This document shows, piece by piece, positions 1 to 64,000 of a stretch of 64,000 nt of DNA. Under the pieces are notes generated by a model. The model made no database searches, was not told where the DNA came from, and saw nothing but the letters and a program-made list of their open reading frames with translations. The stretch is taken from IMG/VR virus record IMGVR_UViG_3300002092_001548, positions 74,209-138,208 of that record; one strand, 5' to 3'. Position 1 is the first letter of the stretch; each line of letters opens with the position of its first letter. The stretch comes from a virus. The position numbers were made by a program, and so were the translations under genes.

Positions 1-1143
1 CTTTAAGAACTGTGTTCCATGTTCGGTATAAAAACTAAATTTATAATCAAAGCTGCCCTTATTAAGTTCAATAATATCCTCACCAAACGAATAGGGACAG
101 GTTGCTACTATTTTTTCTGTTAGAGCGGCTTCTACGCATGGTAGCTCACATGCCCCAGATGTTGCTGGGTGCGAATAAAGGCTAAAAATATTGTAAATTT
201 CATTTAATTGTTCGTCGCTTACTCCATAACCAATATTGGGTGTTATGAGGGTTTTTTGTTTTGTCCTAGGATTTTCAATATCTTGGCCTCCAAATGGCGC
301 AATAAAATATTCTCTTGTCTCTTTACAGACATATGTACAAAGAACCTCTTTACGGTCTACTCCATACTGGTCACAAAGGCGAAGAATATCCCACCCCTCT
401 CCGTAGTGAGTATGAGTATAAAGAAAGGTATTTTTTACATGAGGATTCTGTTTTTTAAATTGTGCATACGCTTCAATCTGACTATTGATTAACTTACGAA
501 GTTGATTTCTAAAAACAAAACCAATAATAAAGCTATCTTGTGGTAATCCAAATTTGTTTAAAATTTCAGATATTTTTTCTTTTGGCAGTTTGTAAAAATT
601 ATCCGTATTAACAAGTGGATACTGGTTTTTAACGTGAGTATGTCCAAGTTTATGTAGTTCTTTTCTTGCGAAATCGCTCCAAGTCCAATAGTGTTTAATT
701 TTTGTTGCTTTTTCTATCGTATCTGGAAGCAGTGGTAATGAATCAAACGTGTTCCAACATACAGTAGGAACTTTATCAAAGAAATTTTTTTCAGAAACAA
801 ATTGTGACCCCCATGTATCATTTACGGAAAATACGACATCAGGCTTAAAATCTTTGACAATATTTTCAATTTCAAGAGCTCCATATGCAGCCAACCTTCC
901 AAGATTAGGGTCTTGGTTCATCATTGCAATTTTTTGTGGATCATTTGGAACTACTCCTACTGTTTTCCAAGGGTATCTGCGATTATTTTCCGTACCGATT
1001 TGTACACCCTGCGCTGCATTACAAATTTCGTATTTTCCAGTATCATAAAGATATTTCAATAGAAATTTACACTGCTTGCCGAATCCAGTAAAGGCTCCGG
1101 CGTAATCACTTAAAAATAATACGCGTTTCTTTCTTTCTGACAT
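1..1143 (-). CDS. GT-B (GT4-like) glycosyltransferase, 3' end outside the window
   Basis: Absent from the ORF track because it runs off the edge. ATG at 1143 reads MSERKKRVLFLSDYAGAFTGFGKQ; near the edge HPATSGACELPCVEAA matches the GT4 E-x7-E motif. Confidence 0.8.
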   Translation of the reverse strand, partial: MSERKKRVLFLSDYAGAFTGFGKQCKFLLKYLYDTGKYEICNAAQGVQIGTENNRRYPWKTVGVVPNDPQKIAMMNQDPNLGRLAAYGALEIENIVKDFKPDVVFSVNDTWGSQFVSEKNFFDKVPTVCWNTFDSLPLLPDTIEKATKIKHYWTWSDFARKELHKLGHTHVKNQYPLVNTDNFYKLPKEKISEILNKFGLPQDSFIIGFVFRNQLRKLINSQIEAYAQFKKQNPHVKNTFLYTHTHYGEGWDILRLCDQYGVDRKEVLCTYVCKETREYFIAPFGGQDIENPRTKQKTLITPNIGYGVSDEQLNEIYNIFSLYSHPATSGACELPCVEAALTEKIVATCPYSFGEDIIELNKGSFDYKFSFYTEHGTQFLK

Positions 1144-1144
1144 T

Positions 1145-1591
1145 TTACTTTGAAAATAAGTTTTGGAGTGCAAGTTTCAAATATTCTCTTAATTTGATTG
1201 ATTCTACAATATTAAAAGCAATGCCTACCCCATCTATTTTAAGAACGTGTCCAATAAATGCACCGTCTTTGATATAAGGCTCAAAGAAAATAGGCGTTGT
1301 TTTTTCTCCATTTTTATGAACAGTAGAAAATTTCTTCTCACCACCAGACTCTAGTACGTAAAGAAAATTACAAAGCTCTAGATCATTAAGTTTGATTTTC
1401 TTGTGTTTTTCTGGGTTATTGACATTTTCTTTAAATGAGCCATTTTTTGTCTTATCGTCCCACGAATGCTGCTTTAGCAAGTTTACATAAAAGCCATTCT
1501 TTTTTGGATCCTCAAGAGAGGTTACGCAATCAAAAGTTGCGCAAGTTCCCGTACCAGACTTTTGGGGCTTATAAAATTCAATTCTTTTCAT
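1145..1591 (-). CDS. hypothetical protein, possibly Whirly/PC4-like ssDNA-binding fold
   Basis: 148 aa; FYK..GFYVNL..WD..KIKLNDLEL plus C-terminal helix resembles the Whirly pattern by eye. Confidence 0.4.
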   Translation of the reverse strand: MKRIEFYKPQKSGTGTCATFDCVTSLEDPKKNGFYVNLLKQHSWDDKTKNGSFKENVNNPEKHKKIKLNDLELCNFLYVLESGGEKKFSTVHKNGEKTTPIFFEPYIKDGAFIGHVLKIDGVGIAFNIVESIKLREYLKLALQNLFSK

Positions 1592-1609
1592 CCTACATAA
1601 TCGGAGATA

Positions 1610-2005
1610 TTAGAACTGTTTTAAAAAAAACTTTAATAAATTATCAACTAGTCTAGAAAAAAAGAAAATTACCCCCATATAAAGAAGGTTGCCACAGGCT
1701 ATAGATGCAAATAATGATAACCAAGTAGTAAAGCAAATTGGGCATGATACCAGCTTTAAGAAAAAAAGTAATACTTTATTATCTGAGAATGAATATTTCT
1801 GATAAAGATAAAAAGAATAACTCATTTTCAACTCTTCTCCTGATCTAAAATTAAACTCGTCTATCAAAAGGAAAGAATAAATTGATTTTGGTATGAATTT
1901 CTTGAACAGCGTGGCATAAAGCGTAAAGAAGTCAGTAAAATACCATAGGTGGCATAAGAGACCAATTAAAAATACTTCCTGAATTAATAAAATTAAAATT
2001 GACAT
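1610..2005 (-). CDS. membrane protein, DUF1360-like
   Basis: Hydrophobic segments and a CPICFTTW motif. Confidence 0.5.
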   Translation of the reverse strand: MSILILLIQEVFLIGLLCHLWYFTDFFTLYATLFKKFIPKSIYSFLLIDEFNFRSGEELKMSYSFYLYQKYSFSDNKVLLFFLKLVSCPICFTTWLSLFASIACGNLLYMGVIFFFSRLVDNLLKFFLKQF

Positions 2006-2030
2006 GGGTTTAAAAATATATTCATAATTA

Positions 2031-2125
2031 CCGAAGCGGAAACAGCCATTGCGAACTCCGTTCCTTCGTTCACAATATTTACTCGTAAACTCGTAAATGT
2101 ATTTTTATTCACTGCGTTCATAAAT
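2031..2125. other. cluster of short DNA hairpins with G.A mismatches in a divergent intergenic region (candidate origin/ssDNA signal)
   Basis: Minus strand: TTAT-GA-AC-GCA-GT-GA-ATAA, TTTAC-GA-GTTTAC-GA-GTAAA and ATTGTGAAC...GTTCGCAAT. Confidence 0.5.
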
Positions 2126-2203
2126 ATGAATTATTATATTAATTGTAAAAAACAAATCAAATTTAATTTGACTATTATATAAAAATAATATACTCTTAAT
2201 AAG

Positions 2204-2806
2204 ATGAACCCAGAATATAAAAACTGTGAAGATGAAATGCTTATACAGAATATAAAAAACAACTCTTGCAACTCTAGCCTATTAGAGCTAATAACTCGAC
2301 ACAGTGGAATCTGTTTTAGTATAGGAAAAAAGTTTTCTAATTATGGAGGAGTAGACCTAAACGAGATTAATGACAATAAAGATTGGATAATTTATTCTGC
2401 CGCACTATCGTTTAAAGGCGATAAAGGGTCAAAGTTTTCAACTTGGCTTGGCAATCAGGTAAAGTATTACTGCTTAAATCTAAAAAATAAAACCTCAAGA
2501 TATATAGGTGCAGAGGATTCAACCATTGAATTTTTAATTAACCAATACTACAATGATACAAAATCTTCGGACTCTAAAAAAGAAACCTTAAACACAATTA
2601 GTGACCTACTAGACCAAGTAAAAGATAAAAATATTAAGCAAGCCATTCATTATAGATATTTTTCAAATAAAAATAGAATTTTAAATTACTCTGAAATAGG
2701 TGAGATTCTGAATGTCACGCCACAAACAGTACTGAATTGGCACAATAAATTTATTGATCTTGCGAAAAAAAAGTTGACATCCTCTACCAATACCGATATA
2801 ATTTGA
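2204..2806 (+). CDS. phage sigma70-family RNA polymerase sigma factor
   Basis: Region-2-like SKFSTWLGNQVKY; region-4 HTH YSEIGEILNVTPQTV. Confidence 0.8.
   Translation: MNPEYKNCEDEMLIQNIKNNSCNSSLLELITRHSGICFSIGKKFSNYGGVDLNEINDNKDWIIYSAALSFKGDKGSKFSTWLGNQVKYYCLNLKNKTSRYIGAEDSTIEFLINQYYNDTKSSDSKKETLNTISDLLDQVKDKNIKQAIHYRYFSNKNRILNYSEIGEILNVTPQTVLNWHNKFIDLAKKKLTSSTNTDII
2774..2802 (+). promoter_or_regulatory. consensus sigma70 promoter
   Basis: TTGACA-N17-TATAAT, 10 nt before ATG 2813. Confidence 0.8.
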
Positions 2807-2812
2807 TACGTT

Positions 2813-3091
2813 ATGGAAAACACAAACACACAAGGCGACAAGCCAAAGCTAGAAGAGGCTGGAGCACTTTGGAAGCGCACCAGCAAGGCCGGTAACACCT
2901 ACCTAAATGGTAGTTTCAAGACAAAGACTGGAGAAGAGGTAAAGGTTCTTATCTTTAGTAACTCCTCAAAGCCAGAGGGCTCTAACCAGCCAGACTATAG
3001 GGTTTATTTCGATAAGCCGCTTGATGGTCAGGCACCGACCGCCTCGGTCAAGAAGGCAGTAGTAAACAAGAACGACGAGATTCCCTTCTAA
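2813..3091 (+). CDS. small ssDNA-binding protein (DUF736-like) with SSB-type tail
   Basis: GALW..YLNG..NQPDYRV motif; ends in DEIPF. Confidence 0.7.
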   Translation: MENTNTQGDKPKLEEAGALWKRTSKAGNTYLNGSFKTKTGEEVKVLIFSNSSKPEGSNQPDYRVYFDKPLDGQAPTASVKKAVVNKNDEIPF

Positions 3092-3093
3092 TC

Positions 3094-4185
3094 GTGAGTA
3101 TCGCCCTACATCTGCCGCTTAATTCAACGTCATTAGGGCAAGTATCCTTTTCTATCCTGCGAGAAATTTACTCTCGCGGGATAGAGACGGTTCTTTTTCC
3201 AATTGGAGATGTTGATGCATCTACGCAACAACAAGATCCAACTTTCTTTGCGTGGATTCAGCAATCCATCCAATCTGCGCAAAAAACCCATAATAGAAAA
3301 AATCATATTTTTAAACTTTGGCATCTCGCGGGAAGCCTAGAAAGTTTTTCTGAAAAACAAGTTCTTCTTAGTTTTTATGAGCTAGACTCTCCAACCCAAA
3401 CCGAAATCAATATTGTAAACAATAACGCAAAGGTTCTTCTTTCTAGCAACTATGCTATTAGTGCATTCAATAATTTGGGGTGTACAAATTTAGAATTCAT
3501 ACCCCTTGCTTTTGATTCTACACACTTTAATGTAGACCCTAATCGTCCTAAAGACAGAACAGATATCCATTTTGGACTATGTGGAAAGCTTGAACCACAA
3601 CGCAAGAGACATTTAAAAGCACTTCAAGCTTGGGTAAAGCAATATGGAAATAAGCCGGGCTATTTCTTAAATTGTGCCATCTTCAATAAATTTTTAGATC
3701 CGAATGTTCAGTCTAACATTATCGGACAAGCCCTACAGGGGCAAAGATATTGGAATCTAAACTTCTTGCCCTTCATGGAAAGCAATGAGGCTTATAATAA
3801 ATTTATTAATAATAATGATATTATTCTTGCAACTAGCGGTGGAGAAGGCTGGGGGCTTCCAGAATTCCAAAGCGTAGCGATTGGAAAACACTGTGTTGGT
3901 ATAAATGCGCATGCGTATAAAGATTGGATGACAAATGAAAATTCTGTACTAGTCAATCCTAATAGCAAAATTCCAGTTTACGATGGAATGTTTTTTCACC
4001 AAGGGGCAGAAATAAATCAAGGTAATATATTTGATTGGGATGAGAATGACTTTATTAAAGGCATGCAAGAAGCCGAATCTAGATTCAGAAAAAATCCAGT
4101 AAATACAGCAGGACTAGAACTTCAGTCTAAATTTACTTATCCTAAAATGGTAGATTCGATTCTACAAATTATGAATAATCTATGA
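3094..4185 (+). CDS. GT4-like glycosyltransferase
   Basis: GKLEPQRK and SGGEGWGLPEFQS motifs. Confidence 0.8.
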   Translation: MSIALHLPLNSTSLGQVSFSILREIYSRGIETVLFPIGDVDASTQQQDPTFFAWIQQSIQSAQKTHNRKNHIFKLWHLAGSLESFSEKQVLLSFYELDSPTQTEINIVNNNAKVLLSSNYAISAFNNLGCTNLEFIPLAFDSTHFNVDPNRPKDRTDIHFGLCGKLEPQRKRHLKALQAWVKQYGNKPGYFLNCAIFNKFLDPNVQSNIIGQALQGQRYWNLNFLPFMESNEAYNKFINNNDIILATSGGEGWGLPEFQSVAIGKHCVGINAHAYKDWMTNENSVLVNPNSKIPVYDGMFFHQGAEINQGNIFDWDENDFIKGMQEAESRFRKNPVNTAGLELQSKFTYPKMVDSILQIMNNL

Positions 4186-4345
4186 GTGACGAAGATTTAA
4201 AATTAATTAATGGAGCTAGCGCAGAATTAAATAAACTAAAATTCAGTGATGGAACAGAATACTTTAGAATGCCAAACGGTACTCTAATAAGATCAACTCC
4301 TCGTGCCCATAAGATTAGAAAAAGAAATAAATTAAATAAAAAGTA

Positions 4346-4783
4346 ATGCCGCTTTATACATTCGAGCATCCAGAAACCGAAGAAACTCGTGATGTCTTTT
4401 TTAAGATGAACGATGAAAAGAAGTTTATTGACCAAGAGGGGGTTGAATGGAAAAGGGTATTTTATCCCCCTACTTTTGCGTTTGATACCATGATTGATCC
4501 ACATGATGAAAAAGCTTTTACGCGTAAAACAGAAAGAGGTGGAACCGTAGGTGAGCTTTTTGATATGTCAAAAGACATGAGTGAAAGGCGCGGTGGAGCA
4601 AAAAATGATGAAATTAAAGTCAAATATGACAATCAAAAGAAAAAAGAACTTGATGCTCAAGCTTTAAACAATTTAAAAACAGAACGTAAAAAACAATTTG
4701 AAGAGTTTAAAAAATTAGATAAATCAAGAGTAAAAGTAAAAAAAACAGCGCGGCAAACCACAAAAACTAAACGCGCCAATTAA
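4346..4783 (+). CDS. FmdB-like N-terminal domain protein (Cys-less)
   Basis: MPLYTFEHPETEE...WKRVF pattern; basic C-terminus. Confidence 0.5.
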   Translation: MPLYTFEHPETEETRDVFFKMNDEKKFIDQEGVEWKRVFYPPTFAFDTMIDPHDEKAFTRKTERGGTVGELFDMSKDMSERRGGAKNDEIKVKYDNQKKKELDAQALNNLKTERKKQFEEFKKLDKSRVKVKKTARQTTKTKRAN

Positions 4784-4857
4784 ATTTTCATTTCTGAATA
4801 TTTTAGTTTTAATGGGGCACAAGATGTTGTAATATACTAGCACAACGCTTTTAAATT

Positions 4858-5829
4858 ATGATATTCGAAGAACAAATTTCACGCAAACCTAACTCATACC
4901 CTTGGACAGAAGAATTCATTGAGGCAATGCATAATGGCTTCTGGACGGATAAGGAGTTCTCTTTTAAATCGGACATCCAGCAGTTTAAAGTTAATCTTAA
5001 CGATCAAGAAAGAGAAATTATTGTTAGAACTCTTTCTGCCGTTGGTCAGATTGAAGTAGCAGTTAAAACCTTTTGGGCAAAACTTGGTGAAAATTTGCCG
5101 CATCCGGCACTACAAGATCTTGGGTACGTTATGGCAAACGTAGAAGTTATTCATAATAATGCCTATGAGCGACTATTATCTGTTCTAGATTTGGAGGAAG
5201 TTTTTGAAGAAAACCTTAAACTTGAATGGATTCAAGGCAGGGTAAACTATCTGAGAAAGTATACCCATCGTTTTTACAAAGATTCTAAAAAACAATATCT
5301 TTATGCTCTTATCCTTTTTACGCTTTTTGTTGAAAATGTTAGTTTATTTAGCCAGTTTTATGTTATTAATTGGTTTGCAAAGTTTAAAAATGTTCTTAAA
5401 GATACCGACCAGCAAGTTAGATATACAAGAAATGAAGAAAATATTCATGCCCTTGTTGGTATTAAAATAATCAATACAATTCGTCAAGAATATCCAGAGC
5501 TATTTGACGCAGAACTAGAAGAAAAGATTATTTTTGAGGCAGGAGAGGCGCTTAAATCCGAATCTAAAATTGTTGACTGGATGGTAAATGGAATTCAAGA
5601 AGATGGATTAAATGCGCCGCTTCTCAAAGAATTCATTAAAAATCGTATTAATGATTCATTAACTCAAATTGGTTTTAGAAAAGCTTTTGAGGTTGATAAG
5701 GAACTATTAAAGAAAACCTTATGGTTTGAAGAAGAGCTATTGGGTAATAATATGACAGATTTTTTCCATTCTCGTCCAGTAGAATACTCAAAGAAAAGTC
5801 AATCATTTGATGAATCAGACTTGTTTTAG
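4858..5829 (+). CDS. nrdB: ribonucleotide reductase beta subunit, class Id-like
   Basis: QIEVAVKTFW, EVIHNNAY, ENVSLFSQF, EENIH, DFFHSRPVEY motifs. Confidence 0.95.
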   Translation: MIFEEQISRKPNSYPWTEEFIEAMHNGFWTDKEFSFKSDIQQFKVNLNDQEREIIVRTLSAVGQIEVAVKTFWAKLGENLPHPALQDLGYVMANVEVIHNNAYERLLSVLDLEEVFEENLKLEWIQGRVNYLRKYTHRFYKDSKKQYLYALILFTLFVENVSLFSQFYVINWFAKFKNVLKDTDQQVRYTRNEENIHALVGIKIINTIRQEYPELFDAELEEKIIFEAGEALKSESKIVDWMVNGIQEDGLNAPLLKEFIKNRINDSLTQIGFRKAFEVDKELLKKTLWFEEELLGNNMTDFFHSRPVEYSKKSQSFDESDLF

Positions 5830-5860
5830 TTTTCAAATAGTATTATAGTTATAATAACTT

Positions 5861-7534
5861 ATGAGTGAGACGACAGAGACTGATATTTATTGGCTTAACA
5901 AAGATTCTCGGAAGTTCCTGCAAAGGGGCTATCTTTTAGAAGGGGAGACACCAGAACAGAGAATTAGTGATATTGCAAAATCAGCGCAAAAACTTTTAGT
6001 GGATTTTACTGGAGACACAAAGTTTGCAAAGAAGTTTGAAAATTATATGCATCGTGGATTTTATTCACTAGCTTCTCCAATTTGGGCAAATTTTGGCAGA
6101 GACCGTGGGTTGCCAATTTCTTGTTTTGGGTCTCACATTCCAGACACTATGGAAGGCATTCTAGAAAAAGTTTCCGAAGTTGGAATGATGACAAAAGGCG
6201 GCGGCGGAACATCTGCATATTTTGGAGAATTACGTGGCCGTGGAGAGCGTATCTCTTCTGGCGGAGAGTCAACTGGCGCAGTTCACTTTATGGAGCTTTT
6301 TGACAAGCTAATGAATGTAGTTTCTCAGGGAAATGTTCGTCGTGGTAGTTTTGCCTCCTATCTTCCAGTTGACCATAAAGATATCGAAGAGTTCTTAAAA
6401 ATTCGGTCGGAAGGCAATAGTATTCAAGATTTATCCATTGGGGTAACAGTAACAGATGAATGGATGAAGTCAATGATCGAAGGAGACAAAGAAAAACGCC
6501 GAATTTGGGGGTTAGTTGTGAAGAAACGTTTTGAAAGTGGGTATCCGTATATTTTCTTTACAGATAATGTTAATAATAACGCCCCAGAAGTATACAAGAA
6601 AAAGAAGATGAAAATTAATCATTCCAATCTTTGCACTGAAATTATGTTGCCCAATAGCGCAGATGAATCATTTGTTTGCGACCTCTCCTCTATGAACCTT
6701 GATCGTTGGGAAGAATGGAAAGATACGGACGCAGTAGAAACAATGATTTATTTCTTAGATGCCGTAATGACTGAGTTTATTAATAAAACTGAAGGAATGC
6801 AGTTTATGGACGCACCTAGGAAGTTTGCAATGCGCCATCGTGCCCTAGGGCTAGGCGTTCTAGGCTGGCACTCTTTACTACAATCTAAAATGATACCATT
6901 TGAATCAATGGAAGCAAAATTCCTTAATTCTACCGTATGGAAGACAATTCGCGAAAAAGCAGATAAGGCCACTACCGAGCTTGCAAATTTGATTGGAGAA
7001 CCAGAAGTATTAAAGGGATACAATCGTAGAAATACTACCACCCTAGCCGTTGCACCCACAACATCTTCTTCTTTTATTCTAGGGCAAGTTTCTCCAAGCA
7101 TTGAACCGCTTGAAAGTAATTACTTTGTTAAAGACCTAGCTAAAGGCAAGTTTACACACAAGAATCCTTATCTTAAAAAGCTTTTGAAAGACAAGGGCAA
7201 ACATAATGACGATATTTGGATGGATATTTTAAAACATGGCGGGTCAGTTCAACATTTAGACTTTTTAACTCAAGATGAAAAAGATGTATTTAAAACATTC
7301 GCAGAAACTTCGCAGCGTGAAGTTGTAATTCAAGCGGCCGCTCGTCAAAAGTATATTGATCAAGGACAGAGCTTGAACCTAATGATCCCCGCCGGGACTG
7401 CCCCTAAAGCTGTTAATGAATTAAATATCTTTGCTTGGGAACAAGGTATTAAGAGCCTTTATTACCAACGCTCAAGCAATCCGGCAAAAGATCTAGCACG
7501 TTCAATCATGACCTGTAAATCTTGCGAGGCGTAA
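5861..7534 (+). CDS. nrdA: ribonucleotide reductase alpha subunit, short, no ATP cone
   Basis: PISCF, SNLCTEI, APTTSSS, KSLYY and C-terminal CKSC. Confidence 0.95.
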   Translation: MSETTETDIYWLNKDSRKFLQRGYLLEGETPEQRISDIAKSAQKLLVDFTGDTKFAKKFENYMHRGFYSLASPIWANFGRDRGLPISCFGSHIPDTMEGILEKVSEVGMMTKGGGGTSAYFGELRGRGERISSGGESTGAVHFMELFDKLMNVVSQGNVRRGSFASYLPVDHKDIEEFLKIRSEGNSIQDLSIGVTVTDEWMKSMIEGDKEKRRIWGLVVKKRFESGYPYIFFTDNVNNNAPEVYKKKKMKINHSNLCTEIMLPNSADESFVCDLSSMNLDRWEEWKDTDAVETMIYFLDAVMTEFINKTEGMQFMDAPRKFAMRHRALGLGVLGWHSLLQSKMIPFESMEAKFLNSTVWKTIREKADKATTELANLIGEPEVLKGYNRRNTTTLAVAPTTSSSFILGQVSPSIEPLESNYFVKDLAKGKFTHKNPYLKKLLKDKGKHNDDIWMDILKHGGSVQHLDFLTQDEKDVFKTFAETSQREVVIQAAARQKYIDQGQSLNLMIPAGTAPKAVNELNIFAWEQGIKSLYYQRSSNPAKDLARSIMTCKSCEA

Positions 7535-7542
7535 TATCAGTA

Positions 7543-7911
7543 ATGGATCCAAATAAAGAAAATAGGGATGGACTTGATTCTACAATAGAAGAAAAACTAA
7601 TGGGAAACCTTCAGTGGTCTCTATTATTTTTCATGTTTAATACCCTTTGTGAATCTAGAAAGGACTCAAAACTAGATAAAGAATTTTTTAAAGGATGGAA
7701 GAAATTTGCATCACAGAACCTAATAGCAAAAGATTTAGAAACTATAAATACTGTATTAAACTCTCCTAAAAACATGTTTAACTCTCTTTTGAGAAATAAG
7801 GATGAGACTATAGAAAGTACAGAGATATATCAAGAAAAATACAATACAATAATGAAAGGTATTGAAAAATTTTACTTTAATAGCTTAAAAGCACAAAATG
7901 ACGATGATTAA
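7543..7911 (+). CDS. hypothetical protein
   Basis: ORF; ATG 7543 follows the nrdA stop. Confidence 0.55.
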   Translation: MDPNKENRDGLDSTIEEKLMGNLQWSLLFFMFNTLCESRKDSKLDKEFFKGWKKFASQNLIAKDLETINTVLNSPKNMFNSLLRNKDETIESTEIYQEKYNTIMKGIEKFYFNSLKAQNDDD

Positions 7912-7933
7912 TAATATAGTGTAATATACTGTT

Positions 7934-8425
7934 ATGGAAATCGTTAAGTCACAAAAGTTTACAACTGAAGAGGCTGCCATTGTTGACAGGGCGGTTAGTT
8001 CTGTTTTTAATGCTCACAACCAACCTCAAAGTGCATATTTTCCTAATGTTTCCCTATTCATCTCTTGCGATGTCAATGAACACCCTGATTATATAATAAA
8101 TATAAATAGCTTAGTAGGTGACGCTAGAACACAAATGGTAGAATTATTAAGACTATCTAATTATATTTTTAGAGGCGCATATGTAGAACCAAGATATCTC
8201 CTTGCGTCATATGAACAACCACAAATCGATACGCCAATTACAATTCCCGCTGTAATAGTTGAGCCTATAGCAACAGAAACAATAGAAGAAAAAGCAGAAG
8301 AATTAAAACATGAAGTAACAGATGGGGAACAAGAAATTGCGCCACATACGGAAGTTAGCGATACCGAGCAATCATCGGTAGAAACATTTGCGCCAATTTC
8401 AGAAGGTTCAGTACAAACTAGTTAA
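7934..8425 (+). CDS. hypothetical protein with acidic C-terminus
   Basis: 163 aa ORF preceded by GTGTAA at 7919. Confidence 0.55.
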   Translation: MEIVKSQKFTTEEAAIVDRAVSSVFNAHNQPQSAYFPNVSLFISCDVNEHPDYIININSLVGDARTQMVELLRLSNYIFRGAYVEPRYLLASYEQPQIDTPITIPAVIVEPIATETIEEKAEELKHEVTDGEQEIAPHTEVSDTEQSSVETFAPISEGSVQTS

Positions 8426-8472
8426 TTTAAAATATTTTTTGATTGATCGATATCTGGTATATAATACTAGAT

Positions 8473-9534
8473 ATGGACAATAATGTTAAAAAAGTCATTG
8501 TTACCGGAATTACTGGTCAAGATGGTAGTTATATGGTTGACTACTTATTAGAGAATACTGACTACCAAATTTACGGAATGGTTCGACGTTCTTCTACTAT
8601 TAATACAATCAATATTAATCAATTTTTAAATAACCCAAGATTTACGTTAGTTACTGGCGATCTTTCGGACAGTCAATCAATTGATAACTTAGTTAGGGAA
8701 ATACTTCCAGATTATTTTATTAATTTGGCGGCACAAAGTTTTGTTGGAAGCAGTTGGCAGATTCCAGAGCAAACATTTGATGTTGGCGCATTAGGTGTTT
8801 TAAGGTGTTTAGAAGCCATTCGGAAACACGTACCAAAATGTCATTTTTACAATGCAGGATCTAGTGAAGAGTTAGGAGATGTAGACTATTTTCCCCAAGA
8901 CGAAAAACACCCACTAAAACCAAGGAGTCCTTATGGCGCAGCAAAGGCAGCGGCCCGGCACCTTGTAAAAGTTTATCGTGAGAGTTATAACCTATATGCA
9001 ATCCAAGGATTACTATATAATCATGAATCAGAACGCAGGGGCGAAGAATTTGTTACTCGAAAAATTACGAAGGCAGTTGCAAGAATTAAAAAAGCAATAG
9101 ATAATAACCAACCGTTTCAACCTTTAGAGTTAGGTAATCTTGATGCAAAAAGAGACTGGAGTCACGCTCAAGATTTTGTAGACGGCATTTGGAAAATGCT
9201 AAATCAAGAAAAACCACTGGAACACCTTCTTTCGTCTAATGAAACTCACTCAGTAAAGGAATTTGTTGAACTAGCCTTTAAAGAAGCAGGACTGTTTGGA
9301 AATTGGGATTTTATAAACGGTAGAGAGAGTATAAATGAACAATATCTATATATTAACCATGATAGCCTAGCTTGCCTTGTTAGAATTAATCCAGAATTTT
9401 ATAGACCAGCCGAAGTTGATTTTTTATGGGGTAACGCAGAAAAAGCAAGAAATGAATTAAATTGGCAACCTAAAATTAATTTTAATGAACTAGTATCACG
9501 AATGGTTCGTAATGATATTGCGCTTGAAAAATAA
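8473..9534 (+). CDS. gmd: GDP-mannose 4,6-dehydratase
   Basis: TGITGQDGSY, SPYGAAK, NHESERRG, LGNLDAKRDW, RPAEVD. Confidence 0.95.
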   Translation: MDNNVKKVIVTGITGQDGSYMVDYLLENTDYQIYGMVRRSSTINTININQFLNNPRFTLVTGDLSDSQSIDNLVREILPDYFINLAAQSFVGSSWQIPEQTFDVGALGVLRCLEAIRKHVPKCHFYNAGSSEELGDVDYFPQDEKHPLKPRSPYGAAKAAARHLVKVYRESYNLYAIQGLLYNHESERRGEEFVTRKITKAVARIKKAIDNNQPFQPLELGNLDAKRDWSHAQDFVDGIWKMLNQEKPLEHLLSSNETHSVKEFVELAFKEAGLFGNWDFINGRESINEQYLYINHDSLACLVRINPEFYRPAEVDFLWGNAEKARNELNWQPKINFNELVSRMVRNDIALEK

Positions 9535-9550
9535 ATAAAACCATAGTAGT

Positions 9551-9745
9551 ATGGAGTCTGAAAATGCAAAGTCAAAAATTGAAACATGTAGATTCAGATC
9601 AGAAACAGAACACTCTAGATCTATTTCAAGATGTGCATGTCAAGGCGGCCCGTATACAGAAACGGGATTCCTTTGCTCTAAAAGACAAATCTTTAAAGTC
9701 TCAAAAGAAATCTGTAAAGCCTGCCCAGTCTACCAGCATAAATAA
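9551..9745 (+). CDS. small Cys-rich protein (overlaps next ORF)
   Basis: 64 aa with six Cys including CxC and CxxC. Confidence 0.4.
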   Translation: MESENAKSKIETCRFRSETEHSRSISRCACQGGPYTETGFLCSKRQIFKVSKEICKACPVYQHK

Positions 9746-10085
9746 GCGAGAATTTGTTTTAAAATTTGTAAAAGACTCAACAGCCATAGTTTGGCCTAAA
9801 GAGATGAAAATGGTTAATACACTATTTAAAATTGCTCCCAATGATGATTTTTGGAGATCATTAGATCTTGGATTTAAACTCAATAGTCTTTGCTGGTTCT
9901 TATCAGATGATGGCCGTAAATTACTCAATAAAGAATACAAGAGATTTAATTTTGAACCACAAAAGCCAGAAACATTCGAATTAGAAAATAATAATATTGT
10001 AACTAGTGGCAAAATAGGCGAGACTGTAGGAGCGCCCCTAACAGTGCGAGAATTTTTAATATTATGGCAAAAGAAGACTCAGTAA
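9564..10085 (+). CDS. hypothetical protein
   Basis: 173 aa ORF overlapping the RecA-like start. Confidence 0.55.
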   Translation: MQSQKLKHVDSDQKQNTLDLFQDVHVKAARIQKRDSFALKDKSLKSQKKSVKPAQSTSINKREFVLKFVKDSTAIVWPKEMKMVNTLFKIAPNDDFWRSLDLGFKLNSLCWFLSDDGRKLLNKEYKRFNFEPQKPETFELENNNIVTSGKIGETVGAPLTVREFLILWQKKTQ

Positions 10086-11158
10086 CAAGCAAAACAATCC
10101 TAGCATCCTTTCTCAAGGATACGAAAGGAGAACACTATAATTTTGAAGATGAAAAAATCTTTAATGTATCTACTGGATCATTATTACTTGATTCTGAGAT
10201 GGGTGGTGCCCTAGAGGTTCCAGCAATCTTGCGTTTTACCGGAGTAAGTGGCGGCGGCAAAACAAGCTCTGCGCTTCTTATTATGAAGAACTTCCTCAAT
10301 ACAGTTCCAAAAGGAAAGGGGTTTTTGGTTAAGGCAGAAGGACGTTTAAATTCAAATGTTAAAAATGTTTCTGGAGTAAAGTTTGTAGACAAACCAGAAG
10401 ACTGGCAAGAGGGTACATGTTTCGTTCTTCGTACAAATATCTATGAAAATGTAGCCACTATTATCATGGAGTTAATTAAAAATAATCCAGAAAATTCTAG
10501 GTATTATTTTCTTATTGACAGTATGGATGCGCTAATTGCAAAAAATGACTCACTTAAAGGTTTTGAGGATAGTCAAAAAGTAGCAGCCGGGGCCGTAATT
10601 AGTTCACATTTCTTAAAGATGATCATGCTACCACTATCAACCTTTGGTCACGTTTGCGCATTAATCTCACAAGTTCGTTCAAATGTTCAAATTAATCCTT
10701 ATGCAAAGTCAGACCCAAAGCTAACTAATAGTTCTGGTGGAAATGCGCTACAGCACTATGCGGATTGGATATTTGAGTTTCAACCGAGATATAAGGCAGA
10801 TCAAATTGTTGAGGATGGAAAAATCATTGGTCACTGGGCAAAAATTCTTTTACGCAAGACTACCAATGAAAAAGAAGGAACTGAAATTCTTTATCCTATT
10901 CGTCATGGCAGAACTGGTGGAAATTCTATTTGGATCGAATACGAAGTTGCAGATATGTTAATTCAGTGGGGCTTTGCAAAGAAAGCTGGCGCTTGGATCA
11001 ACTTTGATTCTGGGCTCCTAGCTGAAATTACAAAAGACACAAAACTAACTATGCCAGAAAAAATTCAAGGTATGGAACAGCTTAGAACGTTTCTAGAAGA
11101 AAATAAAGAAATTTGTTTATATCTTTTTAATAAATTTAAAGGGGCACTAGCAAAATGA
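10064..11158 (+). CDS. recA: RecA/UvsX-like recombinase
   Basis: STGSLLLD, Walker A GVSGGGKT, LIDS, SQVR, GGNALQHYA, KAGAW. Confidence 0.9.
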   Translation: MAKEDSVTSKTILASFLKDTKGEHYNFEDEKIFNVSTGSLLLDSEMGGALEVPAILRFTGVSGGGKTSSALLIMKNFLNTVPKGKGFLVKAEGRLNSNVKNVSGVKFVDKPEDWQEGTCFVLRTNIYENVATIIMELIKNNPENSRYYFLIDSMDALIAKNDSLKGFEDSQKVAAGAVISSHFLKMIMLPLSTFGHVCALISQVRSNVQINPYAKSDPKLTNSSGGNALQHYADWIFEFQPRYKADQIVEDGKIIGHWAKILLRKTTNEKEGTEILYPIRHGRTGGNSIWIEYEVADMLIQWGFAKKAGAWINFDSGLLAEITKDTKLTMPEKIQGMEQLRTFLEENKEICLYLFNKFKGALAK

Positions 11159-11517
11159 AACGTCCACTAGAAAATATTGTAGAAAAATCTTGGGGTAGAG
11201 AGCTTTGGATAGTTAATAATCAAGAATTTTGTGGTAAAATTTTGGAATTTAATGCTGGATCTAAATTCTCAATGCATTTTCATATAGAAAAAAAAGAAAC
11301 ATTCTACGTATTCAAAGGCAGATTACTTTTAAATTATTTTAATTTGGAAAACGCAGACAAACATCGCGAAGAACTCAACGTCGGAGACATCGTTGATATT
11401 AATAGATTTTTCCCGCATCAAATTTCTGCTATAGAAGATAGTACTATTATTGAGTTTTCAACACAACATAAAGATTCAGATAGTTACAGGATAGGAAAGG
11501 GAGATAGTCAAATATGA
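11155..11517 (+). CDS. cupin, mannose-6-phosphate isomerase-like
   Basis: KSWGRE, SMHFH..K.ETFY, PHQ, IEFST. Confidence 0.8.
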   Translation: MKRPLENIVEKSWGRELWIVNNQEFCGKILEFNAGSKFSMHFHIEKKETFYVFKGRLLLNYFNLENADKHREELNVGDIVDINRFFPHQISAIEDSTIIEFSTQHKDSDSYRIGKGDSQI

Positions 11518-12455
11518 ATATAGCAGTAAGGCTGGAGGGAGGATTAGGTGACTGCCTGCTAGGTAACAGATTTGTTTCTGCTATTAAAGATAAGTATAAA
11601 AATGCTCAAGTTACTGCCTATATTGATAGCGAAGGAAAAACCTTCCAAAAAGAAGGCCTAGAGATTCTTTATCCATCGATGTATAAGGAAATTAAGGTTA
11701 TTGCAAATAAAAAATACAAAGAATTTTGGGTTGACTGCCAGTTTGGAATAGATAATTATTACGGCGCACTAGAAAACGTGCCCGATGATATTAGGAGTGA
11801 GATGGAATCATACGATAAATTCTACGATTTGCATATAGACTCTTTAAAGTGGACTAACTATGATTTTGATTGGTTAAAATATTATAAATTTTTTCCGACA
11901 CCCGATCTAAAGTGCCCTAACGAACTAGGCGAGTATGTTGTCTTTCATTTAATTTCGTCAACATCAGTTGGGCATCGGCTAGAAAATTGGTATATAGAAT
12001 CTCTAGTAAAAGAAACCGCTAAAACACAGGCAGTATATATCATATCTACTGCAGATACTAATCACTTTTATAATAGCGTAAAAGAGCTAGAAAATGTCCA
12101 TATAGTAAATGGAAGCATTGAAGATATATGCAAGCTCATCTCTAATGCAAAATTTATGCTGTCTACAGATAGTGGCTTCAGATATATAGCGTATGGTTAT
12201 GGAATTCCCACATTAACTTTTTCCAAGCATTCTGTCCAGCCTTTTACATCAATTCCCAGCCACCAAATTAGATGGCTAATGTTTCCAGAGACATGCTTCC
12301 CATTACATACGGACTATAAATTCATATGTGCATTAATTGATAAAATTATGATAAATAAAGCATATATTTTACTACCGTATTTAGAAAATTTTGAATTACA
12401 GGCAGTAAAAAGAGAATATGTTATCAACACGGAAAAATCTATAATAAATATATGA
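11514..12455 (+). CDS. GT9-like glycosyltransferase
   Basis: GGLGDCL and STDSG..YIA motifs. Confidence 0.7.
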   Translation: MNIAVRLEGGLGDCLLGNRFVSAIKDKYKNAQVTAYIDSEGKTFQKEGLEILYPSMYKEIKVIANKKYKEFWVDCQFGIDNYYGALENVPDDIRSEMESYDKFYDLHIDSLKWTNYDFDWLKYYKFFPTPDLKCPNELGEYVVFHLISSTSVGHRLENWYIESLVKETAKTQAVYIISTADTNHFYNSVKELENVHIVNGSIEDICKLISNAKFMLSTDSGFRYIAYGYGIPTLTFSKHSVQPFTSIPSHQIRWLMFPETCFPLHTDYKFICALIDKIMINKAYILLPYLENFELQAVKREYVINTEKSIINI

Positions 12456-13099
12456 ACTTAGAAAAATATGCTTTTGAAAACTTTATTAAAAATAATACGG
12501 TTGTATATGATATCGGCGCACATATTGGTGAATTATCATTGGAAGCGGTAAGATTAAATGCAAAAATAGTACATGCATTTGAGCCATCAAATTTTAATAC
12601 TAACGAATTAATAGAAAATACAAAACAGTACGCAAATATTTATGTCCATAAAGTTGGCTTGCATGAAAAAATTTACGAATGCGATACTAGATTTAAAGAC
12701 TGTGCGGATAATCGTTTACCAGTTCAGCTAGATACTGAACAACATATAGTCTATACGGTTTTGGAAGAGTATATAAAACAAAATCAACTAGAATTACCAG
12801 ATTTTATTAAATTAGATATAGAAGGAATGGAGAGTATTGTTTTAAAAACATTTGAGTTCCTTTTTAAGGAAAAACGCCCAGTTATCTATACTGAAATTCA
12901 TGCGGCAAAAAGAGGCAATTTAATTCAAAATTATGCAGATAATCCACACTGGGTATGGCCAGAACAAGGAGGGTTTGACTTTAATATATTAAAACAGTAT
13001 AATTATAAAATCTCAAATACCACTGGAGAGATTGACGGATCTATAGATTGGAATCCTGCAGAGGAGACACATTCTGGACTACTTTTAATTCCAAATTAA
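12452..13099 (+). CDS. FkbM family methyltransferase
   Basis: YDIGAHIG, AFEP, FIKLDIEGME. Confidence 0.9.
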   Translation: MNLEKYAFENFIKNNTVVYDIGAHIGELSLEAVRLNAKIVHAFEPSNFNTNELIENTKQYANIYVHKVGLHEKIYECDTRFKDCADNRLPVQLDTEQHIVYTVLEEYIKQNQLELPDFIKLDIEGMESIVLKTFEFLFKEKRPVIYTEIHAAKRGNLIQNYADNPHWVWPEQGGFDFNILKQYNYKISNTTGEIDGSIDWNPAEETHSGLLLIPN

Positions 13100-13100
13100 T

Positions 13101-13775
13101 ATGAATACAAAAATTTGCGTTTGCTCTATTGCAACTCCAGACATGGAGGAATTAACTAAGATAACTTGGCCGAATAAACAAGACTACTGCCAGAAACACG
13201 AGTATCATGGGGTACTGCATGTTCAAACGAAGGACTACCTTGGCTTCGATAAAATTATCTTTATTGAGTCACTACTATATACAAATCAATACAACTGGAT
13301 TTTATGGCTAGATAATGACACTCTTTTTACTAATTTTGAGAAAAAAATAGAAGAAATAATAGATGATAACTATGACTTCATTATTTGTGCGGACTATGGT
13401 GGAGATGTAAATGCAGGAGTATTTTTAATTAAAAATTCAAATGGCGGAAGACAGTACTTACAGAAGATAAAGGAAAAAATGTATGAACTAGCCCCAGTTA
13501 ATAAATTTTTATTTGGAGAAGAACAAACGGCTATACACGCTACATACAAAGAAGAACAATTCAAGGAAATTATAAAAGTTATTCCACAGAAGGTTATGAA
13601 TGCGTATCCATATAGTGGGGTATATGGACACCCAAACGGCCTAAATGATTGGCTTGGGGTAAATGGAGACTGGCAAGAAGGAGATTTTATTATTCATATA
13701 CCAGGATTTGGCCCCGATCTTTTTCATAAAAGATTAGAACATTTTAGAAAATATAGCCAATTGGTTATAAAATAG
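13101..13775 (+). CDS. GT34 (MNN10/GMA12-like) glycosyltransferase
   Basis: NKQDYC..HEY, WILWLDND, NAGVFLIKN, EQ, GDFIIH. Confidence 0.8.
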   Translation: MNTKICVCSIATPDMEELTKITWPNKQDYCQKHEYHGVLHVQTKDYLGFDKIIFIESLLYTNQYNWILWLDNDTLFTNFEKKIEEIIDDNYDFIICADYGGDVNAGVFLIKNSNGGRQYLQKIKEKMYELAPVNKFLFGEEQTAIHATYKEEQFKEIIKVIPQKVMNAYPYSGVYGHPNGLNDWLGVNGDWQEGDFIIHIPGFGPDLFHKRLEHFRKYSQLVIK

Positions 13776-13777
13776 TT

Positions 13778-14365
13778 ATGAATCCGGTAAACAATCTATT
13801 AGCGTCATTAGAAGAAATATTAAAAAGTCGTGGACATATATACACAGCCTCTGTCGATCTATGTCATGGTCTATTCTTGTTGGGAGCACTCACATCGGCA
13901 AAACCCCAAAATGTTTTAGAGCTAGGTATTGGCCCAGCATTTGCGTCCGAAATTCTTTGTGCGGGTGTTAAATATAACGGAATGGGGCAGTTAACATGCG
14001 TAGATAATCTCGCAGATTTAGGTGGAAATTTACCCCAATCTAAATTAGATTACCTAAAAGACAATGGGGTTAAGGTTGTTGCACCAATAGATGAAAAAGA
14101 TTTTGTCGAACAAGCGAGCGTTGAAGAATATGATTTTTTAGTCTCGGACGCAGATCATGGCAGGGCACATCTTTGGGCAGAAAGAGTATTCGATATCATG
14201 AAGCCAAATTCGTTTATGTTTTTTCATGATGTTGGCGAGCACAGTAACCTTTTAAGATATAAACAGATAGCAGATGAAAGAGGCTATTATAACCATACAT
14301 TCTCCGGATCGTCTCGCTCCGACGAAAATTGTCATCGTGGGTGGCAATTTATTATAAAAAAATGA
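13778..14365 (+). CDS. class I SAM methyltransferase (Methyltransf_24-like)
   Basis: VLELGIG, DADH, FHD. Confidence 0.75.
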   Translation: MNPVNNLLASLEEILKSRGHIYTASVDLCHGLFLLGALTSAKPQNVLELGIGPAFASEILCAGVKYNGMGQLTCVDNLADLGGNLPQSKLDYLKDNGVKVVAPIDEKDFVEQASVEEYDFLVSDADHGRAHLWAERVFDIMKPNSFMFFHDVGEHSNLLRYKQIADERGYYNHTFSGSSRSDENCHRGWQFIIKK

Positions 14366-15030
14366 TCAACTTAGATACATTTTTCAAAAGATATTCAAAC
14401 GGTGATAGATCTTTAGGGTCTAGACTATCTACAATGAAGATAGCCGTCTCTCTCCTTAATCCATACATTCAAAATAATTTTGTAGAAACTGGAACGACAA
14501 GAAAGAATGAACTCACACACCCCCGGATACAAGATCGCGCCGCTGACGGATGTTCTACAGTTTTATTTGCCCACTATGCGTCCTTAACTGGTGGTAAAAT
14601 CTGGACTTGTGATATCGATCCCCAGAACATAGAAAATTGTAAAATTGCGACAAAAGAGTATGCCGAAACTGCAACCTATGTAGTTGACAATTCCCTTGAT
14701 TTTTTAACTAATTTTACCCAACCAATAGATTTTCTATATTTAGATTCTGTAGATAGCCATGTACCATTTGCGGCAGACCATCAATTAAAAGAAATTCAGT
14801 TTGCAATGAAAAATTTACATAGCAGATCAGTTATTGTTCTTGATGACCTAGGAGCCAAGACAGTTCTCTCGATACCCTTCCTCCAAAAAAATAATTGGTG
14901 TCAAATTAGTTTAAATGTTCCATATCCCTCTAATTATAATGATATTAATCAAGCAGTATTTGTACATGAAACATTCCTATATACAGATCACTCTAAACTG
15001 CCGGAAAAGGAAAGATTTACAGAAAGATAA
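14362..15030 (+). CDS. class I SAM methyltransferase (Methyltransf_24-like)
   Basis: VETGT, IDFLYLDS, IVLDD. Confidence 0.75.
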   Translation: MINLDTFFKRYSNGDRSLGSRLSTMKIAVSLLNPYIQNNFVETGTTRKNELTHPRIQDRAADGCSTVLFAHYASLTGGKIWTCDIDPQNIENCKIATKEYAETATYVVDNSLDFLTNFTQPIDFLYLDSVDSHVPFAADHQLKEIQFAMKNLHSRSVIVLDDLGAKTVLSIPFLQKNNWCQISLNVPYPSNYNDINQAVFVHETFLYTDHSKLPEKERFTER

Positions 15031-15734
15031 TGAAAGTAGCAGTACAATTAGCGGCTAACCCAAGATCCTTTAATAGGAATTACGAGTCTTTCAAAAAAAA
15101 TATTCTACATACACTTCATCCAGATGTATTTATTCATACTTGGAGACTAGATGGAAATGAACGGCCAGAAGTCACAACAGATGGTACATGCGAAGAATAT
15201 ATAGAATTATACAATCCAGTTGCGCATAAAATAGAAGATTTAAAATATAACTACCAGCCACTACAAACCATGATTCCACATTTTACATCTAGATATAGAG
15301 TAAATGAATTAAGAAAAAAATATCAAGAAGAAAATAATATTAAATATGATGTTATTATTATGGGCAGACCAGATATAAGATTAACAAATCCAATTCCCAA
15401 TAATAATTCTGCGGTTATAGGATCTGAATTTATGCCAGAATATGCAGCGAAAGTAAAAGAAGATGAAATATGGATACATCATTTTAAAGATGGACTACCA
15501 GCAGATTATTTATTTTACTGCTCACCAAAATGGATGGATATTGGAATTGAAGGGTGCTTCAATAATCTAGATAAATTAAATATCTACAATCCCGGCTCTG
15601 AGAGGTTATGGTGGCATGTTCTGAAAGAGAAGGGTTTTAATAGAAATGGATTTAAATATTATGGAAATTCCATTCATGATACGGAGCATGTGGACAATTC
15701 TTTTAGATTTTTTGATATCGAATGCGTACGATAA
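15030..15734 (+). CDS. putative glycan biosynthesis protein / glycosyltransferase
   Basis: KVAV..G/N.R, DVFIHTW, YDVIIMGRPD pattern common in polysaccharide clusters. Confidence 0.6.
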   Translation: MKVAVQLAANPRSFNRNYESFKKNILHTLHPDVFIHTWRLDGNERPEVTTDGTCEEYIELYNPVAHKIEDLKYNYQPLQTMIPHFTSRYRVNELRKKYQEENNIKYDVIIMGRPDIRLTNPIPNNNSAVIGSEFMPEYAAKVKEDEIWIHHFKDGLPADYLFYCSPKWMDIGIEGCFNNLDKLNIYNPGSERLWWHVLKEKGFNRNGFKYYGNSIHDTEHVDNSFRFFDIECVR

Positions 15735-15737
15735 TTT

Positions 15738-16385
15738 ATGGAAAATATTATAACAGAATTTTATAATGAGAATATTGGTCAAGGGTTTAATGATTATGAA
15801 AAATCGCATCTTGCGCGCTTTAATTTTCTTGTTGAAGATTTGAAACTAAATGAAATAAAGAATTCATCCATTTTAGATGTGGGTTGCGGTTATGGCCCAA
15901 TTTTCCAAAGGTTAGATAAAGAAAATAATAACGAGCTTGTTGGTATAGATGGGGCTGGACTGAGTAATGATTTTGAATATCATATTGCAGATTTACAGTA
16001 CGATTTTTTCTCCGAAAAATTTCGGGAGAAGAAATTTGATTATATTTTCTCTTTTGAGACTTTTGAGCATTTAAGCAATCCATATCATTGCCTTTTAGAG
16101 ATTAAAAAATTGATGCATAAAGATTCAATATTTTATTTATCAATTCCACACCAAGATATTACGCATAATACGATATATCCATCCCTACTTTATCCGGTTG
16201 ATAACTTTAAAACATTCCTAGATCAGTGCGCAATGGAAGTCGTAGCACAGACGGTGCATGACAAGGCTTTTAAACAGAACGTGTTTACACTAAAAAGTTT
16301 AGATTGGAATAACTCAAAAATGCTTTGGTATAAGCAAGAGGATAAATTTAGAAATATACCCCCACATATTGCTATTAATTTGTAG
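15738..16385 (+). CDS. class I SAM methyltransferase
   Basis: ILDVGCGYG, FDYIFSFETFEHL. Confidence 0.85.
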   Translation: MENIITEFYNENIGQGFNDYEKSHLARFNFLVEDLKLNEIKNSSILDVGCGYGPIFQRLDKENNNELVGIDGAGLSNDFEYHIADLQYDFFSEKFREKKFDYIFSFETFEHLSNPYHCLLEIKKLMHKDSIFYLSIPHQDITHNTIYPSLLYPVDNFKTFLDQCAMEVVAQTVHDKAFKQNVFTLKSLDWNNSKMLWYKQEDKFRNIPPHIAINL

Positions 16386-17191
16386 TGAAAAAGATCATTG
16401 GTTTCAATCAGGGTCAATACGGAGACCTCTGCATGAATGTAGTGGCATGTCGTGCGGTAAAAAGAGACCATCCAAATTCAGATCTTTATCTTGGGATAAA
16501 TAAACGATATCAGTCGTTAAAAGAAATTTTTCTCTATAATAATTTAATAGATAATATTCATATTTGGGATCAATACAATAATTGGCCATCGGATATAGAT
16601 AAAGAGTATTTACGGGAGCAAAAATTTGATATGGCATTTAACCCGATGCCGAAACATTCAAGTGAGGACTGGTATTTATATCGACATCAAACGGAAGAAG
16701 TTTGCCTCATGCATGGCATTATACCCCCAAATGACTTAACAGTAACATTTAATAAATATTTCGAAACAAAACGATATAATAAATATGTCGCTGTTAATCT
16801 TTTTGCGGAAACCAGATCTTCAGATAAAACACCAGATTTACAACAATCTATAAATATTGTTAATTTAATTAAATCACTTGGATATATTCCAGTTCAAATA
16901 GGGTTACCGGAACAGCCGCAAATATGCGACAATCAATTTTTTGGATCATTTTTCGAAACCATTAAATTTGTTTTATCTTGTAATTTTCTCGTTACCGTAG
17001 ATTCGGCAATTGCTTGGATTGCCTCTGGGTATTCATTTCCAGTAGTTGGAATCTACGCTTACTCATACTATACTGGAGCTACGACTTCAAAAAACTGGCA
17101 GCCTATCAATAAAAATGCCCTTTATATCGAAAAATATAGAATATCAGATATTACAACATATGATATAGAACAGGCTATACAACTTATATGA
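16385..17191 (+). CDS. GT9-like glycosyltransferase
   Basis: GQYGDL and VTVDSAIAWIAS motifs. Confidence 0.7.
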   Translation: MKKIIGFNQGQYGDLCMNVVACRAVKRDHPNSDLYLGINKRYQSLKEIFLYNNLIDNIHIWDQYNNWPSDIDKEYLREQKFDMAFNPMPKHSSEDWYLYRHQTEEVCLMHGIIPPNDLTVTFNKYFETKRYNKYVAVNLFAETRSSDKTPDLQQSINIVNLIKSLGYIPVQIGLPEQPQICDNQFFGSFFETIKFVLSCNFLVTVDSAIAWIASGYSFPVVGIYAYSYYTGATTSKNWQPINKNALYIEKYRISDITTYDIEQAIQLI

Positions 17192-17988
17192 TTATAGATT
17201 GCTTTCCATTTTTCAATGAATTAGATGTACTAGAGTTAAGACTAAATATTTTAGACTCAGTTGTCGATAAATTTGTTTTAGTGGAGGCCTCTAAAACACA
17301 ATCCCTAATAGATAAACCATTTTATTTTGAGGACAATAAAGATCGATTTGCGAAATTTTTACATAAAATAGTTCATATTAAAGTGCAGGATTATCCAAAT
17401 GAGGGTGGATGGGCAATGGAAAATTTTCAAAGAAACTGTATATTAAGAGGGCTAAAACATCTAGACTTGAATACACATGATATAGTTGGAATTTCAGATG
17501 TAGATGAAATTTGGAATCCCGATATAATTACCCATATACAAAAATCGATGAATGGGCTAGTTGACCGTCTTGCCATTGAGATGAAATATCTAGTTTTCTA
17601 TTTAAACCTAGAGACACAAAATAAAAGCTGGATAGGAACTGTTTTTTCTACATATGAAAATATATTAAAAACTAGCCCACAAAATATTAGGGCATCTAAA
17701 GACAATTGCGCTAAATATATAAATGCGGGTTGGCATTTTGGATACCAAGGCGGCGCAAATAACATTTATCAGAAATATTTATCTTGTATCGAACCAATCG
17801 ATAAGTCGCTACTACCAACAAGAGAAATTTTCACACAGGAATTCCATCGCAGAATTAAAGATGGGGGTTCATTTATATTTTCCGACAACCTATCAGACGA
17901 GTCAATCAAACTAAAAAAAATTGATACGGATCTATTGCCAGACTATATCACGAACCATATCGACGAGTATAGACATATGATTTATTAG
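17188..17988 (+). CDS. GT17 (beta-1,4-GlcNAc transferase-like)
   Basis: DCFPFFNELDVLELRL, ENFQRN, SDVDEI, GWHF. Confidence 0.85.
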   Translation: MIIDCFPFFNELDVLELRLNILDSVVDKFVLVEASKTQSLIDKPFYFEDNKDRFAKFLHKIVHIKVQDYPNEGGWAMENFQRNCILRGLKHLDLNTHDIVGISDVDEIWNPDIITHIQKSMNGLVDRLAIEMKYLVFYLNLETQNKSWIGTVFSTYENILKTSPQNIRASKDNCAKYINAGWHFGYQGGANNIYQKYLSCIEPIDKSLLPTREIFTQEFHRRIKDGGSFIFSDNLSDESIKLKKIDTDLLPDYITNHIDEYRHMIY

Positions 17989-18033
17989 GATAAAAACCTT
18001 GACTTTATATTAATATTGTTTTATAACTTATTT

Positions 18034-19338
18034 ATGCCCAGTAGAAAAGAAAAAATATTATCCTTTATCTCCACGCTAGAATCAGAAGAAAATTTATCAA
18101 TACCACAGTTTTGTTACAATACCAAGACTAATTCTGATCCTAAAAAAGTTTTTTATGGCGGCCCTTCTTACAGTAAAGAAGAAATCACGGAAGCTATCGA
18201 TAGCCTGTTATTTGGTAAGTGGCTAGTTAGCGGAGAAAAAGTAGCTAAATTTGAAAAAGAATTTTCTAGTAAAATAAATCAAAAACATTCAGTAATGGTA
18301 AACTCTGGCAGTTCTGCCAATCTGGTTATGATTGCGGCACTCAAAAAATATTTAAAATGGAATGAAAATGATGAAATATTAATTTCCGTAGTTGGTTTTC
18401 CCACCACATTGAACCCAATCATTCAAAATAACTTAAAACCAATTTTTGTCGATATTGAATTCAATACATTGAATTTTTGCCTAAAAGATTTAGAATGTAA
18501 AATTACAAATACGACCAAAGCAATTTTTATTTCTCCAGTATTGGGCAACCCCCCAGATATGGATCTATTGATTAGCATATCACAAAAATATAATATTCAT
18601 CTAATTTTAGACGGATGCGATAGCTTCGGTAGTAAATGGAATGAAAAGTATTTAAATGAATATTGCATTGCATCCAGTTGCTCATTTTATCCCGCCCACC
18701 ACCTAACTACTGGCGAAGGAGGTATGGTATCATCAAATATTGAAGAGATTGTTAATATATCGAGAAGCCTAGCTTGGTGGGGTAGGGACTGTTATTGTAT
18801 TGGTAGCTGTAACCTACTAGCAAATGGATCCTGCAATAAAAGGTTTTCCAACTGGATTGCAGAAATACCGTATGAAATAGACCATAAATATTATTTTACT
18901 AATATTGGCTATAATTTAAAACCCCTTGACCTACAGGGCGCAATAGGATTAGTACAACTAGCAAAAATGGACGAATTCGAAACAATTAGGAAAAATAATA
19001 AACAAAGAATTCAACATATCTTATCAAAGATTAATGGAATTTCTTTCCCCAATACATATCCACAATCAGATGTTTCTTGGTTTGGGGTTCCTATTATTTG
19101 TGAATCGTTTGCAATTAAATGCAAACTAGTATCATTTTTTGAAAAGAATGGTTTACAAACAAGAAATTATTTTGCTGGAAATATTTTACTACACCCCGCA
19201 TATAAACATTTAGACAACTATGTAAATTATCCTAATGCTAATCAAGTTTTAGAAAAAGTGTTTTTCATTGGTTGCTCGCCAACAATAAGTACTGTAAATA
19301 TAAATTATATTGCAGATCTTATTAAAACTTATGAATAG
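18034..19338 (+). CDS. rfbH: CDP-4-keto-6-deoxyglucose 3-dehydrase-like (RfbH/DdhC), PMP-dependent
   Basis: NSGSSANL; SFYPAHHLTTGEGG with His in place of the Schiff-base Lys; Cys cluster RDCYC..C..C. Confidence 0.85.
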   Translation: MPSRKEKILSFISTLESEENLSIPQFCYNTKTNSDPKKVFYGGPSYSKEEITEAIDSLLFGKWLVSGEKVAKFEKEFSSKINQKHSVMVNSGSSANLVMIAALKKYLKWNENDEILISVVGFPTTLNPIIQNNLKPIFVDIEFNTLNFCLKDLECKITNTTKAIFISPVLGNPPDMDLLISISQKYNIHLILDGCDSFGSKWNEKYLNEYCIASSCSFYPAHHLTTGEGGMVSSNIEEIVNISRSLAWWGRDCYCIGSCNLLANGSCNKRFSNWIAEIPYEIDHKYYFTNIGYNLKPLDLQGAIGLVQLAKMDEFETIRKNNKQRIQHILSKINGISFPNTYPQSDVSWFGVPIICESFAIKCKLVSFFEKNGLQTRNYFAGNILLHPAYKHLDNYVNYPNANQVLEKVFFIGCSPTISTVNINYIADLIKTYE

Positions 19339-20164
19339 TAAAATAGATCTTTTTGGTGGCACGGGATTTATTGGAACAAAGTTTCTTGACCTGTATGGGA
19401 CTATAACACATCTTCATGATCGTGAAGACAACGTGCCGTTAACTGGGGAATATGAAAATTTACTATACATGATAAGTACTACTGATAATTATAATGTACT
19501 AACTAATCCACATCTTGATATAGACACCAATCTTACTAAATTAATAAAAGTACTAAATAACTGTAAAAATTCTGGCATAATATTTAATTATATTAGCACA
19601 TGGTTTGTATATGGGGACTCAGAGGTTCCAGCGAGAGAAGGCTCACCCTGCAACCCAAGGGGGTTTTACTCTATAACAAAAAAATGTGCTGAAGATTTAG
19701 TTATTAGTTTTTGCAAAACTTTTGATATAAAATATAAAATATTACGCTTAGGAAATGTTTATGGCACAAATGACAAAAACGTTTCGAAAAAGAAAAATGC
19801 GCTTGGTTATTTAACCAATGAAATAAAAAACAATAGAGATATTAATTTATATTTTAATGGAAACTTTATTAGAGACTATATACACGTAAGCGACGCATGT
19901 AGAGCTATTAAGCTGTGTATAGAAAAAGGAGAAGTAAATTCTATTTATAATATTTCAAACGGAGTACCATTAGTATTCAAAGACTTAATAAATTATATTA
20001 TATCAAAAACACAATCTACATCGAAAATAACCCCTATAGATCAACCTAAATTTCATAAAATTGCACAAATTAAAGATATGTATCTTAATTCTGAGCGTTT
20101 ATTTAGTCTGGGATATAAACCTAAAATTGATATTTTTAAAGGATTGAATATGTTGTGTAAATAG
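19331..20164 (+). CDS. NAD-dependent nucleotide-sugar epimerase/reductase
   Basis: GGTGFIG, YSITK, RDYIHVSD. Confidence 0.85.
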   Translation: MNSKIDLFGGTGFIGTKFLDLYGTITHLHDREDNVPLTGEYENLLYMISTTDNYNVLTNPHLDIDTNLTKLIKVLNNCKNSGIIFNYISTWFVYGDSEVPAREGSPCNPRGFYSITKKCAEDLVISFCKTFDIKYKILRLGNVYGTNDKNVSKKKNALGYLTNEIKNNRDINLYFNGNFIRDYIHVSDACRAIKLCIEKGEVNSIYNISNGVPLVFKDLINYIISKTQSTSKITPIDQPKFHKIAQIKDMYLNSERLFSLGYKPKIDIFKGLNMLCK

Positions 20165-20179
20165 ACTAAAATAAAAGTC

Positions 20180-20593
20180 ATGAAATTCAAAAACATTTAC
20201 GGCAGAGAAGTAAATAAAAATATTACTCCTTATATTACAGACTGGAACGAAGTAAAAGGAAGCAAAGCGCAATTTAACGTAAAGAAATTTTTTGAACAAT
20301 ATTGGTCTGGACAAGTTATTTGTGAAGAATTTCCCGTGGCCGGGTCGAGAATGCGTTGTGACCTCATTAATTTTACAAAAAAGATTGCCGTAGAAACGCA
20401 CGGACAACAGCACGACAAGTTCGTACCCTTCTTCCACAAGAACAGAACAAACTTTAAAAACAGCTTTAAACGCGACCTAGTCAAATATAACTGGCTGGAA
20501 TTAAATGGTTTTACAGTAATAGAAATATTTGATAATGAAATCAAGGATTTGTCTCGTGAATGGATAAAAGAAAAGTTTGGTATTGAAATTTAA
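20180..20593 (+). CDS. Vsr/DUF559-like PD-(D/E)xK endonuclease
   Basis: RCDL...IAVETHGQQH...RD..K..W motif. Confidence 0.7.
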   Translation: MKFKNIYGREVNKNITPYITDWNEVKGSKAQFNVKKFFEQYWSGQVICEEFPVAGSRMRCDLINFTKKIAVETHGQQHDKFVPFFHKNRTNFKNSFKRDLVKYNWLELNGFTVIEIFDNEIKDLSREWIKEKFGIEI

Positions 20594-20617
20594 TTAAAAA
20601 TATTGTACTATAGAAGG

Positions 20618-21226
20618 ATGAGTACCTTTTATATTGGAGTAAGTGGGGTAGCAAGGGCTGGCAAAGATAGTTTTACAAACGCTCTTCTGCAAATCATTAA
20701 TAATGACGGTTTTAATGCAAAGCGTTTTGCTCTGGCTGAACCTCTGAAAAATGATTGTAAACAATTTATACACGACAAATTAGGCCTAGATGTCTGGACG
20801 GACAATACGGAAGAAAAATCTATTTTCAGAGAACTTCTAGTCTGGTACGGAAAAGTTAAACGCCAACAAACCCAAGGAAAGTATTGGACATCGCTTTTAG
20901 ATGAGCATGTAAGTCAAGTTAAACCAAAGGTTTGTATTATCTCTGATATTCGTTACCAACAATATGACGAAGATGAGGTTCACTGGCTTAAGAATAAAAA
21001 AAATGGAATTTTAATTCATATTGAAAGAACAGATATTGAAGGTAAGGTTATTCCCCCGGCCAATATGGACGAAACAATTAATGATTCGATTGTAAAAGAA
21101 CACGCCGATTACAAAGTATGTTGGCCTACAGTTGGTGTAGAGGATCTTTATCTTCTCGACACTTACGCAAAAAACGCTTATGATTCAGTAGTCCGAGAAA
21201 AACTATATGCAACAAAAAATTCGTAG
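20618..21226 (+). CDS. deoxynucleoside monophosphate kinase
   Basis: P-loop GVARAGKD, ALAEPLK, ISDIRY..E. Confidence 0.8.
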   Translation: MSTFYIGVSGVARAGKDSFTNALLQIINNDGFNAKRFALAEPLKNDCKQFIHDKLGLDVWTDNTEEKSIFRELLVWYGKVKRQQTQGKYWTSLLDEHVSQVKPKVCIISDIRYQQYDEDEVHWLKNKKNGILIHIERTDIEGKVIPPANMDETINDSIVKEHADYKVCWPTVGVEDLYLLDTYAKNAYDSVVREKLYATKNS

Positions 21227-22691
21227 TGTCAATGTAGAGAAGCACGTTCTAGCGGGGTTCATCAAGCACCCGCAGTCGTATCACGATGTAGCTCATTTTA
21301 TCAATGAGCAAGACTTTACTAATGGTCATAAGACTATTTTTGGGGTTATCAAGAATCAGATTATTCACAATCAGCCGCTTGACGCAGTTATTATTGCCGA
21401 GAAGATGAAGAATCTTGGTATTAACTTCAATAAGCCTGATTTTAATATTTTTGACTACGTTGAGAGTCTTACTTTCCTCAAGATTAGTGAGAAGTCACTA
21501 CTGGCATCATGTAAAGAGCTAAAAACCGTAACGATCAGAAGAGAAATTTCCGAAGTTTCCTCGCAAATTCAAGAAGCGATGGCTGGCGCTGGCGACCAGA
21601 GTCCAGATAAGATTATTAGTCTTGCTGATAAAATGTATAATGATAAGATTAGTGCATATGATTTAGATGTTAAACCTGAGGATTTATTTGCTAATATCGA
21701 GCAGATGATTGAAGAGAGGGCTAACGCGCCAGTTAGTGAATTAGGATACGTAACCCCTTATAAGAACTTTAATCAGATGTATGGTGGGCTAAGACCGGGA
21801 GAGCTATACGCTTGGGTTTCTCGACCAAAACATGGTAAGTCAACAATTCTTAATGATATCGCGACAAAGGCCACGATCATTAATCCAAAAATGCGATCAT
21901 TGGTTCTCGATACAGAAATGCAGACCAATGTAATGAAGTTCCGTATTGCAAGTGCCATCACAGGAATTCCAATGTGGTATCTTGAGACGGGTAACTTTAA
22001 AAATAATAAAGAGCTTTGGGCGAGATGGAACAGCAAGAAGACAGAACTATCAATGATTCAAGGTCGCGTGAATCATATGCAAGTTGCCGGAAAGCCAGTT
22101 GAAGAAATTGAATCAATTATTCAGCGTTGGTATTTGAGTGAAGTCGGCCGTGGAAATCCAGCCATTGTAGTTTACGATTATATTAAATTAACTGGTGAAT
22201 CTGGTAATGGAAATAAACAGGAATATCAATTGATTGGAGATAAGGTTGACTCGTTAAAGAACGTATCAGTTCGCCTTAACATTCCACTACTAACTGCCTG
22301 TCAGTTAAACAGGAGCGCAGAGAACGGAACGGATGATAGCTCTGCAATCGCACAGAGCGATCGTCTTCAGTGGTTTGCCGCTTATGTTGGTATATTTAGA
22401 AGAAAAACCCTAGATGAACAGGCAGAAGATGGATTGAACTATGGTAGCCACAAGATGATTGAATTAGCTGCCCGTTACCAAGGAAAGCATTCACATGGTC
22501 ATAGCGATCTTGTTAAGATCAAGGAAGGTAATCAGACCAAGTTTAAAAAGAACTTCATTTCTTTTGATGTTAATAATTTTAATGTAACAGAGAAAGCAAC
22601 CCTTCAAGAGATTGTTGATTCTAAAAATGGAATTAAAGTCGATGTATTCGACAGAGATTACAAGGAAGAAGACGACGAAGGACTACTATGA
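21207..22691 (+). CDS. dnaB: replicative DNA helicase
   Basis: N-terminal DnaB domain, SRPKHGKS, DTEM, YDYI, QLNR. Confidence 0.9.
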   Translation: MQQKIRSVNVEKHVLAGFIKHPQSYHDVAHFINEQDFTNGHKTIFGVIKNQIIHNQPLDAVIIAEKMKNLGINFNKPDFNIFDYVESLTFLKISEKSLLASCKELKTVTIRREISEVSSQIQEAMAGAGDQSPDKIISLADKMYNDKISAYDLDVKPEDLFANIEQMIEERANAPVSELGYVTPYKNFNQMYGGLRPGELYAWVSRPKHGKSTILNDIATKATIINPKMRSLVLDTEMQTNVMKFRIASAITGIPMWYLETGNFKNNKELWARWNSKKTELSMIQGRVNHMQVAGKPVEEIESIIQRWYLSEVGRGNPAIVVYDYIKLTGESGNGNKQEYQLIGDKVDSLKNVSVRLNIPLLTACQLNRSAENGTDDSSAIAQSDRLQWFAAYVGIFRRKTLDEQAEDGLNYGSHKMIELAARYQGKHSHGHSDLVKIKEGNQTKFKKNFISFDVNNFNVTEKATLQEIVDSKNGIKVDVFDRDYKEEDDEGLL

Positions 22692-23587
22692 ACCTATTTG
22701 AAGTATTAAAAGGCGCCGGGTGCCAACCTCGTAACTATGGAACGTATTATACATGTACTGCAAAGTATCGTGGCGGTGACGATCCTAGCTCCGTAGCCGT
22801 TTATCTTCAAACGCAAACAGTAAAAGATTTTGTTACTAGTAAAACAATGTCTCTAGAAGAGTTCTTAAAGAGAACCCTTGACTTGAAAACTCCAGAGCAA
22901 TTAAAGAAGATAATGGATGGCACGGCGAGTTATTTTTCTTCGGCATTCGATAATGACCAAGATGATCCATTCAATAAAACAACTCGTTATTATTCCAGTG
23001 ATGATATTGTTTCATTAATTCAAGACCCCTCATACTGGGAGGGGAGGGGTGTAAAAGAATCGGCCCTAAAAGATTTCAAGGGAGGGGTTTGTACTTCTGG
23101 TAAAATGTATAACAGATATGTCTTCCCAATATTTAACTCAAGAAATAAAATCGAAGGATTCTCTGGTAGAGATATATCTGGCAAGTCGCCCATTAAATGG
23201 AAGCATATTGGTAAAAAAGCAGATTGGGCATACCCTCTTATTTTTAGTTATAAATATATTACAGAACAGAATAGTATTATTTTAGTTGAAAGTATTGGTG
23301 ACATGCTATCGTTATGGCAGAGTGGAATTAAAAATTTAGGTGTAACATTTGGCACGGAAATGGGCGCAGGATTATTAAAAGCTATCTTGCGCTTAGATCC
23401 AAAAAGTATTATTATTGCAACTAATAATGATATAAACCAAGCTGGACAACGAGCGGCCACTAAGATCAAAAAGAAATTAGTAGAGTTTTTCGACGAGAGC
23501 CAGATTAAAATCTGTCACCCACAGAAGAATGATTTTGGAGAGCAGTCTGAACAAGAAAATTTAGCTTGGTTAAAAACTATAAAATAA
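22688..23587 (+). CDS. dnaG: DNA primase (TOPRIM), degenerate Zn-binding domain
   Basis: RYVFPI, GFSGR, LVESIGD, NND..G, NDFG; adjacent to the helicase. Confidence 0.8.
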   Translation: MNLFEVLKGAGCQPRNYGTYYTCTAKYRGGDDPSSVAVYLQTQTVKDFVTSKTMSLEEFLKRTLDLKTPEQLKKIMDGTASYFSSAFDNDQDDPFNKTTRYYSSDDIVSLIQDPSYWEGRGVKESALKDFKGGVCTSGKMYNRYVFPIFNSRNKIEGFSGRDISGKSPIKWKHIGKKADWAYPLIFSYKYITEQNSIILVESIGDMLSLWQSGIKNLGVTFGTEMGAGLLKAILRLDPKSIIIATNNDINQAGQRAATKIKKKLVEFFDESQIKICHPQKNDFGEQSEQENLAWLKTIK

Positions 23588-23588
23588 T

Positions 23589-24074
23589 ATGAACTGGACA
23601 GAATACTACATGCGCCATCAATACTTGGCATCTGAAAAAAGCAAAGATCCAAGCACAAAGATTGGGGCATTACTTGTTCGTGACGACAACATCGTTTCTT
23701 TGGGATACAATGGTTTCCCAAGGGGCATTAATGACTCAAATCAAAGACTAGAAAATAGAGAAGAAAAATACTTTTATGTAGTTCACGCGGAACATAATGC
23801 AATTTTAAATGCCGCCCGAAATGGCATAGCAACAAAAGGCGCAACACTTTATACATCTGGAATGCCCTGTAGTGAATGCGCAAAAGCTATTATTCAAGCG
23901 GGAATCAATGTAGTTTATATTCACAAGCAATATCCAAGTCTTTCGCACGGAAAGTGGAACAAATCCGTATCTAAAGCAGAAGAGATGTTTGATGAGGCTG
24001 GAATTTTTGTAGCTGATTTTGATAAACCATTAAATATTGAATGTTTAATTAACGGCGAGAAGGTCACGGTATGA
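23589..24074 (+). CDS. dCMP deaminase
   Basis: SKDPSTKIGA, GYNGFP, HAE, PCSEC. Confidence 0.9.
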   Translation: MNWTEYYMRHQYLASEKSKDPSTKIGALLVRDDNIVSLGYNGFPRGINDSNQRLENREEKYFYVVHAEHNAILNAARNGIATKGATLYTSGMPCSECAKAIIQAGINVVYIHKQYPSLSHGKWNKSVSKAEEMFDEAGIFVADFDKPLNIECLINGEKVTV

Positions 24075-25063
24075 GTGAACTAGTTAGACTTTCCGCAAGT
24101 AGGATTAAAACCCTACAGACATGTTCTTGGACATATTACGCAAACTATGTCCTAAAACTTCCACAAAAGAATAACTCTGGCGCGATGAGAGGTACTATTG
24201 CCCACTTGGTTTTTGAAATTCTCTCAAACCCAAGGCACGAGAAATATGTAAAGAAAATCATCAAGGCCGGGACATGCAAGAAAGTTAAATCTGTATGGAA
24301 ACTAATTTTCAAGAATGCTAAAAAAATGAACCTTGATTTAGATGAGATAGTCAAGCCTATCAAAAAAGAAGGGGATATGACAAACTTAAAATGCATTGAT
24401 ACAATGATTCAAGTTGGTCTAAAATATGATTTTATTAATGAGCAAAAATTAATAGGTAGTGAGTGGGCATTTGATATTACAAACGAAAGCCCTAAATATC
24501 GAATCCTAGGCTTTGTAGATCGACTTGTTGAAGATAATGGTACGCTAATTATCAGAGATTACAAGAGTAGCAAAAAAACATTTAGTGGAGAAGAGCTAGA
24601 AAGCAATCTTCAATCAATGATGTATTCATTAGCTGCCCGAAATAAATATCCAGACTATAAGAATGTTAATGTTAAATTTTTATTTCTAAGATATCCTGAT
24701 GCCCCAGAGCAATCATCTCCAGAATTCAGCGATATAGAATTAGCAGGATTTGAACATTATCTGGAGTATATCAGTAATCAATTACAAAACTTCACAGAAG
24801 AGAAGGGTAAGGCTAATTTTGCCAAGCATGACTTCAGTAAAAAATGGATGTGCCAAACAAAGTCTGGATGGAAATGTCCATACCTTGAGGCCATGCAATA
24901 CCAAGCCCTTGTAGATAAAGATGATAAGACTATTAAATGTATTTTTAATACTGAAGAATTTAAAGCAGAAGAAATTAAAGAAGGTTATAAGGTTGAGATT
25001 CGTAATTACGAAGGTTGTCCTGCATGGAAGACAAAAGTAATGAAAGATCCATTTGACTTTTAA
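24071..25063 (+). CDS. Cas4/RecB-like PD-(D/E)xK exonuclease
   Basis: LSASRI..C, GT.AH, GFVDR, DYKS, Q..MY, C-terminal Cys cluster. Confidence 0.85.
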   Translation: MSELVRLSASRIKTLQTCSWTYYANYVLKLPQKNNSGAMRGTIAHLVFEILSNPRHEKYVKKIIKAGTCKKVKSVWKLIFKNAKKMNLDLDEIVKPIKKEGDMTNLKCIDTMIQVGLKYDFINEQKLIGSEWAFDITNESPKYRILGFVDRLVEDNGTLIIRDYKSSKKTFSGEELESNLQSMMYSLAARNKYPDYKNVNVKFLFLRYPDAPEQSSPEFSDIELAGFEHYLEYISNQLQNFTEEKGKANFAKHDFSKKWMCQTKSGWKCPYLEAMQYQALVDKDDKTIKCIFNTEEFKAEEIKEGYKVEIRNYEGCPAWKTKVMKDPFDF

Positions 25064-25087
25064 CAAAAGTTATAATAGAATGGTGGA

Positions 25088-25648
25088 ATGCAATATATAT
25101 GCGTTAACCAAATCAATGAACAGGGTCTCCGTAGGTTTCGTCAGGAATTTTGGAATCTAGATAGAAATTCAGCACAACCGATAATTCCCATTATTATTGA
25201 CAGTTATGGGGGCGATGTTTATTCAGTTTTCGGAATGATTAGCTTGATTAAATCAAGTCATAAGAACATTGCTACAATTTGCGACTCAAAAGCAATGAGC
25301 GCCGGGGCAGTTCTTCTATCTGCCGGAACGAAGGGGTTAAGATTCGCAAGTGAATATGCTCATATCATGGTTCACGAGGTTCTAACGGGAAACCCCCACG
25401 CTAAAATCAGTGATATTAATATTGATACAAATCATGCGATGTCACTAAACAAGCAGATTTTCTCAATGCTAGATAAGAATTGCTCTCAGAAGCCCGGCTT
25501 CTTTTTGAAGTTGGTTGATACAAACAAAAATAGCAATTTATATTTAACTTCCAAACAGGCCAAAAAATATGGTATAGTTGATCATGTTGATGTTCCCAAG
25601 CTAGAAGTTAATACGGAATTTTCAATCTTGCAGTCCTCACTAAAGTAA
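25088..25648 (+). CDS. clpP: ClpP-like protease
   Basis: IDSYGGDV, AMSAG, MVHE, A.KYGIVD. Confidence 0.85.
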   Translation: MQYICVNQINEQGLRRFRQEFWNLDRNSAQPIIPIIIDSYGGDVYSVFGMISLIKSSHKNIATICDSKAMSAGAVLLSAGTKGLRFASEYAHIMVHEVLTGNPHAKISDINIDTNHAMSLNKQIFSMLDKNCSQKPGFFLKLVDTNKNSNLYLTSKQAKKYGIVDHVDVPKLEVNTEFSILQSSLK

Positions 25649-26395
25649 ATGACACTTCCAATCTTCAGATCTAACTATTCTCTCACCTCCATACTGACTC
25701 TCGATCAGTATAAGAAGACCGAAGATAGAAAGCTAAATCGCGCAGATTCTATTTTCAATATTTGTTCAGATCTGGGTTTGAAGGATGTATTTATTGCAGA
25801 TAATAATCTAAGCGGTCTTGTTGAGGCGTATGAGAACGCAAGCGATGCCGGATTAAATTTGAGATTTGGATACAGAGTGACTGTTTGTGAGAATATAGAA
25901 GATAAAACTGAAGCCTCCAAGAAAACAGAAAGCAAACTAATTCTCTTTGCAAAGAAGGATAGTTTTATTGATTTAATTAAACTTCATAACCTTTCTACTA
26001 GCGAGGGCTTCTACGACGGAAGGGCGCGACTAGATTACAAAACAATTCGTAATAATTGGACTAAAAATCTCATGATGGTCATACCATTTTACGATTCTTA
26101 TATATTTAATAATTTACTATATGGTAAGGAATGTATTCCAGATATCGACTTTGCGAATCCATATATTTGCATTGAGAATAATAGCTTACCATTTGACGGT
26201 CTAGTCAAAGATCAGATTCTTTCGAGCGTAAAATATAATCAGATTGACACGAAAACAATTTACTATAAGGACAAAAAAGACTTTAATGCATATATGACGT
26301 ATCGCTGTATTTTGAACCGAACAACATTCCAGAAGCCAGAACTGGCCCATTTCGGAAGTAACGAGTTTTGTATGGAGGCTATTTATGCAGGATAA
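25649..26395 (+). CDS. stand-alone PHP domain of DNA polymerase III alpha (degenerate metal ligands)
   Basis: FRSNYSL..SIL, IADNNLSG, G, LILFAK; the usual HxH is replaced. Confidence 0.75.
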   Translation: MTLPIFRSNYSLTSILTLDQYKKTEDRKLNRADSIFNICSDLGLKDVFIADNNLSGLVEAYENASDAGLNLRFGYRVTVCENIEDKTEASKKTESKLILFAKKDSFIDLIKLHNLSTSEGFYDGRARLDYKTIRNNWTKNLMMVIPFYDSYIFNNLLYGKECIPDIDFANPYICIENNSLPFDGLVKDQILSSVKYNQIDTKTIYYKDKKDFNAYMTYRCILNRTTFQKPELAHFGSNEFCMEAIYAG

Positions 26396-27017
26396 TCTTT
26401 TAAGATTTAAAAAAGACCAGAAGTATATAACCTGGGACACAGAAACGGAATCGTTGAACTTGGTTAACTCTAGACCTTGGCAAATTTCTTGGGCAATCTC
26501 CAAAGGAGACAAAGTTCTTAAGCATGAAGACAGATTCTTACATTGGGACGATTTAAAAATGTCCGATGGCGCGGCAAAGATTACTCGTTTTGATCGCACA
26601 AAGTGGGCTAGTAGGGCAGAGGATCCGAAAAAGGTTCTTGCGGATTTTGATAAGTATTTATATGATCCAGAGTATCTTATCTTAGGCGCGAATCTATTTG
26701 GTTTTGATATATACCAACATAACAATGCTCGTAGAGAGGTTGGACTAAAAACTGATTATTCTTATATTAATAGAATTATTGACGTTCAAGCTATACAGAA
26801 GGGGATCTATCTTGGGCTGAAGTCTATTCCAGAAAATAGAACCGCCTGGCACTATCAAATGCAAAATTTCCGACAGAGAGGAATGAAGACCTCAGTAAAA
26901 CACCTTTGTTCAGTATATGATATTGACTATGATGAAAATAAAGCACATGATGCTGTATATGACAACAATCTAGTTTTTTCTATTTTTAGAAAGCAGATCC
27001 TTACAATCGAAATATGA
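26385..27017 (+). CDS. dnaQ: DEDDh 3'-5' exonuclease (epsilon-like)
   Basis: DTETE, N..GFD, HDAVYD. Confidence 0.85.
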   Translation: MQDNLLRFKKDQKYITWDTETESLNLVNSRPWQISWAISKGDKVLKHEDRFLHWDDLKMSDGAAKITRFDRTKWASRAEDPKKVLADFDKYLYDPEYLILGANLFGFDIYQHNNARREVGLKTDYSYINRIIDVQAIQKGIYLGLKSIPENRTAWHYQMQNFRQRGMKTSVKHLCSVYDIDYDENKAHDAVYDNNLVFSIFRKQILTIEI

Positions 27018-29551
27018 ACGAACAATTTTTAAAAGAATTCTCAGAAGTTAAAATCGAACGGGTTAATCTTGTTCGCTTACCAGAAATTTCACTAAACGAG
27101 GAAGAGAAGCAAAGCGTAACAAAGAAGGTTAAGTCTAATGACGAGTTTCTCCAACAATTAATTAATGATGGCTGGAGGAAGTTTAGAGACAAGGTTTCAG
27201 AAGATAAAAAGCAAGTTTATTTAGACCGCCTAAAGGAAGAATTTGAAATTGTACAGGATCTTGGGTTTGTTGACTATTTCTTATTGGTTTGGAGGGTTAT
27301 TAATAAAGCACGAAAACTTGGGGCATTTATTGATTGGGGTCGCGGCAGTGCTGCTGGTAGTTTGATTTTCTTCCTATTGGGCGTAACAGGAGTAGATCCA
27401 ATTGATAAGAAGCTATTCTTTACGCGATTCATTTCAAGGGTTCGCGCTAAGAAGGAAGTTATTGATGGAGTTACTTATATTCAAGGAGATCTTGCTCCCG
27501 ACGTTGATATTAACTTGGGCGGAGTTCGTGAAGAAATTATTCAATGGTTAAAAGTTTGCTATCCAAATAAGGTTGGTAAGATTGCCGCACTTTCAACATT
27601 TTCCGGAAAGATTCTAGTTAAAGATGTTTATAAAATCATTAATGAGGCAAATGAGGATATGGCTGTTGATCTGGCGGACACAATCGGAAAAACTTTCGGC
27701 GTAGTTGAGGATATCGAGGACTCTTACAAGAATAGCGAGAAGTTCAAGCAGTGGGCAGATACCTATCCAGAATCTTATGCAATTGCCCTAAAGTTGCGCG
27801 ATCTTATTCGTGGAAAGTCAACCCACGCAAGTGGGTACTTTATTTCATATTATCCCCTAAATGAGTTTGTTCCAACCGAATTAAATAAAGACGGTGAAAT
27901 TTCGATTGCCTATGAGATGAATACCGCCGCAAAGTTTGGTATTAAACTTGATCTACTTGGCTTGACAAGTAATGAAATTATCAAAGATGTTTTTGAGAGG
28001 ATTTCTGAAAAGCTAGAAGATATTGATTTAGACTCTAATCCAGATGTTTATACCCATCTTCAGAGCGATAATCTAAAACCATACGGCCTGTACCAGATTA
28101 GCGCAGATTGCGCCTATAGGGTATGTCAAAAAATCAAGCCAGCGAATATTCAAGAATTGAGCGATGTGAATGCTATAGCCCGACCTGGCGCCTTGGCGTA
28201 CGAAGATAAATATGTTTGTATGTCTGGCGAACCTCCACATGAGAAGTTAGCACATATCTTCAAAGACAGCCGAAATCTTCCCCTATATCAAGAGCAGTTG
28301 ATTCAGTCTCTAGTTGCCGTTGGGTTCACGCCAGATGAGGGCGAATATATCCGAAGAATCGTTGGTAAAAAGAAGAGAGAAGAAATGCCAAAGTGGAAAG
28401 AAAAAGTTTTCGAGACCTGTAATAAAAATGGGTTTGGAGATGCGGTTGCAGAGGCAATTTGGAAGGTCATGATTGATTCCGCAGATTATTCGTTTAACTT
28501 GAGTCATAGTTATTCTGTTGCCTATCTTGGCGCTCTAACTGTTTATTTAAAGTATAAATATCCATTAGAATTCTATACGGCATGTTTAAATGCAAGCCAG
28601 AGACTTCCCGATCCAATGGACGAAATTAGGCGAATCCAACAGGAGCTTCCACATTTTGGAATCAAACTCCTACCGCCGCACTTATTAAAGTCTGACATGA
28701 ACTTTAAGACGGATGGAAAGAATATTCGCTATGGACTTAGCGCTGTTAAGGGTATTTCTGATAGCGCTATGGAAAAGCTCGTTAATTTCCGTGGAGAATA
28801 TGATAGCAAGATTGATTGTTTAGTTGCGGCAAAACAAGCCGGACTTAACATTGGAGTTCTATCTGCCCTAATCCAAGCTGGCGCATTAGATGAACTAGGA
28901 ACAAAGAGAACCCGACTTGTTCTTGAAGCCCAGACTTATAATCTACTAACAGATCGTGAAAAGCGTTTAGTTAAGACCGTCCATGACGACACAGAAGAGA
29001 AAGATATCCTAAATATTATTAAAATGTTGAACGAGAAGCAGCAGATTAAGGATAGCCGTTTTGATACGATCAAGGGTAAGTACAATACTTACAAGGATAT
29101 TTACCAGTTAAATTCGCGTAACGAAGAGATCACAAACTATTTTTATGAGAAAAATTGCTTAGGATTTAGCTATAGTCAGAACCTAACAACTATTTTCAAG
29201 AAGAAGAATCCAGATTTTACCACTATCCGTAATATAATGGATCACAAGCAAGAAAATGACAAGGTTATTATGATTGGTCAGATCATTGAAACAAAGATTT
29301 CAAAGTCAAAGAATAATAATAAATTCTTCAGAGCAGTCGTTTCTGACGATACCGGAACGATAACAACCCTCATGTTTGACGGAAAACAGGGGCTATTTGA
29401 GGAATGTAAGCATGATAATGGTGGAGTTTTCCCAGAAGAGAATGATATCGTAGCAATTAAAGGAAGAAGAAAGGGTACAGATGCTATTTTTGCAGATAAA
29501 ATCGTAGTTCAAGATTGTAAGATATATAAGAACATGCGTGATTTAAAATGA
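27014..29551 (+). CDS. dnaE: DNA polymerase III alpha catalytic core (no PHP)
   Basis: GRGSAAGS, PDVD, KLDLLGL, YQEQ, YSFNLSH, C-terminal OB fold. Confidence 0.95.
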   Translation: MNEQFLKEFSEVKIERVNLVRLPEISLNEEEKQSVTKKVKSNDEFLQQLINDGWRKFRDKVSEDKKQVYLDRLKEEFEIVQDLGFVDYFLLVWRVINKARKLGAFIDWGRGSAAGSLIFFLLGVTGVDPIDKKLFFTRFISRVRAKKEVIDGVTYIQGDLAPDVDINLGGVREEIIQWLKVCYPNKVGKIAALSTFSGKILVKDVYKIINEANEDMAVDLADTIGKTFGVVEDIEDSYKNSEKFKQWADTYPESYAIALKLRDLIRGKSTHASGYFISYYPLNEFVPTELNKDGEISIAYEMNTAAKFGIKLDLLGLTSNEIIKDVFERISEKLEDIDLDSNPDVYTHLQSDNLKPYGLYQISADCAYRVCQKIKPANIQELSDVNAIARPGALAYEDKYVCMSGEPPHEKLAHIFKDSRNLPLYQEQLIQSLVAVGFTPDEGEYIRRIVGKKKREEMPKWKEKVFETCNKNGFGDAVAEAIWKVMIDSADYSFNLSHSYSVAYLGALTVYLKYKYPLEFYTACLNASQRLPDPMDEIRRIQQELPHFGIKLLPPHLLKSDMNFKTDGKNIRYGLSAVKGISDSAMEKLVNFRGEYDSKIDCLVAAKQAGLNIGVLSALIQAGALDELGTKRTRLVLEAQTYNLLTDREKRLVKTVHDDTEEKDILNIIKMLNEKQQIKDSRFDTIKGKYNTYKDIYQLNSRNEEITNYFYEKNCLGFSYSQNLTTIFKKKNPDFTTIRNIMDHKQENDKVIMIGQIIETKISKSKNNNKFFRAVVSDDTGTITTLMFDGKQGLFEECKHDNGGVFPEENDIVAIKGRRKGTDAIFADKIVVQDCKIYKNMRDLK

Positions 29552-29617
29552 TTTTTTAAACCGCTTGGGGACAAAATGGAATGCGGAGTGTAATTAGAGT
29601 ATAATAACTTTAAATAT

Positions 29618-30400
29618 ATGAATAGCCCACTTAACACCGCAATTCCGAAGGTTGATGCCGAGCTTCCAGCCAATATTGTTCTTCCGCAACCAAAGGCATC
29701 AGAAAGAAGGGGTGACTTCGTAAAACGTTGTTGTGGCGTGGGTAGTAAAATTGGAGAGTATAGTAAATGGGCAGATCCCAATCGCATTATTGTTGATTGT
29801 ATGGGCGAATGGAGCAAAGCAAAGCTACACGCCGCCGCAGTTGTTGGAAGCGGAGATAGTGAAGTTATTATTCCAGTTATAAATATGGAACAGCAAAAAG
29901 AGGCTGGTACACCGGTTTCCACAGCCCCAATTGATAATACCGCAGTCTATACAGAAAGAACTCAAAATAATCTCAAATTAAAAGCTTCCCTCCCAGAAGA
30001 AGATGAGAAGAACGAGGCTCCAGATAATGAAGTCACAGAAGCGGCTCCAGATCTTTTCGCAACACTTTTAAATTCCGCAACAACAGCACATATTCTGCAC
30101 TTGCAAACAAATAGTTACGCACAGCACAAAGCCCTAAATACTCTTTATGCCGATCTTCCAGACCTAGCGGATGATTTAATTGAGGCTTACCAAGGTAAAT
30201 ATGGAGTTGTAAAGGATTACCCAGCACAGTCTGTAACAACACCTTCTGATGCACTGGGTTTCGTTCAAGAACTGAGAGCATATGTAGCCGCAAATAGATA
30301 TGTGGCACTCAAACAGTCTGATTCTGAACTACAGAATATCACAGATAATATTGTTGAGCTTCTTGACAGCACTATTTATAAGCTAACTTTTCTCAAGTAA
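29618..30400 (+). CDS. phage protein with C-terminal Dps/ferritin-like (DUF5856-like) domain
   Basis: HILHLQT.SYAQHKAL..Y..DDLIEAYQG...YKLTFLK. Confidence 0.7.
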   Translation: MNSPLNTAIPKVDAELPANIVLPQPKASERRGDFVKRCCGVGSKIGEYSKWADPNRIIVDCMGEWSKAKLHAAAVVGSGDSEVIIPVINMEQQKEAGTPVSTAPIDNTAVYTERTQNNLKLKASLPEEDEKNEAPDNEVTEAAPDLFATLLNSATTAHILHLQTNSYAQHKALNTLYADLPDLADDLIEAYQGKYGVVKDYPAQSVTTPSDALGFVQELRAYVAANRYVALKQSDSELQNITDNIVELLDSTIYKLTFLK

Positions 30401-30408
30401 ATAATAGT

Positions 30409-31494
30409 ATGCCCCTACCAACACCAAAAGGAAAAGAACAGAAAAAAGATTTCGTTTCGCGTTGCATAGCCACGGTAAGTAACGATAAAGCTTTTAAAGA
30501 CCAAAAACAGATAATTGCAGTTTGTTATTCTCAATGGGAAGAAGCAAAAGCTTCTGCAGATGTTATCGTTGGCAGCGGAGATCAAGAGACAATCCTTAAC
30601 ATTCAAAGTCGCAAAGAAGAAAATGTATTTCCAGCCCCAAAATGGACAGCAGGAGCAAAGGGTCAGCGTTTTGGCGGCAAAAAGAGGAGCGACTTAAAAG
30701 ATAGTGATTTCCTCTATCCAGAAGAGCGTAGTTTTCCAATTGTAACCCCAAAAGATGTACATGATGCTGCTAGAAGTTTTGGTCGCAGTAAAGGTAAGAA
30801 TTACGAAGAATTCAAAAAGAAGCTAGTTCGCAAGGCGCGTTCTAAAGGCCCGGCTTTTGTAGCTGAACTTCCAGACACAATCAAGCAGGAGCATAATATC
30901 AAAGCATCTGAAGGCGAGTCCCTTATTAGCCAGTATGCAGATAAAGCGGCAGAGATGCTGTCTGAATTAGCAGTATGCTCATCAGTTATCCTAGCTGCGA
31001 CACAAGATGAGTCTTACCATGCTAAACTAACTGAGCCTTGGGTATTTACAAAGATTACTATTGCAAAGATTAGCTCATGTGCCGCACGTTACCATCTTGA
31101 ATTTGGTGACATCAAGGCAAGTGAAGAAGATATTCGCGAAGAATTCGTGGATATGATTCAAGAATTCGCAAAAGAAATTTACGCAAATGCCGAAGCATCT
31201 TTAGCTTTAATCCAAAATGAAGATAAAAAAGTAGAAGTAGCCAAACCTTGGGTATTCGAAAAGATTGTAGTTGCTAAATCAATGGCATGCATAGTTAAGA
31301 ACCATCTTCTTTATGGTGAAGACCCAGAGGCGACCGAATACCCAGTAGAACAAGATCCTACAAATCCAGAAGTTTCCGTCGCAGATGATGAGACAAACAT
31401 GACTGGTGACACGGGAGAAGATGCGAATGTAAAAAGAGAAAAATATCTACTCCACAATGTTTTCGATAACAAATGGGGCGCAGATACCTATTAA
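30409..31494 (+). CDS. multidomain putative internal head protein (DUF6582-like module)
   Basis: MPLPTP..E..FVSRC module; R..L.DSDF..P..R.FP; two PWVF.KI..AK repeats. Confidence 0.55.
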   Translation: MPLPTPKGKEQKKDFVSRCIATVSNDKAFKDQKQIIAVCYSQWEEAKASADVIVGSGDQETILNIQSRKEENVFPAPKWTAGAKGQRFGGKKRSDLKDSDFLYPEERSFPIVTPKDVHDAARSFGRSKGKNYEEFKKKLVRKARSKGPAFVAELPDTIKQEHNIKASEGESLISQYADKAAEMLSELAVCSSVILAATQDESYHAKLTEPWVFTKITIAKISSCAARYHLEFGDIKASEEDIREEFVDMIQEFAKEIYANAEASLALIQNEDKKVEVAKPWVFEKIVVAKSMACIVKNHLLYGEDPEATEYPVEQDPTNPEVSVADDETNMTGDTGEDANVKREKYLLHNVFDNKWGADTY

Positions 31495-31503
31495 TTATTT
31501 AAA

Positions 31504-32163
31504 ATGTTTGAAGTAATTTCATCTGTAGAATATAAAGACCGCTCTCTTCACGATAGGGTAAAAGAAAAGGCAGATAAATTATTTCCTAAAAATAGTTATG
31601 TAAAAAGCCTCTGGATTCTCCGCGAATATAAAAAGCGCGGGGGTACAGTTAGCTATAAGGGGGAGAAACCCAAAAATGGCACTATCAAAAAAGAAGTTAA
31701 AAGTGAAAGTTATGATGGCAGAAAACAAGAATATCTTTTCAAGGTTCGTTTTGAAAACTATGAACTAGCAAGCGAAAACAAGAAAAAGGTTCGCCTAAAT
31801 AAACCATTCAGAACACCGGGCGCCGCAAAGAAATTTGCCGTATATGTTAAGAATGAAAGCGGTAAGATAGTTATTGTTCGATTTGGTGATCCACATTTAA
31901 GCATTAAAAGAGATAATCCCGCACGAAGAAAAAACTTCAGAGCGAGAATGAGATGCGACAATCCGGGGCCAAAGTGGAAAGCTCGTTACTGGGCATGTCA
32001 GACTTGGAGGGCAGATAAAAGCGTTAAAGAGGTAACTGGAGAAGAAGAGATTAACTGGTTTATGTTACCAACACAAGAGGAACTATTTGGTCATGAACTA
32101 CCTCCTTTCGACATAGAAGAAATTGAAGAAGATATCTGCTTTGATTGTGACGAATCAATTTAA
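31504..32163 (+). CDS. basic phage protein (DUF6321-like)
   Basis: KKFAVYVK..VRFGDP..RRKNFRAR..C..ARYWAC. Confidence 0.65.
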   Translation: MFEVISSVEYKDRSLHDRVKEKADKLFPKNSYVKSLWILREYKKRGGTVSYKGEKPKNGTIKKEVKSESYDGRKQEYLFKVRFENYELASENKKKVRLNKPFRTPGAAKKFAVYVKNESGKIVIVRFGDPHLSIKRDNPARRKNFRARMRCDNPGPKWKARYWACQTWRADKSVKEVTGEEEINWFMLPTQEELFGHELPPFDIEEIEEDICFDCDESI

Positions 32164-32203
32164 TTGACATATTTATAAAATATTGTTATATTAGTAAGTA
32201 ACG

Positions 32204-32494
32204 ATGAATGTTACTTGGAAAGTTGAGGGCGCAATCGATTGGTTTAAAACAATTGTAGAAGATGTCTCGTGCTCTCCAATGGAGATCGCAACTAAAGTTA
32301 TTGAATCCCTAACCACATCTGAATTATCAGATAATATAGGATTAATCTTAATGGTTACCCATGACCAGATGGAATCTATAGATCAAACCTATGTGTGCCA
32401 TACTCCAACCGTTTTAGCCAATGCTGGATTTTACAAAGAATCAAAATACCTCCAAGATATGATTGACATGATTACCAAAAGTAATATAGAATGA
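32204..32494 (+). CDS. hypothetical protein
   Basis: ORF downstream of TTGACA-N17-TATATT. Confidence 0.55.
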   Translation: MNVTWKVEGAIDWFKTIVEDVSCSPMEIATKVIESLTTSELSDNIGLILMVTHDQMESIDQTYVCHTPTVLANAGFYKESKYLQDMIDMITKSNIE

Positions 32495-32500
32495 TCATAT

Positions 32501-32749
32501 ATGAAAAACATAATTCTTGCATTATTGCTAATTTGCTCATCAGCAAATGCTAATAAAGTTGCCGTCTGCGAAACACTATTTACAGGAACGGGAGATTCTC
32601 CGGCAGAATCAAACGATAGAGCAAGATTAAATATGTCTTTTGCAAAAGAAAGCGTAGAATTTCTTACTAGCGATACCCATCAAGTTAGTACTAATTGTTA
32701 TATAACCATAATTCGTGCACGTTATTTGGCCGATGTTCATAGTTACTAA
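32501..32749 (+). CDS. small exported protein
   Basis: Signal-peptide-like N-terminus MKNIILALLLICSSANA. Confidence 0.55.
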   Translation: MKNIILALLLICSSANANKVAVCETLFTGTGDSPAESNDRARLNMSFAKESVEFLTSDTHQVSTNCYITIIRARYLADVHSY

Positions 32750-32751
32750 AG

Positions 32752-33999
32752 GTGAATAATAGGCTTCCATACGAAGAATACCAAGCAATCATGAACTCCC
32801 TAGTGGAGCATCATGCAGTATTCTATCAATTTTGGCGTTTAGTAAAACCTCAATACTCTGAAGAAGTTGATACTGCTTGTGTTTTCTTTAATAAAGAAGG
32901 TAAATGTATTGATTTTTTAATTAACCAAGCTTATTGGAACTCAGTAGATGACATAAGAAAAAAATTCATTATTTGCCATGAATGTATGCATGTTCTAAAT
33001 TCGCATGGCAAACGAATTGGAACAAAATTCTCACAATACGGAGACCAAGCAAACATTGCTATGGATATAGTTGTCAATGAAGGGCTCACAAAATTCTTTG
33101 GGTTCAATCGCGCCAAAATAGATCCAGATGATGAGTATATATGGTTAGATAAAATTTTTAAAGACGACCCATCCGTTGTTGACGATAATAGTTTTGAGTA
33201 TTATTTAAATAAATTGATAGAAAATAATATTGGCCCGGCGCCGTCAAAATCACTAATCAATCAACATTCTGGACTTGGAATTCCCGACGAACTAGTTCAA
33301 GAAATCATTAACCAACTCTCGGATGAGGAAGGAGAGGTACTAAAAAATATTGCCGAACGTTCCGAACAAGGAAAAAAGAAAGATAATGGCCAAATAGCAG
33401 GAAAATCAGGTGGGCAATTAACTAAAAAACTAGATAAAAAACCCGCAGTATTTAAAAGTAAATGGGAAACCATTATTAAAAAATTCGAAAAAAGCTTTGG
33501 TAAAGAAGAAACCAATGAGGCGCATTGGATAAACAAAGATAGGAGGATGTATAATTTAAATTTTGATATGTTCTTACCATCTGATATTGAACACGAGGTA
33601 AGAAAAACAGAAAAAGAAAAAATTAAAACTTACTTTTTTATGGATTCAAGTGGATCTTGTCAAGACCTAGCGCAAAGATTTTTTGATGCAGCTAAAAGTA
33701 TTAACCCTAATAAATTCGATGTTGAATACTATTGTTTTGATACGGCAGTTTATAAAGTTGACATAGCTAAAAGAAAACTGTTTGGATTTGGCGGAACTAG
33801 CTTTAAATCAGTAAGTGATTTTATTTACAAAAAAAACAAAGTCAAACCGCATGTTTGGATTTTAACGGATGGTCATGGTGATTATCCCGATATTCCAGAA
33901 AATGAAGAAAAAAAATGGAGCTGGTTTTTAATTCAAGGTGGGAGCAAAAAATTTGTTCCACAAAATAGTAAAATTTATAATTTAGAAAATTTCGAGTAA
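32752..33999 (+). CDS. DUF2201-like metallopeptidase plus vWA domain protein
   Basis: HECMH, NIAMD..N, MIDAS DSSGS, GGTSF, LTDG. Confidence 0.85.
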   Translation: MNNRLPYEEYQAIMNSLVEHHAVFYQFWRLVKPQYSEEVDTACVFFNKEGKCIDFLINQAYWNSVDDIRKKFIICHECMHVLNSHGKRIGTKFSQYGDQANIAMDIVVNEGLTKFFGFNRAKIDPDDEYIWLDKIFKDDPSVVDDNSFEYYLNKLIENNIGPAPSKSLINQHSGLGIPDELVQEIINQLSDEEGEVLKNIAERSEQGKKKDNGQIAGKSGGQLTKKLDKKPAVFKSKWETIIKKFEKSFGKEETNEAHWINKDRRMYNLNFDMFLPSDIEHEVRKTEKEKIKTYFFMDSSGSCQDLAQRFFDAAKSINPNKFDVEYYCFDTAVYKVDIAKRKLFGFGGTSFKSVSDFIYKKNKVKPHVWILTDGHGDYPDIPENEEKKWSWFLIQGGSKKFVPQNSKIYNLENFE

Positions 34000-34844
34000 C
34001 CAGATAAATGTGGATAATATTTATTCCATTCATCTTTTTTAAATTCCCAAATAAACTTTCTTCTCGCATCTATTGCTTGGTATAGACAGTTAAAACTCCC
34101 AATTTTTCTTATTATAAATTTTTTATTCTTATAGTTCTCTATGCCGATACCTTGTTTTTCTTGCTCCGTATAAAAGCAAACTGCAGACTTGAATTTATCA
34201 AATTTTCTAGAAAGACCAATATTATCCAAGTCTCTATCTTTATAAATAAAGTGTAAAAATTTATATACATTTTTCTTTCCCACTAAATAGAAGTGACTAT
34301 TAGCATGCGTATTATCTTTATGAGTTTTTGAATGGAATTCAATATTTAATTTTCCACATAATTCCTCGCAAAATTTCCAGTCCTGATTATAATTTGATGT
34401 TATATCCACACAATGCGCTCCAGTTTTGGGGTTTGCGCTCAAATACCCATCTCCGTCAAAATAACCTCTCCACCAATAATGCTTTAGATCATTAGGAATA
34501 ATATTTAAAATTTTAACTGGAGAAACTTGTGACTTTATCAAAAAATCATTGTCACATAAAAATTGATATAAGTATTTATTAGAATATCTAAGACAAGCAT
34601 AGGTTCTATTAGTAATTTTATTAGTAGAACAGTAATACTTCCAATCACCAGTTTTACATAGAACGGGAAAAATCTCCTCCGCATCACATATTTGTATATT
34701 TACTTTTATATTATAGTCATATTTTCTTCTATTTTTTTGCACATATCCATCGGCCCATAAAAAACCCAAAACATAAGCCGAAATTGGAGACATATTGTCA
34801 GTAAAATTTAAAGCAGCTTCTTTTTTTCTTGCTTGTATCGTCAT
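33975..34844 (-). mobile_element. free-standing double-motif LAGLIDADG homing endonuclease
   Basis: AYVLGFLWADGY and WRGYFDGDGY; antisense insertion between the vWA and AAA genes. Confidence 0.85.
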
Positions 34845-34874
34845 AATAGTCTATAGTTATTACACACAATATAT

Positions 34875-35915
34875 ATGATTACCTCTCAAGAATTAGAAAT
34901 TAAGCTTCGAACTTATTTAAAATCTAATAAAAATGTCTTATTAGAAGGAAAACATGGCGTTGGCAAAACAGCACTAATTCAAAAAATTTTTAACGAAGAA
35001 TTTGGAGAAAACAACTGGATATATTTTTCATCTAGTACTCTAGATCCATGGACGGACTTAATTGGCGTCCCAAAAGAATCTAAAATAAATAATGAGCCAT
35101 GCCTAGATTTTATTTTACCAAAACAAATGATAAATACAAATTTAAAAGCCATGTTTTTTGACGAATACAATCGTAGCCATAAAAAAGTTCGTAACGCCAC
35201 AATGGAATTAATTCAATTTAAAAGCATTAATGGACGTAAGTTTCCAAATTTAAAAGTAATATGGGCGGCAGTAAACCCAGCCGATGATGAGGAAGATACG
35301 TATGACGTAGACAACCTTGATCCAGCGCAGCTAGACAGGTTCCAAATCTATATAAAAGTGCCATACTCTCCAGACTACGAATACTTTAAATCAAAATTTG
35401 GAGTTAAACATGCAACTTCCGCTATTGAATGGTGGAATGGGCTTCCCAAAGAAGCTAAAAAATTAGTATCGCCCCGCCGTTTAGATTATGCCCTAGAGCT
35501 TTACAAAGAAGGCGGCGACCTATTTGATGTCCTGCCAGATAAAACCAACCCTACAAAGTTACTGGTAACTCTACAAGTGGGAAGTCTAGAGGCAAAAGTT
35601 AAGGAATTATTTGAACAAAAAAATGGAAAAGAAACTAAAAAATTCTTTTTATCTGAAAATAACTTCCAAGGCGCGCTACCAATTATAAAGAAAAATAAAG
35701 AATACGTTCAGTTCTTTTTGCCCCTATTAAATAATGAAAGACTATCCTCAGTCTTTTTTACCGAAACAAAACTTCAAGAATTTATTCTACAAAACTCCCA
35801 ATTATTTAAAGAACCCCTAGAAGAGATCTCTAAATTAAAAGCCATTGATCCTCACCTTTTAGGTAATATCAATAATGCACTCAAAAAAATTGGAACTGTT
35901 ACTTACTTTCCTTAA
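34875..35915 (+). CDS. MoxR-like AAA+ ATPase
   Basis: GKHGVGKT, DLIGVP, FFDEYNR, AVNP, LDPAQLDRF, SPR. Confidence 0.9.
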   Translation: MITSQELEIKLRTYLKSNKNVLLEGKHGVGKTALIQKIFNEEFGENNWIYFSSSTLDPWTDLIGVPKESKINNEPCLDFILPKQMINTNLKAMFFDEYNRSHKKVRNATMELIQFKSINGRKFPNLKVIWAAVNPADDEEDTYDVDNLDPAQLDRFQIYIKVPYSPDYEYFKSKFGVKHATSAIEWWNGLPKEAKKLVSPRRLDYALELYKEGGDLFDVLPDKTNPTKLLVTLQVGSLEAKVKELFEQKNGKETKKFFLSENNFQGALPIIKKNKEYVQFFLPLLNNERLSSVFFTETKLQEFILQNSQLFKEPLEEISKLKAIDPHLLGNINNALKKIGTVTYFP

Positions 35916-36331
35916 TTTGATACAGTGGGAACAATAGAAGCAGATCCAGTTTTTCTTTCGATATAGATCAGGCGTTGATCTAAATTGTCCATTCTTTTGT
36001 CTAACCCAGCTTCTGTTTGGTTGATATGTTTTAAATCCTCCGAGAAAATACTCTGATTATTGATAATTGTTTCTAATTTTTGCTGTGTTACTTCAAACCT
36101 TTTTACAGATTCCGCCGCTACGATTTTATCATTTTCAATCTGTCTTTCTACATATATTGCAAATTTATCTTGCGTTACGAAATGTTGACTCATCCAGAGT
36201 GTTGCATAGCTAAACATCATAAACGCAACTAGCATAATAGCTGGTTTAACATAGGCCTCATACCATTTCATACCAACTTTATGATCTGGAAGATTATTTA
36301 ATGGATTTAATGCCGTTAATGGATCAATCAT
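35912..36331 (-). CDS. single-TM coiled-coil protein (holin-like candidate)
   Basis: One TM segment followed by heptad repeats. Confidence 0.45.
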   Translation of the reverse strand: MIDPLTALNPLNNLPDHKVGMKWYEAYVKPAIMLVAFMMFSYATLWMSQHFVTQDKFAIYVERQIENDKIVAAESVKRFEVTQQKLETIINNQSIFSEDLKHINQTEAGLDKRMDNLDQRLIYIERKTGSASIVPTVSN

Positions 36332-36465
36332 AGCAAGTATATTTACATTTAATTTTTATTTAGCTACATATAAAATGTCTATAGATCGTCTATTTATCAA
36401 GATTGTAACACAACTGGCGGTATATTTTAATTGATTATGAGCACAATAAGTCTTATGATTTCTGA

Positions 36466-36999
36466 ATGAGCTACCAAACTAAAGTTAAAGAATTTATGCT
36501 AACCTTTGGACAAGAATGTCCTCCAAAACCAGTAGTAATTGATAAAAAGAATAGGATTTTAAGGGTCAAGTTGCTTCTAGAAGAGGTTTTAGAGCTTGCC
36601 GAGGCAAGCGGCGTAGAAATTGCAGTTGGTAATGACTGGATTGTAGATACTGATTGTGTCAAAAATGGCGTTATTTCTTTTAAAACAAATAATAATAATG
36701 TAGACCTAATCGGAGTAGCAGATGCGATTGCAGACATTTCTTACGTTAATTACGGCGCGGCAAATGCCTACGGAATTGACATTGAACCAATCGAGAACGA
36801 GGTTCACGCATCTAACATGACAAAGTTATTTACCACAGAAGAAGTAGATAACCTACCTAGTGGTGAATTTACCTATAATCCAGTTAGCTTAACAGGAAAA
36901 TGTCTTCTAGTTAAGAATAGGGATGGCAAAGTTCAGAAAAGCCCTTCTTACACACCAGCTAACGTCGCCAAGTATATTGAACAACAAATCAATGGATAA
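36466..36999 (+). CDS. MazG-like/PRA-PH nucleotide pyrophosphohydrolase
   Basis: LLLEEVLE, ADAIAD..YV..G, EVHASNMTK, DGKVQK. Confidence 0.85.
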   Translation: MSYQTKVKEFMLTFGQECPPKPVVIDKKNRILRVKLLLEEVLELAEASGVEIAVGNDWIVDTDCVKNGVISFKTNNNNVDLIGVADAIADISYVNYGAANAYGIDIEPIENEVHASNMTKLFTTEEVDNLPSGEFTYNPVSLTGKCLLVKNRDGKVQKSPSYTPANVAKYIEQQING

Positions 37000-37615
37000 T
37001 TCAGTTGAACTTATTGGTTGGTATGGTGGTGATACGGTTAATGCTTGTAGCGCATGGACTTCTACTAGCCGAGAGCTTACGGAAGATAAAAAAAACCGAA
37101 TTCCAGCACTATTAAAAATGTTAGCAGAAAATGGGCACGAAACACCATTTGAAAAGTCATCGCTTCACTTCCTAGTAAATACTGAGATCGCAAGTCATAT
37201 TCATCTCCTAAAACATAGAATCAGTTCCCTTAATGCCGAAAGTGCAAGGTATAAAGAGTTAAAAGAAGATAAATACTTCGTTCCCGAAGACTGGCCCACA
37301 GAGTGGAAAGAAAAGTTAGAAGAATATACTAATATTGGTAATGAACTTTATCATGAATGCCTCGCCGGATTGGAATCGTATGGTATTGACAGGAAGCGCG
37401 CAAAAGAATCTGCACGTTTTTTTAAAACATATAATTCTCAAATTCAAGCCGATGTTCAGTTTAACTTTCGTAGCTTTGTAAATTTTCAAAGGCTTAGAAA
37501 CTCAGAACATGCACAGGTAGAAATCCGAGACATTGCCTCGGAAATGTTAAATGCAGTTAAAAATATTGAAGGAAATCCATTTCAACACACGTTAGCCGCA
37601 TTCAATCTTGATTAG
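36992..37615 (+). CDS. thyX: flavin-dependent thymidylate synthase
   Basis: GHETPFE, KHRISSLNAESARY, KESAR, NFRSF..F..LR...HAQ.EIR. Confidence 0.9.
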   Translation: MDNSVELIGWYGGDTVNACSAWTSTSRELTEDKKNRIPALLKMLAENGHETPFEKSSLHFLVNTEIASHIHLLKHRISSLNAESARYKELKEDKYFVPEDWPTEWKEKLEEYTNIGNELYHECLAGLESYGIDRKRAKESARFFKTYNSQIQADVQFNFRSFVNFQRLRNSEHAQVEIRDIASEMLNAVKNIEGNPFQHTLAAFNLD

Positions 37616-37641
37616 TTTAACTAATTTCACTATAATAAATA

Positions 37642-38115
37642 GTGGACATGTTAGATAAAGAGCTCAATTCTGGAGTTAGTGACTTAAGTGTAACTATAAT
37701 GTTTTGCGCCGGGCCCAAAAGCTTGGTTAAATTTAACGATAACCCAAAAGATAACGTGTTTTATAACATCTTCTGTTTTCATATTAACGAAACAGGTCAT
37801 TATATAGTTTTTATCAAAATTTTCAAAGCCCTAAAAAAGAAAAATAAAGATGGTAATTATTTTAATTTAATAGATACACAAAGTAAAGTAATGACTTCAC
37901 AGAAGGAAACCTACCAATTTCTTGATGGTTTTTTAAATATTATTGAAGAACACCATAGGTTCGTCAATGATGAAGTTTTAACCGAAGGGGTTCTTAACGC
38001 GGTAGAAGCCATACAGTCCATACAGGAATGGGAGACATCAATGATTAATTATTTTAATGACTTGATACCCGACCAGTTCCCCAAAAGAAAACTGACTTTA
38101 AAAAACTTATTTTAG
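37642..38115 (+). CDS. hypothetical protein
   Basis: ORF after TTGATT-N17-TATAAT. Confidence 0.55.
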   Translation: MDMLDKELNSGVSDLSVTIMFCAGPKSLVKFNDNPKDNVFYNIFCFHINETGHYIVFIKIFKALKKKNKDGNYFNLIDTQSKVMTSQKETYQFLDGFLNIIEEHHRFVNDEVLTEGVLNAVEAIQSIQEWETSMINYFNDLIPDQFPKRKLTLKNLF

Positions 38116-38468
38116 TTTTGTAATAATGCGTAGGAAAAAATAGTCCCACTACCACCCGTTGCGACAAGTCTAACACTTGTAACTGGAGCAGTTATCAAAG
38201 CTGGAGATTGATATCCCGGTGTCATACCTGTAAAAGAATAAAGAGTAACACCTTCATTTCCAGAACCTCTTTGGAATGATGGGTCATATGCGCCTAGATA
38301 ATATGCGGCGGAAGTTTGAACATTGATTGTTGTTCCAGTTGTTGCCGATCCACTGGCAAACGCGATAATTAAAGTATTTCTTGAGTTAGTGATATCTAAC
38401 CAAGTGCCCGTAAAGGGGACTGACTGTCCCGTAGCTAAAACCATCGCACTATTCCACTGTGAATTCAT
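38112..38468 (-). CDS. small beta-rich putative virion protein
   Basis: T/G/S-rich; ATG 38468 lies 8 nt after GTGTAA. Confidence 0.55.
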   Translation of the reverse strand: MNSQWNSAMVLATGQSVPFTGTWLDITNSRNTLIIAFASGSATTGTTINVQTSAAYYLGAYDPSFQRGSGNEGVTLYSFTGMTPGYQSPALITAPVTSVRLVATGGSGTIFSYALLQN

Positions 38469-38525
38469 AACTAAAATTACACGTAAATTTGACAAGCAGA
38501 CCAAAAACACCTACAATCACTTATA

Positions 38526-38879
38526 ATGAAGAAAATAATTCAACCAGAACAAGCAGAAGAATCCATTTATTTTTCTGATTTTACAGGTAAACCATTTATT
38601 GATGGGCTACCACCATCAATAGAACTTAAATTTAATTTTAATTATGGATCAAAATATGATGGCGCAAACCTAAACTTCCATCTTTCCGATCAGGATTTTG
38701 AAAGCCTTCTTCCAGTTTTGCGTGACAGGTTATCTCAAGATGCTAAAAAAGAATTGGGTAAAACACTTCACGAGTTAGATCTCCAGCTAGAAGATGGAAT
38801 ACAATCTAAATCTTATTCAGTTTGTGAATATGCCTCTAATGCCAGATTAGTAATTCTGAATCTTTTAGGGCTAAACTAG
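38526..38879 (+). CDS. hypothetical protein
   Basis: ORF after TTGACA-N17-TACAAT. Confidence 0.55.
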   Translation: MKKIIQPEQAEESIYFSDFTGKPFIDGLPPSIELKFNFNYGSKYDGANLNFHLSDQDFESLLPVLRDRLSQDAKKELGKTLHELDLQLEDGIQSKSYSVCEYASNARLVILNLLGLN

Positions 38880-39181
38880 AGAGAAATTAAAGTTGGCTTC
38901 TCTTCCTGTTTATAGTTGCGAGTCTGAAGGATCAAATCCAAGATCGTTAGCTTAAAATCTTCACGCTTGTCTTCGGGGATAGAATTAGCAAAGAAATCAA
39001 TAATTACTTGGCACATTCCATTTACCATAAACCCATTAAATTGAATTTCTGTAAGTTGCTTGCAAGCTAAATTTTTACCATCTTCTGTAAGGCCAATCTC
39101 TAAAATTGGATTAATTTTAGGCCTCACATTCTCGTTAATTACTTCTGCGTCGATATCAATTGTTACGGGTTGTTCACTCAT
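38876..39181 (-). CDS. hypothetical protein
   Basis: ORF in a minus-strand gene run. Confidence 0.5.
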   Translation of the reverse strand: MSEQPVTIDIDAEVINENVRPKINPILEIGLTEDGKNLACKQLTEIQFNGFMVNGMCQVIIDFFANSIPEDKREDFKLTILDLILQTRNYKQEEKPTLISL

Positions 39182-39188
39182 AATAATA

Positions 39189-39482
39189 TTACTTCTTCTT
39201 CGCTTTTAAATCTAAATTATCAAGACCCTGTTTCAATAAACCACAGATAACATCATTAACAGAAACGTCTTTCTCGCAAGATTCTTTAACTAATAGCCGA
39301 AGAAGCTCGACGGGCCAATCTTCAGTGTCAAGTTCTAGCCGAACATATTTTTCTAGCTTAATAGAGCCATCTTTTTGTAGCTTTACATCGAACTTATCGC
39401 CGGGCACAATATTTAGTTCTGCCAACTCTTCTTCGGTAAATTGAAGATACAGATCATTCGTGGGTATCAGTTCTTTTTTCAT
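39189..39482 (-). CDS. AbrB/MazE-like swapped-hairpin protein
   Basis: LYLQF..EELAELNIVPGDKFDVKL..DGSIKL pattern. Confidence 0.55.
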   Translation of the reverse strand: MKKELIPTNDLYLQFTEEELAELNIVPGDKFDVKLQKDGSIKLEKYVRLELDTEDWPVELLRLLVKESCEKDVSVNDVICGLLKQGLDNLDLKAKKK

Positions 39483-39636
39483 TTGTTTTTATTAGTTGAG
39501 GATTATTTTCTAGAATTCTAGAGATTATTCCGACAATCTCCATTGGCCCAAAACCAGTAACCCAATCACACTCTTGCGTAATCTCTTCCACTTTTTTCAT
39601 GTATAGCTCGTATAGCTTTTCTTTATTTATTTTCAT
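39454..39636 (-). CDS. hypothetical protein
   Basis: Tightly packed ORF. Confidence 0.45.
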   Translation of the reverse strand: MKINKEKLYELYMKKVEEITQECDWVTGFGPMEIVGIISRILENNPQLIKTNEKRTDTHE

Positions 39637-39947
39637 TGATTTATATTGTGTTGGGCCTTTAAATAATCTTTGATAACATCACCTTTTACTTCTTTCTTGT
39701 AATAATTAAATTTCTTTCCAAAGCTAGTGGAGTCAATAAAGTCATGAAAGGTAAAATTATATTTATTATTTGACTTTCTAATCGTATCTTTATGAAAGTA
39801 TGCAGTATAAGTAAAAAAGCCCAAAGCAATTATTACCCCAATAATAACAGTTTTAAATGCTCCGGCAATAATTCTTTCTACAAGAAAAATAGACAAGATA
39901 GAGAGGAATACTACAAGCGCAATTTCTAGTGGGTTATTAAAGTTCAT
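39633..39947 (-). CDS. two-TM membrane protein
   Basis: Two hydrophobic segments. Confidence 0.5.
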   Translation of the reverse strand: MNFNNPLEIALVVFLSILSIFLVERIIAGAFKTVIIGVIIALGFFTYTAYFHKDTIRKSNNKYNFTFHDFIDSTSFGKKFNYYKKEVKGDVIKDYLKAQHNINQ

Positions 39948-40318
39948 CTACCTAATTGTAGTAACTTCCCCTCCATTATTTCTAATCTTTCTAAAGTTGT
40001 ACTATTCAAATGCGCCCACTCCCTTATGAGACAATTGGTATAGAGATCTTTTTTAATTTGAACTGGATCAAAACCGAACTGATCTCCAGTTAAGTCTATA
40101 TAGTAATTATCAATCTTATTGAACCAATGTTTAATACCATTAACATACGCACTAACTAAATGCCCACCATATCTTTTATAAATAATCGCCGCCACAATAG
40201 CGCAATGTCCCGTACTAGGAATTTCTTCGTTAAAGAAATAAACAGTTTCGGCCGCAAAGCATTTGTCGAGATCTAGACGAAGATCCCTTAACTCTTTTTC
40301 TATTATTAATTTTGGCAT
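39944..40318 (-). CDS. YunG-like / transglutaminase-fold small protein
   Basis: GHC, HWFN, DLTGDQF (Cys-His-Asp order). Confidence 0.55.
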   Translation of the reverse strand: MPKLIIEKELRDLRLDLDKCFAAETVYFFNEEIPSTGHCAIVAAIIYKRYGGHLVSAYVNGIKHWFNKIDNYYIDLTGDQFGFDPVQIKKDLYTNCLIREWAHLNSTTLERLEIMEGKLLQLGR

Positions 40319-40448
40319 GGGTCATATATATTACATTTAATTATTAATAATATCAGAAAATACCCTTGGAATAATAACATTATCAGGAAGGTCTTTAAAA
40401 AGTGGTGCGATATGTTTTGGAGAATGTCCCGCCAAACCGCAACCAATT

Positions 40449-41291
40449 TTAAAGAAATGGTAGATCTTTATAGATACTATCATAAGCACCAAATTTTTCA
40501 ATAAGTTTCTTTCTTCTTTTTTCTTGGGCAACGAGATAGAAATTATCCATACCAGTATCAATAGCAGAGCAATCACCAGTTTCATCAATCTCAAGAACCT
40601 GACATAGACCACAATCAATGTTGGCATTAATACCACCATTCTCATTCCAAATATTAGTTTTACCCATTGTAGGAGTATGACCATAGACTTGTTTTAATCC
40701 TTTGGATACATGACCTTCTTGGAAGTCATCACACCAAAGGATACCACCAACTTTTTGCATACCACCACGACAACGACCTACCGCACCAATGGTTTCATTC
40801 CATTTACGATTAAGATAATCATCAGTAGCTTTTGCAAGTTTATCAAGAATAACATCATTGCTCATACCTTTAATGGGATGTTCAAACCAATGAGGATGAA
40901 TACCAGCATGAGTAAACCAAACACCATTACCATAATGAGCAAACTTGATCTTATCCCAGTGCGATTCAGTCATTACACGATTAATGGCATCATCTTTCTT
41001 CATATCATAACCAGAGCAGTTATAGATATTCTGAAGACTACCAAGCGAATCCTTGATATAATTTAGATAAGAATAATTGATATCATGATTACCCATCAAA
41101 TGGATACGATTAGGCTTATCAAGCGATTCCTTGAGCCAAGTAGCAGTTTGAATTGCATCTTGCGCAGTATCGCCAAAATCATCAAAGTAATCACCAGTAA
41201 ACACGACAAGATGAGTCTTATCGTAAAGGCTCGCGATTTGTTCCGCCTCAACCCAATGATTGTGTACGTCTCCTATGGCTATGATGTTCAT
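40449..41291 (-). CDS. calcineurin-like metallophosphoesterase
   Basis: GDVH, GDYFD, GNHD, HAG, GHT. Confidence 0.9.
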   Translation of the reverse strand: MNIIAIGDVHNHWVEAEQIASLYDKTHLVVFTGDYFDDFGDTAQDAIQTATWLKESLDKPNRIHLMGNHDINYSYLNYIKDSLGSLQNIYNCSGYDMKKDDAINRVMTESHWDKIKFAHYGNGVWFTHAGIHPHWFEHPIKGMSNDVILDKLAKATDDYLNRKWNETIGAVGRCRGGMQKVGGILWCDDFQEGHVSKGLKQVYGHTPTMGKTNIWNENGGINANIDCGLCQVLEIDETGDCSAIDTGMDNFYLVAQEKRRKKLIEKFGAYDSIYKDLPFL

Positions 41292-41374
41292 TCTATAATT
41301 ATATTCTATTCTTTATATCAAGTCAATTCCAAAATACCGTTGACTCACCCTTCAAAAAACTGTAAATTATATAG

Positions 41375-41959
41375 ATGGATCATTTGAAAAAAGAAAACGT
41401 TCTGGTTTTAAACCGAAACTGGCAGGCAATTCATGTAAAGAACCCGGCCGAAGCAATATCAATGATGTATTCCGATTCCGCAACTGGACTTGATGTTCGC
41501 GGGGAAGATAATATGGTTCCATTAAAATGGAAAGATTGGCTTAATTTAGACATCGGTGAAAATGATGATTCTATTCAGACAGTTAGTGGAAGAATTAAAA
41601 TTCCAAAAGTTATTGTTCTTTGCACTTACGATAAAGTACCGAGAAAACGCCCCAAGTTTTCAACCAGAGCGCTTTGGGAACGTGATAATGGGACTTGTCA
41701 ATACACCGGGCGCCAACTTGTAATTGGCGAGGCAAATGTTGACCATGTAATTCCAAGATCCAGAGGCGGAAGGACTGATTGGACAAATTGCGTTATCACT
41801 CATAAAGAAGTTAATTCAAAAAAAGCAGACCGAACCCCACAAGAGGCCGGACTAAAACTAATTCGTCAACCTCTTCCCCCAAGAGATTTGCCATCTACTT
41901 TCTATATCCGAAATAAACACAATGTAGAAGAGTGGAATATATTCTTGACTTATAATTAA
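41375..41959 (+). CDS. HNH endonuclease (McrA-like)
   Basis: VLVLN, RD..CQYTG, DHVIPRSRGG..W.N, N..K. Confidence 0.85.
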   Translation: MDHLKKENVLVLNRNWQAIHVKNPAEAISMMYSDSATGLDVRGEDNMVPLKWKDWLNLDIGENDDSIQTVSGRIKIPKVIVLCTYDKVPRKRPKFSTRALWERDNGTCQYTGRQLVIGEANVDHVIPRSRGGRTDWTNCVITHKEVNSKKADRTPQEAGLKLIRQPLPPRDLPSTFYIRNKHNVEEWNIFLTYN

Positions 41960-41979
41960 AAGATTCTTATTATTCTTTA

Positions 41980-42720
41980 ATGCAAGTTAAAATGTTCAAA
42001 CGGGATCCATCAGATAAAATTCTTGACCGTTATTTTGGAAAGCGTAACCTTCTTCCGTATGCCAGCGTTCAGTCTGTTGATGCATATTTTGCACTACCAA
42101 AAAATGAGCGCGAACGGTTTGGGCTATATCTTCGTCCACTAGCGCTTCCCGTTACTGGCTTTTGGTCATCTAATCCAGATATTAAAGGATGGGCTTTATG
42201 GGAAAAAGAAATTAAAAAACAATATCCAATTCAAGCCTATATTCGTGAATTTCTTTTATCTTACGATAATCCAGTTTACGCATTTCTTTCACTAAAGAAA
42301 ACACAATTAAATGACCTTAAGTGGAAAATTAACCGTTTAATTAAACCACTTCACCCACGAATTCATAAGGCATATCGCCGCCACGAAGTAAAAGACGTTT
42401 CATCTGCGCTCATAGATGTAAACTTTGCTCTTATCTTAGATTTTTGTCACGAGGAGGTTACAAATAGCGTTGTATGTTGGACGCACGATAAGAATCATAG
42501 GGATTTTCATAATCAATTAAAGAAAGCTGTTAAATATATCGAAGTAGAGCGCCCGGCGCTACAGGTTCGGGCCGATAAGGAATTAACAAGGGGAACCTTT
42601 TCAAAAAAAAGTGGTGTTAATAAATATGCAAAGTATTACCAACTAGAACAAAAAATTGAACAGCGCGATACCGCAACAGTTCTTTGGGCAATTAACAATC
42701 GCGGTTTCTTCTGGACATGA
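41980..42720 (+). CDS. hypothetical protein
   Basis: 246 aa ORF with its own sigma70-like promoter. Confidence 0.6.
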   Translation: MQVKMFKRDPSDKILDRYFGKRNLLPYASVQSVDAYFALPKNERERFGLYLRPLALPVTGFWSSNPDIKGWALWEKEIKKQYPIQAYIREFLLSYDNPVYAFLSLKKTQLNDLKWKINRLIKPLHPRIHKAYRRHEVKDVSSALIDVNFALILDFCHEEVTNSVVCWTHDKNHRDFHNQLKKAVKYIEVERPALQVRADKELTRGTFSKKSGVNKYAKYYQLEQKIEQRDTATVLWAINNRGFFWT

Positions 42721-43721
42721 GTTCACCTAAAATTCTTATCGTAGAGTCTACGAGTAAAACAAAACCACTCTGCCAAAATTTCAGCGATACGAGTATTGTT
42801 CACTGCCGAAACTCAATCATTTTAAAGAACTATTTGGGTGCAGACCTTCTTGATGGAGAGTATGCACTAGCATCAATTTTAAAGAATAAATATGACGTAA
42901 TCATATGTTGCTATGCCTCGCCATATATGCCGCATATTCCATATAGGAAGGTTATAGATCAAAACCCCGGCGCCCGACTTGTTTGGATGGTTAACGATCA
43001 CGACCTAGAGGATAATCAACTCTTACGCTACGCCATCACACAAGGTCGCAGCTATGATATGATCTGCAATAATCCAAGAAATGGATACAGGCATTGGATC
43101 TTGGGTAAGAATATTGAAGGCAAAAAACTAAATGACTTTATTATTGATTGGCACACAACTAATTTAAATTCATTAATTTTTAGAGATACTAGATCGATAC
43201 AGAATCCAGAAGGTAAGAATGGAACGGTTTACTATGGAACTTATAGAAAGCATCGCGCCGATGATTTTAAACTATATTTAAATCGCGGTATTACCGTATC
43301 TAGTTCTATTAAACACTGGAAGAAGTTTGAGGCATTAGGTTGTACGGCTAATTTTATTCGCCCCCTTGGGTGGGAGAAAGATAAGGAGAACCTTAGAGAT
43401 TTTAAATATTCAATTTATTTAGAAGATAAGCATACTCACGATAACTTTGCTTTTATGGCAAATCGTTACTATGAAGCCCTAATGTGCGATGTTGTTCCCT
43501 TATTTGCCCCCAATACGAGCAAAACACTAAAGGGAAGCAATTACGGTTCTGATATCGCGACCAGTCAGATTCTTCCAGAAGGCCTATATGGTGATGCACT
43601 ATTAGAATATACTTCCAAGCTAGACCACTCTTATTATATTAAGAATCAACGTTTGCAGTTTGATAATATTCTTGGAGAAAGACAAATGGTACTACAGGGA
43701 ATTAAAGATTTTTTATTTTGA
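42717..43721 (+). CDS. GT-B protein resembling T4 DNA beta-glucosyltransferase
   Basis: VYYGTYRKHR and ANRYYEALMCDVV resemble BGT YGGSFR..R and LRVWETMASDAV. Confidence 0.5.
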   Translation: MSSPKILIVESTSKTKPLCQNFSDTSIVHCRNSIILKNYLGADLLDGEYALASILKNKYDVIICCYASPYMPHIPYRKVIDQNPGARLVWMVNDHDLEDNQLLRYAITQGRSYDMICNNPRNGYRHWILGKNIEGKKLNDFIIDWHTTNLNSLIFRDTRSIQNPEGKNGTVYYGTYRKHRADDFKLYLNRGITVSSSIKHWKKFEALGCTANFIRPLGWEKDKENLRDFKYSIYLEDKHTHDNFAFMANRYYEALMCDVVPLFAPNTSKTLKGSNYGSDIATSQILPEGLYGDALLEYTSKLDHSYYIKNQRLQFDNILGERQMVLQGIKDFLF

Positions 43722-44462
43722 AATAATCTTGCAACTATTATTTAGAGAAGTGCTAACTACTGTTAGCGGAAAAGTAAGCCCCGCGCCACTATTATATAAG
43801 AATCTAATTTCAGTAGTTGTTAATGCTCTATTCCAGACACCAACCTCATCAATTTTAGCGCCATTTGAATTTGCTACATATGCCCCGCCTGGTACAGCTA
43901 ATAGTGCATAGTTTCCGCTATAACCAGTATTACTATCTGTACCATTAGCAACCAAATTACCATTATAATATATACTTATTGTAGACCCTTTTCTTATAAG
44001 TGTTGCCATGCACCAATTACTAGTAGATATCCCACCAGAAGGATAATAGGATAAATTTACAATAACATCTGGAACACCATAATAAATACTATCATGAGTA
44101 ACATTGAAATTTATTCCATTTCTATCGGGGCCACAAAATTGTTGAACCGTTCCATCAGTATTAGGAATAGTCCAATAATTGATTGTGAAATCTCTAGAAA
44201 AATCAAGCGAATTAGTTGTTTGTAACCATCCCGAACCATTTCCCAAAACACAACTATTAATGAGTCCAGTTGCCGTTGGTACAGTATTATGTAATATTAA
44301 AGTATTAGCATTACTTGTACTATCTAAACGATTACCACTTGCTTCATCTAATTTCCAATAAGCAATTAAATTACTAACTAAATTAAGAATATAATAATTT
44401 AATTTAATAGAGCAAGTATTATATTGCCCTAAAATAACACTCGATATTCTTACTAACGACAT
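43713..44462 (-). CDS. LamG/ConA-like lectin-domain virion protein
   Basis: LIAYWKLDE, IDEVGVWNRALT..EI..LYN. Confidence 0.8.
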   Translation of the reverse strand: MSLVRISSVILGQYNTCSIKLNYYILNLVSNLIAYWKLDEASGNRLDSTSNANTLILHNTVPTATGLINSCVLGNGSGWLQTTNSLDFSRDFTINYWTIPNTDGTVQQFCGPDRNGINFNVTHDSIYYGVPDVIVNLSYYPSGGISTSNWCMATLIRKGSTISIYYNGNLVANGTDSNTGYSGNYALLAVPGGAYVANSNGAKIDEVGVWNRALTTTEIRFLYNSGAGLTFPLTVVSTSLNNSCKIISK

Positions 44463-44464
44463 TT

Positions 44465-44701
44465 TTAAAGGAATGTATATTGACCACTTGCTAATAGGTC
44501 AGAAGCCCTATTTTGCGCACTTTCATTTGTCCAATTTGCGGCCTCAGTATATTGTTGTTCGCCACTCCATAGTATTAATGGCTTAGGAAGTCCGGCGACT
44601 AAACCCATAATTCTATAAGCTTTAAATTCATCTATTACATTTATTAGATTAATAGAATTAAGACTAACCTGTTGTGATGGTAATGTAACTTGTATGCTCA
44701 T
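44465..44701 (-). CDS. hypothetical protein (fibre-associated)
   Basis: Packed downstream of the fibre gene. Confidence 0.5.
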   Translation of the reverse strand: MSIQVTLPSQQVSLNSINLINVIDEFKAYRIMGLVAGLPKPLILWSGEQQYTEAANWTNESAQNRASDLLASGQYTFL

Positions 44702-44703
44702 AA

Positions 44704-46431
44704 TTAGTATTGGTAAATATTGAAAGTTCCGTCGGTATTTATATTAATTGACCAAGCAACCCCGTCACCATCATATAAAATTAAACCATCCGGCCCGGCT
44801 GATAAATTATTAGCCGTATTTGCAGTATTTGCATAAGTAGCGATACTAGCAGAAACGGCTGCGACATTACTAATATTAGCCCCATCTCCGTGTATTCCTC
44901 CAGAAATATAAACACCATTAGTAAAACCTAAAGTAAGCGATCCGTAACCTTGACCTCCAGTAATACTACCATCAGAAATAATCATTTCATTTCCATAACC
45001 TGAAATTAATGACCCACCATTACCACTTAGGGCTAGGGTTCCATTAATATTAACATCCGTGTTAAAAGTTTTTGTACCACTTATTGTTTGAGCGCCAGTT
45101 GTGTAAACCGTATTAGGAACGGAAGATATAAAACCGCTCGGATTTGATTTCGGATAGAGCGATGCCAATGAAGACGTTAATCCTAAAATTTTACTCTGTT
45201 GAATTTGTGCGTTAGCATCAACATCTGAATCGAAAATACCAGTGGCCGGGCTCTGATAAACACCATTTATCACCTTAACAACACCATTCCCCGCAACGGC
45301 GGGAATTGTTGTATGACAGTGCGATGGGCGGTAAGAATCATAATAGATAGTAATAGTTCTTGCGGTGTTCGTATTTTTAACCGCAAACATTTGAACGTAA
45401 AGACGTTCGTTCGTAGAAATACCAGTTTGAGGTACTGTTACGTTCAATAAATATTGAGCTACTGCTGTTGCATCATAAAGATAAACATAATCAGAAGCGC
45501 CCAAGAGACGATAGCTTCCAGCACCACTAGGGTTATATATATTAACAACTACTTTAAGTGCTGTTTGCGTTGCATTGGTACTATTTGTACTGGCCCAAAT
45601 GTTAAAATCCCAAAGTCCGGCTGGAATATTACTAATATTAGGATCACCACTGGCAGTTAAGAAACTAGATACTAATATGTCCGATCCTTTCGGCGAGAGG
45701 TCGGGAGTTGTATATTGCCCACTTCCCACTGAATAAGTTTTACCCCAAAGAGATACCGGAGTTAAACCTGTATTTAAACCTCCAGACGGTGCAAGTCCAG
45801 ACTGGTTTAAAAAATCAAAATAATATGTTATTCCACCACCACCATTCCCACCCGCCGCAACAGCGCCAGGCGCCCAAGCCGAACCATTCCATTGTAGCGT
45901 TTGACCAAGTCCGGGTGCCGATGGCTGAATTGGGAGACCCTGAATACTTGTTACAGTTGGAGAGAGTAAGGATCCACTTACGTCATAACCAGTAATATAA
46001 CTAAACTGAGAAACGCCCGTAATATAATTAGATGGATTATTGAGAGGATAATAACTTCCAGTTAAAGTTCCGCTTAAAGAAGAAATAGAAGAGGCAAGAG
46101 TCGAGCCAGTTAATCCTAAATTCGTAATTGTTGCATACATTAGTGCATCATAACCGCTTAAGCCAGTAAGCTGTATGTAGGTAGCATAGGAAGAAAGATT
46201 TACGCCCGTAATATAACCGCTCGGATTAGATGCGGCGTAAAATACGCCAGTTTGCGCTGTAGTTACAAACGAACCAGTTTGTGATTTCAAGGCATATCCA
46301 GTCAAAGACCCACTCACCCCACTAGCTAAACTATACCCAAGATTCCACTGCGTGGAATTACCACTAGGATCATAAATAACCCCAGACCCACTCAGGGTTC
46401 CATATACTGTTGTATTTCCTAGTAAAGCCAT
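44704..46431 (-). CDS. tail fibre-like protein
   Basis: G/S/T-rich, YPxxNPSGFI repeats, GQTLQWNGSAW, QTISGTKTF. Confidence 0.75.
   Translation of the reverse strand: MALLGNTTVYGTLSGSGVIYDPSGNSTQWNLGYSLASGVSGSLTGYALKSQTGSFVTTAQTGVFYAASNPSGYITGVNLSSYATYIQLTGLSGYDALMYATITNLGLTGSTLASSISSLSGTLTGSYYPLNNPSNYITGVSQFSYITGYDVSGSLLSPTVTSIQGLPIQPSAPGLGQTLQWNGSAWAPGAVAAGGNGGGGITYYFDFLNQSGLAPSGGLNTGLTPVSLWGKTYSVGSGQYTTPDLSPKGSDILVSSFLTASGDPNISNIPAGLWDFNIWASTNSTNATQTALKVVVNIYNPSGAGSYRLLGASDYVYLYDATAVAQYLLNVTVPQTGISTNERLYVQMFAVKNTNTARTITIYYDSYRPSHCHTTIPAVAGNGVVKVINGVYQSPATGIFDSDVDANAQIQQSKILGLTSSLASLYPKSNPSGFISSVPNTVYTTGAQTISGTKTFNTDVNINGTLALSGNGGSLISGYGNEMIISDGSITGGQGYGSLTLGFTNGVYISGGIHGDGANISNVAAVSASIATYANTANTANNLSAGPDGLILYDGDGVAWSININTDGTFNIYQY
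46262..46287. repeat. 26-nt exact repeat shared between the two fibre genes (second copy 48008-48033)
   Basis: GTTACAAACGAACCAGTTTGTGATTT in both, inside a longer imperfect match. Confidence 0.85.
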
Positions 46432-46485
46432 TTCTTATATTACACCTTTTTATTTTTATTATTTATTATTTAGATACCAAACCCA

Positions 46486-47394
46486 CTAACTAATACCAGT
46501 TACCTCATCAAATTGTCCAGATACTAGAAGACGACCATCACTAGTTTCTCTTTTGGCTATACTGCCGTCCTGAAGAGTAACCTCATCAAGCCCAGCAGTA
46601 AAAATAGTAGATATAGTTACTTTATTGGCGCTAGGATTTCCTCCAGTAAAGGGGAGTAAAGAAGAACTCGTCGCGCCGTTAACATTTGTAACAGTAAAAT
46701 TATTTGAACTACTATCTTTTAAATAATTTGAATTATTAGCCATGTTCAATAATAGTTTAGTATTTGTTATTGCTGTTAATCCGGTAGTAGGTACGGTGAG
46801 AGTTGTTAGAGTTGGATTATAAACTGCTGTACCATTAATAAATCTAAAGTTAGATATATAACCCCCAAATGGGGCACTACTACTCGTTGAAGCACCAATA
46901 TTCATTACTCCAGCCTGTGCAGCAATATTAACTGTAATATGAATTGTACTCGCTACTTTTACCCCATCTATGAATACTGCCCAGCTCGTTCCTTGGCGTA
47001 CAATAGCATAATGATGCCAAGCATTTAATGCTGGTAGCGCACCTAAACTAGGTATCCACGCCCAAGTATTAACACCATTAGCAATTGCAAAATTATGACC
47101 GCCCAACCCTACCGTAACATACATTAATTTAGTTTGCCAAGTAACAGCGCTATTATCATAACACCAAGGGCTATCATATGCCCCCCGGGTTGTTTGATAT
47201 TGCCACCACTCAATAGTAAAATCATTAACTCCCAAAGTAAATGCTGCGTTAGCCGGAACTGTTAGATATTGTGTTGACGCCGTTACAAATTTGATACTTC
47301 CATTCGTTGCACCAACAGCATACGTTACCTCATCAAAAGTACCCGCACTGCGATAAGTACCATTACTAAGTAGTCGTGCCGCTGTTATTGCCAT
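46486..47394 (-). CDS. LamG-domain virion protein
   Basis: DFTIEWW, WHHYAIVR, GYISNFRF..GTAVY, TKLLL. Confidence 0.8.
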   Translation of the reverse strand: MAITAARLLSNGTYRSAGTFDEVTYAVGATNGSIKFVTASTQYLTVPANAAFTLGVNDFTIEWWQYQTTRGAYDSPWCYDNSAVTWQTKLMYVTVGLGGHNFAIANGVNTWAWIPSLGALPALNAWHHYAIVRQGTSWAVFIDGVKVASTIHITVNIAAQAGVMNIGASTSSSAPFGGYISNFRFINGTAVYNPTLTTLTVPTTGLTAITNTKLLLNMANNSNYLKDSSSNNFTVTNVNGATSSSLLPFTGGNPSANKVTISTIFTAGLDEVTLQDGSIAKRETSDGRLLVSGQFDEVTGIS

Positions 47395-47403
47395 TTTTTT
47401 TAA

Positions 47404-48576
47404 TTAATTAAAAACTGTATCTAAACTCTGTGTCCCAGTATTATAGAACTGGTAAACTTTAACAAGACCACTTATACCAGTATAGTTTAGGGTTCCAACT
47501 GTTACCCCACTAAAAGAAGGGGAATTAGTTGTATTAAGTTGCTGGTTATAACCACTGATAAAACCAGACGGATTATTTAAGGGATAATAACTTCCCGTGT
47601 CCGCCGCACCAGTTGAAACTGCGACACCATTATATTGAAGCGTCCCAGTAAAATTATAACTTCCACCCAATGTTTGAGTTCCAGTTGTATAAACTAGTCC
47701 ACTAGGAAGTACCACAGCAGATGCCTCGCCACTCAAAAGAACGCCAGTTCCATTAACAGTTGGGCGAACTGTAAATGAGGCACTAGAAGTTGTTACGAAG
47801 CTGCCCGTATTAACACCCGTGATAAAACCAGACGGATTGTTAGACGGATAATAAGAGGCCAACTGTCCAGTCGTAGCGAAAGAACCAGTTTGTGCAGTTG
47901 TAACATAACTAGAAAGATTAACACCAGTAATAAAACCGCTAGGATTATTTAAAGGATAGTAACTTGTAAGTTGCCCAGTAGTTGCAAAAATTCCAGTTTG
48001 CGCAGTTGTTACAAACGAACCAGTTTGTGATTTTAGTGCATAAGTTATTACATCATAACCACTTAATCCGGTCAGTTGTGCGTATGTGGCATAGTTATTG
48101 GTTAAAGTCCCACTTAAAGAAGAAATTGAGCTAGCAAGTGTTGATCCCGTTGTCGCAAGATTTGTAATTGTAGCATAATTCGCAGTAACTGTTCCGCTCA
48201 AGGAATTAATTCGTGAATTTAAAGTTGACCCCGTAGAAGCGAGATTTATAGTAGTCGCATAAGTCGTTGCATCGTAGCCACTCATTCCAGTTAGTTGCGT
48301 ATAGGTAGCATAATTTCCACTCGAAGCGGTCAACGAATTGATTTGCGACTGAAGAACGCCACTTGTTCCGGTAATACTATAGTTACCGACATTACCTAGC
48401 CCAACATCTGATGCGCCCAAAGTAACATAGCCAATATATCCATTTACGGCCAAAACTGGAGAAGAATTCTGTGGAACTGTTACATTAACAACAGGTTGTG
48501 TGGGCGGCTGTACAGTTACGTTCGTTTGAACGACTGTCGGCGGATTCGCTGTAACATTTACATTAATTTCAGCCAT
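47404..48576 (-). CDS. tail fibre-like protein with tandem repeats
   Basis: YATY.QLTG, NLA.TGSTL, YYP.NNPSGFI repeats; DVGLGNV; RPTVNGTGVLL. Confidence 0.75.
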   Translation of the reverse strand: MAEINVNVTANPPTVVQTNVTVQPPTQPVVNVTVPQNSSPVLAVNGYIGYVTLGASDVGLGNVGNYSITGTSGVLQSQINSLTASSGNYATYTQLTGMSGYDATTYATTINLASTGSTLNSRINSLSGTVTANYATITNLATTGSTLASSISSLSGTLTNNYATYAQLTGLSGYDVITYALKSQTGSFVTTAQTGIFATTGQLTSYYPLNNPSGFITGVNLSSYVTTAQTGSFATTGQLASYYPSNNPSGFITGVNTGSFVTTSSASFTVRPTVNGTGVLLSGEASAVVLPSGLVYTTGTQTLGGSYNFTGTLQYNGVAVSTGAADTGSYYPLNNPSGFISGYNQQLNTTNSPSFSGVTVGTLNYTGISGLVKVYQFYNTGTQSLDTVFN

Positions 48577-48577
48577 A

Positions 48578-48994
48578 TTAAAGTGCGTAAGATCCAACTA
48601 CATTAACATTATCATAAACATTAAGATTTCCGGCGATATAAGTATTTGCCGCCTGACCAGAAACAATTTGAACTGCATAGTAATAGGCCCCGGCCCTGAA
48701 GTTCATCTGTGATCCTGACAATTGATTCAAAACTGCATAATTTCCACTAGTACCAGTAATTGAAATTGTTCCATTTGAGGTACTCCAAGTATTTGCGATT
48801 GTTTGCCATTGGCTGTCATAATCAACAATATCTTGATAAGTATTTGTCTCGTTATATTGAGTTCCCAGAGTGGCATTAATAGATACTCCACTCAAATTTA
48901 TTGGATTATTACTCGAATCTGTAAAGATAAAGGTAATTGGGCCGTAACTATCTCCTCTGTAGGCATCAGGTAAATTGTAGAGCGTGGGAATCAT
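48578..48994 (-). CDS. BppU-like baseplate/fibre-anchoring protein
   Basis: RGDS..ITF..D....INLSG...G.YYY.VQ...G pattern. Confidence 0.6.
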   Translation of the reverse strand: MIPTLYNLPDAYRGDSYGPITFIFTDSSNNPINLSGVSINATLGTQYNETNTYQDIVDYDSQWQTIANTWSTSNGTISITGTSGNYAVLNQLSGSQMNFRAGAYYYAVQIVSGQAANTYIAGNLNVYDNVNVVGSYAL

Positions 48995-49096
48995 AAGTAG
49001 GAATTTCTTATAATTACACCGAAAAGCATAAAATAAGGGGGTGATTCCCATTAAAAAGTTCTTGCCAAACTATTAAAATACTTCCAATATACGAAT

Positions 49097-49615
49097 ATGA
49101 CAACTGTAAAAACACAAAAAACGTACAAGCTAAGTAACTTTGAGGCTGGTGATCGTTTTGAGATCCCCTCTGTAACAGAGACAATGAGGAATTTAGTAGT
49201 TATTTCTTCCAATATCTCCTCAACTCTGGTCGAAGGTGAGCGCCGAGATACGGTTTCCGACACTTGGAAGCCATTTCGGTTCCCAATTTCAAATGATGTA
49301 AATGCCGTTTTAGTAACTAAGGGCGCGCCAAAGATCACAGACTCTGTTAAGACTAACGCTACAGATTCTACTACACAAACGGAACCTACTGAGGCCCGGC
49401 GCCGTGGTCGTCCTGCAAAGCAGTCGAAACCCCTAAATGAACTGGGTGGAACAAAAGGCGAGTTCACTGTAAAAGATTTGGTGGCAAAGAACGACTTAAA
49501 AGAGTACGATGCCCATAATTTGGTTCGCTCGGCTATCAAGAATGGCTCCATTAAGGTTGTCAGAGAAGAGTCTGGTGGCCGGGGCAAGCCAAGAAAGGTT
49601 TATTGTCTAGTTTAA
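49097..49615 (+). CDS. putative DNA-binding protein with AT-hook and winged-helix-like C-terminus
   Basis: RRGRP motif; FTVKDL...GGRGKPRKVY. Confidence 0.55.
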   Translation: MTTVKTQKTYKLSNFEAGDRFEIPSVTETMRNLVVISSNISSTLVEGERRDTVSDTWKPFRFPISNDVNAVLVTKGAPKITDSVKTNATDSTTQTEPTEARRRGRPAKQSKPLNELGGTKGEFTVKDLVAKNDLKEYDAHNLVRSAIKNGSIKVVREESGGRGKPRKVYCLV

Positions 49616-49622
49616 AGTTTAT

Positions 49623-49694
49623 TCCCGATTAGCTCAATGGTAGAGCGGCGCACTGTTAATGCGTATGTTGTTGGTTCGAGTCCAGCATCGGGAG
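49623..49694 (+). tRNA. tRNA-Asn(GTT)
   Basis: TCCCGAT/ATCGGGA acceptor, ctGTTaa loop, TTCGAGT T-loop; no encoded CCA. Confidence 0.9.
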
Positions 49695-49710
49695 CTTATA
49701 ATTAATTTTA

Positions 49711-49786
49711 TACGGTGTAGCTCAACTGGTAGAGCATCAGAATTTGGATCTGATGGTTGTAGGTTCAAGTCCTACCGCCGTAGCCA
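49711..49786 (+). tRNA. tRNA-Gln(TTG)
   Basis: T1-A72, G73, CCA; TCAGA-atTTGga-TCTGA. Confidence 0.85.
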
Positions 49787-50212
49787 CAAAAGCTTCTTTA
49801 TTTCCTCAAGTTCTGCTTTTAGCTCCGCATGTTCCATTTCTAATTTTTTATGATCTGCTAGGGCCTTTTTATCCAATCGTATATCTTCTTTTAATTGTAT
49901 AATAACTTCCTGTAAAGATACTAATAAAAGATAAGAATTTTTATCAATCTCTATATCACTTAATAAATGCTCCCGATCTTTTTCGCCTTGTCTACTAGAT
50001 GACATTAAAATTAGCGGCGTTGCATACGCCGCCTCAAATGATAAAAATAGATTTAAAAGAATAAAAGGATATGGATCAAAATGAACTAATTGCAGGGCAT
50101 TAATAGTAACCCAAATTGTTAGCAATACTGACTGAATAATTATAAAAGTCCATGACCCAATAAAACTAGTTATAATATCAGCCAATTTTATACTATAATC
50201 TTTTATATTCAT
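49772..50212 (-). CDS. DUF1003 membrane protein
   Basis: GSWTFII, FDPYPFILLNLFLS, PLILMS. Confidence 0.85.
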   Translation of the reverse strand: MNIKDYSIKLADIITSFIGSWTFIIIQSVLLTIWVTINALQLVHFDPYPFILLNLFLSFEAAYATPLILMSSSRQGEKDREHLLSDIEIDKNSYLLLVSLQEVIIQLKEDIRLDKKALADHKKLEMEHAELKAELEEIKKLLWLRR

Positions 50213-50265
50213 ATTGACTATTTTATAAATATATTTTACACTTGAATCTTATTGGATAATTAATA

Positions 50266-50943
50266 ATGTACGATCTAAAAGAAATTTATCCAAGAGTTTT
50301 TTTGGTCACAATGGATAATTCATACGATTTGGCAATGACCTTTTGTCGGGCACAGGAGTTTTACGAATCTCCATATAAAGAAATTAGGGGTAAAAATTTT
50401 AACATGGTAGAGTTCCAAAGACTTTACACCATGCGCCGGGGCGAATCATGTTTCGCATATCCCGAAGACTGGTGTGGGTTCAATGTTCCTAGTAATGCAA
50501 TTTGGAATCTTTATTACTCTAATAAGATAGAAGACTTAAACCAATACGATACTATTTTCCATAAAATAATTGATAAAATAACTTGTGATACTAACAAAAA
50601 TGAATATAGGTATTACCTAATAGGTGCCGGGACCGGAGATGAACGAACAAAAAATCATGAGATTGCCCATGCATTTTATTATCTTCACCCATCATATAAA
50701 AAAGCTGCTAATAAGATTACAAGTCAACTTCCAGAAAAACTTTACAATAAATTCAAAAAACACTTGCTTGGTATCGGGTATTCTGATAAATCCATTAAAG
50801 ATGAAATTCAAGCATACCTATCCTCTGACCCAGAAAATCTCACAGAGATAAACGGAACTTCTGAAAGGGAAAACAAGATCATCAACAAAATATCTGAACA
50901 GTTAAAAAATCTAAACAATGAATATAGAACACGCAAAGGTTAA
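50266..50943 (+). CDS. hypothetical protein with HExxH motif
   Basis: RAQEFYESP, GFNVP, HEIAH, DEIQAY. Confidence 0.6.
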   Translation: MYDLKEIYPRVFLVTMDNSYDLAMTFCRAQEFYESPYKEIRGKNFNMVEFQRLYTMRRGESCFAYPEDWCGFNVPSNAIWNLYYSNKIEDLNQYDTIFHKIIDKITCDTNKNEYRYYLIGAGTGDERTKNHEIAHAFYYLHPSYKKAANKITSQLPEKLYNKFKKHLLGIGYSDKSIKDEIQAYLSSDPENLTEINGTSERENKIINKISEQLKNLNNEYRTRKG

Positions 50944-50986
50944 AAAAGTATTCGAAGAATATATCTAATAGGGTGTAAAACCCTGT

Positions 50987-51190
50987 ATGGAAGCACCCGA
51001 CCACAACACTGAAAAATGGACTGCATTTTGCAAAGATGACGAAGCGGCCGAAGAGCTTCTTCAACAAAAGTGCCTAATTCTTTCACAAAGAAAGCTAATT
51101 ATTAGCGCGAAAAAGCAGTTAATGGAATCAAAATCACATCCACATGGATTATTCATTTATAAGTTTGTGATTATTACTTCTCCTAAATAA
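50987..51190 (+). CDS. hypothetical protein
   Basis: ATG 8 nt after GTGTAA. Confidence 0.4.
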   Translation: MEAPDHNTEKWTAFCKDDEAAEELLQQKCLILSQRKLIISAKKQLMESKSHPHGLFIYKFVIITSPK

Positions 51191-51231
51191 AGATTGATTT
51201 AATAACCAATTTTGTCTAGTATACTTATAGT

Positions 51232-51307
51232 GCGCAAGTAGCTCAGGGGTAGTAGCGTTTCTTTTACACGGAAAATGTCGGGGGTTCAAATCCCTCCTTG
51301 CGTACCA
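51232..51307 (+). tRNA. tRNA-Val(TAC)
   Basis: GCGCAAG/CTTGCGT, ttTACac loop, A73, CCA. Confidence 0.88.
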
Positions 51308-51326
51308 AAAAAGTGTAATTAATCCT

Positions 51327-51755
51327 ATGCCTATTATAACTGTAGATTTTGACCATACTCTTGCCCACGAGGAGGCAACAGCGCATGGGGCGTGGTTATA
51401 TATTAGCAGTGGAGCACTTGTTCCTATTCAAAAAATTTGTGATCTTGTAATTGAAAAAGCAAAAGAAGGAAACCAAATTGATATTGTTACCTTCCGAGAG
51501 GATAAAGATATTGCAGAAGTTCGCGCATTTGTTAAACGTCAAAAACTCCCAATTACCGATATCTATAATACGGACAGCAAACCAAAGACTCATATTTTAA
51601 AACATTTAAAGTCCACACTACATATTGATGATTCCCTAGCCGTAGTTGTATCGGCAGAACAGGCAGGAATTCCTTGTCTTTTAGTCAATGGTAATGGTGA
51701 ATATGACAATAATTCTACGGCAGACCTGTTTAATCAGATCAAAGTTAATTATTAA
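51327..51755 (+). CDS. HAD-superfamily phosphatase
   Basis: VDFDHTL, IVT.R, K, HIDD. Confidence 0.8.
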   Translation: MPIITVDFDHTLAHEEATAHGAWLYISSGALVPIQKICDLVIEKAKEGNQIDIVTFREDKDIAEVRAFVKRQKLPITDIYNTDSKPKTHILKHLKSTLHIDDSLAVVVSAEQAGIPCLLVNGNGEYDNNSTADLFNQIKVNY

Positions 51756-51815
51756 ATTAATAGTTATTTAATTATTTAAATAGAATTCGTTCCAAAATTT
51801 GAATAGAATTTGGTA

Positions 51816-52058
51816 ATGGAAATCAAATCTCAATCATCCGAATCAAATCCAGCACCACAAACTATTTTTCCATGGATTGGTAGGCATATCGACAAGAATG
51901 GGCCGATTGTATTTTTTCATTCCGAATTTAAAGGAATTGTTATTGATGGCGGAGTAACGAACGACGGTCTAGTTTGCGCAGTTGGACAATATAGTGAGGC
52001 ATGGTCTATGGTCAAATTTAAAGAATTTAAAGGCATTGTAAAAATTGTTTCAGAATAA
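51816..52058 (+). CDS. hypothetical protein
   Basis: ORF. Confidence 0.5.
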   Translation: MEIKSQSSESNPAPQTIFPWIGRHIDKNGPIVFFHSEFKGIVIDGGVTNDGLVCAVGQYSEAWSMVKFKEFKGIVKIVSE

Positions 52059-52060
52059 GT

Positions 52061-52402
52061 GTGCGGCCCGTAGAAGCCCGTGTAATCAAGGTGTCGGGGG
52101 TATGCCTCCATTTTTTTCTTGAAACTAACGACAAAATATCGCAAGATGTAATCATGTTGAAAAGAACTGGATGGACAAATGAAGAGGTTATTTCTTTTAT
52201 TGAGGGGAATATGATTTCGTTAGATCAGTCAGTATCAGACGAGGATCGCGACTGGATTACTGAACACAATTCTATTATTGAAAAATGCACTGTTCAGTTT
52301 TATGACTTTATGGCAGATCCAGAAAAATCATATAGTGCAATGTCTTATGATACCGAAGATAAACAGGTATATGTTATAAGTGACAACAGACTTCCCCAGT
52401 GA
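52061..52402 (+). CDS. hypothetical protein
   Basis: Packed ORF. Confidence 0.5.
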   Translation: MRPVEARVIKVSGVCLHFFLETNDKISQDVIMLKRTGWTNEEVISFIEGNMISLDQSVSDEDRDWITEHNSIIEKCTVQFYDFMADPEKSYSAMSYDTEDKQVYVISDNRLPQ

Positions 52403-52590
52403 CTAAAAGGGAATACAAGAAAAAACTCAACGCCCTAACAAATGAGCGTGATAAATTATCAATTTTAATTCAAAAATCAAATACCTATTTGGATAACCTC
52501 AAACAAAATTACAACATGTTGGGTTTTAAAATAAAAGAACTTAATAATAAATATGAAAAAAAGCCCGACCAAACAAGTAGAGATGATTGA
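52399..52590 (+). CDS. small coiled-coil protein
   Basis: Packed ORF with heptad pattern. Confidence 0.45.
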   Translation: MTKREYKKKLNALTNERDKLSILIQKSNTYLDNLKQNYNMLGFKIKELNNKYEKKPDQTSRDD

Positions 52591-53062
52591 GATCCTAGAC
52601 ATCCCGCAATATATTCTTGTTGACGCAATTAAACGCTCCAAAAAATTAGGAAGGCTACATAACAGTATTACTAAGGGCGCGGGTAATATAATAGGTTATA
52701 TTGGTCAAGCATTAGTGGCCCGGCACCTCAAGGCGCAAGATGCGGATACTTTTGAATATGATGTTGTAAAAGATGGCGTTCGTTACGAAGTAAAAAGCAA
52801 AAGTTGTACTAGTAGACCCCGACCGGATTACGACTGTTCAGTCTCAGGTGCAAATGCCGAACAAGAATGCGACTACTATGTTTTTGTGCGTGTTATGCAA
52901 GATTTCTCAAAAGCATGGATATTGGGAAAGAAGAAACCAAAAAAGTATTTTAAAGAGGCGCGATTCTGTAAGAAGGGAGAGAAAGATGAAAAAAGTCATT
53001 TAGGTTGGAAATTTAAAGGTGATTGTTACAATTTAGATATCGCATCTTTAGATCCCATATAA
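52553..53062 (+). CDS. putative PD-(D/E)xK nuclease
   Basis: YD..(x)..YEVKSK, DYYVFVRV, AWILG. Confidence 0.6.
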   Translation: MKKSPTKQVEMIEILDIPQYILVDAIKRSKKLGRLHNSITKGAGNIIGYIGQALVARHLKAQDADTFEYDVVKDGVRYEVKSKSCTSRPRPDYDCSVSGANAEQECDYYVFVRVMQDFSKAWILGKKKPKKYFKEARFCKKGEKDEKSHLGWKFKGDCYNLDIASLDPI

Positions 53063-53067
53063 TAATT

Positions 53068-53193
53068 ATGAGTGAACAAAAATCAACAGGCGCCGGGAAA
53101 GGAGACAAGTTACGCCCAACGGATAAAAAGAAATGGGATGCAAATTTTGATTCAATTAAGTGGCCCTCGAAAGAAAAGAAAAATAAGTCTTGA
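53068..53193 (+). CDS. 41-aa phage microprotein
   Basis: Below the ORF-track cutoff; MSEQKSTGAGKGDKLRPTDKKKWDANFDSIKW. Confidence 0.55.
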   Translation: MSEQKSTGAGKGDKLRPTDKKKWDANFDSIKWPSKEKKNKS

Positions 53194-53227
53194 TGATACA
53201 TACAAAAAGATCTAAAATCGTATAAAT

Positions 53228-53304
53228 GGAATCATAGCTCAGTTGGTTAGAGCATCGCACTGTCACTGCGAGGGTCAGGGGTTCAAGTCCCCTTGGTTCC
53301 GCCA
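53228..53304 (+). tRNA. tRNA-Asp(GTC)
   Basis: GGAATCA/TGGTTCC, ctGTCac, G73, CCA. Confidence 0.92.
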
Positions 53305-53315
53305 CTTTCAAAAAC

Positions 53316-53870
53316 ATGCACAATGCCTTTTTAATAGCTGATCCTCATTTTTCGCATGAGGGTGTTTGTAAGTTCCTAAGAGATGACGGAACGAAGCTAC
53401 GCCCGTGGGATAATGCCGCCGAAATGGACGAGATCATGATTGAGAACTGGAACAAGGCTGTAAGGCCTGTTGATAAGGTTTATGTTTGCGGCGACGTAGT
53501 AATGAAGGCGAAGAAGCAAATTCCAATTTTGAATAGACTTAATGGAAAAAAGGTTCTAATCAAAGGAAACCATGACATAGGTGAGCTAAAAGTTTATCTT
53601 CCCTATTTCTACGATATCCGGGCCTTTCATATTCTTGATAACTTTTGTATTACTCATATTCCTATTCATCCAGATTGTTTGGGTAGGTTCAAGGGCAATA
53701 TTCATGGACACATTCATCAGAGGACTATTATGATGGAGCATGCTGGCTTTAGAGTACCTGACCCTAGATACTTCTGTATTTCTGCCGAGCAGATCGACTA
53801 TACTCCTATCGAGTGGAATGACCTTCGCAAGAAGTTCTACTCACAACTAGGATTACAAATTACAAATTAA
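53316..53870 (+). CDS. calcineurin-like phosphoesterase
   Basis: DPHFSH, GD, GNHD, HIP, HGHIH. Confidence 0.9.
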   Translation: MHNAFLIADPHFSHEGVCKFLRDDGTKLRPWDNAAEMDEIMIENWNKAVRPVDKVYVCGDVVMKAKKQIPILNRLNGKKVLIKGNHDIGELKVYLPYFYDIRAFHILDNFCITHIPIHPDCLGRFKGNIHGHIHQRTIMMEHAGFRVPDPRYFCISAEQIDYTPIEWNDLRKKFYSQLGLQITN

Positions 53871-53943
53871 AGGACTATAGCTCAGTTGGTAGAGCGGCAT
53901 GTTGATAACGTGTTGGTCGGGGGTTCGAATCCCTCTAGTCCTA
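53871..53943 (+). tRNA. tRNA-Ile(GAT)
   Basis: AGGACTA/TAGTCCT, ttGATaa, A73; no encoded CCA. Confidence 0.9.
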
Positions 53944-53962
53944 TTATTGTGTAATAAACTTT

Positions 53963-54181
53963 ATGACAAACATTGAACTATCCTCCGATGTCGTTCTAAT
54001 CTCACGATTTATTTTATTCTTTTTTGCATTGATGTTTATTAGTGGCCTATGCTTTATTTTTAAGCCACTTAAAAAAGTAATTAAAAGAGCGCGCAAGGCA
54101 TCAAGAAGACATAAAGCTTGGAAGAAAAATAAGTTGACTCAAAAGCAAAATTCCCATACAATTGGGAATGGAAATAATTAA
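53963..54181 (+). CDS. small membrane protein
   Basis: One TM plus basic tail; GTGTAA-N8-ATG. Confidence 0.5.
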   Translation: MTNIELSSDVVLISRFILFFFALMFISGLCFIFKPLKKVIKRARKASRRHKAWKKNKLTQKQNSHTIGNGNN

Positions 54182-54377
54182 AGACACGCTATTCGCACTC
54201 GAAGTTCTTTGGGCCGTTGCTATTTGTGCTGCCGCCTTTATCTCACATAAATTTTACCATGATGATGTTGAATCATATATGGATAATTGTCACCCATTGT
54301 TTATTATCTTCTTGGGCCGGGGCGTTTGGCTATTTGGAATTTCTTTTCTCATTTATTTAATTCCATTCATTCGATAA
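54168..54377 (+). CDS. small two-TM protein
   Basis: Hydrophobic; TTGACT-N17-TACAAT just upstream. Confidence 0.5.
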   Translation: MEIIKDTLFALEVLWAVAICAAAFISHKFYHDDVESYMDNCHPLFIIFLGRGVWLFGISFLIYLIPFIR

Positions 54378-54435
54378 AAAGAATTGACACGGGGAATAAA
54401 TTGTATAATAATATATACATACTGATAATTACTGA

Positions 54436-54481
54436 GTGTAATTAACTTTTACTAGGAATATTCCTAGAATGATCTTTGATA
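54436..54481 (+). promoter_or_regulatory. tmRNA leader: GTGTAA, 16-bp palindrome, boxA-like TGATCTTTGATA
   Basis: GTGTAA 54436; CTAGGAATATTCCTAG 54452-54467; TGATCTTTGATA 54470-54481. Confidence 0.65.
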
Positions 54482-54491
54482 ATAAAATTTT

Positions 54492-54924
54492 GGGGGCGTA
54501 CTGGCTTCGACTCATATTCGGAGTTTGTATAGCATGCAGTAGTTGATCTGTGGCTACTTAAAAACGGATTAAAAACTAAACGCAAAGGCAATAACCAATG
54601 CAGTTAGCGCAGTTAAGTCAGCAATGACAAATGTTGTAGAATTCTTCTGCGAAGAAGAGAGCTACGCATTAGCCGCCTAACTCTAACAGAGGATCCTATT
54701 AAATCTTTTAGAAATCGTAGTAGGTTGAGTTAATCATGTGTTACTCGTTAAATAAGCATGAGGGTGTCTGTAGACTCTTCACTATAGAAGGTAGGACTCA
54801 AAACATGGATGGGTTAACAAGCCCTCGCAACCTTTAGTCAACCAAATGCGGAATTTGTTTAAGCATGTAGAAGTATAAATAAAAAAGTATGAACACGCGG
54901 GTTCGAATCCCGCCGCTTCCACCA
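54492..54924 (+). ncRNA. ssrA: tmRNA
   Basis: 5' GGGGGCG..TTCGAC; pk1 GTAGTT/GGCTAC plus GATCTGT/ACGGATT; tag frame 54582-54680 ending YALAA*; 3' T-arm GGTTCGAATCC and ACCA. Confidence 0.93.
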
Positions 54925-55004
54925 AGTTGTTAGTATTATCTACTAACTGAAGAGCAAATGAAGTAAAGGCTAATGAGATAAAAATAAAACTTCAATAATT
55001 TTAT

Positions 55005-55075
55005 GCCTGACAAGCATTGTGGCGATGCCCCGGTTTTGTAAACCGGAAAGCAGGGTTCAATTCCCTGGTTAGGCT
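55005..55075 (+). tRNA. tRNA-Thr(TGT)
   Basis: GCCTGAC/GTTAGGC, CCGGT-ttTGTaa-ACCGG; A at position 8; no CCA. Confidence 0.8.
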
Positions 55076-55707
55076 GACTTTTTTCTGTTTCTTTTACTAT
55101 TCTTATTTAATGCCCTGAAGTTTGGAGTTAAACTATGACAATTGGGACAAAGTAATTCTAAGTTTTCTTCTTTTGAATTTGCTGCATCACCGTCAATATG
55201 ATTAACCTCTAAAGGAATTTTTTTAGTAGTAAAATTTATTTTGCACCAACCACACTTGCAACATTTTGAATTGAATTTTTCAAAAAGATATCTTCTAAGC
55301 CAAGGTGGTACTAACATTGTTTTTCCACTATATCCTTTATTCGTCCCATCTTTCCATTGTTTAATAACAGTCTCATTTTTTTCTTTTGCTTGACAGGAAT
55401 TGGAACAATATTTTCTATTAGATCTCGATGATCTAAATGTTACGGAACATTTTAAACATGTTATTTTCTTTTTTTCTTTTCTCACATTGTTAAAAATAGC
55501 ACTACATGAATGAGAACAAAATTTATTAAATCGTTTTTCATGGGAAATTGCACCTCCACATTGAAAACATTTTTTAGGATTATCATTATAATCATTAATT
55601 CTTTTTTGAGAGGCGGCTTGATGCAAGTTTTTAGTTTTTAACCATCCGAGAGTACCACACTCCGATTTAGAGAGTTTGCCTTTCTTGTTTATCGAATTGT
55701 CATTCAT
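55069..55707 (-). mobile_element. HNH homing endonuclease with Zn-finger repeats
   Basis: CxxC..FCSxxC repeats; LEVNHIDG..N..NLELLCPNCH. Confidence 0.85.
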
Positions 55708-55785
55708 ATCTATGAATACACTTATATAGTATCTTCGACTCTCAATTAAGGCATTTTAAATTTTTCTTGATATAAAAGTCAAATG

Positions 55786-55834
55786 GTGTAATAATCTATC
55801 TATAGTAGATTTATTTCTATATTGATCTTTGATA
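55786..55834 (+). promoter_or_regulatory. second stable-RNA leader: GTGTAA, hairpin, boxA-like TGATCTTTGATA
   Basis: GTGTAA 55786; AATCTA/TAGATT hairpin 55793-55811; TGATCTTTGATA 55823-55834. Confidence 0.65.
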
Positions 55835-55854
55835 CATTTTAAATTTCGGTTAAA

Positions 55855-55928
55855 TTTCCAATGGTGCGCCCGACCGAATGGCGCATCGAAACCAGAGGAA
55901 ACGTTTGCGAGAGTTCGTCGAAACTCGC
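55855..55928 (+). ncRNA. unannotated structured element
   Basis: TTTCC/GGAAA, TGGT/ACCA, GCGCC/GGCGC stems, then a GCGAG/CTCGC hairpin; GC-rich versus background. Confidence 0.45.
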
Positions 55929-55937
55929 CCCTTTCAT

Positions 55938-56012
55938 GCGTTGGTGGCAGACAAGAAATGCAGCAGTCTCCAAAACTGCCCCATGTGGGAGCGTTACCCA
56001 CCCAACGTGCCA
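55938..56012 (+). tRNA. tRNA-Trp(CCA), non-canonical D/T loops
   Basis: GCGTTGG/CCAACGT, GCAGT-ctCCAaa-ACTGC, T-arm GTGGG-AGCGTTA-CCCAC, G73, CCA. Confidence 0.75.
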
Positions 56013-56022
56013 ATTACGCAGT

Positions 56023-56244
56023 TCCTAATGTGTGCGCGTAACATCAGGAGGAAACTCCCATTAGGACGATTTTACATATTCGGAAGCCCCTCTCCCCGAT
56101 TGCAAGGTTAGGTGAAGGTCTCCGGAGTTCTTGGTGCATACAAAACTCAGACATAATTCGGGACGCTGAAGGTTCTGAGGACAAAAACACCATCCAATTT
56201 ATCAAACCTCCCGCGCCTCTTCAAGAATGCGTAATTCGGGAGGT
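56023..56244 (+). ncRNA. run of four unannotated structured elements
   Basis: TCCTAATG/CATTAGGA junction; CGGA..GCAA..TCCG hairpin; TGGTG/CACCA plus CTCAGA/TCTGAG rod with A-rich bubble; ACCTCCCG/CGGGAGGT stem. Confidence 0.5.
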
Positions 56245-56252
56245 ATTATTTC

Positions 56253-56327
56253 CGCAGAGTAGAGAACTGGTATCTCGTTACGCTCATAACGTAAAGGCAG
56301 TGGGTTCGATTCCCACCTCTGCCACCA
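56253..56327 (+). tRNA. tRNA-Met(CAT), initiator-like
   Basis: C1xC72 mismatch, G2-C71, C3-G70, A11-U24, A73, CCA; anticodon stem TTACG/CGTAA. Confidence 0.85.
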
Positions 56328-56332
56328 TTTTA

Positions 56333-56408
56333 GTTTCAGTAGTGAACTGGAATATCACGCAACGCTACGGACGTTGAGAACAAGGTTCGATTCCTTGCTG
56401 AAGCACCA
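56333..56408 (+). tRNA. tRNA-Arg(ACG)
   Basis: GTTTCAG/CTGAAGC, ctACGga, CCA. Confidence 0.9.
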
Positions 56409-56416
56409 TTTAGTAT

Positions 56417-56540
56417 ACTGAACGGGCCTCTGTACATACAAGCTATCTCACGTTCAGTTTTTTTTATGTGACAAAAAAACAGTAGACTTTTCGCGTTTTC
56501 ACTCCAAATCTAGCGTAAGCGGAACCCACTAGTAGTACCA
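56417..56540 (+). ncRNA. unannotated structured element(s) between tRNA-Arg and tRNA-Gly
   Basis: ACTGAACG/CGTTCAGT stem, T8/A7 hairpin, further stem; ends in ACCA. Confidence 0.4.
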
Positions 56541-56545
56541 ATTAA

Positions 56546-56617
56546 GGGAGTATAGCTCAATGGTAGAGCGTTTCGTTGCCAACGAAATTGTTGTGAGTTC
56601 GAGTCTCATTACTCCCT
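56546..56617 (+). tRNA. tRNA-Gly(GCC)
   Basis: GGGAGTA/TACTCCC, ttGCCaa, U73; no full CCA. Confidence 0.9.
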
Positions 56618-56679
56618 CGCTTGGAAATATCTATTTGATTATTTAATTGATATAGCAATATTTCAGTGTAAGTATATTT

Positions 56680-57198
56680 ATGCTTATAGATAAAAAATGC
56701 CCAGTTTGTGATAAACTGTTTCAATGGGGTAAAAATAGAAAAAAACAACAAATAACATGTTCCAGAAATTGTTCTAATACCTTTTTTAAAAGAAGGACTC
56801 CAGAAAAACCAATTAAATTTAATTGTGCAATATGCGATACGGAATCAATTAGGAGATACGGAAAAGCTAAAAATAAATTCTGTAGTCACGAGTGTTTTTT
56901 AAAAGATCTAAAGGAAAACACCTTATCTCGTTTTAACAAAGGAGAGGTACATCAAAGACCAACTTTAAGAAAGTTAATATCTGCTAGAAATGGATATAAA
57001 TGCAACTGTTGTGGTATAAGTAAATGGAATAATATACCTATAACACTTCAAGTCAATCACATTGATGGAAATTGCACAAATAACCTTCCAAAAAATTTAG
57101 AATTAATTTGCCCAAATTGCCACTCACAAACCCCAACGTTTGGTGGTCGTAACAAAGGGAGCGGTAGAAAAGCAAGGGGCCTACCAAGACATTTTTAA
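56680..57198 (+). mobile_element. HNH homing endonuclease with Zn-finger repeats
   Basis: CxxC..CSxxC repeats; LQVNHIDGN..NN..NLELICPNCH. Confidence 0.85.
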
Positions 57199-57286
57199 TT
57201 TACTGTTAATATAATAGTAAAGCATTAATCTTGTAGAATTTTTAAAATCTGCTTGACTTCTTTCTCTAAATTTTAAAAGATTAATT

Positions 57287-58097
57287 ATGATACATAAGCA
57301 TATTCAAAATACTTATAACCCCTTATGGCTACATGGCCAAGACAATGAAAAATGCTCATTATCTTTAAGTAAAAAATATAAATTATTCGAGAAAAAAAAC
57401 CCCAGATAGTTTAATACTATGCTTTTTCGGTAAGGGCCGAGCAATTAGATTCGATTTTTATAAAACACTAGTGAGCGGTATTGCAGCTAAAAATATGGAT
57501 GTAATGTTTATGGTGGATGTAGTTAACTTTTTTTACTTGTCCGGCGTACAAGGATACTCTAATAGTCTTCTCGAAACAATAGAGAAGTTATCAAAATTAT
57601 GCTTAGATAAAAAATATAAAAAACTTTATTTTATTGGCACCAGTATGGGTGGATATGGAGCTATACTCCATGCACTATTGTTCCCCAAGCTAGATGGTAT
57701 AGAAGAAATTAAATGTTTAGTTTTTAACCCATACACAGAAATCATAACAGCAGATTTTGAACTTGCAAAAAAAATATTTACCAATGAAGCAATTTTTTAC
57801 ATGCAGCAAAGAGGGATTCAGAAGGAAGCTTGTTATAAATTATTATTATCATATAATGAAAATTTTTTATCTTTAAAAAAAGTAATTAAAAACTATCAAT
57901 ATCAAGAACACGGCAAAACTTCAATTGAAGTTATTTATGGGCGTGAAAAAGTAGAGATTCAGAGAGTTTCAAACTTAATTGGATTTAAAGATTTAAAGCT
58001 TAATGATTATGATATTAAAGATCACAATATTGCCGGAGAGTTATGCAAACAAAAATTATTAACTACAATAATTAAGAATTTTATAAAGTGTACTTGA
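57287..58097 (+). pseudogene. alpha/beta hydrolase, frameshifted at an A8C4 tract
   Basis: GTSMGGYGA elbow. The ATG 57287 frame stops at TAG 57407; the hydrolase frame is open from 57369 and reads PDSLILCFFG after the tract. Confidence 0.6.
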
Positions 58098-58131
58098 ATT
58101 ATATCTGAATTTGTTTTATAATAGATAAAAT

Positions 58132-58206
58132 GTTCCCATAGTGTAGCGGTTAGCACCAGTCCCTTTCACGGACTTAGCAGGGGTTCAAATCCCCTTGGGA
58201 ATGCCA
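58132..58206 (+). tRNA. tRNA-Glu(TTC)
   Basis: GTTCCCA/TGGGAAT, ctTTCac, CCA. Confidence 0.9.
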
Positions 58207-58250
58207 ATTTAAATTGATTTCTGAATAAAACTGTGTAAGAATAAGTAGAT

Positions 58251-58329
58251 GTGTCGGTGGCTGAGATGGCCCAAAGCATAGATCTGCAAAATCTAAAAAC
58301 CGCCGGTTCAAATCCGGCCCGGCACTCCA
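58251..58329 (+). tRNA. tRNA-Cys(GCA)
   Basis: GTGTCGG/CCGGCAC, ctGCAaa, U73, CCA. Confidence 0.9.
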
Positions 58330-58335
58330 ATTTTA

Positions 58336-58947
58336 ATGAAATTTTTACTCATACTACTTTTAAGTCTAGCAACACTCAAAGCGCAAACTTCCGTAGCTTA
58401 TTCGACAGTTGTGGGTTACAATATTATATATTTAGATGCTGGTGTGTCAGTAGTAACGAACCCTTTTATTAATCCAGCTATTTATAGTGGCAATGCAATA
58501 GTAGATGGAGAAACTTTTAGGATCAATAATGTTCTTTCCAATAATATTACTGATTATCCCTACTATGTTGAAATAACTAGTACTAATTACAATGGGTCAA
58601 TTTTCGACATAATTACTAATAATCAAAATATAATTACTGCATCCAATGTTCCATTAGGATTACAGGGGCAAGATGTTTCAATAAATATCAGGCCACATGT
58701 TACAATTCAACAATTTATTTCTAATTCAACAGGCTTTTCAGATTATTCGGACGCGCTTTCTACTCCAGATGGGAATGGAGGTTGTGTAACTTATATTTAT
58801 ATATCTGGCGATATTGTGTCTGGAGATTACGTATCACCCGCCAGTAATGTTATCGTTTACCCACAAGAGGGTCTTATTATAAACAATAGCGAGAATGTCA
58901 ATATGAAATTTTTGGGAGAATTGGAATATACTAATAATATTAAATGA
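58336..58947 (+). CDS. exported protein resembling the TIGR02597 family
   Basis: Signal peptide; T.VGY, YYVEITS, IRPHVT, YPQEGLII..GE. Confidence 0.5.
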   Translation: MKFLLILLLSLATLKAQTSVAYSTVVGYNIIYLDAGVSVVTNPFINPAIYSGNAIVDGETFRINNVLSNNITDYPYYVEITSTNYNGSIFDIITNNQNIITASNVPLGLQGQDVSINIRPHVTIQQFISNSTGFSDYSDALSTPDGNGGCVTYIYISGDIVSGDYVSPASNVIVYPQEGLIINNSENVNMKFLGELEYTNNIK

Positions 58948-59183
58948 AATATTTTTTATTATTATCAATTCTACTTGCGCCTGTTATCGTAAATGAAAAC
59001 GAACCAAGGCCAAAAATAGATTCGCCACTATCCAACATTGACATTATCAATCAACACCTACAAGATAATTATAACTGGAAATTAGGTTCAAAATTTAATA
59101 TTATAATGACTGGAGAAACAGTAGAAGAATCAGATAAATTAATTAGAAGTAAAACTTATACAGATTTTAAAATAGAATTTTAA
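58944..59183 (+). CDS. small exported/membrane protein
   Basis: Hydrophobic N-terminus. Confidence 0.45.
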   Translation: MKYFLLLSILLAPVIVNENEPRPKIDSPLSNIDIINQHLQDNYNWKLGSKFNIIMTGETVEESDKLIRSKTYTDFKIEF

Positions 59184-59184
59184 T

Positions 59185-59273
59185 GGATAGGTGGCAGAGT
59201 GGTCATAATGCACCGCACTTGAAATGCGGAGGACTGAAAGGTCTCGTGGGTTCGAATCCTACCCTATCCGCCA
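59185..59273 (+). tRNA. tRNA-Ser(TGA)
   Basis: GGATAGG/CCTATCC, ctTGAaa, long variable arm, G73, CCA. Confidence 0.92.
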
Positions 59274-59298
59274 TTTAATATTATGTGTAAGAAACCAT

Positions 59299-59466
59299 AT
59301 GTTAGATCCTCTAGAATCTGCTTGTTGGGGTTTCTTTCTTTTTCCTTTCTTATTTTATTGCATTTTTCATAAATATGGACTCTTATTCGGCGCTATTATT
59401 TCCTTGATTTTTCTCTCAATTATTGCTACACTCATAGTATGGATAACAATACAGACATCGATGTAG
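59299..59466 (+). CDS. small two-TM protein
   Basis: GTGTAA-N8-ATG; the ORF-track start lies inside tRNA-Ser. Confidence 0.5.
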   Translation: MLDPLESACWGFFLFPFLFYCIFHKYGLLFGAIISLIFLSIIATLIVWITIQTSM

Positions 59467-59903
59467 CCGATAAAAACCCCCTAGAACTCCATAGGGAATG
59501 GATTACTCATAGGGAAGGCCTAGTTCAAGACGCTCTAGCACTTTGGTATGAAGTAATTGCGCAAGACCATCACAAAGATCGTGATTGCCATTTTTATATT
59601 GAACGTGAGTATTCTACATATAGGCCCGGCGGCTGGTGTGCATACCACAATGGTTATATCTTAAAAGACTATAGGGAGGAATTTCCAACTTTTGAACAGG
59701 CACTTCAAGGCCTATTGACGTTTCTTCTAGAGAAGCTTGCCGAAGAAATTTCAACAACAATTCAAAATTTCGATCAATTAGTCAAAGATGGCATTCATAA
59801 AGAAGAGGGGCGCGAAATTTTTCATAAATACATGAAGCGTCTGGAGATTCTAGTTATGCGTCAATATTATGACGTAGAAAAAGAAGAGAAGCCACAAAAC
59901 TAA
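59439..59903 (+). CDS. hypothetical protein
   Basis: DHHKDRDCHFYI..HNGYI motif. Confidence 0.55.
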   Translation: MDNNTDIDVADKNPLELHREWITHREGLVQDALALWYEVIAQDHHKDRDCHFYIEREYSTYRPGGWCAYHNGYILKDYREEFPTFEQALQGLLTFLLEKLAEEISTTIQNFDQLVKDGIHKEEGREIFHKYMKRLEILVMRQYYDVEKEEKPQN

Positions 59904-59926
59904 TGTAATATAATTTAGTATTACTA

Positions 59927-60148
59927 ATGAATACTGACATTTTATATCGCCGCCTAGACACAATCGAGTGGATGCTAACCCTTCCGCCCGGCGAGAACGA
60001 TTCTAAAATCGAAATGGCCGTTAAAAATTGTAAGGATAATGGTTCTTCAACTAAAGAAATAATTCAGTTCGTTAATATTGCCTTTCGTGCCGAGATAGAT
60101 GAATTTATCCTTTGGCTAGATGAGATGAGAACCAAGGCAATAAGATGA
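59927..60148 (+). CDS. hypothetical protein
   Basis: Packed ORF. Confidence 0.5.
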   Translation: MNTDILYRRLDTIEWMLTLPPGENDSKIEMAVKNCKDNGSSTKEIIQFVNIAFRAEIDEFILWLDEMRTKAIR

Positions 60149-60405
60149 TTGAACTAGATTCTAGTGATATAACAAAAGAAGAACTGAAAGATATGGCGGA
60201 ATTTAATAAAAGTTCCATCATTAAAGTTCTTGATATTAGTGGATATGATTCTGCATATTTACTAGAATGGTGCTTACCATCATTTTGGACAGAAGCTTTT
60301 TGGAGTTATCCAGAGTACGTTACCGCGCTATGTGACTACTTTGAAAGAAAGTTCGGTGTGAATATTCCATCTGGAGTTTTAAATTCGGTATTTGATGAAG
60401 AATAA
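60145..60405 (+). CDS. hypothetical protein
   Basis: Packed ORF. Confidence 0.5.
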   Translation: MIELDSSDITKEELKDMAEFNKSSIIKVLDISGYDSAYLLEWCLPSFWTEAFWSYPEYVTALCDYFERKFGVNIPSGVLNSVFDEE

Positions 60406-61336
60406 AATTTTTGTACAAATTGCGGCCTATAGAGATTTGCAACTTATTCCAACAATTAATGATTTATTAAATAAGGCGGACAATGACGATCAATTTACTT
60501 TTGGGGTCTGCTGGCAGTACGATGAGACAGAAAATATTAATTATTTTGATGGTAACAAAAGATTTCGCATAAAAAAATTTCACCATAAAGACTCACAAGG
60601 TCTAGGTTGGGCAAGAAGTCAAACAAATAACCTTTATGACGGAGAAGAATTAACCCTACAATTAGATTGTCACCATCGTTTTAAACAGGGGTGGGACACG
60701 TTAATGATAGAAGATTATCATAATGCTTTAAAATTATCAGAAAAACCAATATTAACAACATATTTGGCGGGATTTCAGCCAGAACAATCCGAATTTGAAC
60801 CTGTTCCACGCCTAATGTCTCAATATAAATTCAATGAAGAGCATTTATTATTTAGCCGATCTACTCCAATTATAGATTACAAGACAAGACATGAAATTAT
60901 CCCAACAAGAATGCTGTGCGGACATTTTTATTTAGTTAATGGGTTATTTATAAATGAAGTCCCGTATGATCCAGATATTTATTTTGGCACGGGAACAGAA
61001 GAGGCGACTATGAGCGTAAGGGCATTTACAAACGGTTATGACTTTTATAGTCCATATCGTCAATATATTTGGCACCAATATAATAAATTACCTATACCAA
61101 AACATTTTATAGATTACCAACCCGTAACTAAAGACATTTTTTCAAAAAATAAAACTCGCCAATTATTTGGACAATATAATTATAGCATAGACCTTGAGAG
61201 ATATGGACTAGGAAATAAAAGATCCCTAAATGATTATCAAAAGTTTTGTGGTATTGATTTTAAAAATAGACACATAGATCAATATACCTTAGATAACAAT
61301 CCGCCACCAAATCCAAATTTTAGTATTGCAAAATAA
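60395..61336 (+). CDS. GT60-like (Skp1/polypeptide GlcNAc transferase family) glycosyltransferase
   Basis: IFVQIAAYRD, SQGLGWAR, LQLDCHHRF..WD, VPYDP, EE..S.RAFTNGYD, WH.Y. Confidence 0.8.
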   Translation: MKNKIFVQIAAYRDLQLIPTINDLLNKADNDDQFTFGVCWQYDETENINYFDGNKRFRIKKFHHKDSQGLGWARSQTNNLYDGEELTLQLDCHHRFKQGWDTLMIEDYHNALKLSEKPILTTYLAGFQPEQSEFEPVPRLMSQYKFNEEHLLFSRSTPIIDYKTRHEIIPTRMLCGHFYLVNGLFINEVPYDPDIYFGTGTEEATMSVRAFTNGYDFYSPYRQYIWHQYNKLPIPKHFIDYQPVTKDIFSKNKTRQLFGQYNYSIDLERYGLGNKRSLNDYQKFCGIDFKNRHIDQYTLDNNPPPNPNFSIAK

Positions 61337-61360
61337 TTAAAATTGGTTTACACTTTCCGC

Positions 61361-61630
61361 ATGAGTCAACTTATAACACAATTAGTAGAACCACCTAAAA
61401 ATGTTCTAACTGAAACGTATTTAATTGAGATTTTAATACCCGGCAGCGAGAAATGGCTCGATGCTGGGCTCACAAGCCGTTGGAAAACTTTCGAGGAAGC
61501 GGATAAAGAAATGACAACAATAGCTTCGGCATATAATAACCAGTATAAATTCCGCGTGAGTCACATTGTTTGCACGGAATCAATTCTAAAAGAAATTGCA
61601 GGAGAAAGAATAATTGCCTTGCTTGAATAA
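61361..61630 (+). CDS. hypothetical protein
   Basis: ATG 6 nt after TTGCAA-N17-TACACT. Confidence 0.5.
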   Translation: MSQLITQLVEPPKNVLTETYLIEILIPGSEKWLDAGLTSRWKTFEEADKEMTTIASAYNNQYKFRVSHIVCTESILKEIAGERIIALLE

Positions 61631-61705
61631 ACAAATTATAACAACATAGATAAATGCACATTAATATTTACATTCAAACATACCGAAAGGTCACCGAATA
61701 ACCCA

Positions 61706-62299
61706 ATGGGAATGTTTGATTACTTATATTGTAAGAAGGAGTTACCTCTTTGCGGAGCGGTAAAAGACCTTAAAATTAACTGGAAAAAAGTTGACTTCCA
61801 GACTAAAGACTTGGATTCCATCATGGATACTTATGAAATAACAGCGGCCGGGCGGCTAAGGGTTCGCCACCCCTCTTGGAGATTTGATAATAATCCCGAA
61901 GCCGAGAAGCCAAAATTTAAAAATATAAATTATACTGGTTCTATTAATTTTTATACTAATGTATATTCTGATACTAAATATTCTAGTTTAGAATGGGGAG
62001 AGATTACAGACGAGACGATTGAAGAGTGCGAGGCGCTGGAATATTGGGTAGAGTTCGTCGCCATCTTCCATAAGGGAAGGCTAGAAGCTCTGGAATGGTT
62101 CAAGACCGACATTCATCCCGTGAAGGAACAATTAATTAATCAAAAAAATTGGCACGAGGAGCGCATGAAGAAAGAAAGCAAATTAGGATTCAAGATCAAA
62201 AACACATTAAGGAAAGTGCCGGGCTATAAGAAACTAATTAAAAGTTTACAGCGTTTCGTTTCCCTTCAAAGTAAAATCGTAAACAAACTTTATTATTAA
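61706..62299 (+). CDS. hypothetical phage protein
   Basis: MGMFD..C..FQTKDL..YEI..GRL motif. Confidence 0.6.
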   Translation: MGMFDYLYCKKELPLCGAVKDLKINWKKVDFQTKDLDSIMDTYEITAAGRLRVRHPSWRFDNNPEAEKPKFKNINYTGSINFYTNVYSDTKYSSLEWGEITDETIEECEALEYWVEFVAIFHKGRLEALEWFKTDIHPVKEQLINQKNWHEERMKKESKLGFKIKNTLRKVPGYKKLIKSLQRFVSLQSKIVNKLYY

Positions 62300-62307
62300 T
62301 ACCCACA

Positions 62308-62562
62308 ATGATAATTAAAGAAACAGAAGATGTAGTTGAATATTTGCGCGATTTCTCTGCCGACGTTATCGCATCGTTAACGCTTGCACAGAATTATAAC
62401 CTTAAAAGGGTCGCCCATGATATCGAACACTTAATAGAGCGCTACGAGGCTATCGTACCGATCAAGAAAAACTGTATAAATGGCAAGCATAGGTATAACT
62501 ATGATTTGTTCGACGCCGAGAAAGAACGGTATTGTATAGATTGCGGCGCGCCATCCAAATAA
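62308..62562 (+). CDS. hypothetical protein with C-terminal Zn ribbon
   Basis: C....H...CxxC. Confidence 0.5.
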   Translation: MIIKETEDVVEYLRDFSADVIASLTLAQNYNLKRVAHDIEHLIERYEAIVPIKKNCINGKHRYNYDLFDAEKERYCIDCGAPSK

Positions 62563-62567
62563 TATAT

Positions 62568-62756
62568 ATGACTTGCTTAAATTTATTGCGAATACTTAAA
62601 ACGTTATCTTCTGAGCAATTAGCCACACAAGTAATAGTTCGGGATTCTAAAAACAACCTATTCACAATTGAACGGGTGGAAAAAGAAGAGCTTAACGATA
62701 ATTGGGAAACAGTGTCAGATGATACTGTCACAATATTAATTTCAAATATTATATAA
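62568..62756 (+). CDS. hypothetical protein
   Basis: Packed ORF. Confidence 0.45.
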   Translation: MTCLNLLRILKTLSSEQLATQVIVRDSKNNLFTIERVEKEELNDNWETVSDDTVTILISNII

Positions 62757-63098
62757 ATGAATAAAAAATCGTTTGAAACAATAATCCTAAACCTACAACT
62801 TGCCCACAAGAAATCTCGTGAGCTTTATAAACTCGGAGTTGACCTAATGGAATATGATCAGAGTTACGAGTTTGTTATTGATGAACTCTTTAATGCATCA
62901 TTCAACGAAGATCAAAGAAGATGGATCGATTGGTTCCTTTATGAAAGAGAAAGTCTTACTGGTAAGAATAACAAAGCATGGAAGAAGGTTGGTAGAAAGA
63001 AAGTAGAGATTTGCTATGATATTGATTCCTTATGGGAGACAGTTCAAGAATATAGTGCCAAAGGTGATTGGGAAAAAAGATGGGGGAAAATAATATAA
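62757..63098 (+). CDS. hypothetical protein
   Basis: WIDWFLYE motif; packed ORF. Confidence 0.55.
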   Translation: MNKKSFETIILNLQLAHKKSRELYKLGVDLMEYDQSYEFVIDELFNASFNEDQRRWIDWFLYERESLTGKNNKAWKKVGRKKVEICYDIDSLWETVQEYSAKGDWEKRWGKII

Positions 63099-63335
63099 AT
63101 GACTAAGAACATCTGGAAACAAGCAATCATTGATGAGCTAATAACCACGGGCATCTACACAGAAGAGTGGGCGAAAGATCCCAAGAAGGCTTTGCATCAC
63201 ATTGCCTGTTGGCATACAGAGGTAGGGATGCATTATGAGAGGGAGAGTAGATGGACATATATGCTTAGAGCAAGACTGAACTATTATTGGTATAAGACAA
63301 TACGGAAGATGTTTAAGATTCAGCCTCCTTTTTAG
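63099..63335 (+). CDS. hypothetical protein
   Basis: Packed ORF. Confidence 0.5.
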   Translation: MTKNIWKQAIIDELITTGIYTEEWAKDPKKALHHIACWHTEVGMHYERESRWTYMLRARLNYYWYKTIRKMFKIQPPF

Positions 63336-63364
63336 TTGACATTTCCTCCTAAAACATATAGACT
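63336..63364 (+). promoter_or_regulatory. sigma70-like promoter, probably leaderless
   Basis: TTGACA-N17-TAGACT-N6-ATG. Confidence 0.7.
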
Positions 63365-63370
63365 GTAATA

Positions 63371-63607
63371 ATGGAACTCATTAAAGAACCCTATCCACAT
63401 TATAGAGAGGAAGACATTTTCAGTATTCTCAATGATGAAGATAAGAAGCTCTGGTGTAACTTTATCTATGGTCAAACTGTTCTAGTGAGAGATGATGGAG
63501 GATCTGGAATCTATGAGACTGATTGGAATAGGTTTGAGAGGATGCTAAGGAAGAGATCTTTGGATAAGTTGACTAAAGAGGCTCAAGAGCTTAAAATGGG
63601 GTATTAA
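63371..63607 (+). CDS. hypothetical protein
   Basis: ORF with its own promoter. Confidence 0.55.
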   Translation: MELIKEPYPHYREEDIFSILNDEDKKLWCNFIYGQTVLVRDDGGSGIYETDWNRFERMLRKRSLDKLTKEAQELKMGY

Positions 63608-63608
63608 T

Positions 63609-63896
63609 ATGAGTCAATATTCAGATATTATTTCGGATGGTGGTATGGATCCTAGAGCTGATTATGAAGCTAAAAGAAAGGTTCAAAACCTAGAATCAAG
63701 TATAAAAGATCTCATTGAAGGTGGTATGCAGTATAAGAAAGAAAGAGATGCTCTTATGAAGGTTCTTAAATCCTTAGTATGTACTGCTCAGAAAGATGAG
63801 ATCAACAAAGATCATTTAGATATAACATTAAGAAGAGCTAGGAATGTTATTGCTGATATTGATCCAACTATTGAGAAGTGTGATTGTTGTTATTAA
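63609..63896 (+). CDS. hypothetical protein
   Basis: SDIISDGGMDPR motif; coiled coil. Confidence 0.5.
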   Translation: MSQYSDIISDGGMDPRADYEAKRKVQNLESSIKDLIEGGMQYKKERDALMKVLKSLVCTAQKDEINKDHLDITLRRARNVIADIDPTIEKCDCCY

Positions 63897-63901
63897 TTTT
63901 C

Positions 63902-63930
63902 TTGACTTGTCCTAAAGAATCATATAGACT
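63902..63930 (+). promoter_or_regulatory. sigma70-like promoter, probably leaderless; ORF starts at 63937 and leaves the window
   Basis: TTGACT-N17-TAGACT-N6-ATG; shares CATATAGACTGTA with the 63336 promoter. Confidence 0.7.
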
Positions 63931-64000
63931 GTATAAATGAATAAAGCACTAAAGAAGGCAGCAAAGAACTATAAAGAGAAAGTTCGACAGCCTGTTACTA

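Follow-up and report, generated by a model that had tools for sequence, protein, structure and literature searches.

The window, i.e. the whole stretch of 64,000 nucleotides analysed here, belongs to a 138,208-bp phage record and carries a tRNA cluster in which an initiator-type tRNA(CAU) is located between tRNA-Trp(CCA) and tRNA-Arg(ACG) (Table 1). ARAGORN called this gene as a tRNA-Met(cat) of 75 nt including the encoded CCA, and in a search of the whole window positions 56253-56324 matched the Rfam tRNA model with 59.4 bits (E 2.5e-10; gathering score 29). Folding for minimum free energy yields the cloverleaf, in which position 1 is unpaired; its z-score of −1.35, with 19 out of 200 shuffles equally stable, is not significant taken alone. 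The tRNA(CAU) and the tRNA-Arg(ACG) are probably part of one transcript. The weak terminator-like hairpin at the end of the unit (−10.9 kcal/mol, z −1.39) received no call in the terminator scan. The hairpin upstream of the tRNA(CAU) matches the abiF RNA motif over its full length (model 1-37 of 37) with 34.7 bits compared to a gathering score of 37, and is regarded as context only. The abiF RNA is an antitoxin-like partner of AbiF.

Table 1. Coordinates of the tRNA(CAU) gene, its structural parts and its neighbourhood in the window.
Feature	Position	Strand	Remarks
Initiator-type tRNA(CAU)	56253..56327	+	A73 at 56324, CCA at 56325-56327; ARAGORN, Rfam RF00005
Acceptor 5' strand CGCAGAG	56253..56259	+	Pairs with 56317-56323; sequence, fold
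Acceptor pairs G2:C71, C3:G70, A4:U69, G5:C68, A6:U67, G7:C66			Mismatch C1 (56253) x C72 (56323)
D arm GAGA-ACUGGUA-UCUC	56262..56276	+	A11:U24 = 56263/56275; G12:C23
Anticodon arm UUACG-CUCAUAA-CGUAA	56278..56294	+	CAT at 56285-56287
Anticodon stem U27:A43, U28:A42, A29:U41, C30:G40, G31:C39	56278-56282 with 56290-56294		
Sprinzl positions 29-31 (A, C, G) and 39-41 (C, G, U)	56280-56282; 56290-56292		
T arm GUGGG-UUCGAUU-CCCAC	56300..56316	+	ARAGORN
38-nt hairpin, 8 nt upstream of tRNA(CAU)	56207..56244	+	abiF RNA motif RF03085, sub-threshold
tRNA-Arg(ACG), 5 nt downstream of tRNA(CAU)	56333..56408	+	ARAGORN, Rfam
Long-loop hairpin then U run, terminator-like end of Trp-Met-Arg unit (weak)	56417..56465	+	
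tRNA-Trp(CCA), head of tRNA cluster	55938..56012	+	ARAGORN; below Rfam gathering score
Promoter-like sites upstream of tRNA-Trp	55767-55795; 55829-55856		Promoter scan: 5 found compared to 2.4 expected

Megablast of 20 kb gave no match among the GenBank phages, and the DnaE-type polymerase of the phage found only matches below 33% identity, so that no close relative can be named among the GenBank phages. A contig from a Flavobacteriia MAG with a tRNA/tmRNA array (L043) is unrelated to this phage. WhiB had no match in the phage. Likewise, the domains IF3_C, Formyl_trans_N, Pep_deformylase and PIN were without a match in the phage record, which is approximately 89% complete. The phage must therefore rely on the enzymes of the host.

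According to ARAGORN this is the sole CAU tRNA of the record, although a second one could be missing as the record is estimated to be only about 89% complete. A regular-expression search of the whole record returned five CAU anticodon arms with five paired stem positions, and only the one at 56253-56327 stands in a tRNA context. The record possesses a separate tRNA(UAU) for reading AUA. All 17 other tRNAs carry a pyrimidine at position 11 in place of A11, and in all 17 the ARAGORN output has positions 1 and 72 paired. The full set of initiator marks in the acceptor stem and the D arm is thus found in one tRNA out of 18. The canonical E. coli initiator (metZWV/metY) shares with the phage tRNA the CAU anticodon, the CUCAUAA loop, the unpaired 1:72, G2:C71, C3:G70, A11:U24, G12:C23, A73 and G31:C39. 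The phage tRNA differs from it by the lack of G29:C41 and G30:C40, by a D stem GAGA/UCUC instead of GAGC/GCUC, and by C1xC72 and A4:U69 where the E. coli initiator has C1xA72 and G4:C69. A distant blastn search with the tRNA(CAU) found no match in E. coli genomes.

The assignment of a tRNA(CAU) to the initiator, the elongator or the Ile2 type can be made with published discriminators. A11:U24 and G12:C23 are described as complete discriminators of fMet genes against Met and Ile2, a mismatch or weak pair at 1:72 as the acceptor hallmark of fMet, and G2:C71, C3:G70 and A73 are given as formylation features; Ile2 is marked by G3/A3 or C70/U70, frequently C4:G69 and C5:G68, and Y11:R24 (all according to PMC1635315). 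The phage tRNA possesses every one of the initiator features, including the CUCAUAA loop. It departs from Ile2 by C3:G70, A4:U69, G5:C68 and A11:U24, and from elongator tRNA-Met, with its Watson-Crick 1:72 pair and Y11:R24, by C1xC72 and A11:U24. These discriminators support an initiator-type tRNA that is neither elongator Met nor Ile2. The initiator identity proposed in an earlier note on this DNA is therefore supported, and the formylation determinants listed there (C1xC72, G2:C71, C3:G70, A11:U24, A73) are all present in the sequence and in the ARAGORN structure.

The same note had described the tRNA as lacking the three G:C pairs of the anticodon stem. This holds insofar as the stem 29:41/30:40/31:39 reads A:U, C:G, G:C, without three consecutive G:C pairs and different from GGG/CCC; as a description it is too coarse, since G31:C39 is kept and A:U at 29:41 is common in natural initiators. 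Cellular fMet genes follow the rule R29 G30 G31 / Y39 C40 Y41, with R29 G30 G31 conserved across 457 bacterial genes in the account given by PMC1635315. The phage tRNA breaks this rule at two bases, C30 and G40. The exceptional feature is the flipped C30:G40 pair, not the absence of the three G:C pairs as such, and GGG/CCC is retained in only 21 out of 78 sampled phage initiator-like tRNAs. In a search that left the stem unconstrained, 94 distinct phage initiator-like tRNAs carried G:C (85) or C:G (9) at 30:40 and nothing else. In the same 94 tRNAs position 29:41 is occupied by A:U (60), G:C (25) or U:A (9), and at 27:43 and 28:42 every type of pair was seen. Such a strict G/C pair at 30:40, next to variable pairs at 29:41, 27:43 and 28:42, indicates that selection maintains a G/C pair where A1339 makes its contact. 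G30 is named as the most crucial base by the E. coli work.

The gene is conserved beyond the window. Among related phage contigs it is 89-97% identical while the flanking DNA reaches only about 70-77%. A search by a D-arm pattern, leaving the anticodon stem free, yielded 26 IMG/VR loci, of which 14 share A29:U41/C30:G40/G31:C39. Their pairs 27:43 and 28:42 are UU/AA as in the window, UC/GA or CA/UG, i.e. the changes are compensatory, and C1xC72 together with A73 occurs in 15 out of 15 tRNAs with this stem. Of the cloverleaf cells, 95.2% are paired in 33 phage and prophage initiator-like sequences compared to 76.3% after shuffling, with none of 500 shuffles as high, and changes on both sides were observed at 15 out of 21 cloverleaf pairs. 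Positions 1 and 72 are unpaired in 25 of these 33 tRNAs and form G:C or C:G in none.

We delimit the class, which is not a published family, by an initiator D arm (U24 C25 G26), C30 G31/C39 G40, a weak or absent 1:72 pair and location in phage or prophage DNA; the tRNA of the window has all of these features. The class is restricted to phages: the C30:G40 arm was found in 111 IMG/VR stretches compared to 14 stretches in a set of 185,579 bacterial species genomes, and the seven of these bacterial stretches that were examined all adjoin phage genes, usually with a normal G30 copy present as well. The prophages concerned reside in Alphaproteobacteria and a spirochaete. Fifty-eight distinct C30:G40 tRNAs from IMG/VR comprise 22 different stem variants, all fully paired; a strong 1:72 pair occurs in only two of them, G2:C71 in 51, A73 in 52 and C3:G70 in 44, with U.G in a further seven. 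In 49 out of 78 cases the C30:G40 tRNA is the only tRNA of the fetched stretch. Compared with the G30 copy in their own genome, the C30 variants show 67-85% identity; among themselves they reach up to 92%, a value that is inflated by the shared stems. This closer similarity to each other than to the host copy is an argument for phage-borne lineages rather than fresh host copies; convergent capture from each host was dropped as unsupported by these identities. Regarding the neighbourhood, 1,842 open reading frames within 2.5 kb of the tRNA were clustered over 95 loci, and no family is present in more than eight loci, the commonest being terminase, portal, DnaB-like helicase or unknown. Literature searches, covering the main texts of freely accessible papers, found no report of phage initiator tRNAs without the three G:C pairs.

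The best reading, to which we give about even chances, is that the product of the gene works as a phage initiator which can be formylated and carries a minimal P-site signature. The tRNA would be charged by the MetRS of the host on account of its CAU anticodon and A73, and formylated by the host formyltransferase, which would recognize the unpaired 1:72, G2:C71, C3:G70 and A11:U24. An unpaired 1:72 disfavours binding of EF-Tu, and because of this EF-Tu would mostly pass over the phage tRNA. IF2 could then deliver it to the P site, where it would start proteins during infection. The minimal signature in the stem may consist of a strong G/C pair at 30:40, in this case C:G, together with G31:C39. 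The loss of GGG/CCC might reflect a different selective regime on accessory copies in phages. As such copies serve a single infection cycle beside the host initiator, the fidelity constraints on 29:41, on 31:39 and on the orientation of 30:40 could be relaxed, and a G/C pair at 30:40 would still be needed for the minor-groove contact of A1339. Relaxed selection alone fails to account for the many stretches in which the C30:G40 tRNA is the sole tRNA.

Biochemical work on E. coli bears on this reading from both sides. Mutants with C30:G40 are reported to be fully aminoacylated and formylated (PMC2268962; PMC5389676), and their A-minor contact is described as weakened but formed, and partly restored by IF2 (PMC11497404). 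According to the latter source the same single change lowers initiation in E. coli approximately 20-fold, which speaks against a working initiator, as do the statements in PMC5389676 that the mid-CG initiator fails to sustain growth and that mutants without G30 are toxic. The hosts themselves offer no apparent compensation: the xFRGR motif of IF3 is kept in nine out of nine and the SKR tail of uS9 in ten out of ten genomes holding C30 loci, where R131 of IF3 was taken as the middle R of RFRGR following PMC11775629. A relaxed proofreading of the mycoplasma type was thereby ruled out for the hosts of C30 prophages. A further hint in favour of a working initiator arises from a reconstituted mitochondrial system for leaderless mRNAs, which accepts either G:C or C:G at 30:40 in the description of PMC11775629. 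The phage class suggests that outside E. coli the minimal need is the strength of the 30:40 pair and not its orientation, in line with what was recently shown for mitochondria.

The nearest counterparts differ from the phage tRNA in instructive ways. The E. coli laboratory mutant M1 (“C30G40”, “mid CG”) likewise combines an initiator body with a single flip of 30:40 to C:G. It is engineered and keeps G29:C41. The phage gene occurs naturally, has A29:U41, carries C1xC72 where the mutant has C1xA72, and shows conservation within a clade of phages. The au/GC/GC initiators described for Alphaproteobacteria, chloroplasts and some mycoplasmas (PMC1635315; PMC5389676) share A29:U41 and the marks of acceptor and D arm, but retain G30:C40 besides G31:C39, so that the phage tRNA departs from them at 30:40; the G30 copies in seven out of nine prophage hosts possess this AGG/CCU stem. 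Mammalian mitochondrial tRNA-Met with IF-3mt represents a system for leaderless mRNAs, and initiation there works with C:G at 30:40. One must keep in mind that the natural mitochondrial tRNA keeps its three G:C pairs and is used for elongation as well as for initiation, the tolerance of C:G being derived from engineered variants only, as stated in PMC11775629.

The three G:C pairs, G30 foremost, are textbook determinants of initiator function. A conserved class restricted to phages that flips 30:40, and yet keeps every mark for formylation and a strict G/C pair at this position, serves as a natural experiment in P-site requirements. It provides candidates for asking why, in many phages, the sole tRNA is an initiator and whether defences directed at tRNAs reach the initiator, and might serve in practice as a starting point for orthogonal initiation systems. 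If these tRNAs were poor initiators everywhere, they would indicate a non-canonical role of formylatable tRNAs in infection.

The altered stem could alternatively be adaptive and allow the tRNA to evade a nuclease, of host or phage origin, that reads the canonical stem-loop of the initiator. A VapC-type PIN toxin would be an example, VapC having been named in the earlier note. The phage copy would sustain initiation once the host tRNAfMet has been cut; position 40 would matter in particular, which lies two nucleotides away from the junction 38/39. We regard this as possible, albeit rather doubtful, by analogy with known systems. From Shigella, Salmonella, Leptospira, NTHi and Bosea, VapC homologues are reported that cut tRNAfMet at the border of anticodon stem and loop, depending on sequence as well as structure (PMC8522696; PMC4705866). 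The C30 prophage lineages, i.e. Alphaproteobacteria and a spirochaete, have relatives for which VapCs of this kind are described. Evasion by altered anticodon arms is known for other phage-borne versions of host tRNA species: loop changes are reported to protect phage tRNAs from anticodon nucleases (PMC10264068), and changes in the anticodon stem to protect a phage tRNA-Thr from P2-OLD (PMC12445682). These are elongators, and the resistance of the tRNA-Thr was determined experimentally, whereas the present tRNA is an initiator known from its sequence. Positions 39-41 are highly diverse in phage initiator-like tRNAs and near-invariant in the cellular ones compiled in PMC1635315. The frequent occurrence as sole tRNA is no matter of codon supply, and the near-threshold abiF-motif RNA next to the gene hints at an anti-defence cassette. 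The loop and the A38-C39 junction of the phage tRNA are unaltered, which weakens the argument, as do the lack of a shared protein neighbour across the 95 loci and the observation in PMC10264068 that tRNA-fMet is mostly not encoded by phages where VapC-LT2 is present.

Both the stem and the translation signals of the phage could be combined into a private initiation channel. In this broader proposal, which we judge unlikely, the flip would hide phage initiators from host or phage factors reading the canonical stem-loop and leave them usable on phage mRNAs that lack a Shine-Dalgarno (SD) sequence or a leader, with the abiF-like RNA in the same anti-defence cassette. If it were true, phage protein synthesis would persist or even gain after cleavage of the host tRNAfMet or a shutdown of host initiation.

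The earlier note had also related the stem to leaderless genes, meaning that the tRNA would be tuned to 70S or to weakly proofread, IF3-insensitive initiation on the SD-less or leaderless mRNAs of the phage; this appears quite improbable to us. The phage is indeed poor in SD-like motifs, which, given crude start calls, precede 12 out of 173 open reading frames compared to 50 out of 468 internal ATGs. With the same crude calls, the first start is preceded at a distance of 4-9 nt by a −10-like TANNNT box in 59 of 173 open reading frames compared to 55 of 468 internal ATGs, and a full TTG-N16-18-TANNNT in 17 of 173 compared to 0 of 468. The uncertainty of these calls counts against the argument, and non-AUG starts are not enriched after leaderless-type promoters (ATG 20, CTG 1 of 264). 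Pooled C30 loci combine, in a crude comparison of four tRNA classes, the lowest SD enrichment (1.65 compared to 2.2-3.3) with the highest −10 enrichment (2.93 compared to 0.9-2.1). The trend is weak and confounded: the loci are non-independent, and taken singly their SD fractions overlap fully (medians 0.14 compared to 0.17, 0.11 and 0.25). Precedents are provided by PMC11775629, in which, besides the mitochondrial tolerance of C:G, E. coli IF3 R131P is said to favour both initiators with altered G:C pairs and leaderless mRNAs, and mycoplasmas are said to combine altered pairs, SD-less mRNAs and altered IF3 and uS9. The canonical IF3 and uS9 motifs of the C30 prophage hosts disagree with such a parallel, and G1338 and A1339 are described in PMC11497404 as reading the stem also in 70S complexes, so that the contact would persist in 70S initiation.

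Use as an elongator or dual-use Met tRNA, supplying internal Met also or solely, is very unlikely. The tRNA is the sole CAU tRNA of the record, the elongator tRNA-Met of E. coli has C30:G40 and M1 is elongator-like in reading P-site codons (PMC11497404), and the single mitochondrial tRNA-Met sets a precedent for dual use (PMC11775629). Against this stand the 1:72 mismatch and R11:Y24, which elongators do not have according to PMC1635315 and which no other tRNA of the record possesses, as well as the lack of a strong 1:72 pair in all 33 relatives. In addition, a further CAU tRNA of elongator style (Y11:R24) stands beside the initiator-like one in the related contigs L009/L031 and L015. Binding of EF-Tu, being disfavoured by an unpaired 1:72, likewise speaks against use in elongation.

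Hardly credible is a tRNA that is no substrate of translation at all, whether it titrates a host factor as a decoy or sponge, poisons initiation on purpose or is a pseudogene in decay. In favour of such a role, mutants without G30 were toxic to E. coli when the strain had too little initiator tRNA (PMC5389676). Against it, the full cloverleaf with its compensatory changes, the strict G/C pair at 30:40, the intact CUCAUAA and T loops, the encoded CCA, and the conservation of the gene within diverged flanks all argue for a maintained tRNA.

The minimum-free-energy fold of tRNA(CAU) is a cloverleaf with nucleotide 1 unpaired. The acceptor stem shows a C1xC72 mismatch, the pairs G2:C71, C3:G70 and A4:U69, and the discriminator A73; the D stem (GAGA/UCUC) includes A11:U24 and G12:C23, and the anticodon loop is CUCAUAA. 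All sequence features listed in the earlier note are thus present. According to a survey of 1,070 CAU tRNA genes (PMC1635315), fMet genes are completely discriminated by A11:T24 and G12:C23, essentially all of them have A11 and T24, and a weak A:U or U:A pair occasionally takes the place of the C1-A72 mismatch, while lysidine Ile tRNAs are marked by G3/A3/C70/T70 and C4:G69/C5:G68. By these criteria the gene is, judged by its sequence, initiator-type as had been proposed, and neither elongator Met nor Ile2. The initiator marks are specific to it among the tRNAs of the record, as all 17 others have a pyrimidine at position 11 and are drawn by ARAGORN with 1:72 paired. A regular-expression scan of the whole record gave no second CAU arm in a tRNA context (one of five perfect-stem matches was tRNA(CAU) itself). 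The record encodes a separate UAU-anticodon tRNA, and therefore no CAU tRNA is needed for reading AUA. This UAU tRNA has a long variable arm, and its type II body is an odd companion of an Ile anticodon. Two relatives carry a second CAU tRNA of the elongator Met or Ile2 type, which is absent from the present record.

Coordinates of the tRNA(CAU) gene, its neighborhood and related features
Feature	Location	Strand	Basis
tRNA(CAU), 75 nt, encoded CCA	window 56253-56327	+	ARAGORN; Rfam tRNA model 59.4 bits (gathering 29)
38-nt hairpin, 8 nt upstream of tRNA(CAU)	window 56207-56244	+	abiF RNA motif RF03085, full model, 34.7 bits (gathering 37)
Second abiF-motif copy, related contig	L032 4291-4328		34.0 bits, sub-threshold
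tmRNA, phage-encoded	window 54492-54924	+	Rfam 97.4 bits
tRNA-Trp(CCA)	window 55938-56012	+	ARAGORN; not reported by Rfam at gathering threshold
ORF flanking tRNA cluster	window 55069-55707	-	HNH endonuclease domain, Pfam 23.9 bits
Opposite flanking ORF	window 56680-57198		no Pfam match at E≤0.001
UAU-anticodon tRNA, 94 nt, outside window	G000:C1:6675-6768	-	ARAGORN, tRNA-Ile
Homologue of UAU tRNA	L031 7514-7628		
Second CAU tRNA of relatives	L009 8-83; L031 7045-7120		C1:G72, C4:G69, C11:G24
Weak twister-P1 matches, related contigs	L011 5407-5483; L020 6081-6157; L023 5008-5084; L029 5951-6027; L027 1100-1175		25.8 bits (gathering 67.2)

The anticodon stem consists of U27:A43, U28:A42, A29:U41, C30:G40 and G31:C39. 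The claim that the initiator GGG/CCC (3GC, positions 29-31/39-41) is missing holds for the full motif, but the key oddity is narrower, namely the flipped 30:40 pair. GGG/CCC is reported to be absent in 15% of bacterial fMet genes, with R29 G30 G31/Y39 C40 Y41 conserved (PMC1635315), and A29:U41 to occur in all Alphaproteobacteria and some mycoplasmas (PMC5389676); A29:U41 thus belongs to the known natural variation. C30:G40 does not, and our literature search found no report of a natural C30:G40 initiator. The identical flip exists in a laboratory mutant of E. coli tRNAfMet (C30G40, mid CG or M1), from which the phage gene differs in being natural and in carrying A29:U41 in addition. The mutant reportedly undergoes full aminoacylation and formylation yet has defects in P-site binding and initiation (PMC2268962), and it is unable to sustain E. 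coli, G30 being termed the most crucial base (PMC5389676). Translation is approximately 20-fold lower, the A-minor contacts of A1339/G1338 are weakened and discrimination against CUG is lost; C30:G40 is also the pair of elongator tRNA-Met (PMC11497404). tRNA(CAU) is hence a natural M1-type initiator that also carries A29:U41, a sharper finding than the loss of 3GC. AGG/CCU further occurs in the G30 initiator-type genes of two MAGs, one Prevotella and one Paludibacteraceae, so the au/GC/GC form may be native outside the Alphaproteobacteria too. The Prevotella copy lies 30 kb from a prophage variant on one contig.

To place this stem among phage tRNAs we searched IMG/VR with sequence patterns, all of which detect only tRNAs with GGUA-N-CUCG ahead of the anticodon stem; the samples are not phylogenetically independent. 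The broader pattern (U24 C25 G26, free stem, T arm) matched at least 118 stretches, with a CAU tRNA in 78 of the 80 loci listed. As only 21 of these 78 carry GGG/CCC (AGG 33, other G30 21, C30 3, among the matches listed), loss of the full 3GC is the norm for phage-borne initiator-like tRNAs, and loss of G30 is rare. We found no literature report of phage initiator-type tRNAs abandoning 3GC as a class. Pooling two stem-unconstrained sets gave 94 distinct sequences among the matches listed, in which 30:40 is G:C in 85, C:G in 9 and nothing else. A G/C pair is thus invariant at this position, while 29:41 is A:U (60), G:C (25) or U:A (9), 31:39 is G:C (72), C:G (10), U.G (8) or other (4), and every pair type occurs at 27:43 and 28:42.

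A pattern of the tRNA(CAU) D arm and loop with the stem left free matched 26 loci, none with GGG/CCC. A29:U41/C30:G40/G31:C39 occurs in 14 of them, with outer pairs UC/GA or CA/UG compared to UU/AA in the window; these differences all keep pairing and are therefore compensatory. C1xC72 and A73 are common to all 15 sequences. Several of these contigs are relatives of the window phage: L011, L016, L020, L023 and L029 share its tmRNA-Trp-Met order, and their genes are 94% identical to tRNA(CAU) over the blastn match (L011 97% in global alignment) compared to about 70% in the flanks. In L009, L027 and L031 the gene adjoins homologues of the other tRNA cluster of the record. In an alignment of 33 phage and prophage initiator-like sequences (excluding GiJojo L005, Lak-A2 L007 and the second L021 tRNA) pairing holds in 95.2% of cells, compared to 76.3% in shuffles, none of 500 reaching the observed value, and 42-49% in slid controls; at 15 of 21 pairs both bases change. 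Position 1:72, free in every search pattern, is unpaired in 25 and U:A, A:U or G.U in the other 8, with no G:C or C:G.

A C30-specific pattern (C30 G31/C39 G40 in the initiator D-arm context) matched 111 IMG/VR stretches, but only 14 in 185,579 bacterial and archaeal species, one genome each (CAU tRNA confirmed by ARAGORN in 13). The 80 IMG/VR loci listed hold 58 distinct tRNAs with 22 different anticodon stems, all paired; 1:72 is strongly paired in 2, and G2:C71 is present in 51, C3:G70 in 44 (U.G in 7 more) and A73 in 52. In 49 of 78 loci among the matches listed it is the sole tRNA of the fetched stretch. Terminase, portal or major head genes lie beside it in all seven genome loci examined. 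Nine of ten examined genomes have a G30 initiator-type gene elsewhere (AGG/CCU in seven of nine); none was found in an incomplete Chlamydiales MAG, whose match lies on a 4-kb contig that also carries a terminase. The C30 variants are up to 92% identical to each other, compared to 67-85% with the G30 copy in the same genome, and are phage-borne lineages. That phages encode tRNA-Met genes and that au/GC/GC initiators occur naturally is already known; new is the 30:40 flip as the exceptional feature, limited to phages and prophages, with G/C invariant at 30:40. In five of the seven loci (L034, L035, L037, L038, L042) the C30 tRNA and the large terminase gene are no more than about 2 kb apart; in L037 the tRNA lies between terminase and portal.

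With regard to function, IF3, formyltransferase, deformylase and PIN nuclease were not detectable by Pfam in the record (about 89% complete), so any use of tRNA(CAU) would rely on host enzymes. It would be charged and formylated by these and dock in the P site via A1339, in keeping with the intact formylation marks, the never strong 1:72 and the strict G/C at 30:40. Since cryo-EM also shows the C30:G40 contact with A1339 weakened and not abolished, with partial restoration by IF2 (PMC11497404), we see about an even chance that tRNA(CAU) functions as a phage initiator whose stem retains a minimal signature. Loss of the canonical stem is most simply explained by relaxed selection for fidelity in an accessory copy. 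An adaptive reason, escape from nucleases, is suggested by analogy though rather unlikely: tRNAfMet-specific VapC toxins are reported to act on the anticodon stem-loop (PMC8522696, PMC4705866), phage tRNAs to evade anticodon nucleases (PMC10264068) and stem changes to free a phage tRNA-Thr from the stem-cutting P2-OLD (PMC12445682). Phages are described as mostly not encoding tRNA-fMet where VapC-LT2 occurs (PMC10264068).

The earlier idea of leaderless or low-IF3 initiation we consider improbable. It draws on an SD-poor genome with -10-like boxes directly ahead of many starts: by crude ORF calls over the whole record, an SD-like motif precedes 12 of 173 ORF starts compared to 50 of 468 internal ATGs, TANNNT 4-9 nt upstream 59 compared to 55, and the full TTG-N16-18-TANNNT 17 compared to 0. 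A mitochondrial leaderless system is also reported to take C:G at 30:40 (PMC11775629). However, the hosts of C30 prophages keep canonical motifs in IF3 (9/9) and uS9 (10/10), an absence of relaxation that is likewise new, and a comparison of SD use between the tRNA classes yields just a weak trend. Dual or elongator use is very improbable and a non-translational role even more so, as both fit the data poorly.

The virus record is a single contig of 138,208 bp (37% G+C), and the window is its final 64 kb. CheckV estimates a completeness of 89% for the record, so that about a tenth of the genome may be absent. PHROG matches include a DnaE-type polymerase, a DnaB-like helicase, ribonucleotide reductase and a UvsX-like recombinase, and ARAGORN predicts 18 tRNAs plus one tmRNA for the record, 13 of these tRNAs and the tmRNA within the window. 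abiF RNA has an antitoxin-like role, and the hairpin beside tRNA(CAU), slightly below the gathering threshold, may serve as an antitoxin-like decoy RNA carried by the phage. Its neighborhood showed no AbiF-type protein domain, since Pfam at E≤0.001 on five neighboring ORFs gave HNH in one and no family in four. The weak twister-P1 matches lie about 430 nt from tRNA-Met in the related contigs; none occurs within window 55700-56700. In tRNA-Trp(CCA) both the T loop and the D arm are atypical. The predicted tag of the tmRNA is unusually long (32 residues, ending in ALAA), and homologues of the tmRNA (114.8 bits) occur in L011, L020, L023 and L029.
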